Below, in pieces: positions 1-64,000 of a stretch of 64,000 nucleotides of DNA (the first letter of the stretch is position 1; the number at the start of each line of letters is the position of its first letter). The DNA is from Tubulanus polymorphus. Taxonomy: Eukaryota; Animalia; Nemertea. Under the pieces are notes generated by a model. That model was not told the DNA's origin, ran no database searches, and saw only the letters and a program-made list of their open reading frames with translations. The stretch is taken from positions 15,384,655 through 15,448,654 of the forward strand of contig NC_134033.1 in the NCBI RefSeq assembly GCF_964204645.1, written 5' to 3'. The translations under genes were made by a program, and so were the position numbers.

Positions 1-141
1 GCATAATGCATGTAAACATATAAACACCCGTTCGGGAACGTGGATGTGCGAGGGGTTGGGCGTTCCCGATGAACTTCTCCGGCCATATTGAGAGTTCCCA
101 GCGAGTGAGGGCTTCATTAGGATCGGCAAAATTAATGGTAC

Positions 142-359
142 CTTTGATAAAAGTTTGAGCTACGAACCTTTTCAGTACAGTTCAGTACTCCGCTTGTGTC
201 GACGTCCATTTCTGGTACAATATCATCTGGAATCGCAGCGCTCCTAACAGCGGCCATTCCGCACATTTCTGGATGCCAATGCCCAGCGCCCAAATATCTA
301 CCAGTCACCAGGGCCATCATAGAAGTAACAAAAGTGATAGCAATTTTAAGCGTGGCCAT
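142..359 (-). CDS. Probable first coding exon of a secreted protein that continues off the left edge
   Basis: ATG at 359 gives MATLKIAITFVTSMMALVTG-RYLGAGHWHPEMCG (signal-peptide-like). AG acceptor just upstream, donor AAG|GTACCA at 141. Candidate upstream non-coding donors near 1015 and 1161 and TTTATAAA near 1250. No recognisable domain. Confidence 0.4.
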
Positions 360-2268
360 CTCCTTTTTTGTGAATGATAAGAAACGATTTGAAAAAAGAA
401 ATTGCTGCGATTTGCCGGTTGTGTCACGAAGAGGCATTCGTATGATGGATCAGCTCGTTCGATTGCTGTTTTATAGATCCGCGACGGTACAAAAAACTAG
501 AGAGGTTTTTTACCGCACAAAAAAACTTCATCAACAGGGAAGTAAAATGCGTTCGCTGTATTTTTCTCTGAAACGATACGCGGAATCCATCGATTCCAAA
601 GTGAATCGATGCTATTTCCATCCGCGCACGTACAAAACAAGCATCCGCGTGACCGACTAGATTTAAAAAAAAACCCGGTTCGGTTGTGTTCACCGTATTA
701 CGGCGAGAATCCCGTGCAATCGGTGACATTTTGCCACGGGTAAAAGAATTATCGTTTTTTCAAAAATCGAATCGATCAACAATGTGGAAATTCGGCGATG
801 TGGTTATCGGGATTTTTATGAAGATAAATATCCCAGAAGATGAAATCGATGAAACGTCAGTGTTGGGTTATATTGACCAGTAAAATTCACTATTCTAGAA
901 TATAGACTGAACCTGTTTTGCCATTGAAGAGACACTATTTCGTGTTGTAACGATTAAGTTGAGAATCCCACACTGATAAAAACGAAAGATGCGTAGTTCC
1001 GAAAAATTCCCTACCTGAAGAATATGACGACTAGGTCATAGTCGAAACGTCGAACGAATAAAGACATCAGCTAGGCCTATATCGGAAATTTTATCTGATT
1101 TATTATTTGCTTGGTTGATTCGGTCTGATTTGATTCGGTGTCGCTTACAAACGTACCTCACCTGCCGGTAGCGAAACAGGGTTCGAATATTGACAAATAT
1201 CGCAAACCTCTGCCTTCCTTGGTACGGGCCAAATCGGTTACAAGCCAATTTATAAACCGCTCGAGAAGTCGTTTCAATTTAATGTAGCAATGTTCCGAAT
1301 GTCTCAGACCAGCTTAGTTCTATGGCCAATCAAACAACTTAAGATCAGTCTTAAGATTTGAGACCACTTTTTGACTTAAGTCACGACTGTGCAACTGGCC
1401 CAGCTCAAGTTAGTTAAAGTTTACCCTAAGTGTTCGAATTCAGTTCATTTTGCAACGAGTTAACACTCTGAGTCACATGTTAATTCGCGACTGTAGAATC
1501 GGGTCCATTATTTCATAAAAATGATTAACACAAAGTTTCATAAAAATGATAAACTCTCAGATCGATTAAAGATTGAAAATCGATTTAAGAATTACATCGT
1601 TTTATTGTACCGTACGCCAGAGGTTAAACTCGGCATGAACTGCTGCGCGCGAAGCTGTGACTGGCTCCATCTAGCGGATAAGACATGAAAACGGAAGAAA
1701 AAGAAATGTAAAAACCCTGACTGATCAGTTTATAACTGTGAGTTTATTTTCATTACTACAGTTTATCAACTAATCAATAGGTGGCGTGATGTACGCTATT
1801 TATCAGACCAGGTTTTGATCGTTCATTCAAGTACATCTCACACTACAGAGGCAAGTGTATATTTATGCATAGTAAAAATACATATATTTCATCGTAACAG
1901 ATTGTTAAAAATCATATTCAGAAGCCTTTTTTTCGATTTTCACTCTAACTACTTATATACTTGTGACACAAAACTTATAGAAAGTGGGAAAATAGTTTTA
2001 AAGAAATAAATACTACAAATGTTCATACTGCTGCACCCAAATAATTGTCATGGGTCCAGTGTCACAGTCGTTAACTAAAGGCAAAAGTGTAAGACTAGTC
2101 TTAACCTGTTAGATTGGCATTAAAACCAAAATGAGCTTAATCTGGTCTTAATTGTTAGACAAGCAGCTATGGAACAAAAATGGTCTTTGACTCGTCTTAA
2201 ACCTAAGTCTAGACTGCGCAACGGACACCTGCTTTCATAAACAAACTTTCAAATCATTCTACGGGAGT

Positions 2269-3786
2269 TTAAATCCTACCGATGACGGCCATCGCCATGG
2301 CAACGACGAGCGTTGCTATGGACAACCGTGACGCGGTAGCGCTGTTACACCAGTCCATGTTATCACAACAGATCGGGGTGTCCATAGTTGACGTTCGCGC
2401 CGCGATTGTTGTACCTCCAATTGATGGATAAGCATGGAGTTCAATTGCATTCTTGAACGCCGCTTTCGCCGTTTCTATGTGTACATTGTAAGCGGCGTCG
2501 CCGCATGCCATTGCTGTAACACAACCTCGTTTCACGTAACTGATACCATTAGACTTGCCTCTCATAATCTGCAATTACAAATTTGATATAAACCCTCTTA
2601 CAGTTCTCTGACTATGGATTTGAATGCGATGTATTTTTTGGTATTACTTACTACGGCTACAGATTGACCGTTTCCTGTACAAATACCGCCAAACTTGTGT
2701 TCTTTTTCGGCGGCTGATATGAAGCCCTGCGTGGCTTTCGCTGCTTCATAAAGAGCCGGCTGTCCATCATAGCATGCTTTAAACCCGTGAGTCACATGCT
2801 TAGAATTGGCCTTGTCGGCGCCATCACATTCGAATGCTAATAGCGGAAGACCGCTGCGCTTTCCTGTTGAAATAGAAAATTAGAAATGACTTAACTTTAA
2901 ATGTTAGTTGCGAGATGGGCGCATTCGAACAGTTGATTGAAGTTCGCATCTGCGAAAACAACAGCGGGATACAAAAGATGGAACATTTAAAAAAACTGAA
3001 TACAGGCCCGTACCCAGAGGGCGTTGGGTGCGTCCCAAAATATCGAGTTCCACTATTTTTGTCAAAGAAAATTTCTAAGACTTGATTTCATGTCTCTTTC
3101 CCCTCACACTTGCTCACATTCATATAACTATGATATAGACATAGACTGTTATCAATTTGCCAGTCTCCATAATCGAAGGGTGGGACTCCAGTATATACTG
3201 TCGAATGAATAGACCTAATAAAAACTTATTCTGAATAGGTTTCGCGGATTAATTACATTTTTCAGTGACATTTTTATATGAAATTTTCACTACAATTTGG
3301 CCGAAAATGCATCTAGAATGTTTCTATTTTCAAAAATTTCGCGGGGAGGCTCGCAGTGGCCACCGACGCAATCAAATAAGTCCCACCCTCTCTAAATTCG
3401 TTCCCACTCAAAAGAGGGGCATAAAATGATGTAAAATTTACTAAATTACGGTTTCCAAACTACGTATGAAACATCGGACTCAAATCTACAATTAACTTCG
3501 TTTGTTTATTTAGAAACGGAATCCTACACAACACCGTGAAAATATCCTATAATAATAATAATTATTATCATTATATAATTATAATAATAATTATTATTAT
3601 TATAATAATTTTTTTCCAAATCCATATTAGAATATGCTCTTTGGCTTACAAATATAAGGTAGTCAAAGGTAGTTTTTTTTTTTTTTCACTAATTACAAAA
3701 GAAAATAAACAGTAGAAAGTTTTAATATTACCTTGCGCCATCAGAACGAGGCAGCAGAGAGCGGAGATACATAAAACTAGCTTCAT
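2269..3786 (-). CDS. Ly6/uPAR (three-finger, quiver/sleepless-like) GPI-anchored protein, 3 exons (3786-3732, 2863-2652, 2568-2269), 188 aa
   Basis: Signal peptide MKLVLCISALCCLVLMAQG; phase-consistent GT-AG introns; KRGC motif; terminal CCDNMDWCN followed by SA and a hydrophobic GPI signal (RLSIATLVVAMAMAVIGRI). Confidence 0.8.
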
Positions 3787-4210
3787 CTCGTAGAATTCAA
3801 GTCTCGCTACTTTGTGTGGTGTTGCAACCAAAAAGATCTCATCGACCAAACTGATTCGAGCACCGATATCCTCGGTTCTTAAATAGCAAACCTATTCATT
3901 GCTTGGTTACTAGAACACTGTTTGTAGCAACAGAACCAGTTTTCATTTTGTTGTGCTATGTCATGTTGCCACGAATAATGTTGTTTTATATTATGTTTTT
4001 GGCTCGATTAGCAAAGTGTTTTGTTAAACGGTCACCATTTTCTCGCGGCTGTTTCAAAGTATCATAATTCGTCACTGGAGCCAGTTTTATTTTTTACGGC
4101 GAATCGTAATCATTTTCCATTGGTTTAAAATCCTGTTTAAAAATTTACAGACAAATTTCAAAATGTTCCCAGGGACTATCTTTCTTCCACCTCTATGAAA
4201 CCAAGCCCTG

Positions 4211-4348
4211 GGGCCGGTTGCATAGTCGTGGCTTAGATTTAAGACTGGTCAAAGACCAACTTAGTTCTATACTCGATCTTACAACTTAAGACCAGTCTTA
4301 AGATTTAAGACCACTTTTGGACTTAAGTCACGACTGTGCAACTGGGCC
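4211..4348. mobile_element. PIF/Harbinger-like MITE (family A)
   Basis: TIRs GGGCCGGTTGCATAGTC...GACTGTGCAACTGGGCC flanked by CTG/CTG. Related copies at about 1300-1402, 2050-2230, 56058-56196 and 56703-56821 (CAG/CAG flanks). Confidence 0.7.
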
Positions 4349-6350
4349 CTGGGTACTAAGTTAGATAACTAACTTGTCTTTATCATATTCTGTAATTTTT
4401 AGCGGTTATACATCAAACAGTGTATTGAAACCTGAGAGACTCAGTACGGACTGGCATTCCAAAGGTTAACGAATCAACAACCACCAGGTGATTTAAGAAT
4501 TGCTTTAAATTTGAAGAGAATTTGACCAGATCGCCGAGTCGGTGCTATTTTGAAAAGCAATTTTTTAATGATCTATCTTTTGAATAAACCATCACAATTA
4601 GCCAATCTGAGATCGCATTTCATTTTGTCGGTGGTGGCGATGCTGCGATGCTCGTCGATGTCATGAGGTTCGAATCCCAGAATAGCTGCGCTTGCGCCCG
4701 CTCGTCTACGTCATCATGCTAGATGTCTTCTTTATTGTATGAATACACTAGCGCAACAGGCGGGAATTGTCGGGTCAACAATGAGGACTCAACGGTCGAC
4801 TGAAGCGATCGAAGATTCCACTCGTGGCAAGCGAGGGTCCGCTATAGGCGCGCTAGTACGCATTAGACAACGGTCCTAAAATTCTCTTCAGATCTCAAAT
4901 TTTGTGGATGACGAACAATTACGAACCCTAAAAACCAGCTGAGTTCATGCTGGACATCATTATGGAATTCTCGATGTTGGAGGCTCAAAATCAAGTGGAT
5001 GTTTACGATGAGGAAATGACCTAGTTTTGATCGAGTCCATTTATCAGTTAAACGAGACAAGGGACGTGCTTTGAAAGTTAACTTGATTCATTTAGGAATT
5101 ACGATGCTAGTGCATACTAAAAGGTTCATCGGGTAGAACTTTTGAATCTAGTAACCTTCAAAAGAATTTAGTTCAAAAACCAGGTTAACACGGTTCATTT
5201 ACTTCTTGGTATTTGACGTCAACCTAAACGATAAAAGTGTTCGCTTTCGAAATCTATTTCGAAAAAGAACCTATAGCGCTGATTAATCAGAGAAAATAAG
5301 GTCGCAAAATAAGTGTATGAAAAGGCTTACTTTAGATGGTCGTTACTATCAACACATGAGATAAAACAAATCGTTTGCATCGTTACAACGCCTACAATAA
5401 CGATCACATGGGGCTTGAATGAATGCTTTTTTCAAATGAATAGTGAATGAATGTTTTATTCAAATGAATATTCAATGTATTTTGCTCTATTTTCAGAAGT
5501 TATAACAACGTGTTTTTTCTAAGCGACGAGTGACACGTATTGTTCATACTAACTCTTTTAGATTTTCTTCTAGAAAGTTCACTTTTTTTCTTAGTGGTTC
5601 AAGTATGTCAGGATCGTTAAGTGATATTATATGTAAATGTTTGCCATAGAGATTGGACAACTGCCGAGTTTCACTATTTTGCATTAAAGACATATTCTCT
5701 GGGCTCTCTAATCTCTGCTAGCGTGAAGAGCTTTCCAACATAATCCGAAAAGAACAAAATTTGGGATGAGTCAAATATAGCAGCGCAGCAGCCTCGGGCG
5801 AACTTCGGTTATCGGAGTTAGTCGACTTAAGTTGAACTAAATGAAACCGAATGTCCGATAGTCGGAACTATGGTCCAGAAATGGTCGACCACGCAATTGA
5901 GCACGGTCGCTACAGTTCGGACCTAGGTTCAAGATGGCCGATACTGTGAAATACGTTACGACCGAACTAAAGCGCACTCAGTTATTAGTTCCAACCACTT
6001 AGTCGACTAGCTATGAAAACCTAAGTTGGCCCTATAAAAGGCCGGGTTTGACAGCTGCTGTCAAAATACGTAGCGTCTTTGCGATGGACTCGAGTTACTT
6101 CAGCGGGGGCCTTCTTACTGCGGTACCTACCACGAAAGTCGAATTTGCGTGGCCAAGTAGCCGTAAACCCTTCGTGTTTTCAATTCCAGTGTAAAACGTG
6201 CACGGCGTCAGAAATTTCAAAAATGAATTGACGATGATCTCTATAGGGAAAGTTCGAAACTTCGTATCCTCCGTTTTTAGTTCTAGTTTATTGAATAATG
6301 ATAAGTTTTGCATTTAGATTTTTAGTGAGCTTTCGACGTAACTACTGTGC

Positions 6351-6993
6351 GCTGGCTGGGCGAGTGGTTAGAGCGTTCGACTCTCGGAAGCCAGGTCGTG
6401 GGTGAGTGGTTAGAGCGTTCGACTCTAGGAAGCCAGGTCGTGGGCGAGTGGTTAGAGCGTTCGACTCTAGGAAGCCAGGTCGTGGGCGAGTGGTTAGAGC
6501 GTTCGACTCTGGGAAGCCAGGTCGTGGGCGAGTGGTTAGAGCGTTCGACTCTAGGAAGCCAGGTCGTGGGCGAGTGGTTAGAGCGTTCGCCTCTAGGAAG
6601 CCAGGTCGTGGGCGAGTGGTTAGAGCGTTCGCCTCTAGGAAGCCAGGTCGTGGGCGAGTGGTTAGAGCGTTCGCCTCTAGGAAGCCAGGTCGTGGGCGAG
6701 TGGTTAGAGCGTTCGCCTCTAGGAAGCCAGGTCGTGGGCGAGTGGTTAGAGCGTTCGACTCTAGGAAGCCAGGTCGTGGGCGAGTGGTTAGAGCGTTCGA
6801 CTCTGGGAAGCCAGGTCGTGGGCGAGTGGTTAGAGCGTTCGACTCTAGGAAGCCAGGTCGTGGGTTCCCCGTACATTACCGTAGTGTCCGAGGGCAAGAC
6901 GCTAATCCTCACTCTTCGTCCAGGAGCGAATGGGCACCTGGCCTGATAGATGACTCCTGAGCGCCTAGCAACTGCTCGGATGTTACTCCCCAG
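6351..6993 (+). mobile_element. tRNA-derived SINE with tandemly amplified head
   Basis: A-box-like TGGGCGAGTGG head, GTGGGTTC T-arm remnant at about 6860, then SINE-body-like GTGTCCGAGGGCAAGACGCTAATCCT and AATGGGCACCTGG, ending in a purine microsatellite. Confidence 0.6.
6358..6861 (+). repeat. 42-bp minisatellite, 12 copies
   Basis: Unit GGGCGAGTGGTTAGAGCGTTCG(A/C)CTCT(A/G/C)GGAAGCCAGGTCGT, head to tail with no spacers. Confidence 0.95.
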
Positions 6994-7328
6994 AGAGAGA
7001 GAGGGAGAGGGAGAGGGAGAGGGAGAGGGAGAGGGAGAGGGAGAGGGAGAGGGAGAGGGAGAGGGAGAGGGAGAGGGAGAGGGAGAGGGAGAGGGAGAGG
7101 GAGAGGGAGAGGGAGAGGGAGAGGGAGAGGGAGAGGGAGAGGGAGAGGGAGAGGGAGAGGGAGAGGGAGAGGGAGAGGGAGAGGGAGAGGGAGAGGGAGA
7201 GGGAGAGGGAGAGGGAGAGGGAGAGGGAGAGGGAGAGGGAGAGGGAGAGGGAGAGGGAGAGGGAGAGGGAGAGGGAGAGGGAGAGGGAGAGGGAGAGGGA
7301 GAGGGAGAGGGAGAGGGAGAGGGAGAGA
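6994..7328. repeat. (GAGGGA)n microsatellite, about 55 units
   Basis: Directly visible. Confidence 0.98.
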
Positions 7329-9329
7329 ACACACGAATACTCGAATGGAGCTGGTAATAATACCAATTTATTGGAAAAAGGGCGCTTAATAGAAAGTAAA
7401 TTACCGTTACTAAATTACTACTATTTTCTAACCCCTTTGAGCGCACCTACGTAACTTCAGCGCCACTTCTTAATTTCTAAATGTCATCGGCATGATTTAT
7501 AAGCAAAGCCGTTAGATTTTGACCCGTATTTTAGTGCCATTCGATGTAAGCTTTTCTGTAAGAGCATTAAACCATAATTTGTTTCGATCCGGTTTCGGAA
7601 ATAAAAACCGCGGCGGAACGAATACTGTTGAAACACAGAACCCGATGAAAAGCATTCAATGAATGGTTATTGGTCGATGAAAGAAAAGAAAATAAATCAT
7701 CGAAAACAGAGCTTAACGAAAACTCAAAAAGGCCTTGAATTGAACACGAGGTGATTGTTCGATTGTTGAAAGACACGAAACCTGTTGATTTGTTCGATTG
7801 AAAAAATCAGCACGCCGCGCGTTACTGCGATACTATGAAACAATTCACGGTATTTCAGCGGTGAATGAACCTACAACAGAAGAGCGCGTCTAAGCTGTTG
7901 ACGGAGTGAATAGATGAAATGTCTTTCCTACGAAAATCGATTCAAAACTTATGGCGATATGCCCTCACAGGTTTTCGGGCTATAAGTTTTGAATTCAAAG
8001 CCCGGCGGCGGCGATGGGGAAATCAATTACGTTCGTTTCAACGTACACACACGGGACTGAACCTGCCCTTTATTTTGTTGCCAATATTTCGAAAGAGCTT
8101 AAGATTTGCGGGTCGGGTCAAATATGTAGGTTACGTAGTAAATTTTCATTGATTTATTGTTAAATGGTTATGTGGTGTTTATTAATTGGTCGACGATACA
8201 AACGGTTCCAGAATTGTCGATCCGATAGTTCTATAACAAATAAACGCCGATGATTTTAAGATCAAATAAAAATGTACCGTAGGAAGCGTTTTGCTGACCC
8301 GGATAGTCTTCGCGCATTTATTTCACTCCAGTGATTAGCCCTCCATAGTGGCTGTCCTAAGTCAATACGTTGATAAGCCCACAAGAAATATAAACTAAGA
8401 GATAAACTCAACTCTATGAGCCATTTTCCAAATATCTAAATGGCTATTTTGGCAATGGCCCATAGAATTGAGTTGAAAAGTTTCACTATCCCTTAGGTTT
8501 TTGTTTTCTTGCAGTGGGTTTATCAATTTACTTACACGTGTTCTGGAGCCAGATTTTGCAAACTCGTAAATAAGGAAAATGCCCCCGATACATGTAAACA
8601 TGTAGAAACCCTAATCGTCTTACCGAAATACCGATCGAAACATCGTTTTTAGGAAAATCCATTTTCAAAAAAATAAACATTTATTGTGTTCCTCGCCAAA
8701 CACAATAAATCTGTTCAATACACGTCAGGTTGACGAGAATATGATTTTGTGAATGTTTATATGGTGCATCGATTAATCATTATATGAAAAACCGTACAAT
8801 TTCATACACCTAAATCCGGCCGTTGATATTCGTTACTTCTTTTTCGAATTCAAAATATTTATTCAAATATATCTATTTTAGACGACGGAGCGAAAAAACT
8901 TTTCATTTTCGGTATTGTCATCAATGACATATTTTGTCTCATAGTTAAATAGACCACGTGCAAGTGAAGGCTATAGATTGTCGTCCGGGTAACTGACAAC
9001 AAACATTGTAACAGGTACGATTAGGCCGGTTTGGATATCATACCAAAAGGGATACAAAAAAAGTAAAAGAACGCCTGTCACTGAATCATGCGTCACACAT
9101 AATGAATGTTTAGGATGGATTTTGCCTTTTCAAAATACGTCACTAACCGTGTTAATTATTTATCACGATTGAGTCGATTGAAAAGGCAAATAATGATTAA
9201 TTAACGGCGATTATTTAAATATCTAGGTCACGTGACCTCTCTACTTGACATTATAGAACTCGGTCGTGCATCAACAACTCGAAATTCACATTCCCCGTTT
9301 AAACGGAGCCTGGAAAACTGCGGCAGCAA

Positions 9330-9730
9330 TTCGATGATGTCATAGGGGGATGTATGAATTCAGCCATCTTCAAGTTTATATGAATCGATCGAACCTGATA
9401 ATTTGATGATGTCATAGGGTATCTATGTAGACGGCCATCTTTTCTAGAAGAAAAAGAAATTGCACCTGACAATTTCATGACGTCATAGGGGGATCTAAAC
9501 GATGTAGCCATCTTTTCCGGGAGGTTCTATAAATAAAAGGTAACACTGGGTAATTTGATGATGTCATAGGGTATCTATGTAGACGGCCATCTTTTCTAGA
9601 AGAAAGAGAAATTGCACCTGACAATTTCATGACGTCATAAGGGGATCTAAACGATGTAGCCATCTTTTCCGGGAGGTTCTTTAAATAACGGGTAACACTG
9701 GGTAATTTGATGATGTCATAGGGGGATTCA
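9330..9730. repeat. Tandem duplication (about 149-bp unit) of a dispersed GATGATGTCATAGGGG repeat family
   Basis: About 9400-9548 is repeated at about 9549-9697. The same motif occurs near 17222, 21100 (reverse), 52635 and 53050-53235. Confidence 0.75.
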
Positions 9731-10137
9731 GGTGACTTCCCACTGCTGAATCCCTCCTCGGTTATTGACTCGCGATATCTCATTATAGTAAAATGTTTGC
9801 AGTTTATTCAGCCGAGTCGATGACGTTAATTAATAGGCTATCGGGTTTTACGTTAATGAATCGTATTTGGTTCGATTGATCAAAATGAAGATCAAGTATT
9901 AATTTAATTGCCCAATTAAAACATCTGTTCGTAACGTTTAAAAAGGCGCGAACGCGACGCGGTTATCACAGATCAGTCGTTTTACATTTACTTGTTGGAC
10001 ATCAGGAAAGGTAAGCACCAAGTATAAACCAGTAAACTAGCCAATCACCACGGACGCCATACGAGTCAGTTGATGCAGGGAAGTGTTCCCTGGTTGATGT
10101 CAGTTGTATTGGTTTAAAAACTACTGTGATTAAGTTT

Positions 10138-10522
10138 TTAGATTGGTTATAGAACCAGAATTAGCTTATGGACTGGTCTAAATTTGTTAGATTGGTTATA
10201 GAACCAGAATTAGCTTATGGACTGGCCTAAATTTGTTAGATTGGTTATAGAACCAGAATTAGCTTAGACTGGTCTCAAGTTGTTAGATTGGCTATAGAAC
10301 CAAAATGAGCTTAAGGGCTGGTCTAAATTTGATCGGTTATAGAACCAAAATGAGCTTAGACTGGTCTTAAGTTGTTGGATTGGTTATAGAACCAAAATGA
10401 GCTTAGACTGGTCTTAAGTTGTTAGATCGGCTATAGAACCAAAATGAGCTTAGACTGGTCTTAAGTTGTTGGATTGGTTATAGAACCAAAATGAGCTTAG
10501 ACTGGTCTTAAGTTATTAGATT
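10138..10522. repeat. About 47-bp minisatellite (about 8 copies) derived from the interior of MITE family A
   Basis: Unit AGATTGGTTATAGAACCAAAATGAGCTTAGACTGGTCTTAAGTTGTT matches the interior of the MITE at 56058-56196. Confidence 0.8.
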
Positions 10523-10668
10523 GTCTATATTCACCAGACACTACGTTCATTTAACCGGCTAAAATGTATTTACGTTCGTTTCTCAATTTCGAGCTGGCCA
10601 ACTCAGAATGAACTCGCAAGATGGCGTCGCGGTACAGTTAGAAACTTTGTTTCCTTTCAGCGACAACG

Positions 10669-23359
<12,691 letters not shown>

Positions 23360-23604
23360 TGGAGCTAATAGCTGTGTACGCTATTATTCCGGATAGATTT
23401 TGCAAATTGTAAAAATTTTCTCCGATCCGATTCGTTATTCATGTTTTCCTTCTAGAAATAAATCCGTTTTAGGCTCGCTGTACTCAATTTTTCGTTGGTA
23501 TTTTTGTGTAGATGCATTCTATTCTGACACAACGTTAACGCATTAATATATTGCATACGTGAATAAAAAATAAACAACTGTGCCTTTTAATTCCATTGCC
23601 AAAT

Positions 23605-24091
23605 CTAATAATCTAGACGGTGACCCAAAGTCTTGCAGGCAAGTTGTTTCATCACACAATACCATCTTCCGTTCACCCAGCCCCAGGTACGTTTAGCGTG
23701 CGAGAATCGACAGTTGTTATAGGCTTTCTCGATATGGGCGCGGGCGTCACGGTCTTGCCATTTGTTCCAGTAGCAGACCATAGCCTCGTTTGCGAAGTAA
23801 TATTTTGAAATGCTGTCTAGAAGACTCATACCCACGCTGAGAGCCGCTTTGATTCCCGCTGCAGCTACCGCTGCCACTCGTTTTTTTACACCATGAAACA
23901 TTTGCATTGTTTCTATTTTCTGTTCCTCCAAATCGACCTTATCTATCATTAGAAAAATATGAAAATCATCAAACCTGCCACCTTGACGCGTGGAAATAGA
24001 ATAGAATATGCTTACCGCCATCTTGCGCAATAGTAACAGTCACTAACCCGAGCAAACAGATGATCATCAACCAACCAAATACGAATTTCAT
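23605..24091 (-). CDS. Secreted 4-Cys prepropeptide, paralogue 1 (exons 24091-24016 and 23942-23605); candidate antimicrobial peptide or toxin
   Basis: Signal MKFVFGWLMIICLLGLVTVTIAQ, 73-nt phase-1 intron, acidic propeptide ending KKR, hydrophobic segment, then C-x20-C-x17-C-x6-C. Confidence 0.8.
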
Positions 24092-25467
24092 CTTGAAGCT
24101 TCTAGTTGATATATATATACGAAAAATAAACCATAAACAATATGATAATCACCGCTCCCATTTTCTTCAAATATACCGAGTACAATTCAATATAGATACA
24201 AACACATAAACACATTACATGCAATACTTCATCGACATTTTCTTGCTCTCAGATGGAACAGGTTTAGGTTCGGACTTTCCAATGAATTACCACACTGTAA
24301 ATACTGGTGGATGTCACAGTGGAAGAGTTGATACCAGCATTATAATTTACCTTTATGAAGTTGTCCTCATCAAGCCTCTCGACTTTCGTGGTGTTGTTAT
24401 TCAGCTCCCGTGGGATCATCTGAACCTTTTATTTCAGCAGAAAATAGATAATTCTTATCTTCCGTCCAGCTGTACATTAAACAGTCACTTATACTCATAA
24501 AATCTTGAATTATGACTTAAAATTCGGACTTTTATATCTCGAACAACTTTGGATAAAGTAGATTTGTGATATGGATGTGGGCGAGTGATGTAGGGCACCA
24601 CAAGCGACCAAAATATTTTGCGATATAGGAATTTAATAGGCAATAAAGAATGGTCAAAATCGGGACGCGATAGAAAAAAAAACAAGCAAGTTATCTCGTC
24701 TTTTAGTAAGGAAGAAACTACGTCATTTCGACCGGTTTGATGTGAAGGAAATACCACCGTTAGCCCGAACAACAGAGATATGAGTTACACTCCCTGTTAA
24801 TAGTTACCGTGCACCGATCGTTGGGCTTAGTACTTAACTAAGATATTATCAACAAAATATTAGGCTAAACAAAAATGATACCTATTCCTCCTAATCGACT
24901 GGTTTTTTTTTTTGATAACTGCAATAACATTTGTAATCGGTTCAGCGACCAGTGTATGTAGGCCGAGAAGATACATAACATCTATGTTAGATGAATAAGC
25001 GAGAGAAATTCCATCGAAGTATCAGCCAAAGATGTGAAGTGCTTCAGTAAAGCCATCATCAGTACACGTAACTTAACATTTTTGGCTGAAATATTTTTGT
25101 ATATCTTACTTATCCAAGACATATCTCAATATATGGTCATGATTGTGATGTCCTAAATCACTCGCCCAATATATCTCATTTAGTCCAAACGTGGTCGAGA
25201 TAAGCGTTGATTAAAGTCATAATTTAAGAATTTACGAGGAGCAAGAGACTTAATGGACAGCTGGGCGGGTGATAAGAATTTCTTATCCAGTAACTGCTGA
25301 AATACAAGGTTTCAATGTTCCAATGAAAAACAACGCCACGGAACTCGAGAGGTTTGATGAGGATAACTTCATAAAAGGTGAGTTTGATGAAAATAGGTGC
25401 GCTAATTGTACACGTGAAAGTACAACTAATGTCCGTTTATATTTCATGATCAACTAGAAGCTTCAAA

Positions 25468-25906
25468 ATGAAATTCGTATTTGGTTGGTTGATGATCATC
25501 TGTTTTCTCGGGTTAGTGACTGTTACTGTTGCGCAAGATGGCGGTAAGCATATTCCATTTCATTTCCACGCGTTAAGGTGGCAGGTTTGATGATTCTCAT
25601 TTTTTTCTAATGATAGATAAGGCTGAGTTGGAACAGACAAGAGAAAAGTTGCAAGAATTTCATGCAGTAAAAAAACGATTCATCTGGGGTCTAATAAAAA
25701 ACATTTCACATTATTACTACGAAAACAAGGATGTTACCTGTTTCTGGAACAAATGGGAAGACCGTGACGCCCGCGCCCATATCGAAAGAACTTATAACAG
25801 CTGTCGATACTCGTACGTTAAACGTACCTGGGGTAGGGCGAACGGAAGATGGTATTGTCTGTGGAAACAAGCTGCCTGTAAAGCTAAGGGCTACCCTCTT
25901 GATTAG
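25468..25906 (+). CDS. Secreted 4-Cys prepropeptide, paralogue 2 (exons 25468-25543 and 25617-25906)
   Basis: Signal exon and intron nearly identical to paralogue 1 in inverted orientation; KKR|FIWGLIKNISHYY; same Cys spacing; shared upstream non-coding exon (donor near 25378, counterpart near 24350). Confidence 0.82.
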
Positions 25907-25970
25907 GTTTGGTGATGAAATTCGTTTACTTATTCATGTACACGATATCATTTTTACGTTGTAAAAATGG

Positions 25971-26308
25971 CATCCTCCCTCTGCAGGGACTCGAACCTGA
26001 TGGCATCGCTACACTGAGCCACGGCACGAACTCCTGCCATAGACGACCATGTGCGCAGTTACATGCGCACTATCCGAACGAAAACTGGCGGCACCAATCA
26101 GATTGCTCGTTGTATAAACGTTGAGGCAAATTTCAAGGAGGAACTATAAATGGGAAAACCCGGGCTAAAATAAAACGGGATTTCTGATTGGCTTAAAATC
26201 ACATCATCTGAACTGCGCATGTATCTGCGCACACGGTCGATTGTGGCAGGATTTCGTGCCGTGGCAATATCGATGCTATCAGGTTCGAATCCCTGCCGGG
26301 GGAGGATG
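25971..26308. mobile_element. Mutator (MULE)-like MITE, copy 1
   Basis: About 100-bp imperfect TIRs (CATCCTCCC...GGGAGGATG) and a 9-bp TSD TAAAAATGG. Inverted sibling at 46776-47114. Confidence 0.85.
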
Positions 26309-27407
26309 TAAAAATGGCGTCAAAATAAACAAAACAAAAACGTATTTTAGATAAAACGTATATATTCTCGTGATCTATGCGGTCATATCTTTCGCCATAC
26401 GTCAGAACCGATTGAAAGGTTTTTAGGAGGAACATTTACGATATCGGTCGTGTGATTAACGAAGATTTCTATTGTCTGGGTACGGAATGGATTAACCGAT
26501 TATTTAGTATCGCGGTAAATCCATTCCGTACTCAGATGATGGAATGGTTTTTAGCCGAAACGTTGTTGAAATATAAAAACCTTTTACTCGAGCACTTTAC
26601 ACCAGTTTGGCTGATTTATTGTGGGATTTTTCTCGTATTCAGTTTACACGGATATTGTGTATGTTCTCAACCTACCTTTTTTCCTCTTTAAAATTGAAGC
26701 ATGTTTCGAATAGACATATACGAAATATTTGAAACCTACTTATATAAATTCGAAAGTCTACAAAAACGGAATTTATGGCAGGTTTTGATTGGTCTCTACC
26801 GATTCTGGAATTCTCTTCTGGCGTGTCCGTTTTCAGCTGGTTGAGAGTTTACGATCCGAAATAGCTATTTTCTCAAACCGTAATACGTGCAACTGATACC
26901 TGCTTAAAATGGACCAGAAAGAGCAGTCTTTACGTGTTTGGTTTCCGAGGTTATGTTCCTATATCCGTCAATCGGCAACGATTTCATGCATAACATCAAA
27001 ATTCATAAAGAGGGATTTTTCGTAACGCTTAATTCTTAAAACTCAGACAACGATATTTATTTTACGAAATATTGACGTTGAATATCACAATACGATTTGT
27101 TTCGTAAGAATATGACGACCAGTGCGACCTGTCTAGATTGGATACTGATCCCTTACAATTAGTCCAACAGATGGAGCCACGTAAGTAATTCCGGTTTTGT
27201 CACGTCGATCTATTGAGGAGATCCACGAAATGTATCGCCCTTAGTGGATATATTTGACGTGTTCTCGTCGACTTCACACTAGCGCTCCTAGTGGATCTTC
27301 CGTTGCCGCAGTAGGATTGTCAGGTTCCTAATACACGTGAAAAACTGACTTCACACCAGCGCTCCTGACAGATGCCCGATTGCCGCAGTAGCGTTCCATT
27401 CAATATA

Positions 27408-27587
27408 CAGTCAAACCCCGATAAACCGCCCTCCCATTTACTGCCATCCCCGCCATCCTACCGCCAGGTTTTCTTAATGTACATCTCAATACAAATACAT
27501 AATAAAACACCCCCGATATACCGCCATACTCTCTATACAGCCAGAATCATTCTGCACGGATGTAAGCGGTATATCGGGGGCTGACTG
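27408..27587. mobile_element. Tc1/mariner-like MITE
   Basis: TA|CAGTCAAACCCCGATA...TATCGGGGGCTGACTG|TA. Siblings at 47948-48127 and 50106-50281. Confidence 0.8.
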
Positions 27588-27942
27588 TATATATCTTAAT
27601 GTGCAACAATTACAATCTTTAAAACTCCATTTATAAATACGAACAATCTTTCAATCTAAAACACTGCAGAAATGCTTTCTTTCTCTATATTTACAATGAT
27701 CTATACATCAATGCCCTTACACTGAAACAACCGGAAGCTAGTTCCAAAGTTCTTGGTGGTTAGAATTTGACTCTAAGGTTTAAAGAACTAATGTAAATAC
27801 CTAATCTAAACAACAGTAGGTTTAAACTAAACCAAGATCCGTGGAACTGGATCCAGGAGGCTCCATTTTTCCGTTCTGCGTATATCAAATATATTTTCTA
27901 TAGGTATCTAAATTTATCATTCTTACAATTTTTAGATCATCA

Positions 27943-28235
27943 ATCAGCAATCATTTACTGTTTCTCTGAAGACATTCATTTCAACTTTTCATCTGAAGAT
28001 GAGATTTGTATAAATCTCAAAACTGTCACAGATGAATAAACTAAATACATGTATCATCATTTCCAATCTGTAGATATCGTCAATGTGGGTTTCAGCAATC
28101 ATTTAGTGCCGTTTCTCTGAAGACATTCATAAACTTTTCAGCTGAAGATGAGATTTGGATAAATCTCCAAATATTGTCACAGATGAATAAACTAAATATC
28201 ATCATTGCCAATCTGTAGATATCATCAATGTGGGA
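27943..28235. repeat. Local tandem duplication of about 148 bp
   Basis: TCAGCAATCATTTA...GATATC(G/A)TCAATGTGGG occurs twice. Confidence 0.75.
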
Positions 28236-28319
28236 TTGTACATCATCATCAACACTGAGAATATACTTTAGTTTATCCGTCATAATGGTGATTTACCTTA
28301 ATAGGTAATTTAAGGCTAC

Positions 28320-29582
28320 TGATCCGCAGCAAGATTCCGTAGTAACTAAAGAATGTTCGTAATGATGGTTTTTGTTTACGATGGTGGTTTCTTTATGGGT
28401 ATCAGACCGCAAACGATGTGTGCAAGTTGTTGTTTGATGCTTTGATCTACCAGCGCTGACAATAAATCAGCCAGGGGTAAAAATAATTCTTCCTCGGTTC
28501 TTGTGCTGCGATATCTGGCAAACATTCAGAATTATTTTTAAAACTTAAGGATAGACGTAATTGGTTGGGTCGGAACGATGAGGTGCTTTGATAGTGTGGT
28601 TTGTGCAGGGATCTCGCTGTTACTTCTTGATACTCCCGACTACTTTCTATAAAAGGAAGAACCGGAAGTATAGGGAGACATGGTTGTTTTGCTTTATCCT
28701 GTAGTATTATAGAGTTAGTTAAATTATAAATGAAAATTGGTATAATAAGTATAGAATGATTTTAGATTTGATAATTAATTACATTGTATTTCTGAATCAA
28801 AAGTTTACTATTGTTGATTGGAAAAAGAAACGATGAGTTTGTTCCATAATCTAGGTGAAAACTAAGTTTTGAAAATATATCTAAATTAAGTATCCTGGAT
28901 GTTAATTAAGGACAAGACCTTTATAATCGCTTAAGTTTTATGGAAGTTTAATTGTGGCAAATATCAATACTAGCTCTCTAAGGTTTCTGTTGGTGTACAT
29001 GTCTGTTGGTAACTCGTAGAGAATAGCTGCTCTCTCAACGATGATGAGTAGGGAGTGAGTAAATCAAAGCGCGTTATGACAGGAGGGTTGGAAAGAAAAG
29101 TTACTTTGGCAAATCAGTTTCTCAAATAATTTTAGATTAGCAAATCATTAAGGCTAATTCTACATGTCCAAAACCGTCATGACAGCTAGGTTGCTGCTCC
29201 TTGCCAAAAGTCGAACGGGAGAGTCGGCATTCTAGGAATGTCGATCTTTTCTATAAAAAAGGCCCGCAGTCTTGAGAAAGCAGACTTACCAGGGACGCTC
29301 GTTAGAGATACTTGAGGTTTGGGTGGAAATACCAGAATAAAGACGGGTTACCATCAGTAGTGTACGATAGGAATTTGGAGTTAGGAATTGGACTGTGTAC
29401 TATCTGGAGTTATTACTTTCATCAAGGTAAATAAAGTCTATATTATTATTATTATATTCAATCGGAATTTCGGCATTTTAGTTTAATTAGTTGGGTTTGT
29501 GCACGGACACGTTCTCTCGCCAGGGACCGATCTTTACGTTTTATATTCAACGATTAAGGAGAGGATTGTGACCGGTGTATCA
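28320..29582 (+). repeat. 5' LTR
   Basis: Direct repeat of 34671-35933; TATAAAA at 29252 and AATAAA at 29336. Confidence 0.95.
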
Positions 29583-29583
29583 T

Positions 29584-29594
29584 TGGTGCCGAAA
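29584..29594 (+). promoter_or_regulatory. Primer-binding site complementary to the tRNA-Phe 3' end
   Basis: TGGTGCCGAAA, 1 nt after the LTR, is the reverse complement of TTTCGGCACCA at the end of metazoan tRNA-Phe. Confidence 0.75.
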
Positions 29595-30187
29595 ACCTTA
29601 CTGTTTAGTTCAGTTGTGCCGGAAACTTTTGCATTAGTAATTAATTGTTGTTCAAATGGTATACATTTTTATATGCTCACATTGTGGTGCGAAGAACGCA
29701 TTTTCTAAGAAGCGCCGCGCTACAACCAACCCAACATTCGGAAAGCTATTGTGGGAGTCGAACCCACCTCAAACGAAACCGTTTGAAATTCCGGTCGAGT
29801 TTCGGGAACCATTGTGGGATTTGAACCCACTGCCAACTCCGGTCGTCCCTGTTGAGACATTGCGGGATTCGAACCCGCGAAGTGCACGACCATTTGAGAT
29901 TCCGGAGGAACTTCGAGAGCCGTCGTGGGATTCGAACCCACCACTGCACGCTCATGTGTAATACCGGAGGAGTGTCGGGGACCTCTGTGGGATTCTAACC
30001 CACTCGCCATGCAGGTCGACACCGATGGGGCTGCACTACAGCCATTGAGGGGTTCGAACCCTCCACCTTGTGAATTGCCAAAACCGTCCAGCCAGGATGG
30101 GGAATCGAACCTACATCTGTTTTTTGGGTTGTCAATTTAAAAAAAAAAAAATGTTATTTTAGATTAGTATTCGTTTAAAGATATACA

Positions 30188-31246
30188 ATGTCGACTGGAG
30201 GGGAGACGACGTACGGTGCGGGTGGCTCACGGGAACGATCCGCTGTAAGCAACGACACTGTTCTGCAGGCCCTCTCTGGCCTTCGCGAACAGGTGGACAC
30301 AGCCACGGCGTTCATGAATTTCTCTTTGCTCCCTAAATTTACGGGACGAGACGACCAGTGCGTCACTGATTGGTTCAAAGGATTTGACCGTTTGGCCGAC
30401 CTAAGGGGTTGGAACGATGACGCTAAAAAGAAACAGTTGTATTGGTTTTTGGCTGGCCCGGCCCTAATCTTATTTAATGATCTTCGAATTGATCAGGGAA
30501 CCGATGCGACCGGTGGCAAAGTTGTCACTCCCTGGGAAAATATTGTCCGTGCGTTTTGCGCGCAATTTAGCCCCACCTCGTGGGCTTTGGTCAAGGAGTC
30601 GGCTTTGACGACGATGCGACAGGGGGAGACACAACCGGTCGATAGGTTTGCGGAAGAGATTGATCGTGTGGCCTCGAGTTTGAAATTTTCGGACCACCAG
30701 AAAAAGATGTTACTAATTAATAACTCCCGCCCTGATATTTCTGTCTATTTGTTGTCACAGCGTCCTACGACGTTTAGGGATGCATGGGAGGCAGCCAGAA
30801 TGGCGGAGCATATCGAACAACGTAAAGCTCTGTCGTCTCCCAAGGTATCGCAAATTGGGACCGAACCAAATAAAGCGATGGGTGACGTTATGGCTGAATT
30901 ACGGGACATGTTCCGCCAAATTATGGACATCCAGAAGTCTACCCGTACTCAGCGGAATGATAGAGCCACATTTTATAGCGAAAGCCGCCCGTTACAAAGG
31001 TCACAGGATGGCCAGGTGGTGTGCTTTCAATGTCACGCCCCTGGTCATTACGCCAGGAATTGCCCGACGTGGCGTTACGACCAACAAAGGTCACCAAACC
31101 GGGACGCATTTCAGCGTGATAATCGCCGTCCCCAAAATTCTGGTAGGGGTCAGTTTCGGTCACAGAATCTTGGGCGTGATTCCCAGCGGGTTAATCGAAC
31201 ATTTGGTCAGGGAAACGACCGGAGACCTCATCCTATGGACCGATAA
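30188..31246 (+). CDS. gag: Retrotransposon Gag with CCHC zinc knuckle (352 aa)
   Basis: LPKFTG...WFKGF capsid-like N-terminus, MRQGETQPVDRF motif, and CFQCHAPGHYARNC knuckle. Confidence 0.92.
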   Translation: MSTGGETTYGAGGSRERSAVSNDTVLQALSGLREQVDTATAFMNFSLLPKFTGRDDQCVTDWFKGFDRLADLRGWNDDAKKKQLYWFLAGPALILFNDLRIDQGTDATGGKVVTPWENIVRAFCAQFSPTSWALVKESALTTMRQGETQPVDRFAEEIDRVASSLKFSDHQKKMLLINNSRPDISVYLLSQRPTTFRDAWEAARMAEHIEQRKALSSPKVSQIGTEPNKAMGDVMAELRDMFRQIMDIQKSTRTQRNDRATFYSESRPLQRSQDGQVVCFQCHAPGHYARNCPTWRYDQQRSPNRDAFQRDNRRPQNSGRGQFRSQNLGRDSQRVNRTFGQGNDRRPHPMDR

Positions 31247-33207
31247 GGGTGGGGTCGCGCAATGAATGGTCAACTGAGCCCTCGCCGGACTCGTTAATAA
31301 GGAGTGATTATTGGTGGGATGACACATATTCGGGTTATCATAGTTATGATGATGACAGTCCGGTAATTGATGATTATATTTTTGATGATGATGATGATGA
31401 TGATGATTATTATTTAGAGGACGATAGGGATGATATATTTGACATGTCATTTGATCAGGGCGACATGCTAGCTGATTCAGTTGACGATTATTTTGAACCT
31501 GAGGGGAACTGTAATGCAGATTACTTAGATGACACTGAACCTTTACATTTAGATAAGTTTATTGATTATCACACTCCTTCATGGGGTGCCGATGACGTTT
31601 ATGACATTCAAGATCGTAACTTTGGGGATAGCTGGAGGGACAATTCTCAGTTGTCGTTAGATGGAAATTTTTATATGGATCAGGGATCCAATTTTGAGGA
31701 CATCTGGAGGGACAATTCCCAGTTGTCGGCTACTTACGAGCATATAAAAAGACACAGGAGGGTTACGTTTAGCGATCCGGTTAAATTGCAGGAGGTACGT
31801 GCTGATATGGCGTGCTCGGGTGACAATATTAGTATTGATAGGTCACACCCTAGAGGGGTTAATGGTCCGACGGATTCGGCAGAAGATGACCTTTTTAGAG
31901 ATAGGAAGTCTCATTTAGATTGTCACGAAGGCGCTTTTGATCAGTATAGGTACCCAGCAACCTCCGAATCAGCAATACAATGTGATCTTGTGTCATCAGA
32001 TTCAAGTAGTAGTAATAATTCACGATCGGAATGTCTTAATGATCAGAGTAATATGGAAACTATTTTGTCAAAGATATCTAGTCAGGAGTCAATGTCGGAG
32101 AATTTGTGTCACTCGTTTGAAAGAGGACAGCACTTTCCTGTCACCTCAAATGCCAGCAGTTTTCACCATCCAGTTGGGGATGGAATTTCCCATGAACAGG
32201 ACAGAGGTCAAGTTGTCCTCACGTCTAAACCGAATATGCCAATCAACGAAAAGGTTGGGATAGGAGATTCGAACTCCGATTGTCAACCAACTGTTCACTG
32301 TCAGGAACAATTTCCACCTGTTACGATGACTTTAGGTAACACGTCAACCAACGACATAGGGTCCTTTTCCAGTCAGAACAACACTATTGGACAGGAGGCT
32401 TATTCCCCGTCAATCATGGCAACTGCCGCCAACCGAGTGACTGGTAGTCATTCAGGGACACCGTTAAACATTTTGATTGATACGGGTGCCGATATTTCTG
32501 TAGTGTCAAACAATTACTTCATCAATCATCCTCAGATATCGAATGGCCCTTTGCAGGAGGGACAATTTCAGTCCACCCGTGGGGTAGATGGTACTAAGTT
32601 TTATTTAAAAGGTATTATTTCCATAGATTTTGTATTTGGAAATTTGGACGTGTCACACTCTATGTACGTGGTGGATGGAGTCACCTCGGACTTCATTCTC
32701 GGAGTTGATTTCCTGGAACGAAACCAGGCAGTTATCGATTATGCTAAAAAGGCTCTCTTGTTGCCAGGCGCCGACATAATTTACTTTAGTAATGATGTCA
32801 TCTTGGGGAAATCTTCGTCGGTTAAAGTCACGCGTATGACTGTTATTCCCCCTTCATGCGATGTCACCGTAGACCGTAAGTGGTTAATTGACAAGTCTCA
32901 GTCATCGATTGCAGCCTTTGAGCCTGTACATGATTTGAGAATGCGTGATCTCATGAGCGCAAGGTCAGTTGTTAGCGTCATGCCATCAAGGCATAGGCTT
33001 CGAGTCACGAACCCTACGTCACGACACGTCACCCTCTTTGAAGATACGTGTCGTAGTGATTCGTGGACAGATGGGTGGTCACTTGACCGATCACTCAAAA
33101 CAGAGGCGAAGTCAGGACAGCTTCCTCGGCCACCGGAGGTGTCTATCACACATGTGGAAGACCCTCAGACGTCAGACGAAATTTGTAAGTATAATCGAAT
33201 TATTTAG
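31210..33207 (+). CDS. Retropepsin-containing ORF2, probably translated as Gag-Pro by -1 frameshift
   Basis: ILIDTGADISVV (near 32479) and DFILGVDFL motifs. The ORF is in the -1 frame relative to gag and is open back to G GGA AAC at 31210. Confidence 0.85.
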   Translation, partial: GKRPETSSYGPIRVGSRNEWSTEPSPDSLIRSDYWWDDTYSGYHSYDDDSPVIDDYIFDDDDDDDDYYLEDDRDDIFDMSFDQGDMLADSVDDYFEPEGNCNADYLDDTEPLHLDKFIDYHTPSWGADDVYDIQDRNFGDSWRDNSQLSLDGNFYMDQGSNFEDIWRDNSQLSATYEHIKRHRRVTFSDPVKLQEVRADMACSGDNISIDRSHPRGVNGPTDSAEDDLFRDRKSHLDCHEGAFDQYRYPATSESAIQCDLVSSDSSSSNNSRSECLNDQSNMETILSKISSQESMSENLCHSFERGQHFPVTSNASSFHHPVGDGISHEQDRGQVVLTSKPNMPINEKVGIGDSNSDCQPTVHCQEQFPPVTMTLGNTSTNDIGSFSSQNNTIGQEAYSPSIMATAANRVTGSHSGTPLNILIDTGADISVVSNNYFINHPQISNGPLQEGQFQSTRGVDGTKFYLKGIISIDFVFGNLDVSHSMYVVDGVTSDFILGVDFLERNQAVIDYAKKALLLPGADIIYFSNDVILGKSSSVKVTRMTVIPPSCDVTVDRKWLIDKSQSSIAAFEPVHDLRMRDLMSARSVVSVMPSRHRLRVTNPTSRHVTLFEDTCRSDSWTDGWSLDRSLKTEAKSGQLPRPPEVSITHVEDPQTSDEICKYNRII

Positions 33208-34670
33208 AGTTTGGATCAAGATGCATACGTCCTATTGAAAATTATGAATTGTATACGGTAAGCGTCTCTTCAGTAGGTTATCGAAATATAATTACATAAG
33301 TATTGTGAAACTGAAGTATATATAACGCATTGTTGCCAATGAGTTAACTCCTGATCTGGGTTTAATCTAATACAGGAGATAAAGACAACTATAAATAAAA
33401 GTGAATAATAGCTTGATTGTCGTGATATTGGTTTTTTTTTTTTTTGCTGAAATATCACTAGTCTCTAGGGTTTATTATCTGTAGTCTGAATGGATGTCAT
33501 TAATTGTCAGTTAGAAAAGAAAGAGTTATGATATGTTTGAATAATCTCTGTATTATTATGATATTAATTGTAGGATACCCGTATCGGATGTGTTGGAATG
33601 AGACCGCCGAAGATACGATAGCACTAAGATGGAAAAATGCCTTCTGTCAACCGCAATAGATGTTGATGGGTACCCCCCTGATAGTGACCATATGGAGATG
33701 GGGACTTGTTGGGAGGTATCCTGAAACTCTATTCGATGCAACTGATAGTTTGAAAAACCAGCAACTGGTATGCTCTGGCCGAGATGGGTGATATTAATTC
33801 ACCGATTCGTCAATTAACGAGGAAAAAGGAACAACTATATACAGCCTACAACAACGATCTAGGGCGTTGCCGTTTCAACGGGATGGAATTATGCTCGATG
33901 ATTAGTCATGCGATTCTGGCCATTGTTAGTGGTGTTTGTCACTCTCGAAGACCTGTTATATACTCTCAAACTTAAGTGATGAAGGGTGGACAAAGACACC
34001 TGGCCAATGCGATACGAAATATGAAGAAAAGTGATAATTTCCGTAGACATTTTAGCGGAGTAAAGCCGAGTGTGTTCAAGATGGCTCCCGTGTAGTTACA
34101 TTAACATTCGATGGAATGTTGTTCGCACAAGCCGTAAGATGCGAATACATTACTGTTCCGTTTCTATATTAACTGTGGAGAAAAGACTCCGATATAGTAA
34201 CCGTAGTACTATAGCGTCTATGAATAGCGAGCAAGTATCAGCTGAACATGAATGCGTTTTGCCGTACTATAAACGTAGCAGTACGCGCTTCGAGGAACTG
34301 CGGTGGATGACGTCATTCGTCCGACCATGACGTACCTTGTTGTGTCTGGTAGCTATTGCGTCACTTCGCGGTAAATTCTAAACTCAAACTGTGAACTGTT
34401 TTGTGCTTAACTTTCGAGTGTTTAGTGTGCGGGGACAGCGGTCTCGAATGAACTTTTTTCCGATTGGGTATCCGGAACTTTAAATGCGGTTTTATGATAT
34501 ACTATATCATGAACTTTAATATGCGTTGTAGTGTCAAACTCGTTACTCGTTATAATGAATTGTTTACTAATGTTCTTTTTCAGGATTTGTTCTAGAGGTA
34601 TCAGCGGGATATTCACGAGTTGGGTTAAATTCAAAATTTCGGGACGAAATTTAAACTGGATAGGGAGTGA

Positions 34671-35933
34671 TGATCCGCAGCAAGATTCCGTAGTAACTAA
34701 AGAATGTTCGTAATGATGGTTTTTGTTTACGATGGTGGTTTCTTTATGGGTATCAGACCGCAAACGATGTGTGCAAGTTGTTGTTTGATGCTTTGATCTA
34801 CCAGCGCTGACAATAAATCAGCCAGGGGTAAAAATAATTCTTCCTCGGTTCTTGTGCTGCGATATCTGGCAAACATTCAGAATTATTTTTAAAACTTAAG
34901 GATAGACGTAATTGGTTGGGTCGGAACGATGAGGTGCTTTGATAGTGTGGTTTGTGCAGGGATCTCGCTGTTACTTCTTGATACTCCCGACTACTTTCTA
35001 TAAAAGGAAGAACCGGAAGTATAGGGAGACATGGTTGTTTTGCTTTATCCTGTAGTATTATAGAGTTAGTTAAATTATAAATGAAAATTGGTATAATAAG
35101 TATAGAATGATTTTAGATTTGATAATTAATTACATTGTATTTCTGAATCAAAAGTTTACTATTGTTGATTGGAAAAAGAAACGATGAGTTTGTTCCATAA
35201 TCTAGGTGAAAACTAAGTTTTGAAAATATATCTAAATTAAGTATCCTGGATGTTAATTAAGGACAAGACCTTTATAATCGCTTAAGTTTTATGGAAGTTT
35301 AATTGTGGCAAATATCAATACTAGCTCTCTAAGGTTTCTGTTGGTGTACATGTCTGTTGGTAACTCGTAGAGAATAGCTGCTCTCTCAACGATGATGAGT
35401 AGGGAGTGAGTAAATCAAAGCGCGTTATGACAGGAGGGTTGGAAAGAAAAGTTACTTTGGCAAATCAGTTTCTCAAATAATTTTAGATTAGCAAATCATT
35501 AAGGCTAATTCTACATGTCCAAAACCGTCATGACAGCTAGGTTGCTGCTCCTTGCCAAAAGTCGAACGGGAGAGTCGGCATTCTAGGAATGTCGATCTTT
35601 TCTATAAAAAAGGCCCGCAGTCTTGAGAAAGCAGACTTACCAGGGACGCTCGTTAGAGATACTTGAGGTTTGGGTGGAAATACCAGAATAAAGACGGGTT
35701 ACCATCAGTAGTGTACGATAGGAATTTGGAGTTAGGAATTGGACTGTGTACTATCTGGAGTTATTACTTTCATCAAGGTAAATAAAGTCTATATTATTAT
35801 TATTATATTCAATCGGAATTTCGGCATTTTAGTTTAATTAGTTGGGTTTGTGCACGGACACGTTCTCTCGCCAGGGACCGATCTTTACGTTTTATATTCA
35901 ACGATTAAGGAGAGGATTGTGACCGGTGTATCA
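34671..35933 (+). repeat. 3' LTR
   Basis: Copy of 28320-29582, preceded by the PPT-like GGATAGGGAGTGA at 34658-34670. Confidence 0.95.
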
Positions 35934-37256
35934 CTACACTTGATCTTTAAGAGTGCATTCCTTTATGTACGCTAACTATCAAACAAAAATTAGCAATTTT
36001 TTCGAATACTTTCTTTGGAATACGCGTAAGTCGGACCAAAAATGACGGTCCCGAGTGATCGGATTTATGCCTACTCTATACATACGAGAATTAAAATAAC
36101 AGATGATCTTCATTCGTTAATCTAATGGATTCAAGATTATTACATGTAAGATATAATCCAATCTGGGATATCATTCATATATTATCAGTATATATGATAA
36201 ACTAAGAATCAACCAATTTATCCTGCAGTTTCCATCGTCTTAACAAGGTATTGGTAACTATGAAATAAAAGTCCTTTAAAATGCCACTGTGGGACCAATG
36301 AAAAACGTGGCGTTATAAAGAATCAAGTATTTCCACTGATTTTGAGTTTAAATGAACAAATTATTTCTCTAAAAAAATTATATGGCATTAAAAAGGAATA
36401 GCGTTCTAACGCACTTTGACTATTCTATGCTACCTACGTACCCACGAAGGCCTATGATAAAACAATAGTGATTGTGCAGTACGATAGGAACACGTTATAT
36501 AAACTCCCGAAATCGGTGTTTATTCACACAGCGTGCTTATACAAATATGAAAAATATCATAGTTAACAAAAAGCCCTTGTGCTCGTGTCCCTGAAATGCT
36601 TGTGTTATTTACATTGTGCGTTCTAGAGGTTTGGAATGCCGCGTTTCAAGAGGCTACCATTATCAGACGACGTGCCTAACTGCAAGTATGCGTATATGCG
36701 CGTAATGCGTCGTCAACTCAATATCAGTTCCGTCAATCTTCGACAAGAAGAGAAATTATGTTCATATTTTTGTAACTGTCTCGTGACGATTGCTTCCGCT
36801 ACACCCTTTCTTGCATTTGCACGTACGTTTTTATGTCCGAAAAAAAAACATTAATAAACTCAAAGTGATTTGCACGACGCGAATCGCTGATAAATTCATC
36901 ACCCCCTACCATTTCCATGGCATGTGGAGAGAAAGTTAACTTTGCACAAAAAAAAACGACAAATAAAGACAATATTCAAAAACAAACGTTACGAAGGTCA
37001 TACAATGATACACGTGCGAGCCGGGTGGCAGCACTGTACGGTCTCCTAGCGGAATTTCTGTGAACAATGTAATAATACGAATCTATTTACACTCCAACCA
37101 GTTCCATTCCATGGAACATGGAGGGAAGATATTATTACGCGGATTTAAAAACAGTGCCATCTAGCCGCAACGCTCCTAACTATATGGTCAATCTATGCGT
37201 CGTATGCAGTGTGCGTATCCCTATCACGACTCGGGACCTGCTTCTATGACGTCACA

Positions 37257-38120
37257 CTATCCCGGCTTGCAGGCGGCGCATCCGCAGTCAAGAATATACC
37301 GATAGGTGGCGTATTCTACACTTCCGTCCGTACAGTTTAGAGGAACGGCTTTCATGATGGATTTCTGGTCCCTGCACATCGTGCAGTGATATCTAAACTG
37401 GATGATCTCGACCGAATTGAACGAAATAAAGGGTTTAGCTTGCGATTTTGTACAATATCCTTCACACTTCGTCATAAGAACTCTCTGAAACAAAATAAAT
37501 CAACTTTTTCGATAAATCATTACGTGCCATTGATTCGTGAATACATTGATTGAAATACAAACAATTCAAAAGAAAACTTTATCAAAGCTCCAAGAGAAAA
37601 TGCAGCAAGAAACGGTGTCTCTGTAAAGATTCAGACTACATTGTTGTAGGTGGAAAGGACCCAGACAAGAAATACAAAAAGAAGCTCTGTTACTGTCCTA
37701 TAATTTTTCAGGGCTGAAGAGTTCATACAAGAACTACAGAAAGAAACTCTGTCACTGTCAGGATTAAAACCATCTTCGAGGGAGAGAGTGCTCAAAGAGG
37801 AACTACAAAAAGAAACTGTCACTTTCAGGATTCAAACTATCAATAAAGGCGGAGAGTTCAGAGAGGAACCATTGAATGAACCTTGGCAGAGTAGTTAAGA
37901 TGTCTTTTGCTTTAGTTTCAAATAAACCTACTTTCGTTTCACAATCTCTGCTCGGATGGGTGACCTCTTCGACGTAATAGTGTCTCAAACAGGGATGCCT
38001 CCTATTGGCGGTCACCTGAACTATCTGCGTTGAAACCCACGTGATCCAAATTAAGCAGCAGCCAACTAGAATGGTTGTATTAACGGTATATATTGGCATA
38101 GCGTTTCGAGACATCGACAT
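37257..38120 (-). CDS. NDP: Norrin (Norrie disease protein)-like cystine-knot growth factor, exons 38120-37932 and 37484-37257, 138 aa
   Basis: CLRHYYVEEVTHPSRDCETK|RVLMTKCEGYC...ATYRYILDCGCAAC aligns with human [31 protein letters not shown]...ATYRYILSCHCEEC (recalled from memory). Hydrophobic signal region; phase-0 GT-AG intron. Confidence 0.92.
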
Positions 38121-38343
38121 CTATCACTGAAAACAAATTACGTATCTTAGGAATGAAATTATAACATAATAATAATAATCTTTATTTTTCGAAGAAATTA
38201 TAACATATAATATAAGTATATTAATACAAAGTACAAAGTAACTTTAATTATTAAATGTCATAATATCAATGAAAGGTGCCCATGAGAAGCAAAGTTGCTT
38301 GTAATTATGGGTAACCTAACACACACAGAGACACACGCAGACA

Positions 38344-38387
<44 letters not shown>

Positions 38388-40209
38388 TATAGGATTTGTA
38401 AATGTAGTCACATTAAACAGTAGGATAAAAATTTAGTAACGGTTAATTATGTCAATTTTGAATTTGTTTTTTAACTGCAAAACTGATTTTGATGATTTAA
38501 GGTGTTTACCAAGATTCTGCCAGGTGGCGGGAATTGAACAGAGGAAGCTTCTATTAATTATACTTTTAGTAAATTCGAAGATCGCACCGACTTGAATTTG
38601 ACATTCATATTCAAATTAGAGTTTTCATTGCTTTAAATCAAGCATTGTGAGTATATCATAAGGAAATCCGACAATTGGAATTAAACATTCTTTTCGTGTC
38701 GTCATCTTCGTTAACTTGATCCGAATCTTAAAATCATCATTCGGGGGCGGATCTAGCTTTTCGAAAAGGGGGTGCGCACTACTTACGTATGGGGCGGGTC
38801 TCCAGAAAATTTTGATAAATTCGATGCATTCTGAGCACTTTCCTGGTTGAAATTAGTAATGAAATAAGTCGACAATTTCACCATTTTCTAAACAAAAAGT
38901 CTTGTCAGTAGAAAATTTATTAAATTCTGCCGAAAAAAGCGCACCCCCTGGACCCGCCATTGTCATTACGGGATAAGTATTAATTATGAAATGTATGAAT
39001 TGAAACTTCAGATTAACAAGCTTTATATGATATTCATTAATCTTCGATATTGTGAGTCTATCCTATACGTAATAACACTGCTGCAGTCTAAATAGATTTC
39101 GGCTAATTTGTCTGTTTTAGCGAATCACTAAATAATCAAAGGTATAAACCAGGAGACTCAAAATAATATTTTTTCGTTATCAGAGTGGCATTTTACAAAA
39201 GGTTTAGGCTACATCAAACGTTTTATCGATAGGCAACATTCCGCTCATGCATCTCAATATATCTATAAAACGCGTTTCATCATTTTAGTCGTTCTTTCTT
39301 GCTTGATAAAAATCGTGATAAAATTTCTACAGGAGTTATCTTGATATATTTTTGATTAGCTACATAACAACGAACCGTTTCATAGCGAGATTCGATTGGT
39401 CCAATGTGCATTTCTCGTGTATATAAATCCGTCGCTGTCGTGTACGTATGTACGTCGAGGCGGTGCTGTTATTCCTTTACTTCACACAAACTCATCGAGA
39501 ATCAAACTAAAAAACTGACTATTTCTATATCTGTGACTTTGACGAATGGGTTTTTAGTCGATGAATGAGACGGATTGAAGTGCTGTTTTGTTGGCTGTTT
39601 GTTTTGGCAGTGTTTAAGTCTAAATGACGTTTTAGTATGATTCTAGTACCGGTTTATTCAATGCTGTTGTAATGCTAGCACATTTTTAATAGTATATACG
39701 TACACGTAGCCTGTAGTTAGAATTCCGACCATTGATTATCAATCAGTTCGAATCCTAACGGTGATGAGAGTTTGTCTCCAAACAGAAATAGATGGTCTCA
39801 GGAGCGGATTAAGGGGGCGGACTCGATGGTGCCTTCCCATTGAGGTTGCCTTTTTCGTCAAGCCAAAGATAATTAAAACCTGCACATTTGACACTCATCA
39901 TTTCGGAAATCGCATCTTCTGGGATTTTTTCAAAACCGTCTCAACACCGACTTTTCCTTTCGTCTGGACCTCATGGCCTTCCGATTATCCTAGATCCTTC
40001 CGCAGTTCGCCGAGCTCTTCGTCCCCAGAAGTAGACGAATCGAATCTTGACTGTGATTCTTTCTGTATTTAGTTCTTCTTTGAACTTACCAACAAATGGT
40101 AGATTGAATCCTTTGACTGACATCATCATTTTACTCCGGGTTTTCAAGCCAGAAATAGACAGTTCAAGTGTTTCTGCGGTTCATTTCCAAAATTAGAAAA
40201 AAAAATGTT

Positions 40210-40303
40210 GCCCTCGAACTGGATTTGAACCAGCGACCTAAGGAGTTCAGCTCTGGAGATGCCTTTCTACAGTCCTCCGCTCTACCAACTGAGCTACCGA
40301 GGG
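40210..40303 (-). tRNA. tRNA-Tyr(GTA) with 21-nt intron
   Basis: CCCTCGGTAGCTCAGTTGGTAGAGCGGAGGACTGTAG[intron]CTCCTTAGGTCGCTGGTTCAAATCCAGTTCGAGGG. A and B boxes intact, C1-G72 pair, downstream T-run terminator (A-run at 40197-40205 on +). Confidence 0.9.
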
Positions 40304-41153
40304 CAGATATTAAAGTCGTAACGTCTTGAAACTAAGTATTTTACTGTCTCTGATGCCAGGTGTCGATAATGTTATATTGGACATTATCAACACCTGTACC
40401 TGTTTCAGGAAACCGTGATACGAATTTGAAGCAATTGATAGTTTGAATGACAGCGACAGAGTTTCTTTCTGTGGTTATTCTTTGAGCGCTCCACCCCCGA
40501 CAATTGATGGTTCAAATCCTGATAGCGACACAAGTTTCTTTCTGTGGTTCGTCTCTGTGCTCTCCAACCCCGACCACCCCAACAATTAGTGGTTCGAATC
40601 CTGACAAAATCATGTGTGCATGTTGGCCTACTTGATTTAGAAATTCAGTGTTTATGTCTGTGTAATTCGCCACCATCGATAATTCGTATCCTGGACCGAT
40701 GTAGGTAGGATGCATGTTCTAATAGGGTGATGATGAAACTAGTATCATTCCCATTTAAACTCATAGATTTTTATATATTCATGTCTCTCTACGCCTGGGT
40801 AATTTAGCGGCTTCTCAGCTGCTATAGGAACTAACGTATCCCCAGTATACGTATATACAATACGGTAACATATTTACGAGTTTATCGGAGGGTAAATAAT
40901 TAACTGTCGATTTACCGAAAGTGCGACATATTGAAATCAGTTGAAACGATGCTGTGAAAGTCTGGACATAGTGCACAGCAATATATACTCTGCCTTCATC
41001 GGACCAAGTTTAGCCCCGGACCAAGTTTAGTCTCCGACCAAGAGGTAACGAGAATTTTTGGTTAATTTGATGGTTTATAGACTGTAAGTACAGTACGTTG
41101 AATATTTAATATGTATTTCTATTTCACACAGAACGCCTCCGACGTCACAAACC

Positions 41154-42909
41154 ATGCTTTCCCTCCGCGCAAAGCCGATGAGAAGAACGTTGCTTTACGT
41201 TATAGGAATAATAACCGGTAGGTTTTCGTATCGGATCGTTTTTCGTTCGTGGCCCGAAAATGATGTCATAACCGTGTATAGGCCCGTATAATGACTGTAA
41301 CATTTGTTCCCGTTTCCCGTCGAAATGGCTTTTCTCTAATTTCCGGTCAAAATGGCCGTTCTATAATTGCCGGTCAAAATGGCCGTTCTACTCATTTTCG
41401 GTCAAAGTGGCCGCTCTATCATTTCCGAGCCGGTCAGTGGCCGTTCACTAAGTTCCGGTCAAAATGGCAGTTCTTTTAGTTCCGGTCAAAATGGCCGTTC
41501 TATAATTCCCGGTCAAAATGGCCGTTCTCTAAGCTCCGATCAAAATGGCAGTTCTTTTAGTTCCGGTTAGAATTGCCGTTCTCTAAGTTCCGGTCAAAAT
41601 GGTTGCTCTTTCAATGATAAGTTTTTGTTTGTAGTGATGGTCACAGTTTTATTGGTTTCTAATCCAAAAACATCACTGGACACTAGGGACACGCCGAGCG
41701 CAGATCAAAAAGTGGAATCAGGACCGATGAAGGTTCTACTGTTCACGCACTATCGCGGCGGTTCGTCATTCTTCGGGGAGACTTTCAATCAGAATCCGTC
41801 GGTGTTTTATCTATACGAACCTGATATTTTCCTCGGCAGACTCGGAATCGATATCGATAAGGATGGGTAAGTTTCCTGCTGCTGCCACTCCCGTCACCGC
41901 TGCAACTGCCACTGACGCTGTGTTTTGGAGATGGTCAATGATGAGGTGGCAATTTTGTTGAAAATTTCGGCAAAAAATTATAGATGATTCCTGAGGGCTT
42001 ATTGGAAGTTATTGCAAGTTTTGACTATAGAGATGAAATCACTAATTGTTTCCGATGTTTGAACTCAAAGGGTCAGATTTTTTACCGGGAGCTTTTTTAG
42101 TTTTCTTGATTTATTATTCATAATTCGTGAAATTTATTTTCAGATTACCAGGAAAAGAGAAATTCACGAAGGTACTGAATGAATATGTTTCGTGCGACCT
42201 TCACCGAGTACAGGCCACCACACTCGCCCGTTTGCAAATTTATCTGAAAACCCGACTCGGGGGACCGGAGTTCGTGAAATGCGTTGAAACTGCACGTAAA
42301 TCAAAGAACGTTAGACCGGTGGTGGCAAAATGTGTCACCGAATTTGAAAATCAATGCAAAAAATCGCGAATTCGCGTCATCAAGATTATACGCTTCGACG
42401 CGGAGCTGATCGAGCTGCTGATGAGGTCAGATCCTAGTTGGCATGTTATACATTTACTGCGCGATCCGAGAGGGATTCTAAATTCTAGATCTCACATTCA
42501 TCATTTCAAAACCGAAAATATACCTCACGTTGCGAATTCCATTTGTCAATTTATGTTAAATCGTATCGAATCGTTAGAACAACTGAAAGTCCAGAACCCG
42601 CTTTATAGTTTACACGAAGTGACGTACGAGGACATAGCGCGCGATCCGATTGGTCAAACGTCACGTGTTTATGAGGCGATCGGTTTAGACCGAGTTCCGG
42701 TTCAAGTAAAAACGTGGCTGTCGAAAATGACGCAGGCAGATCCGAACGCGCGAAGAACTAATATCTACCAGCCCTCGCCGAAAGACTCAGTGGCAAACTC
42801 GTATAAATGGAATAAATCAATCAGTGATTCGAATCTGATGGAAATAAATCATGTTTGCGGTGAATTGTTCGCTAAAACCGGATATCCGTTATATAAACCA
42901 TCAAAATAA
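41154..42909 (+). CDS. Golgi carbohydrate sulfotransferase (Gal/GlcNAc-6-O-sulfotransferase, CHST1/3/4/5/6 family), exons 41154-41217, 41635-41866, 42144-42909
   Basis: Type II membrane anchor; 5'-PSB motif THYRGGSSFFGE..NQNPSVFYLYEP; 3'-PB motif HLLRDPRGILNS; YEDIARDP. Confidence 0.9.
41320..41605. repeat. About 27-bp minisatellite in sulfotransferase intron 1
   Basis: About 10 copies of TTCCGGTCAAAATGGCCGTTCT... Confidence 0.85.
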
Positions 42910-43681
42910 ATCCAAAATTCCTAACCAGCAAATGATTTCTAATTTGTTTAATTTGTTTCAATTTAGTTTGTAGTACCGGACACGAAGTGTTATCTGAAAA
43001 AGCACGAGGTGTAATGCTAATTCTAGGGTAGTCGCAGACGGTAACAGGAACTCTGAGATATATACTACTGTCCGGGTGGGGCACGTGATCAACAGAGGCA
43101 ATCAACCCCGGGGTAAACACAGAGTCCGCCGGGGTACATGGAACGCGCGCAGTCAGATCTACAACATGGCATTTGAGGGGGATCCAGAAATTTGGGCAGG
43201 GGTGTCAAGCGCAGTATTTTCTCAGGTATATAAATGATAGTCTTTTTTTTCATTTTCAATGAAAAGTGCATTCATAAAAAAATGTGTGCATTTAATACGT
43301 ACCTGCAGTAATTTCTGGCAGACGGCCCAAAACAGCGATTGATAAACATTTGATTAGTTTCATCATTAATTTATATGATTGATATCACAATTAGTAAACG
43401 TTCGCGCACACGGAGACACCCTAAACCCCTCGACCCTTAGATTCGCCTACAGCTGCATTTTACTAGCTGTAGTGTTGTTTTGCAAAATTTCGCAACATGG
43501 CGTCGTTTTAACTGATAGAAACTGCAGACGAGACCGGATCATGCGCCTTGGAGGCAGACCACCCAGACAGAGATAAATATTACATATTAGTAAATGATGT
43601 TCACGTGTTTTACTGATTGCTTGAACCGAATTACATCGAATTTACAGAATAAGATATAGATTTTGCGGTTTTTCTTCCAGT

Positions 43682-44597
43682 TTAAGCGAGTGGGCAAAGC
43701 GGTTTTTTCAGCGCGCAATGCCACAGTCCGAATGGCCGCATCGGTTGCGGGAACCTACAACCGATTGTTCCGCCTTGACGCGCATAGGCATCGCGCATAT
43801 TCGCGTCTTCCCAAAAACAGATAATCTTATCGTTTTCAAACTTATCCGATTTGTTTAAGTAGGTCGCCTGCCTTTTCGAGTTGTCATTGTTGTTGCCCGA
43901 TCGAAAATAGCTAAACTGCCTCTTCGCTTTTTGTTGAGCTTCTGTGTTTGGATAAAAGACAGGGAACATAATATCATAATTTTGTTTCAGTTTTTTTAAG
44001 GCATGGAAACATATCGTCATTCTTTCAAATCATGGATCGGAATCACTTTTCTCTTTTTAATCCCTTTCAGTGCAGACATTTTGGATATCCCTCAATGCAG
44101 TTTCAAATGTATTGAATGTTTTATTCAATGTTTTAGGTCAACTGCCAGTCATTTCTGGTCCTAATAAGACTTCTATCAGGTATGTACCACCAAAATTGAA
44201 TGAGCTAAAGGCCACAGTTCAGTTTTTTCCCGGGTCAAATTTTGCCCCCGTGTTTAATCAGGGAGCGCGTTGGTGCGTGAATCACTCGCTTGACACTAGA
44301 ATGCTATCAAAACCATGTTGTGGCAAGTGAGGCAAGTCACTGTCCAAAATCAGTCGGCATTCTTCAAAAACAATTTGACCAGTGGTTAAATTTGGTCTGG
44401 TCCGACGTTTATGGCCGTGTCGAACAAGCGCACGGGACAATCCTTTTGCGCATCAGTGCGAAAGATTGGACGGGCCTAGTCTGGCACCGGGCTCCCGAAA
44501 GACGCGAGATATCATTTTTTTTGTAGCTGATTATCTTACCGTGCGCGACAGCCACTGTCACTAACCCGAGAATCAAACAGACCAATATGAACTTCAT
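43682..44597 (-). CDS. Secreted 4-Cys prepropeptide, divergent paralogue 3 (exons 44597-44540 and 43941-43682)
   Basis: Signal MKFILVCLILGLVTVAVAH shares LGLVTV and the phase-1 intron with paralogues 1 and 2; two KR sites; FENDKIICFW..RDAYA..CRF..GLWHCALKKPLC. TATA-like GATATAAAAT near 45285 on the minus strand. Confidence 0.75.
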
Positions 44598-45775
44598 TGT
44601 GATACTGAAAATAATCACTAAAACTGAAAAATTGTAGCCAGTTACATAGTTAAGTCATCCTCGCTTGCCAGTGTTTGTATGGCTCCCCGCCGAAGATCAT
44701 ACCAACACTATAACCCTGGCCGTACAGTAACCTGGTCTTTATACCGGCCAAGATTTGCGCTGAGTGGATCTGTGTCCACCCAAGAAATATTGGGCAATTT
44801 ATAGACCAATGCGGAGGGAGGCAATCGAACCCTGGCAAGTGAGGGTGCTGCAATTAGTTTACAACATCGTTAGTGGGACGGATTTAACTCATCAGGCAGA
44901 CCTACATTTTCAACTTTTGAGATGATTGTAACAATCATCTCAAAAGTTGTAGGACAGACCTAACTGATCATGATCCACTCACACCTAGTTTTGAGTTTGA
45001 ACCCAATCGTTGGTGGTAAGCTTTTTATAATCGGATGGGCTTATGTGGTTTGTGATTGAAAATATATCAGATCGTGAAACTAAACCAAAGACAGGTTACT
45101 GACTAACCGGTACGTAGCCTATCAGCAATTTTTCAGCTAAGCTTCGATCCAACATCGATTAAGCGTCAAGTTTGCTCATTAAAAAAAACGAATTTTTACC
45201 AACCTTTTCAAATCGGAACTTCGTGTTGTTTCTCTCTACAACAGTGACGTCTCCTGTCTCCTGGTCGAATTTAGAACCTCATTTTATATCAGCAGAAAAT
45301 GATAAGATACCTAAACTTTGAGCTATTAAATGACTATAAACTCCCATCCACCTGTTCATCGCGATCATAAAATTCATGAATTGCGGCTTCGCGTCGGTTT
45401 TTATAGTTTATACATAGTTCAGGGATCTTTGGCCAGCTTTTGATAAGTCAACATTGCGTATCATCATATCGAGTATTCAGGTCTTACCGGTGCTACGAAT
45501 TTTTCAAGGAGGTAAAAACATAACGCACGCTGAAGGACATCTTCACCCGTCAAGGGATTCGAACCCACTACGCTAAAGCTGTTCCCCGAACCCCTTGACC
45601 TCACGAGTCGTTGGAGTCGTTACTAGCCGACCAGAATCCGGTCGTACCAATCACAGCGCTTGTAACAAACCGACAGTAGACTTCTGTTGGTTTTCCCGTT
45701 AAATGGACTAATCAGCGAACGTTTTACCGAACAAGGAAGTATTTCGCAAATCGATATATGACGTCATGCGCAACA

Positions 45776-45997
45776 GCGCCAGTAATGAAATCACGCTTCG
45801 TGAGGCCAGGGGGCTGGTGGAAGCGAGTTCGGGAGTGATACTGGACCCCTGGCAAGCGAGGAGAACAACGATCATCAAAACTCATTTCATCCCAAACAAT
45901 ACCACCCTCGCTTGCCAGGGCTCCGTGTATCGCTCCACCAGTCCCCTGGCCCCACGACGCATGATTTCATGATTTCATGATTTCATTTCACTGGTGC
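45776..45997. mobile_element. Palindromic MITE-like element
   Basis: Long imperfect inverted arms including GGCCAGGGG..CTGGTGGA / TCCACCAG..CCCCTGGCC and CCCTGGCAAGCGAGG / CCTCGCTTGCCAGGG. A related motif pair occurs at about 44657-44847. Confidence 0.6.
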
Positions 45998-46016
45998 TTT
46001 TGTACCTTTGTAAATA

Positions 46017-46400
46017 GGGGCACTAGATCCCAGTGCAGTTGTAGGGCACTTGATCGGAGTGAAGCAATAAGGGCACTAGATCCCAGTGCAGTTGTAGGGC
46101 ACTTGATCGGAGTGAAGCAATAAGGGCACTAGATCCCAGTGCAGTTGTAGGGCACTTGATCGGAGTGAAGCAATAAGGGCACTAGATCCCAGTGCAGTAA
46201 TAGGGCACTTGATCGGAGTGAAGCAATAAGGGCACTAGATCCCAGTGCAGTAATAGGGCACTTGATCGGAGTGAAGCAATAAGGGCACTAGATCCCAGTG
46301 CAGTAATAGGGCACTTGATCAGAGTGAAGCAATAAGGGCACTAGATCCCAGTGTAGCTGTAGGGCATTTGGTCGAAGGGCAGCAATCGGGGCACTTGGTT
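46017..46400. repeat. 53-bp minisatellite (about 7 copies; dimer of 26/27-bp AGGGCACT subunits)
   Basis: AGGGCACTAGATCCCAGTGCAGTTGTAGGGCACTTGATCGGAGTGAAGCAATA repeated. Confidence 0.93.
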
Positions 46401-46775
46401 TACGTGTGGCAATAGCTGAAATCAGGGAATTCGCCGACAAAACATTGAACTAACTCCAACCAAAAACAAAAAAAAACATATAAAAACAAAAACATTCTTT
46501 CGAAAAAAATTCATTTATTTTTTCGTTTTTATCAATAGATACCGGTAACTTTGATTCTATCAAAACATAAATGTGCTCGAGTATTAATTATGAAATAATG
46601 AAGATAAAAAATAATACATAATTGTCTTTAAGTTGAAATTCATGGAAAATTACACAATACACATATAAGAGGTAGAGTAGACTGCGTTTAATGCCAGGGA
46701 GTCTATTGCTATTGGACAATACGCATATATATAACAAATTTTCTTAATACTCAATTCGTTGTGCACAAACTAAAT

Positions 46776-47114
46776 CATCCTCCCCCGGCAGGGATTCGAA
46801 CCTGATGGCATCGAGATTGCCACGGCACGAAACCATGCCATAATCGACCGTGTGCGCAGATACATGCGCAGTTAAGGTGATGTGATTTTAAGCCAATCAG
46901 AAATCCCGTTTTATTTTATCCCGGGTTTTCCCATTTATAGTTCTTCCTTGAAATTTGCCTCAACGATTATACAACGAGCAATCTGATTGGTGCCGCCAGT
47001 TTTCGTTCGGAAAGCTGCGCATGTACCTGCGCACCCGGTCTACTGATGCAGGTGTTCGTGCCGTGGCTGAGTATAGCGATGCCATCAGGTTCGAGTCCCT
47101 GCACAGGGAGGATG
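46776..47114. mobile_element. Mutator (MULE)-like MITE, copy 2
   Basis: Same TIRs as 25971-26308 in opposite orientation; 9-bp TSD AAACTAAAT. Confidence 0.85.
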
Positions 47115-47823
47115 AAACTAAATGCACCCCGAATACGGAATTCATGGTCCCACAAGATCGGAAGCAAGCGTACAGTCTAATGTGGACGTTTCATATTGGA
47201 CAATTTCGACCATTTTGTGGCCGCGGCGATGACAGAGAAACCGCCGCGATGAATTACGGAATAACGATTACGTAGACGATAAAACCAATTTGACATAACG
47301 TTCTAAGCTCAAAAACGGTAACTGTCATATTAAGTTTGATTCGTTGTCAAGCTGATTTCAGGGAATGAAAAATTATGAAATGCAGCGAAAACTTTTTAAA
47401 TACATATCAGGCAATGGGTTATACAGTGTAAGTAGATATGTCAGGGGTGGATTTAGGCCGTGTCTCCCGACATGGTCGGAGTTTGAAAGTGCCTTTTTAT
47501 TTTTTATAGTAATCACCTGGGATACATAATAGATATTTTTCCTAAATATATAACCTATTAGATATATAACTTATTAGATAACATATAACACATTATATAA
47601 TAGATATATCAGATATATAACCTATGTTTCTTGACTAAATGCCTCTCAGAGATGCTCAGAAAGCTCTAAAATGATAGTAAATTTTCAAAAATTTTGCTGA
47701 TATGCCTTTCCGCCCTAGATTAAGAATATATGCCCTTCTTATTGGTCGACATGGTCACAACATGCCTCTGGATCCGCCCCTGTATGTCTTGAGTAAGTTG
47801 CAACTGTTGTTACTTGAATAGTT

Positions 47824-50800
47824 TTAATAATTCTGCGGCCCGATCGTAGCTGAAAAATAGAAATGAAAATAAACGTCAAAATTCCAGAAAAGCTTGTGTG
47901 CGTTCAACCAAACATCAATTGGTATGATATCTAAAGTATAAGAACTACAGTCAAACCCCGATATACCGCCCTCCCATTTACCACCACCCCGCCTACCGCC
48001 AGGTTTTCTCAATGTACATCTCAATACAAATACATAATAAAACACCCCCGATATACCACCATACTCTCTATACCGCCTAAATCGTTCTGCACCGATGTGG
48101 GCGCAGTATATTTCGGGGGCTTGACTGTATAACAGTGAAAGTCACGAAGTCATCATTATGTCGATGACCGATCCAAATCATGATTGACCCGTAGTAAAAT
48201 GGAATTGGAAATACAAAACTTGGAAATAAAAAAATATAGATGACTTAGCAAAATTACAAAAGTTATACTTAGTAAATTGGATTGGAAATAGTATACAAAT
48301 TGCGGCTAAAAGAAGAGACAACTTCAATACTGTGATGAATTATCGAAATGAAGACTAACACACTTTAGTAAATTGGATTAAAAATATGAAATAGAGATGA
48401 CTTAAGTGATCTGGACCCGGTTCCACAGTTGTGAGTTAGAGTTAACTCTGAGTTAAAGTTAGTTCATTTTCAATTAGTTAACTCAGAGTTAAACCTTAAC
48501 TCAGAACTGTGGAACTGGACCCTGATGATTTATTTGACTTGATTTGATTTATGTGATTGATTTACCGAGTGCGACTGTATTACCTACCAGTTTGAACCGG
48601 TTTCGTCGTCGGTTTTACGATCTGTGGTTGTTTTTTCATGATCAACGAAGCGGCCCAGTTGACTTTCATTGCAGACGGAATATCGTAAACTAGACCTCTA
48701 CTCCTCGCATCGTGCACCAGATTACACCAATATTCATTAAACACCTACAAACGAAATAACTTTTTTATTTCCACAGCAAAATCTTAGATCATATATGATG
48801 TATAAGTATTGATCATGAAAATTTAAACCCGCTCAACTGTGGAACTGGATTCAGAGTCAAATTAAACCCACACAACTGTGGAACTGGATCCAGAGTCAAA
48901 CTAAACCCACATAAATGTGGAACTGGATCCAGAGTCAAATCAAACCCACTCAACTGTGGAACTGGACCCAGAGTCAAACTAAACCCACATAAATGTGGAA
49001 CTGGATCCAGAGTCAAATCAAACCCACTCAACTGTGGAACTGGGCACAGAGTGGAATTTATTCCACATAACTGTGGAACTGGGTTCAGAGTGGAATTAAT
49101 TCCACACAACTGTAGAACTGGGTTTAGGGTGGAATTAAACCTACACAACTGTGGAAGAGGGTCCAGAATCAAATTTAACCCGCACAACAGTGGAATTGAA
49201 ACTACACCATTGTGGGGAACTGTCAAATTAGATCGACACAACTGTGGAACTGGGTACAGGATTTAAGTTCCACAGTTCCTTGTTTCCCAATCCGAACTGA
49301 ATGTACCCCTAATCAATACAATGGACTTACAGGATCAGTTTTTGAGAAATGACCGACGATATACAACCCATATTTACATCTAGTTAAAGCAACATTCAAA
49401 CACTTTTTCATTGACAAAAACCTGAAAACAACCAAAACAAAACTGAACAAAGTCAAGAGAAATCTACCACGTCAGGTCACAAGGACAGTCCAATGCCGCA
49501 TATTTAAACATGGTCCCTACAAATCAGTCATTCCTGGATATAAGGAGTTTTAAAGGAGAACATTTTTAAATTTCGAGGAAGCGTCTGCATCACTTTCATT
49601 ACTTCTTTATTTAGAATAAATTACTATATTAAAAATCCAGGTCCCAACTGTATCAATTCCTATTTCTCAAAAAAATAAGAAGTTTTTGGGACATTTTGGT
49701 AAAATAAAAGGAGTTTCAGGCACTTTTAAAAGCATTTTCTGTTTTGAAGGAGTTTTGGAGGAATTGAGGAGTCGTAGGGAACCCGTTTATAATGTGTCAC
49801 ACGTACCCTCTACTCGGCGTTTTCGCTATCGTTTTAACGCAGCTCAAAATGGCGTACGATTTTTCATGAACGGGAAGATTATCATCGGTGCAAACATCGA
49901 CGACGACATCGCTGAAAATAAACCAAAAATCGAGTTAGAAACTGATGATCCGGAACTGATGCGGACTTGGCGCGGACCTGATCCAGTTCCAGTTCCACCG
50001 ACGGACAGATGGACGACGTAATAGCCCGCTGGGACTTCAGTCCCAAGTGGGCTAAAAATGGCTAAAGTTTGATTTGTTGTCCTCATTGAAGTGACCACAA
50101 TAGTACAGTCAAGCCCCGATATACCGCCCACATCGGCGCAGAACGATTTTGGTGGTATAGAGAGTATGGCGATATATCGGGGCTGTTTAACTATGTATTT
50201 GTATAGAGATGTACATTGAGAAAACCTGGCGGTAGGCGGGGGTGGCTGTAGATGGGAGGGCGGTATATCGGAGGTCGACTGTAACTAACCAAAAATCTGA
50301 GTTAAGCTTTTTTCCGTGAACTTGGACCGAGAGCGTAGTTTCTGCTGTACCTGTTTTGCAGTTTCGCGTCGATGAAGCGTCTCTGAGCGGAATAAGGCGT
50401 TACGACGACGATGGACGACGGCTGAGTTTGAGCGAGAAGATTCTTAACGAGTTCGACGACGAACACGGCCTCATCTTCGTTTATAACGTCCCTGAATAAA
50501 ACGACGATTAGAAATTAGAGTCGAAATTTCGAACGGATTTCGATGAGGGCCACTTTCTGCCAATTTACAAATCCCCTCAGTTTTCCCTGATTTTTCCATG
50601 TGATCACGCACAAAACTCCCTCTGAGTAAATCAGAGAAATTTATAGGTTTCAAATGTTACAATTCATTCATTTTTTAGTGAATCACGAACTAATAGAGAA
50701 ACACGTGGTCAATAGCTTTATCCAAACTCCCTGAGTTTTTCAAGTTTTTTTTGGTAAAATTCCAAATTCCCTGGGATTTTGGTAATATTCATAAAATTCT

Positions 50801-53800
50801 ATGATTTAATTCTAGATTTTTCTGATTTCCCCGAGTTTTTCCATGATTTTCAGGTGAGGTCAGATGGCAATCGATCCAGTTTCCACTTACCCGAGATGAT
50901 GTTTCTGAGACGAGTAAGGCAGGTTGTATATTAGATAGGGTTGCATCATTTGCCTGTCGTGCCACGGAATCAATCGCCTGTGAATAAGAATTCATTCGTT
51001 TTAACCCTTTCAGTGCGTCTACACCGCAGTGCGGTGTACAAATCAGTGATGGATTTTGCTAGTACACCGCACTGTGGTGTATTGATGTCATTAGTAATTA
51101 CTAATTATCTCTCTTGAAAAATGGCAGCACGTGTCAAACATAGTGAATTACTAGTAACTAACGATACACTGCACCGCGGTGTAGACGCATTATAGCGGTA
51201 TTCCCGTTATTCAACACACTAGGGTGGAATTCTTTTAAATTATCTAATCATCTCCAGCACTATAGGGTATTGATAAGTCAGCACTGAAAGGGTTAAAGAT
51301 TAGGGTTAACATTTTTCAAAAATTATTCAAACTTAGCGAGTAGACACACCTTGATGTCAACATCTGCGATTGGTAGAAATATCGATTCAGATATCTGGTT
51401 AACTCGACGTTCATTCGGTACTGCTCCGTTAGTTTCATTATCGGTCCCGATGATCGACGCGTTGGCGTGAAAATACTGACCAATCGTTCAAATAACGACT
51501 GGTCAAATATTTTATTTCTGGCATCCTGTTTAAAATGAGAAGAGACACGTTAGCATCACAGTAGTCCGATAACCACCACTCACACGTGGTGAACGGGTTA
51601 TAGGATAAAAGCCCACTATGTACGATTAAAAGAATTTAAAATCGAGAATCTATTTCTAAAATGTAAAAAACACGACGTTTCGATCTCACACTAGAGATCA
51701 TCGTCAGGTGTGAGATATTGACTAAAAACTGGGGTATATATATATATAGAGGAGAACAGGTTAATCGAGTAAAATAGTGAGTGAGTAAATAATTAGTGTT
51801 AGCATCATACAGTATCAATCTGCAGCCTAGAACCTACAGCCATTCGGCAGCCTAGAACCTACAGCCACTCTGTAGCCTAGAACATGCACAAACTCAAGAC
51901 AATCTGCTGCCGGGATCAATCTACAAGGTTTAATGTAAATTCACCTCAAATATTATTTTAGGAGACCCTGAGAACACATCACCAAACATGACTAGTTTCG
52001 ACACTCCGAACTGAACTGGAAGAAGAGTCTGTAACTCCGTCAAATTGCACGCCTTTAAAATACAAAACGAAACAAGCATCAAAACCCATGCGAGGTCAAT
52101 GTCAGGTGTATGTGAAGTGTATGTGAGAGGTATGTCAGGTGTATGTTCGGTGTATGTTTGTTGTATGTCTGTTGTTATTGAAGTGTATGTTTTATTTGAG
52201 GTGTATGTCTGGTGGATTTGTGGTGTATGTCCGGTCTATGTGAGGTGTCTGGTGTGCGTGAGGTGCATGTCTGTTGTCTCAAAGGAATAGGTCTGGTGTA
52301 CGAGACGTGTATGTTTGGTATATACGAGGTGTATGTCTGTTGCATGTGAGGTGTATGGTAATGTATATGTGAGATGTATGTCAAGTGTATGTTGAGTGTA
52401 TGTCTGGTGTACGTGAGGTGTACGTGAGATGCACTCACCTGATCAATAATCGCGCAGTCGAAATTCAAATCTGGTTCGTTTTCTAACAATCGTCGCAGTT
52501 TGAACACAGAATCGCCCGTTAACGATACGCAAATAACGTGACTCATTTCTATGATTTTAATTCTATGCGAATTCAACGTTTCTTCACTCTACAAAACAAT
52601 ACACGTTCAAATACTCCGATCAGTTAGCGATCGATGATGTCATAGGGGGAACTCAAGGTCAAAGGCGTCCCCAGGAATTTTCATGGGAGGTTCGAATAAG
52701 CATCTATTCAGTATCCATGCACAATGTCTGATGGGCCTCCCCCCAAAAAATTTTTTGAAAATTGGAAGCTTTAGACGTTTTCCAGGCTCTAAATGAATCA
52801 TTTAGAGATAAAAGACTAGTCAAGAAAAATCTTAACCATTGATAACATAGAAATTTGAGAAGTCAGCTATCTCGAAAAGGGGATGCGTCTGCTACCCTCG
52901 CACCCCCCCCCCTTGGGGACGCCTACAATGGAGGTAGTCATCTTTGTGAAAGGGCGAATAAAATAAATCACTCAGCGATTTAATGCGATCATAAGGGGAA
53001 TATAACAGGTATGAAGGTCTTTACATAGACTAAGTATGGTAGGCAATGTGATGATGTCATAAGAGGATCTTAAGGGAGCAGCCATATTTTCTAGAAGAGT
53101 CAATAAGTCTAAATTACGGAAAACTGTTGAAAGTTCTGCAGAACGAACTACTACACAATTGGATGATGTCAAAGGGAGATTTAAGGAGGTGACCATCATG
53201 ATGTGACTGACAAACACATGATGTCATAGGGGGATTTACGGAGACAGCCATCTCTTTTGTAGAATGTTCAACAAACACATTTCGATCAGTCTGGTCTCTC
53301 TACGTACTGGAGGGTCTGTTTTGAAAGTTTTTTCGATGAGCGCCTTTTCTTTCTTTTTCGCATTGATTTCTCTTTCAATGTCGGACGCCTAAATTTACAA
53401 ATTTCAATACGAAAAATTAGTTTCGAGTCTCCAAATAAATTCCGTCAAAAAAATGTAATACTTTAACCCTTTCAGCCGTAATATACCCGTAATTCAACAC
53501 CCTGGAGTGGAATTTTCCAGAATGTACAAATTATCTCCAGCACTTCAGGGTATCAATTGTTAGCACGGAAAGGATTAATCATAAATCTAAGAGAATATTT
53601 TCCGAAAATGAATGTCAGATATTTTTTTTACCAAGCGATGGTGATTTTTGCTCATCAAGTCGTGGTACACAGTCGACAGTGCAGTGATCTTAATGTCAAG
53701 TGCATTTACACTTACTATGCTGCTGCTGCTGCTGCTGCTACTGCTGCACTTTACACTGCTGCTGCTGCTGCTGCTGTTGGCGTTGTTCTCCGATACAACT

Positions 53801-56800
53801 AGATTGTAATCTGTAAATAAATCAAAAAGTTGAAATAATCTGCTGATTTTGTTTAATGTCTGGTGTTTGTAGTTCATTTTCAATAAGAAATGTCTCAGGT
53901 GAAGTACTGAACACATGTGAAGTGTGGACGATCAGTTTTTGAAAGTGTGCTGATTAAATGGCTGATATCTGGGGTTTGTAGTTCATTTTCAATTAAAAAT
54001 GTCTCAGGTGAAGTACTGAACACATGTGAAGTGTGAAAGATCAATGTGTGCTAATAAAATGTCTAATGTTTGGTGTTTGTAGTTCATTTTCAAGAGATAT
54101 ACATGTACAAACCTTTCATGGCTAACTCATCCAGATAAACAACATTCACCCGGCTATTGGCGCTACATCTGCCTACCCTGACTACCTTTAACAGCGCCGA
54201 CTCGGACATCCCTAAGAAACCAAGACGCACAAGTTGAACATAACAATAGTCTCTTTACTGGTCCTAAAACGGCGGGTCGCGTATCTTCCCAAAGTTAGCA
54301 ACATTTTCAAATAGTTTTCTACTTACGTTTTTTTACTTGTTTGTTGCGTTCGGCTAGAAGTAACGAAGTCATGTAATCGGCGCTCTCCTCACACGCGCTG
54401 CACAGTAAAATCCTAGCGTTGTTTTTTTTCTATATTATAAGAAAGGGTCAAGTCATTTGATAATGTGATAAAAGATCTTTTGTAAATAGGTCATCACCTT
54501 TCCGGACCCAGTAGATTCCTAACTCTAGATCGATTCGAATTTTTGTTCAAAGTTAAGGCGATATAATATGAGTTATAGACAATGGAATCTAATTCACATT
54601 CTGGAGTTGCAACGGTTATAAATTTCAGGATTCTCGCGTTCAAGTTTAACCCTTTCAGTGTCGACTAATCAATACCCGTATAGTGCTGGAGATAATTTTA
54701 AAATTTTGAAAAAATCCACCCCTTGTGTGTTGAATAACGGGAATACCACTAAAGTGCGTCTACACTGCGGTGTATCGTTAGTAACTAATATTTCACTATG
54801 TTTGACAGGTGCTACCATCTTTCAATAGAGATAAACTAATTACTAATTACATCAATACAGCGCAGTGCAGTGTAATAGCAAAATCCATCACCGATTCATA
54901 CACCGCACTGCGGTGTAGACGCATTGAAAGGGTTAAGAGAAGTATATCCCATTTTACCTGTACGATCTGTTTGGCTAAACCGACAGCGCAGCGAGTTTTA
55001 CCGGTTCCCGGAAAGCCCTGCACTAGAACGCACTTGGGTCGACTCTCGTCGTTTAATACGCCGTGCAACGACACCTGAATCGCAACCATTTGTGATTTAT
55101 TAAACCACGACTGAAACGTAAAAGAGACATCTTTCAATTTGAAATTGAAAGCCAATTGTTTCAATTTACCTAATTTCGAGGGACAGTTCTGCGAAGGTCG
55201 GATAATTGAAACAGTGAAACAGTGAAAATCAAAACTGCATAAATCTCAGAACGAAATTCAATTTAAATAGACTGTTTAATGATATAAGCAGTGAATCAGC
55301 ATTGATAAATTTGCGGAAGTATGTTAAATCAGGGTTTGAATATTGTACGTGATTTGATGTTTGAAAGATTAGAAAATTACACCAAAATTAAGCTTCAATT
55401 TTCTGTATTTTTTGGGGGGATCGAAAGCTTTGCAACTTCGGCAGCTATTACAATGCCATACACTTAACAATGAATGCAGTCCCTCTAAAATTCCAGCACA
55501 TGAAGATCACTGATATTGGCAATGATGGCAGAACTGGAACTATGAGAATTGGAATTTGTAATCGGCAGTGAGCGCATTAGCCGCTGGGATATGATTAAGT
55601 CAAAACTAATCGATGAAACTGAATAATAAATTTGGGCAAAGTGATTTGCCTCGAAAACTGGAGCTTGTTGGAAAGGGCATTGCTAACAAAGGTAAACCCA
55701 AAACTCACCAGTAAACTGTAATTATTAAACGCTGCAGTTTCTAGGAACGTATCAACAAACAGACGACTTTTCAGCAACGCGGGAGCGAGGCTCGAACGCT
55801 CCATCGATCGTAGAGCCTCGATCTGAGATAGACCGTTGCAGATGTCGACGACCGGATTCAGTTTCAGACGTACGTTTAACGGGTACGGATAGTCGCGCCA
55901 CGAGCGGATCTTCACGTCGAAACTGATGAATAGCAATTCGCAGTCGGCAACCAGCGCTGTAAATAATCACAATACGCGAGATTTGGTTTTACTGACTGGT
56001 ATTACCTTTAACCCGGGGGGGGCTAACTTAATTCATTTTCAATTTAGTTAGCCCCATGGGCCAGTTGCACAGTCGTGGCTTAAGTCCAAAAATGATCTTA
56101 AATCTAAAGACTGGTCTTAAGTTGTTAGATTGGCTATAGAACGAAGTTGGTCTTAGACTGGTCTTAAGTCTAAGCCTTGACTATGCAACCTGCCCCAGGG
56201 TTAAAGGTAATTCCGGCCTATAAAACCGGTGCCTGGATTCAGGACAGATTGGAGGGTTCAACAAAATTTCTTATCTTAATTTATCCCTTTGCCCCTGAAC
56301 AAAAACCTTTCTGAAATTTTTTAGAAAACTGGACCGTAGTTTAACAGAAAGTGCCCTCGAAGGATATTTTTGTAGACATGAAGCGTCATTGCTTTTCGAG
56401 GATCCCATGAGGATCGCCAACCAGTGAGGTAGAGAGGAATCTTACCATCAGCCTCATCCCGACACAGCCAGGGCAGTCTGCCGACATTCGCGTGTGTTAA
56501 TGCCTCCGTTTTCATAGATTCCACGAATACAAAAGTCAACCGTTTCTGCTGCTGTTTCTGCTGCTGTTTCTGCTGCTGTTTCTGGTTTGATGTTGATTCT
56601 AAACGTGTCGTCCCGATGTCACCGACAGATAACGCATCACGACCACTCTTACTGTAACCTAAATTACACAGTTACCCCCTCTGAACCTCAGCCCCAGTCC
56701 AGGGGCCGGTTGCATAGTCATGACTTACACTTAAGACCAACTTAGCCAATCTAACAAGTTAAGACCAGTCTTAAGATTTAAGACGATTTTTTGACTTAAG

Positions 56801-59800
56801 TCATAACTGTGCAACTGGCTCCAGGAGCTGGTTGCATATTCATGGCTTCGACTTAGAGCAGTAGCAAACACTAAACACTCCAGACCAGTCTTAAAACCAC
56901 ATAACTTTTGTACTTAAATCTTGACTATAGAACCGGCCACAGAACCGGTACGTACCGTAACATCTGTAAGTCATCAATCTTCCTCTGGTAGTTTTATGGA
57001 TCTCGCGCGACAGACAAAAATGAATCGTTTCACGGCATTGATTACGTTGTTTTTTCCATGATGAATAAATCTACAAAACAATGACAAAAATCTACAATAA
57101 ATGTGCTATACAACTATATACTCACCCTCTCCCTCTCCTGGCTCTCCCTCTACCTCTCCTGGCTATCCCTCTCCCATTCCTTTTCCCTCTCTCCCTCTCC
57201 TGGCTCTCTCTCTCCCTCTCCTAGCTCTCCCTCTCCCTCTCCCTCTCCTGGCTCTCCCTCTACCTCTCCTAGCTCTCCCTCTCCCTCTCCCTCTCCTGGC
57301 TCTCCCTCTACCTCTCCTAGCTCTCCCTCTCCTGGCTCTCCCTCTCCCTCTCCTGGCTCTCCCTCTCCTAGCTCTCCCTCTCCCTCTCCCTCTCCCTCTC
57401 CTGGCTCTCCCTCTCCTAGCTCTCCCTCACCCTCTTCCACTCCCTCTCTCCCACTCCCTATCTCCCTCTCCTGGCTCTCCCGCCCCCTCTCCTGGCTCTC
57501 CCACTCCCTCTCCCTCTCCTGTAACTCCCTCTCCCTCTCCTAGCTCTCCCTCTCTCTCTCCCACTCCCTATCTCCCTCTCCTGGCTCTCCCGCCCCCTCT
57601 CCTGGCTCTCCCACTCCCTCTCCCTCTCCTGGCTCTCCCTCTCCTAGCTCTCCCTCTCCTTCTCCCTTTCCCTCTCTCTATCCCAGCTCTCCCTCTCCCT
57701 CTCCTCTCTAATGAATGACTGTATCAGTGATACTCACTGTTTCCCACACGTTTAATTCAACTACTTTGAACATAATGCCGACGTATTCGTCCAGATTATC
57801 GTATTCCTTCAGTATCGGTAGACAATTCGCGTTGTAAACATCGGGCGGAGGCACGTCGCAGCCCTTCTTCATATATCCATCTAAATACATTACACAAAAC
57901 ATAGGCAACAATACTAGAAGATAACATACGGACGTTATTGGTTGTATAATAGGCCTAATATATCGTTTTTCAGCAAAAAGCTATAAGAGATTTCAAAAAC
58001 GAAGCACACAATCTCTCTGTTCTAAACCGTTGCACAATAGTGACTTCGTTCTAGACCAAATAATGACTTTGCACAATCATCATTTGGTTCTAAAAACTGA
58101 TGAAAAATTAGAGATTCGCTTTTAAACTGGTGCAAGTGATGATTATAACTAGGTTACTAAGTTTCTGAAGAGAGGCAAAATCATGATTTGGTTCTAAAGA
58201 GACAGTGAACACCAAGTAAACACCTTCAGTGAACACTTCATACAACGAACACCATGTGAACACCTTCATTTAGTGAACACCATGTGAACACATTCATTTA
58301 GTGAACACCAAGGGGCCCAAAGCATTCCAAACTTTACCGAATTTTAACATTCTAATTTTAAGAATTGCGTACATACGGGTTGGAGTTCCCTCCCCACATC
58401 ATGATGGGTGCGTTGAATGGTGCCTGAAATTAACTAGTAAAGATTAAGAAAGTGACCGAGGACAGCCCTGTATGGACACCACTACCACACACAAACCCAG
58501 AAACAGGGAAATAGACACACGAACACACACATGGATGAAATACAGCGGAAATCCAACACCTATCAACACACTGAAATCTACATACCACAACGATCCTTAA
58601 ATTCAAAACAAACATCTTCAAATTAATCTTAGCAAAGCAAAGTCTTTATATCTTTACAGAGAAAATGGTTAATTCATCTAATCAGGTCAGTCGCTGGTTG
58701 GGGGAGGCATTTAAACTGATTGTATTACTTGAACGTGGCAGGATCTTGCGAAACCATTAGGTTTGAATCCGTACAGAGGGAGGATTGTTTGAATCCCTGC
58801 AGATGGAGGATTGTTTGATTCCCTACAGAGGGATGATTGTTTGAATCCCTACAGAGGGAAGATTGTTTGAATTCATAGATAGGGAGGATTGTTTGAATCC
58901 CTACGAAGGGAAGATTATTTGAATCCCTATAGAGGATTGTTTGAATCCGTAGAGATGGAGGATGATTTGAATCCCTACAGAGAGAGGATTGTAGCCCAAC
59001 ATCTGATTTTAGAGATAACAGTTATAGGCTACCGTGGACTGAGAAAGAACTGTGGAATAAGATACAGATTGATTTAGAAAGTCTTACGTTGTTCGGCGAG
59101 CCATTCCGGTCTCCAGAGTAGAACTTTCTCCAATAAACTCGTCTGATTGATCGGAGTCGAGAGAACGACCGACGGACGACTCCCATTCTGTTCGTTCCGT
59201 TGACTGTCGGAGTCGATGTGAGTCTCGATATACCGCGGCCGAGGCAATTCTGAATCCAAAAATCTAACGCGCTTTTTAACGGGCGCACGCGCGCGATCGT
59301 CGTCGTCGCCGACAGACACCGCTTGATTCCGATCAATGTCGACTGAATCCATTTGATTCCGATCAATGTCGACTGAATCCATTTGATTCCGATCAATGTC
59401 GACTGAATCCATTTGATTCCGATCAATGTCGACTGAATCTATTTGATTCCGATCAATGTCGACTGAATCCATTTGATTCCGATCAATGTCGACTGAATCC
59501 ATTTGATTCCGATCGATGTCGACTGAATCTGTTTGATTCCGATCAGGTTCAGATTTCGACTTCACGTCTGTTCGGTTGTTCATATCAATCACTGATAATT
59601 CGTTATCGTTAATGATATTTGGAGCAGACGGATTTTCGGTCGCTTTCGACTGACCCTCATCCGCGCGTGACGGTAACCGATGATCGTCTAACGATTGTTG
59701 CCTCGGAGACGGCAGTCTATCCAAATCCACGCAACGTAACAGCGATGATTTCAACTTCAATTTCATAGCTGATGAAACGATTTTGTTCGAATGATCGCGA

Positions 59801-62800
59801 TCAGCGTTTCTCGGTTTCTCGATCGGTTTCTCCCGCCGCCCGTCATCGTCGTCGCGACATTTACCCGCATTCTCACAACGCGTCGACCGTTTCAACATTT
59901 TCTCGTTATTTTTGTCGTCGCGTCCTTTCATCGACAGTTTCGCAGAGTCTTTCGCGGCGCCGGCGACGACGCTGCGTCCGGTGCCGAGAATCTTTCGTAG
60001 CTGATCCGATTGCGTTGAACATTTGGCTAAATTCGAATCGATATCCGCACAGATTTTCGAGGCGTCTCTCGTTAAATGAGTCCGGTGTCGATCGAACGTA
60101 CGTCGCGAAGTCGTAGCCAACCCCGTCCACGACCTCCTCGTTTTAGCGGACATTTTATGGCGCCTTTTTTTAACTTTTCTCGAATCTCGAGATTCATCGG
60201 GTGCCCGGGTTTTACCCGGTGGTTCATGTACGTCAGCTTCATTCAACGGATCAGGTGCATCATCATGATAATCAGGTGAACTTAACACAGCAGGTGCATC
60301 AGCTTTGTCTAACAAAATTGATTCAAACGAATCTGTCTTCAAATCCGGTTCATCGGCTACGTCTAAAAGGGCAGATTCATCTGCCGTATCAAGTTCCTCT
60401 AGATCCTCGACCAAATCAGGTGCATCAGCTACATCTAACAGTTCCTCTGCCATGTCAGGTGCATCAGCTACATCTAACAGTTCTTCAGCATCTTCTACGA
60501 ACTCAGGAGCATCAGCTATATCTAACTGTTCCTCTGCATGATCCCCCAAATCGGGTAGATCATCTACGTCGAGATCAACAGATGCGAAAGACGCCGGTTG
60601 AGTTTGACTCCGAGCAGCAACAGCAGCAGCAGCAGGTGCGCAGCCACTGCGCGAGTGAAGTCTACGCATTAGTCGATCGTTTTGTTCGAAAACTACAGCG
60701 AGCGTCGAATCGAAACATTTGCCGATTTTCTCAGCGCGAGATAAAACCGAACCGTCGCTGTAGCTGTCTGACTGCTGGAACCACGTCGGATCACCGTTTA
60801 GCAGGTACCGCCGATCGGTACGACCCGCGTCATTCGAATTCCGTTTCGCATTTTGAACGTCGGAGTTTTTCGACGAACTACGACATTCATCGGCAAAAAC
60901 GTTTTGCTCCGGTTCGAGCAGAAAAGGATCCATTTTCGATTTCTTATTCCGAACAACGCTACACGCATTCGGCAAATTACGTTTATTATTATTATTATAA
61001 TTTTTATTATTATTATTATTACTATTATTAAGGCCAGAATCGTCGTTTTGTTGCGGTTCCGTTTTGACGTCCGGGAATGATTCGATGATGGCGTCCAATC
61101 GCGACGTGTTCGACCTCGTCGGTACGGTCGTCGCGACGATGTGGATAATAGGGGGCGCTGCCGGCGGCGTATTTTCTACATTTACGCCGTTATCACTGTT
61201 CTCCGCGCTCGAATTACTGAGATCCAGTAAATCGTTCTCATCCGGAAACCATTTTCCTGAATTGTCCGTCCCGTTTTCCCCTTGTCCCGCATTTGATGAA
61301 TCCGAATTCTTTATGAGAACATTCCTAAAAATTGCCGCCATATCATCCGTGACCCGTATTTTCAGGTTACCCGTCGCCGCGTTAACCCTTTCCGCGTTGT
61401 TCGCGTTATTTGGCGGAGGTTTTTTCGCGTTCAACTCCTCGCGTTCGTTCTTAGCGCTGTTGCCACGCAACGCGATCCGATCGATCGTCGCGCCGAGGTC
61501 GTCGACGTGGAAACGGAAATCTCGCGCGAGATCGTGAAGCGATATCGATTTTCTCGCCGGCGGACGCGAGTTCGTCCGGCACGAATCGTCGATATCCTGC
61601 CAGAGTTCGTAAGCGCTACGTTCGTTACCGGACTGTCTACGTTCAGGAGCGGCAGACACATTCGATACCATCCGTCTGCTAACGGTCTCCTCATTTTCCT
61701 CCTCCTCCTCGTCGGATGAAGAAATTAAAACCACGTCATCATCGTCATCGTCTTGAGAATATTTCGGTTCAATTTTGATATCGTCATCGTCAGAACTCGG
61801 TTCCGGATGCGGGCCAGGACTCGGCGGGTCCGGATGCGGGCCAGGACTCGGCGGTTCCGGAATCTCGTCGTCATCGCTGGGAACTTGGATAACTTCGGCC
61901 TAGAGTTAAATAAATCAATAAATTAATATCGAAATAAATTGCGATCCCAGTTTACTGTAATTGGTCAGGATTTTTTGTCATCACTCACTTCGATGGTTAA
62001 ATCGATAATTCCAGTATAACGCGTCGGCTTATTACATCTCCTTTTCAATCTATTTCCAGCAACATCCGTCTCCTTCTTCCCAGTGATGACCTTCACCTCA
62101 TCATCGTCATCATCATCGTCAATGCATAAAGGATCCATATCAGCGGTGTGCGCCGTCAACAAGTGTGTGCCATTATATCGGCGTGCGCCGTCTGAAAAAG
62201 TTTGAAGAAATATCATGATTATAGGCTTTTAAACCCCATCAGCAGCCAAAATTAGATACCACTAAAATAGCAGTCCAGTTACTGACTAAACTACCCCTAC
62301 AGTCCAGTGGCGTCGGAACCGCAGCGACTGCAGCCGCGGCAACAATTTACTGAATGACGTTTATTTTTCTCGTTGAAACCACGTTTTCGAAGAAATTAAG
62401 TTAATTCGCTGCAGCAATATTAAGAACCTTCAGAATCGGAATTTGGCCGCAGCAATCAAAAATTGCTTCGAATACGCCTGCAGTCCAGTTATAGTCAGAA
62501 CTGTCCATTTAAATATTTTTTTTTTTGGGGGGGGGGGAGAAATACAAAAAAAGACAGGTACGAAAAAGGGCAGGTCTAGTTAGGGGGGCATAGAACAACA
62601 CTTATATTTGCAAGGGCCATTTGTAGTGCACTTCTCCAAAATATCTGGGGGGCACCTAATTTAGTAGAAAGTTCTACGTGCCGAAAAAAGGACTCGATCG
62701 CTCTAGTTAGTTACCTAATCGTTGGTGGTAAGCTTTTTATAATCGGATGGGCTTATACCAACGTTAGCCTGGTTAGGGATGACAAGGACCAAAACACGGT

Positions 62801-62984
62801 TGAAAAAAGTAACACTTCAAAAATATACTTTCTATCCACTTCAGTCCACAATTAATGGCTTAATTCACAAACTAACACAGGTACCTTTCGAAATAATCCA
62901 ATTCTATGTATGTTTCGAGTGATTAATCAACATTATTTTGAGAAATTAATTAATTTCCTTACAAATTTCGCCATTGGCCGCCAT
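47824..62984 (-). CDS. Senataxin/Sen1-like (UPF1-family SF1B) helicase with degenerate catalytic motifs and a long disordered N-terminus, about 21 exons
   Basis: Start exon 62984-62963 (MAANGEI), 62191-61989, large exon 61899-59088 ending LLEKVLLW; [22 protein letters not shown] (SETX-like stalk); FNKSQ; QGFPGTGKT (about 54994-55020); IIDQ|ACNLTE; DQSLFERL; LTEQYRM; VVTPYSAQ; [16 protein letters not shown]; [12 protein letters not shown]. The 3' end is uncertain (stop near 48580 or a final exon ending 47824). Confidence 0.85.
47948..48127. mobile_element. Tc1/mariner-like MITE
   Basis: TA-flanked CAGTCAAACCCCG...CTTGACTG; sibling of 27408-27587. Confidence 0.8.
48414..48521. mobile_element. 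Harbinger-like palindromic MITE
   Basis: GACCCGGTTCCACAGTT...AACTGTGGAACTGGACC with CTG/CTG flanks. Confidence 0.7.
48830..49260. repeat. 42-bp minisatellite (about 10 degenerate copies) containing the AACTGTGGAACTGG MITE terminus
   Basis: CAACTGTGGAACTGGATCCAGAGTCAAAYTAAACCCAC units. Confidence 0.85.
50106..50281. mobile_element. Tc1/mariner-like MITE (inverted copy)
   Basis: TA|CAGTCAAGCCCCG...GTCGACTG|TA. Confidence 0.8.
51005..51292. mobile_element. piggyBac-like MITE
   Basis: TTAA|CCCTTTCAGTGC...GCACTGAAAGGG|TTAA. Confidence 0.85.
52095..52430. repeat. GTGTAT-rich low-complexity intronic repeat
   Basis: Degenerate GGTGTATGT units. Confidence 0.7.
54650..54932. mobile_element. piggyBac-like MITE (inverted sibling of 51005-51292; short relative at about 53467-53574)
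   Basis: TTAA|CCCTTTCAGTG...CATTGAAAGGG|TTAA. Confidence 0.85.
56703..56821. mobile_element. Harbinger-like MITE family A
   Basis: GGGCCGGTTGCA...TGCAACTGGCTC with CAG/CAG flanks; an older copy follows immediately. Confidence 0.7.
57120..57708. repeat. Pyrimidine-rich compound (CTCTCC)/(CTGGCT) repeat in an intron
   Basis: Directly visible. Confidence 0.9.
58760..58992. repeat. About 29-bp minisatellite GATTGTTTGAATCCCTACAGAGG (about 8 copies)
   Basis: Directly visible. Confidence 0.85.
59322..59545 (-). repeat. Coding 30-bp tandem repeat ([10 protein letters not shown], about 7 copies) in the helicase N-terminal exon
   Basis: TTGATTCCGATCAATGTCGACTGAATCCAT units, in frame. Confidence 0.92.
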
Positions 62985-63269
62985 TTCTCTGTATTGCACA
63001 TGTGGCATGATAAGACAAGGGGACCTACAAGGATTTAGATAAAACTTTCAAGACGAAACGACAATTTTTATTTTTGATGGTTTTCCAACCTATATTTCAA
63101 ATCTTCGTGTTTTCCATTATAAATAATGAATTAATAAATTCTGGTAAAAGAAAAATGTGAATAAGGGTTGATTTCTTAATATTTTTCAATTTCGTCGTTT
63201 CGCTTCGTTAGTTTGTGCTGTTGTCCTGGCCTCAGTCCACAGGTGCCAGCACCTCCAGTAATTTTTAAA

Positions 63270-63341
63270 ATGGCAGCTGTTGACTCTACGGAAATTTACT
63301 CTCACTTTACGGCCGATTTGCACATGGATTTAGATCGTCAG
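63270..63341 (+). CDS. Possible first exon of a divergently transcribed gene (bidirectional promoter at 62985-63269)
   Basis: AAAATGGC start context, MAAVDSTEIYSHFTADLHMDLDRQ, strong donor CAG|GTGAGC. No downstream exon could be joined convincingly. Confidence 0.35.
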
Positions 63342-64000
63342 GTGAGCTGTTATAGGTATCAGACAAACTACGAATCTGTTGTGTGTCGATTACAACAAAA
63401 ATTTAACGGATATCTTAAGAGACAATGAAATGCCAGGCAAATTACTCGTCAGTCAAATTGGCTGACGAAGATTTCATACAAAAATGACCTTCCCATTCCT
63501 GACTGTGGTTTGTGAAAATATCCGATCGTGAAACTAAACCACAGACAGGTTACTGACTACGATCGCTCCTGGTCCAAGCCAAGCGCTCAATACTCACTTA
63601 AGTTAAGACCGGTCGCGGTCGAATGAACTTTTAACAACCCGATCCGATTAAAGTGAAAGTAAATTCACCAGTGCTGCCAACACGGTGGTGGATTATAGAA
63701 CTAACATCGATCGAATTAACCCTAGGAAAAACTCGACGTGTTCATTCCTGCCCTAGGAATCATAATGTTCCGGAGCGGATAGCAACTCATCGCGTCCGAC
63801 TAACGAATACTTTAGGATATACGCCCGGAGCGGAGACGAACTCGTCGCGTCTCAGGCAGCGAATACTTCAGAATTGATCTGACCTAGATTTTAGTCATAG
63901 AGAGAAAATGATGAAAACTGCATCAGCCGCAGCAGCAGCAGCAGCATCAGTAGTAGAACTGTCAAAAGTGCTGGGTGATGTTGGATAATAATGAACATGC

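What the first reader, a model, noticed from the sequence alone, without database searches (positions are those of the whole stretch)
49331..55110. Senataxin-like gene with a natural Walker-B E-to-Q substitution and concerted motif decay: a probable pseudo-helicase
Seen: Q motif (FNKSQ) and Walker A (GFPGTGKT) are retained. Motif Ia reads [11 protein letters not shown] (family consensus VCAPSNxAVD), Walker B reads IIDQ|ACNLTE across the 52439/52052 junction (consensus IIDEAxQxxE), motif [11 protein letters not shown] (consensus GDPxQLxP), motif [12 protein letters not shown] (consensus TVDxFQGREK) and motif [13 protein letters not shown] (consensus RRLNVAxTRA[KR]). The frame and splice sites stay intact over about 20 exons, so it does not look like a pseudogene. 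Known: E-to-Q in Walker B is the standard engineered ATPase-dead mutation. Inference: an ATP- or RNA-binding clamp or scaffold paralogue of Sen1/SETX.
Basis: partly seen in the sequence, partly recalled or inferred. Interest (0 to 1): 0.8.

Follow-up and report, generated by a model that had tools for sequence, protein, structure and literature searches.

The report
Catalytically dead senataxin-family gene
The only senataxin-type (Sen1/SETX) RNA helicase gene found in this ribbon-worm genome is intact over 19 exons but has lost the residues needed to burn ATP, so it most likely survives as a non-enzymatic "pseudo-helicase".

Summary
On the minus strand lies a phase-consistent gene of 19 exons: 62138..48583, 1772 codons, ATG to TAA, 18 GT-AG introns, no internal stop.

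Every quoted motif string is present. Walker B reads IID-Q (CAG 52441..52439, then GTGAGT) joined to ACNLTE at 52052.

The protein belongs to the UPF1-like SF1B helicases. It carries the N-terminal "brace" that defines Sen1/SETX.

It keeps 64 of 95 covered columns that are at least 90% conserved in SETX-like proteins. The losses cluster in:
- motif Ia (PSN>ACE)
- motif II (E>Q, Q>N)
- motif III (Q>S)
- motif V (GFQG>NLPV)
- motif VI (R>C)

None of 123 SETX-like proteins has DQ. The same E>Q change (E1591Q) kills yeast Sen1 ATPase and termination (PMC5452015).

One correction: no second, canonical SETX was found in the 268-Mb assembly. This looks like the sole family member, not an extra paralogue.

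Limits:
- The helicase-core tree is unresolved (long branch).
- No relatives of this gene were found.
- No reads or RNA could be checked.
- Whether it acts as a clamp or a scaffold is inference.

It is a new variant of a known kind, of moderate interest.

The parts
48580..62138 (-). Whole gene: 19 exons, ATG at 62138, TAA at 48582..48580, 1772 codons
   Evidence: Phase bookkeeping: all 18 introns GT-AG, no in-frame stop. Exon matches run in the same order as the SETX profile.
61989..62138 (-). Exon 1 (start codon, acidic N-terminus)
   Evidence: donor GTGAGT.
59088..61899 (-). Exon 2: 937 codons, D/S-rich and probably disordered. It has an in-frame 30-bp repeat (59323-59545). Its last 16 codons begin the brace ([16 protein letters not shown]).
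   Evidence: No Pfam family. No homologue found by word search.
61696..61734 (-). Hydrophobic-acidic motif [13 protein letters not shown] (SUMO-interaction-like)
   Evidence: Regex scan. The same kind of motif occurs in the Saccostrea, Ptychodera, Tachypleus and Uloborus SETX-like proteins. The SUMO reading is from general knowledge and was not tested.
57738..57880 (-). Exon 3: rest of the Sen1/SETX 'brace' and start of the stalk (..[18 protein letters not shown])
   Evidence: SETX profile positions 24-66, 16 bits. 0/1000 shuffles reach that score. Alignment A2. Only brace hit in the genome.
56956..57070 (-). Exon 4 (stalk/barrel region)
   Evidence: Phase-consistent splice sites. Its homology score is not above shuffles.
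56446..56658 (-). Exon 5 (barrel region, with an in-frame QKQQ repeat)
   Evidence: 14/1000 shuffles reach its score.
55709..55956 (-). Exon 6 (end of barrel/stalk, before the Q motif)
   Evidence: 2/1000 shuffles reach its score.
54958..55110 (-). Exon A: Q motif FNKSQ (55104..55090) and Walker A GFPGTGKT (55017..54994), both retained except P>F
   Evidence: 39 bits to the SETX profile. AAA_11 E=2e-4.
54327..54429 (-). Exon B: motif Ia decayed, CAPSNAAVD > CSACEESAD (54408..54376)
54113..54211 (-). Exon C: VRVG retained
   Evidence: 0/1000 shuffles.
53632..53810 (-). Exon D' (prong region, poly-Ser from AGC repeats)
   Evidence: phase-consistent.
53308..53388 (-). Exon D (prong region, charged helix)
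52439..52588 (-). Exon E: ends AIID-Q. Walker B Asp is kept and the catalytic Glu is replaced by Gln (CAG 52441..52439).
   Evidence: 15.7 bits to the SETX profile.
51945..52052 (-). Exon F: ACNLTE (Q>N) and motif [11 protein letters not shown] (Q>S, L>G) at 51983..51960
   Evidence: Ungapped 36-residue match to the SETX consensus.
51350..51525 (-). Exon G: motif IIIa/IV QYRM retained; the best-conserved exon
   Evidence: AAA_12 30.9 bits. 53 bits to the SETX profile. Best database hits are SETX-like.
50891..50977 (-). Exon H (QPYLIYNL)
   Evidence: phase-consistent only.
50351..50491 (-). Exon I (NEDEA...VVTPYSAQ)
   Evidence: AAA_12 35.3 bits. 33.8 bits to the SETX profile.
49807..49911 (-). 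Exon J: motif V decayed, TVDGFQGREK > [11 protein letters not shown] (49892..49860)
49331..49421 (-). Exon K: motif [13 protein letters not shown] (49405..49373). The first Arg is replaced by Cys; N, V, T and R are kept.
   Evidence: AAA_12 25.3 bits.
48583..48744 (-). Exon L: C-terminal SETX-type helix ([14 protein letters not shown]) and the stop
   Evidence: tblastn to Saccostrea SETX-like. 10 bits to the SETX profile, 0/1000 shuffles.

Best explanation
This is an intact gene of the Sen1/senataxin family (UPF1-like SF1B helicases), kept by selection, that has become a pseudo-helicase.

Shown:
- The reading frame, the splice sites, the fold-defining residues and the family-specific brace are all kept.
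- The residues that bind the nucleotide are kept: Q-motif Gln, Walker A Lys/Thr, Walker B Asp, motif IIIa/IV QYRM and motif VI Thr-Arg.
- The residues that hydrolyse ATP and couple it to movement on nucleic acid are replaced: Walker B Glu, motif III Gln, motif V GFQG, the first Arg of motif VI and motif Ia PSN.
- No second senataxin-type gene was found in the assembly.

Inferred:
- The protein can still fold, and may still bind ATP, but it cannot hydrolyse ATP or translocate.
- It therefore acts through binding, as a scaffold or adaptor. The likely surfaces are the helicase-shaped body and the long acidic N-terminal region with its SUMO-interaction-like motif.
- It does not remove RNA or R-loops by motor action.
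For: - Gene integrity: 19 exons, 1772 codons, 18 GT-AG introns, no stop.
- Family: AAA_12 hits on exons G, I and K in the right order, with a weak AAA_11 hit.
- Profile: matches to a SETX-domain profile run in gene order across 14 exons.
- Brace: the brace aligns, scores above all 1000 shuffles, and is the only brace hit in the genome. The brace is the feature that sets Sen1/SETX apart from related helicases (PMC5452015).
- Nearest relatives: in 1.84 billion representatives, the only real hits to exon G are SETX-like proteins.
- Pattern of loss: 64 of 95 covered conserved columns are kept, and the losses sit in motifs Ia, II, III, V and VI.
- Rarity: 0 of 123 SETX-like proteins has DQ.
- Experiment on a homologue: Sen1 E1591Q has no ATPase or termination activity (PMC5452015). 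SETX DE>AA has no ATPase activity (PMC10085699).
- No other locus: no other SETX-type locus was found.
Against: - There is no expression evidence.
- No orthologue from a related species could be found, so neither conservation of DQ nor dN/dS could be measured.
- The helicase-core tree does not place the gene inside the SETX clade with support. It sits on a long branch of 1.6-1.7 substitutions per site.
- By core score alone it is no closer to SETX than the IGHMBP2-like paralogue is.
- The single base that makes Q rather than E (C versus G) was not checked in reads.
- Absence of a second SETX rests on searches that score only the best candidates.
Confidence: 0.6

Rival explanations
1. It is still an active helicase or ATPase. 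Another residue or a bound partner supplies the catalytic base, and the diverged motifs reflect fast evolution of a working enzyme.
For: The nucleotide-binding residues are kept: Q motif, Walker A, Walker B Asp, QYRM and motif VI TR. The gene is clearly maintained.
Against: The exact E>Q change abolishes Sen1 ATPase and termination (PMC5452015). Four further motifs are hit at once. None of 123 SETX-like proteins tolerates Q here.
Confidence: 0.1
2. It is a dying gene: an unprocessed pseudogene, or a gene in the early stage of loss, that is no longer under selection. The lineage is simply losing senataxin.
For: Catalytic motifs have decayed. The branch is long. No transcript-derived fragment was found in the protein collections. 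No relatives were seen.
Against: 1772 codons and 18 introns carry no stop, frameshift or broken splice site, although about a third of otherwise conserved positions have changed. Under neutrality that much change would be expected to bring many stops and indels (inference). Two thirds of the conserved positions and the brace W/P/W residues are kept.
Confidence: 0.13
3. It is not a senataxin orthologue. It would be a separate, lineage-specific UPF1-like family that only resembles SETX, with true SETX lost or unassembled.
For: The core phylogeny is unresolved. Core profile scores are similar to those of non-SETX paralogues. No SEN1_N domain was found.
Against: Brace and C-terminal helix match the SETX profile. 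No other locus has the brace; the C-terminal part of the profile is also reached by the ZGRF1-, IGHMBP2- and UPF1-like loci. The best database hits are SETX-like. Mollusc, hemichordate and sponge SETX-like proteins also lack a SEN1_N hit.
Confidence: 0.12
4. The D-Q reading is an artefact of the gene model or the assembly: a wrong junction or a base error.
For: No reads or cDNA were examined.
Against: The donor CAG|GTGAGT and the acceptor with its pyrimidine tract are near consensus and in phase. No other in-frame choice gives E, and there is no alternative exon. The decay affects many separate codons in five motifs, so one base error cannot explain it.
Confidence: 0.05

Closest known systems
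Sen1 / senataxin (SETX), UPF1-like SF1B RNA/DNA helicases
   Same: - Same domain order: disordered N-terminal region, brace, stalk/barrel, RecA1 with prong, RecA2, C-terminal helix.
- The brace W-x-P-x-W ... PPP ... Y..Y...F...WE pattern is kept.
- The Q motif, Walker A, QYRM and motif VI TR are kept.
- The N-terminal hydrophobic-acidic motif also occurs in several SETX-like proteins.
   Different: - Walker B Glu>Gln.
- Motif Ia PSN>ACE.
- Motif III Q>S.
- Motif V GFQG>NLPV.
- Motif VI first Arg>Cys.
- None of 123 SETX-like proteins has DQ.
- Very long branch.
- No SEN1_N domain detected.
Engineered Sen1 E1591Q and SETX DE2181,2182AA mutants
   Same: The natural sequence carries the same motif II Glu>Gln change as Sen1 E1591Q. 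That mutant lacks ATPase and termination activity (PMC5452015). The SETX Walker B mutant lacks ATPase activity (PMC10085699).
   Different: Those are single-site laboratory mutants of otherwise canonical enzymes. Here the change is natural and comes with losses in four other motifs.
Described pseudo-helicases: MUT-15 (DEAD-box-like scaffold, bioRxiv 10.64898/2026.09.04.749402), Utp25 (PMC9539457), Deinococcus PriA (PMC4504706)
   Same: A helicase fold is kept while the ATPase motifs degenerate, and the protein is reused as a scaffold or RNA-binding platform.
   Different: Those belong to SF2 (DEAD-box-like Utp25 and MUT-15, and PriA), not the UPF1-like SF1B family. MUT-15 has also lost the Q motif and other ATP-binding motifs, whereas this gene keeps them.
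Spider 'probable helicase senataxin' paralogues (P0020, P0047, P0055, P0028)
   Same: These are SETX-like proteins with partial motif changes: DD in P0020, motif III Q>G in P0047 and P0055, motif V Q>H in P0028. They keep about 70% of conserved columns.
   Different: They are extra copies beside canonical FHA-type copies in the same genomes. Each has one or two changes, and none has DQ or the combined loss seen here.

Membership tests
UPF1-like SF1B helicases (Pfam AAA_11 + AAA_12) | AAA_12 (RecA2) domain match | tested here: met
   Exons G (30.9 bits), I (35.3 bits) and K (25.3 bits) match profile positions 2-51, 86-136 and 170-193 in order. The cut-off is 27 bits.
UPF1-like SF1B helicases (Pfam AAA_11 + AAA_12) | AAA_11 (RecA1) domain match | tested here: inconclusive
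   Exon A scores 21.7 bits and exon F 14.5 bits, both below the 27-bit cut-off when scanned exon by exon.
Sen1 / senataxin | N-terminal 'brace' that fastens RecA1, stalk and barrel, absent from related helicases (PMC5452015) | tested here: met
   The exon 2 tail and exon 3 align to the brace of 10 SETX-like proteins, with the conserved W, P, Y and W kept. The score is 16 bits, and 0/1000 shuffles reach it. It is the only brace hit in the genome. This is a sequence-level test only; no structure was made.
Sen1 / senataxin | Motif II (Walker B) D-E, with the Glu essential for ATP hydrolysis | tested here: not met
   The sequence reads D-Q (CAG 52441..52439). 122 of 123 SETX-like proteins have DE.
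Sen1 / senataxin | Canonical motifs Ia, III, V and VI | tested here: not met
   PSN>ACE, Q>S and L>G, GFQG>NLPV, first Arg>Cys.
Sen1 / senataxin | Q motif and Walker A | tested here: met
   FNKSQ and GFPGTGKT.
Sen1 / senataxin | Groups with SETX in a phylogeny of UPF1-like helicases | tested here: inconclusive
   The IQ-TREE and FastTree trees of helicase-core columns place it on a long, unsupported branch near the base. The outgroups were exon-wise composites of paralogues from the same genome.
Sen1 / senataxin | SEN1_N domain (PF12726) | tested here: inconclusive
   There was no hit anywhere in the genome, but the control search also found nothing. Mollusc, hemichordate and sponge SETX-like proteins lack this domain too in the precomputed Pfam lists.
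Sen1 / senataxin | Nucleic-acid-dependent ATPase and 5'-3' unwinding | not testable with these tools
   This needs purified protein. It is predicted to be absent, by analogy with Sen1 E1591Q (PMC5452015).
Pseudoenzyme (pseudo-helicase) | Fold-family membership with loss of catalytic residues, while the gene stays under selection | tested here: inconclusive
   Loss of catalytic residues is shown and the ORF is intact. Selection is inferred from that integrity. dN/dS and expression could not be tested.

The most novel reading that the evidence does not exclude
A metazoan lineage (this nemertean) has turned its only Sen1/senataxin gene into a catalytically dead protein that is still maintained. 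Senataxin would then have a selectable function that needs neither ATP hydrolysis nor translocation. In this animal, motor-driven R-loop removal and transcription termination would have to be done by other factors.
Probability: 0.35. Interest if true: 0.7.

Novelty: new variant of a known kind. Interest (0 to 1): 0.5.

Why it matters
Senataxin is studied mainly as a motor that removes R-loops and terminates transcription. Its loss causes human neurodegeneration (AOA2, ALS4).

A natural senataxin that is maintained but ATPase-dead, and that is the only copy in its genome, would amount to a natural separation-of-function experiment. It would point to a role that needs no motor activity, such as scaffolding, SUMO-linked recruitment or nucleotide-dependent binding. 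It would also show that an animal can do without senataxin's motor activity.

It would add a UPF1-like SF1B member to the short list of described pseudo-helicases.

If it is instead a gene in decay, it documents loss of senataxin in a nemertean, which is of narrower interest.

Tried and rejected
- **Word search with exon E.** No candidate shared enough words.
- **Word search with exon 2.** Nothing scored E<=0.001.
- **This genome in the protein collections.** No protein encoded by this gene came back from those searches or from the exon G representative search, so these collections could give neither expression evidence nor close relatives.
- **Exon-by-exon searches of solved structures.** They gave only weak hits (E 0.05-1) to UPF1/Nam7, Sen1, DNA2 and ZNFX1. 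That is too weak to assign a subfamily.
- **ESM Atlas with exon 3.** Nothing useful.
- **SEN1_N search in the genome.** It was blank, and so were its controls.
- **Search for a near-identical paralogue or a transposon-borne copy.** Rejected. The exons are unique in the genome. The many hits to the tail of the 132-aa ORF belong to an intronic interspersed repeat, not to the exon.
- **A small exon at 55188..55172.** Rejected because it breaks the reading phase. Exon 6 joins exon A directly.
- **Phylogeny of helicase-core columns.** Unresolved.
- **Joined model.** Exon pieces were aligned one by one. They were combined only as gapped rows inside a local script, for counting columns and building the tree.


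Full report
**Where and what**

The window is G000:C9:15384655-15448654 in a 268-Mb, 77-contig assembly. I did not check that. The feature lies on the minus strand.

**The observation**

Coordinates are on the minus strand.

| Motif | Sequence | Coordinates |
|---|---|---|
| Q motif | FNKSQ | 55104..55090 |
| Walker A | GFPGTGKT | 55017..54994 |
| Ia | [11 protein letters not shown] | 54408..54376 |
| Walker B | AIID-Q, Q = CAG | 52441..52439 |
| after Walker B | ACNLTE | starts at 52052 |
| III | GDVFSGSP | 51983..51960 |
| V | [11 protein letters not shown] | 49892..49860 |
| VI | [11 protein letters not shown] | 49405..49373 |

The CAG codon is followed at once by GTGAGT. The next exon starts at 52052, after ttttgtattttaaag. 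No other in-frame donor or acceptor yields D-E. A profile scan of all minus-strand open segments between 44000 and 62400 finds no second exon for motifs II or III.

**Gene model**

I worked out the splice sites by eye and checked them by phase bookkeeping. The gene has 19 exons:
- 62138..61989
- 61899..59088
- 57880..57738
- 57070..56956
- 56658..56446
- 55956..55709
- 55110..54958
- 54429..54327
- 54211..54113
- 53810..53632
- 53388..53308
- 52588..52439
- 52052..51945
- 51525..51350
- 50977..50891
- 50491..50351
- 49911..49807
- 49421..49331
- 48744..48583

Together they make 5316 nt, or 1772 codons. The gene starts at an ATG and ends at TAA. All 18 introns are GT-AG, and there is no in-frame stop. 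It misses the N-terminal half and the last exon.

**Family**

- **Pfam, exon by exon.** AAA_12 matches three exons in the right order. AAA_11 matches weakly.
- **Solved structures.** Single-exon searches give only weak hits to UPF1/Nam7, Sen1, DNA2 and ZNFX1.
- **Representative search.** I searched 1.84 billion representative proteins with exon G, the best-conserved exon. It returned two repeat artefacts that I inspected (P0001, P0003), one hit with no matched stretch that I did not inspect (P0002), and four real hits. All four real hits are SETX-like, with 38-46% identity. One of them is 'probable helicase senataxin' of the spider Uloborus.
- **SETX profile.** I aligned the helicase regions of ten SETX-like proteins from molluscs, a hemichordate, a sponge, a fish and arthropods (A1). 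The profile built from them matches the window exon by exon, in gene order, from position 1 to 761.
- **Outside the Pfam domains.** The exon 2 tail and exon 3 match on the N-terminal side, and exon L matches on the C-terminal side. Against 1000 shuffles each, no shuffle reached the real score for the exon 2 tail, exon 3, exon L, or exons C and J. For exon 6, 2 of 1000 did.

The N-terminal match is the 'brace'. Leonaite et al. describe it as a segment of about 50 residues that sets Sen1/SETX apart from UPF1 and IGHMBP2, and whose key residues are absent from related helicases (PMC5452015). The alignment shows two clear correspondences (A2):
- [16 protein letters not shown] lies under the mollusc LLVQLLKWNPVWLKEQE.
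- ..[34 protein letters not shown] lies under ..PPPDIEQEN..LP..AYSKFDDYIQLFTPHILMETWET.

**Is there a normal senataxin elsewhere?**

I searched the whole assembly with six queries:
- AAA_12
- AAA_11
- the spider senataxin
- the scallop senataxin
- the SETX-domain profile
- the brace profile

I fetched ten of the other UPF1-like loci in twelve 10-kb stretches. Nine carry canonical motifs. Their motif II-III signatures look like IGHMBP2, DNA2, UPF1, HELZ (two loci), ZGRF1, MOV10, AQR and ZNFX1 (five intronless copies in the genome, two of them fetched). The tenth locus, L010, matched none of the canonical motif patterns and stays unassigned; its one weak match to a senataxin query does not look SETX-like. 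I made these assignments from memory of family signatures, not with a tool. None of the twelve stretches matches the brace part of the profile. The brace profile hits only the window gene.

Within the sensitivity of these searches, this is the only Sen1/SETX-type gene in the assembly.

**Pattern of decay**

Of 106 columns that are at least 90% conserved in A1, the exon pieces cover 95 and keep 64.

| Kept | Lost |
|---|---|
| Brace W, P, P, Y, W | Walker A second position, P>F |
| Q-motif N and Q | Ia: PSN>ACE |
| Walker A GxPGTGK(T) | II: E>Q and Q>N |
| Ia: Asp | III: Q>S and L>G |
| VRxG | V: V>D and GFQG>NLPV |
| Walker B: D, A and the distal E | CVRA: R>K |
| III: GD | VI: first R>C and A>C |
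| QYRM | |
| TPY..Q | |
| V: T, D, E, K | |
| SCV | |
| VI: N, V, T, R | |
| C-terminal W, L, A, R | |

Some of the losses fall at exon edges that the aligner left unaligned. I read those by eye from an ungapped match.

None has DQ. Only a few spider paralogues show one or two motif changes. The median control keeps 92% of the columns and the lowest keeps 69%. The window gene keeps 67%.

**What the changes mean**

- The E1591Q change in motif II of yeast Sen1 abolishes RNA-dependent ATPase and transcription termination (PMC5452015).
- The DE>AA mutant of human SETX has no ATPase activity (PMC10085699).
- The Q-motif Gln and the motif IIIa aromatic residue bind the adenine (same paper, PMC5452015). 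Both are kept here.

So the sequence predicts a protein that folds like Sen1 and may still bind nucleotide, but that cannot hydrolyse it. Motifs Ia, III and V contact nucleic acid in this family (general knowledge), and they are among the lost ones. For that reason I rate a canonical RNA clamp as less likely than a scaffold.

The 937-codon exon 2 is D/S-rich with no Pfam family. It carries [13 protein letters not shown], a hydrophobic-acidic motif. The same kind of motif is seen in the Saccostrea, Ptychodera, Tachypleus and Uloborus SETX-like proteins. Its reading as a SUMO-interaction motif is my inference.

**Pseudogene or not**

About a third of otherwise conserved positions have changed, and the branch is 1.6-1.7 substitutions per site. 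Yet 5316 coding bases and 36 splice dinucleotides are intact. Under neutral drift that much change should have brought many stops and frameshifts. This is inference, not a measured test. I therefore rate decay at about 0.13.

**Weak points**

- No reads or RNA were examined.
- No relatives of this gene were found, so neither conservation of DQ nor dN/dS is known.
- The tree of helicase-core columns does not place the gene within SETX with support. The assignment rests on the brace, the C-terminal helix, the best database hits and the absence of any other candidate.
- I sent no joined protein to a search or fold tool, so there is no whole-protein search or structure model. The exon pieces were combined only as gapped rows in local scripts, for counting columns and for the tree.

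**Verdict**

The pseudo-helicase reading is the best supported (0.6). The gene looks like the only senataxin-family member of this genome rather than an extra copy. It is a new variant of a known kind.

Noticed in passing
window 54850-54957 (minus strand, intron after exon A); similar copies near 51000-51250 and 54660-54820: A very abundant interspersed repeat. Its translation (..[29 protein letters not shown]) gave 1945 first-look candidates across all chromosomes at 60-90% identity. It sits in several introns of this gene and could be mistaken for coding sequence.
   Followed up: partly
window 59323-59545 (exon 2): An in-frame 30-bp tandem repeat, 7.4 copies at 96% identity, that encodes [10 protein letters not shown] units. 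It looks like a recent coding-repeat expansion inside the disordered N-terminal exon.
   Followed up: no
window 52088-52428 (intron between the Walker B exon and the motif III exon): Almost the whole intron is a degenerate 11/22-bp repeat (ATGTGAGGTGT-like). It stays open in one frame, so the 137-aa ORF 52588..52178 runs through it.
   Followed up: no
window 57121-57708 (intron 3); 48823-49195 (intron before the last exon); 46013-46395 (downstream): Three arrays: a long CT-rich minisatellite (CTCTCC-based; periods 6, 21 and 48), a 39-bp array of 9.6 copies, and a 53-bp array of 7.2 copies at 95% identity.
   Followed up: no
G000:C3:24962609-24964597, C7:2848323-2850254, C7:17976550-17978838, C7:19052933-19055206, C11:4286197-4288437: Five intronless ORFs of 1772-2012 aa with canonical AAA_11 and AAA_12 domains and ZNFX1-like motifs (EEAAEVLEAH..GDHKQLRP). 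This is an expanded family of single-exon ZNFX1-type helicases in this genome.
   Followed up: partly
proteins P0020, P0047, P0055, P0028/P0029/P0034, P0057, P0061 (spider 'senataxin' paralogues): Spider genomes carry extra SETX-like copies with partial motif changes: Walker B DD; motif III Q>G; motif V Q>H; altered Walker A in P0057 and P0061. They keep only about 70% of conserved columns, so they may be a second, independent case of senataxin-family decay.
   Followed up: partly
L010 = G000:C4:24820000-24829999: A UPF1-like locus that matched none of the canonical Walker A, motif III, V or VI patterns used here (motif V region reads ..LTGKQFRAIFLSTVRT..). It could be another diverged helicase-like gene in this genome.
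   Followed up: no
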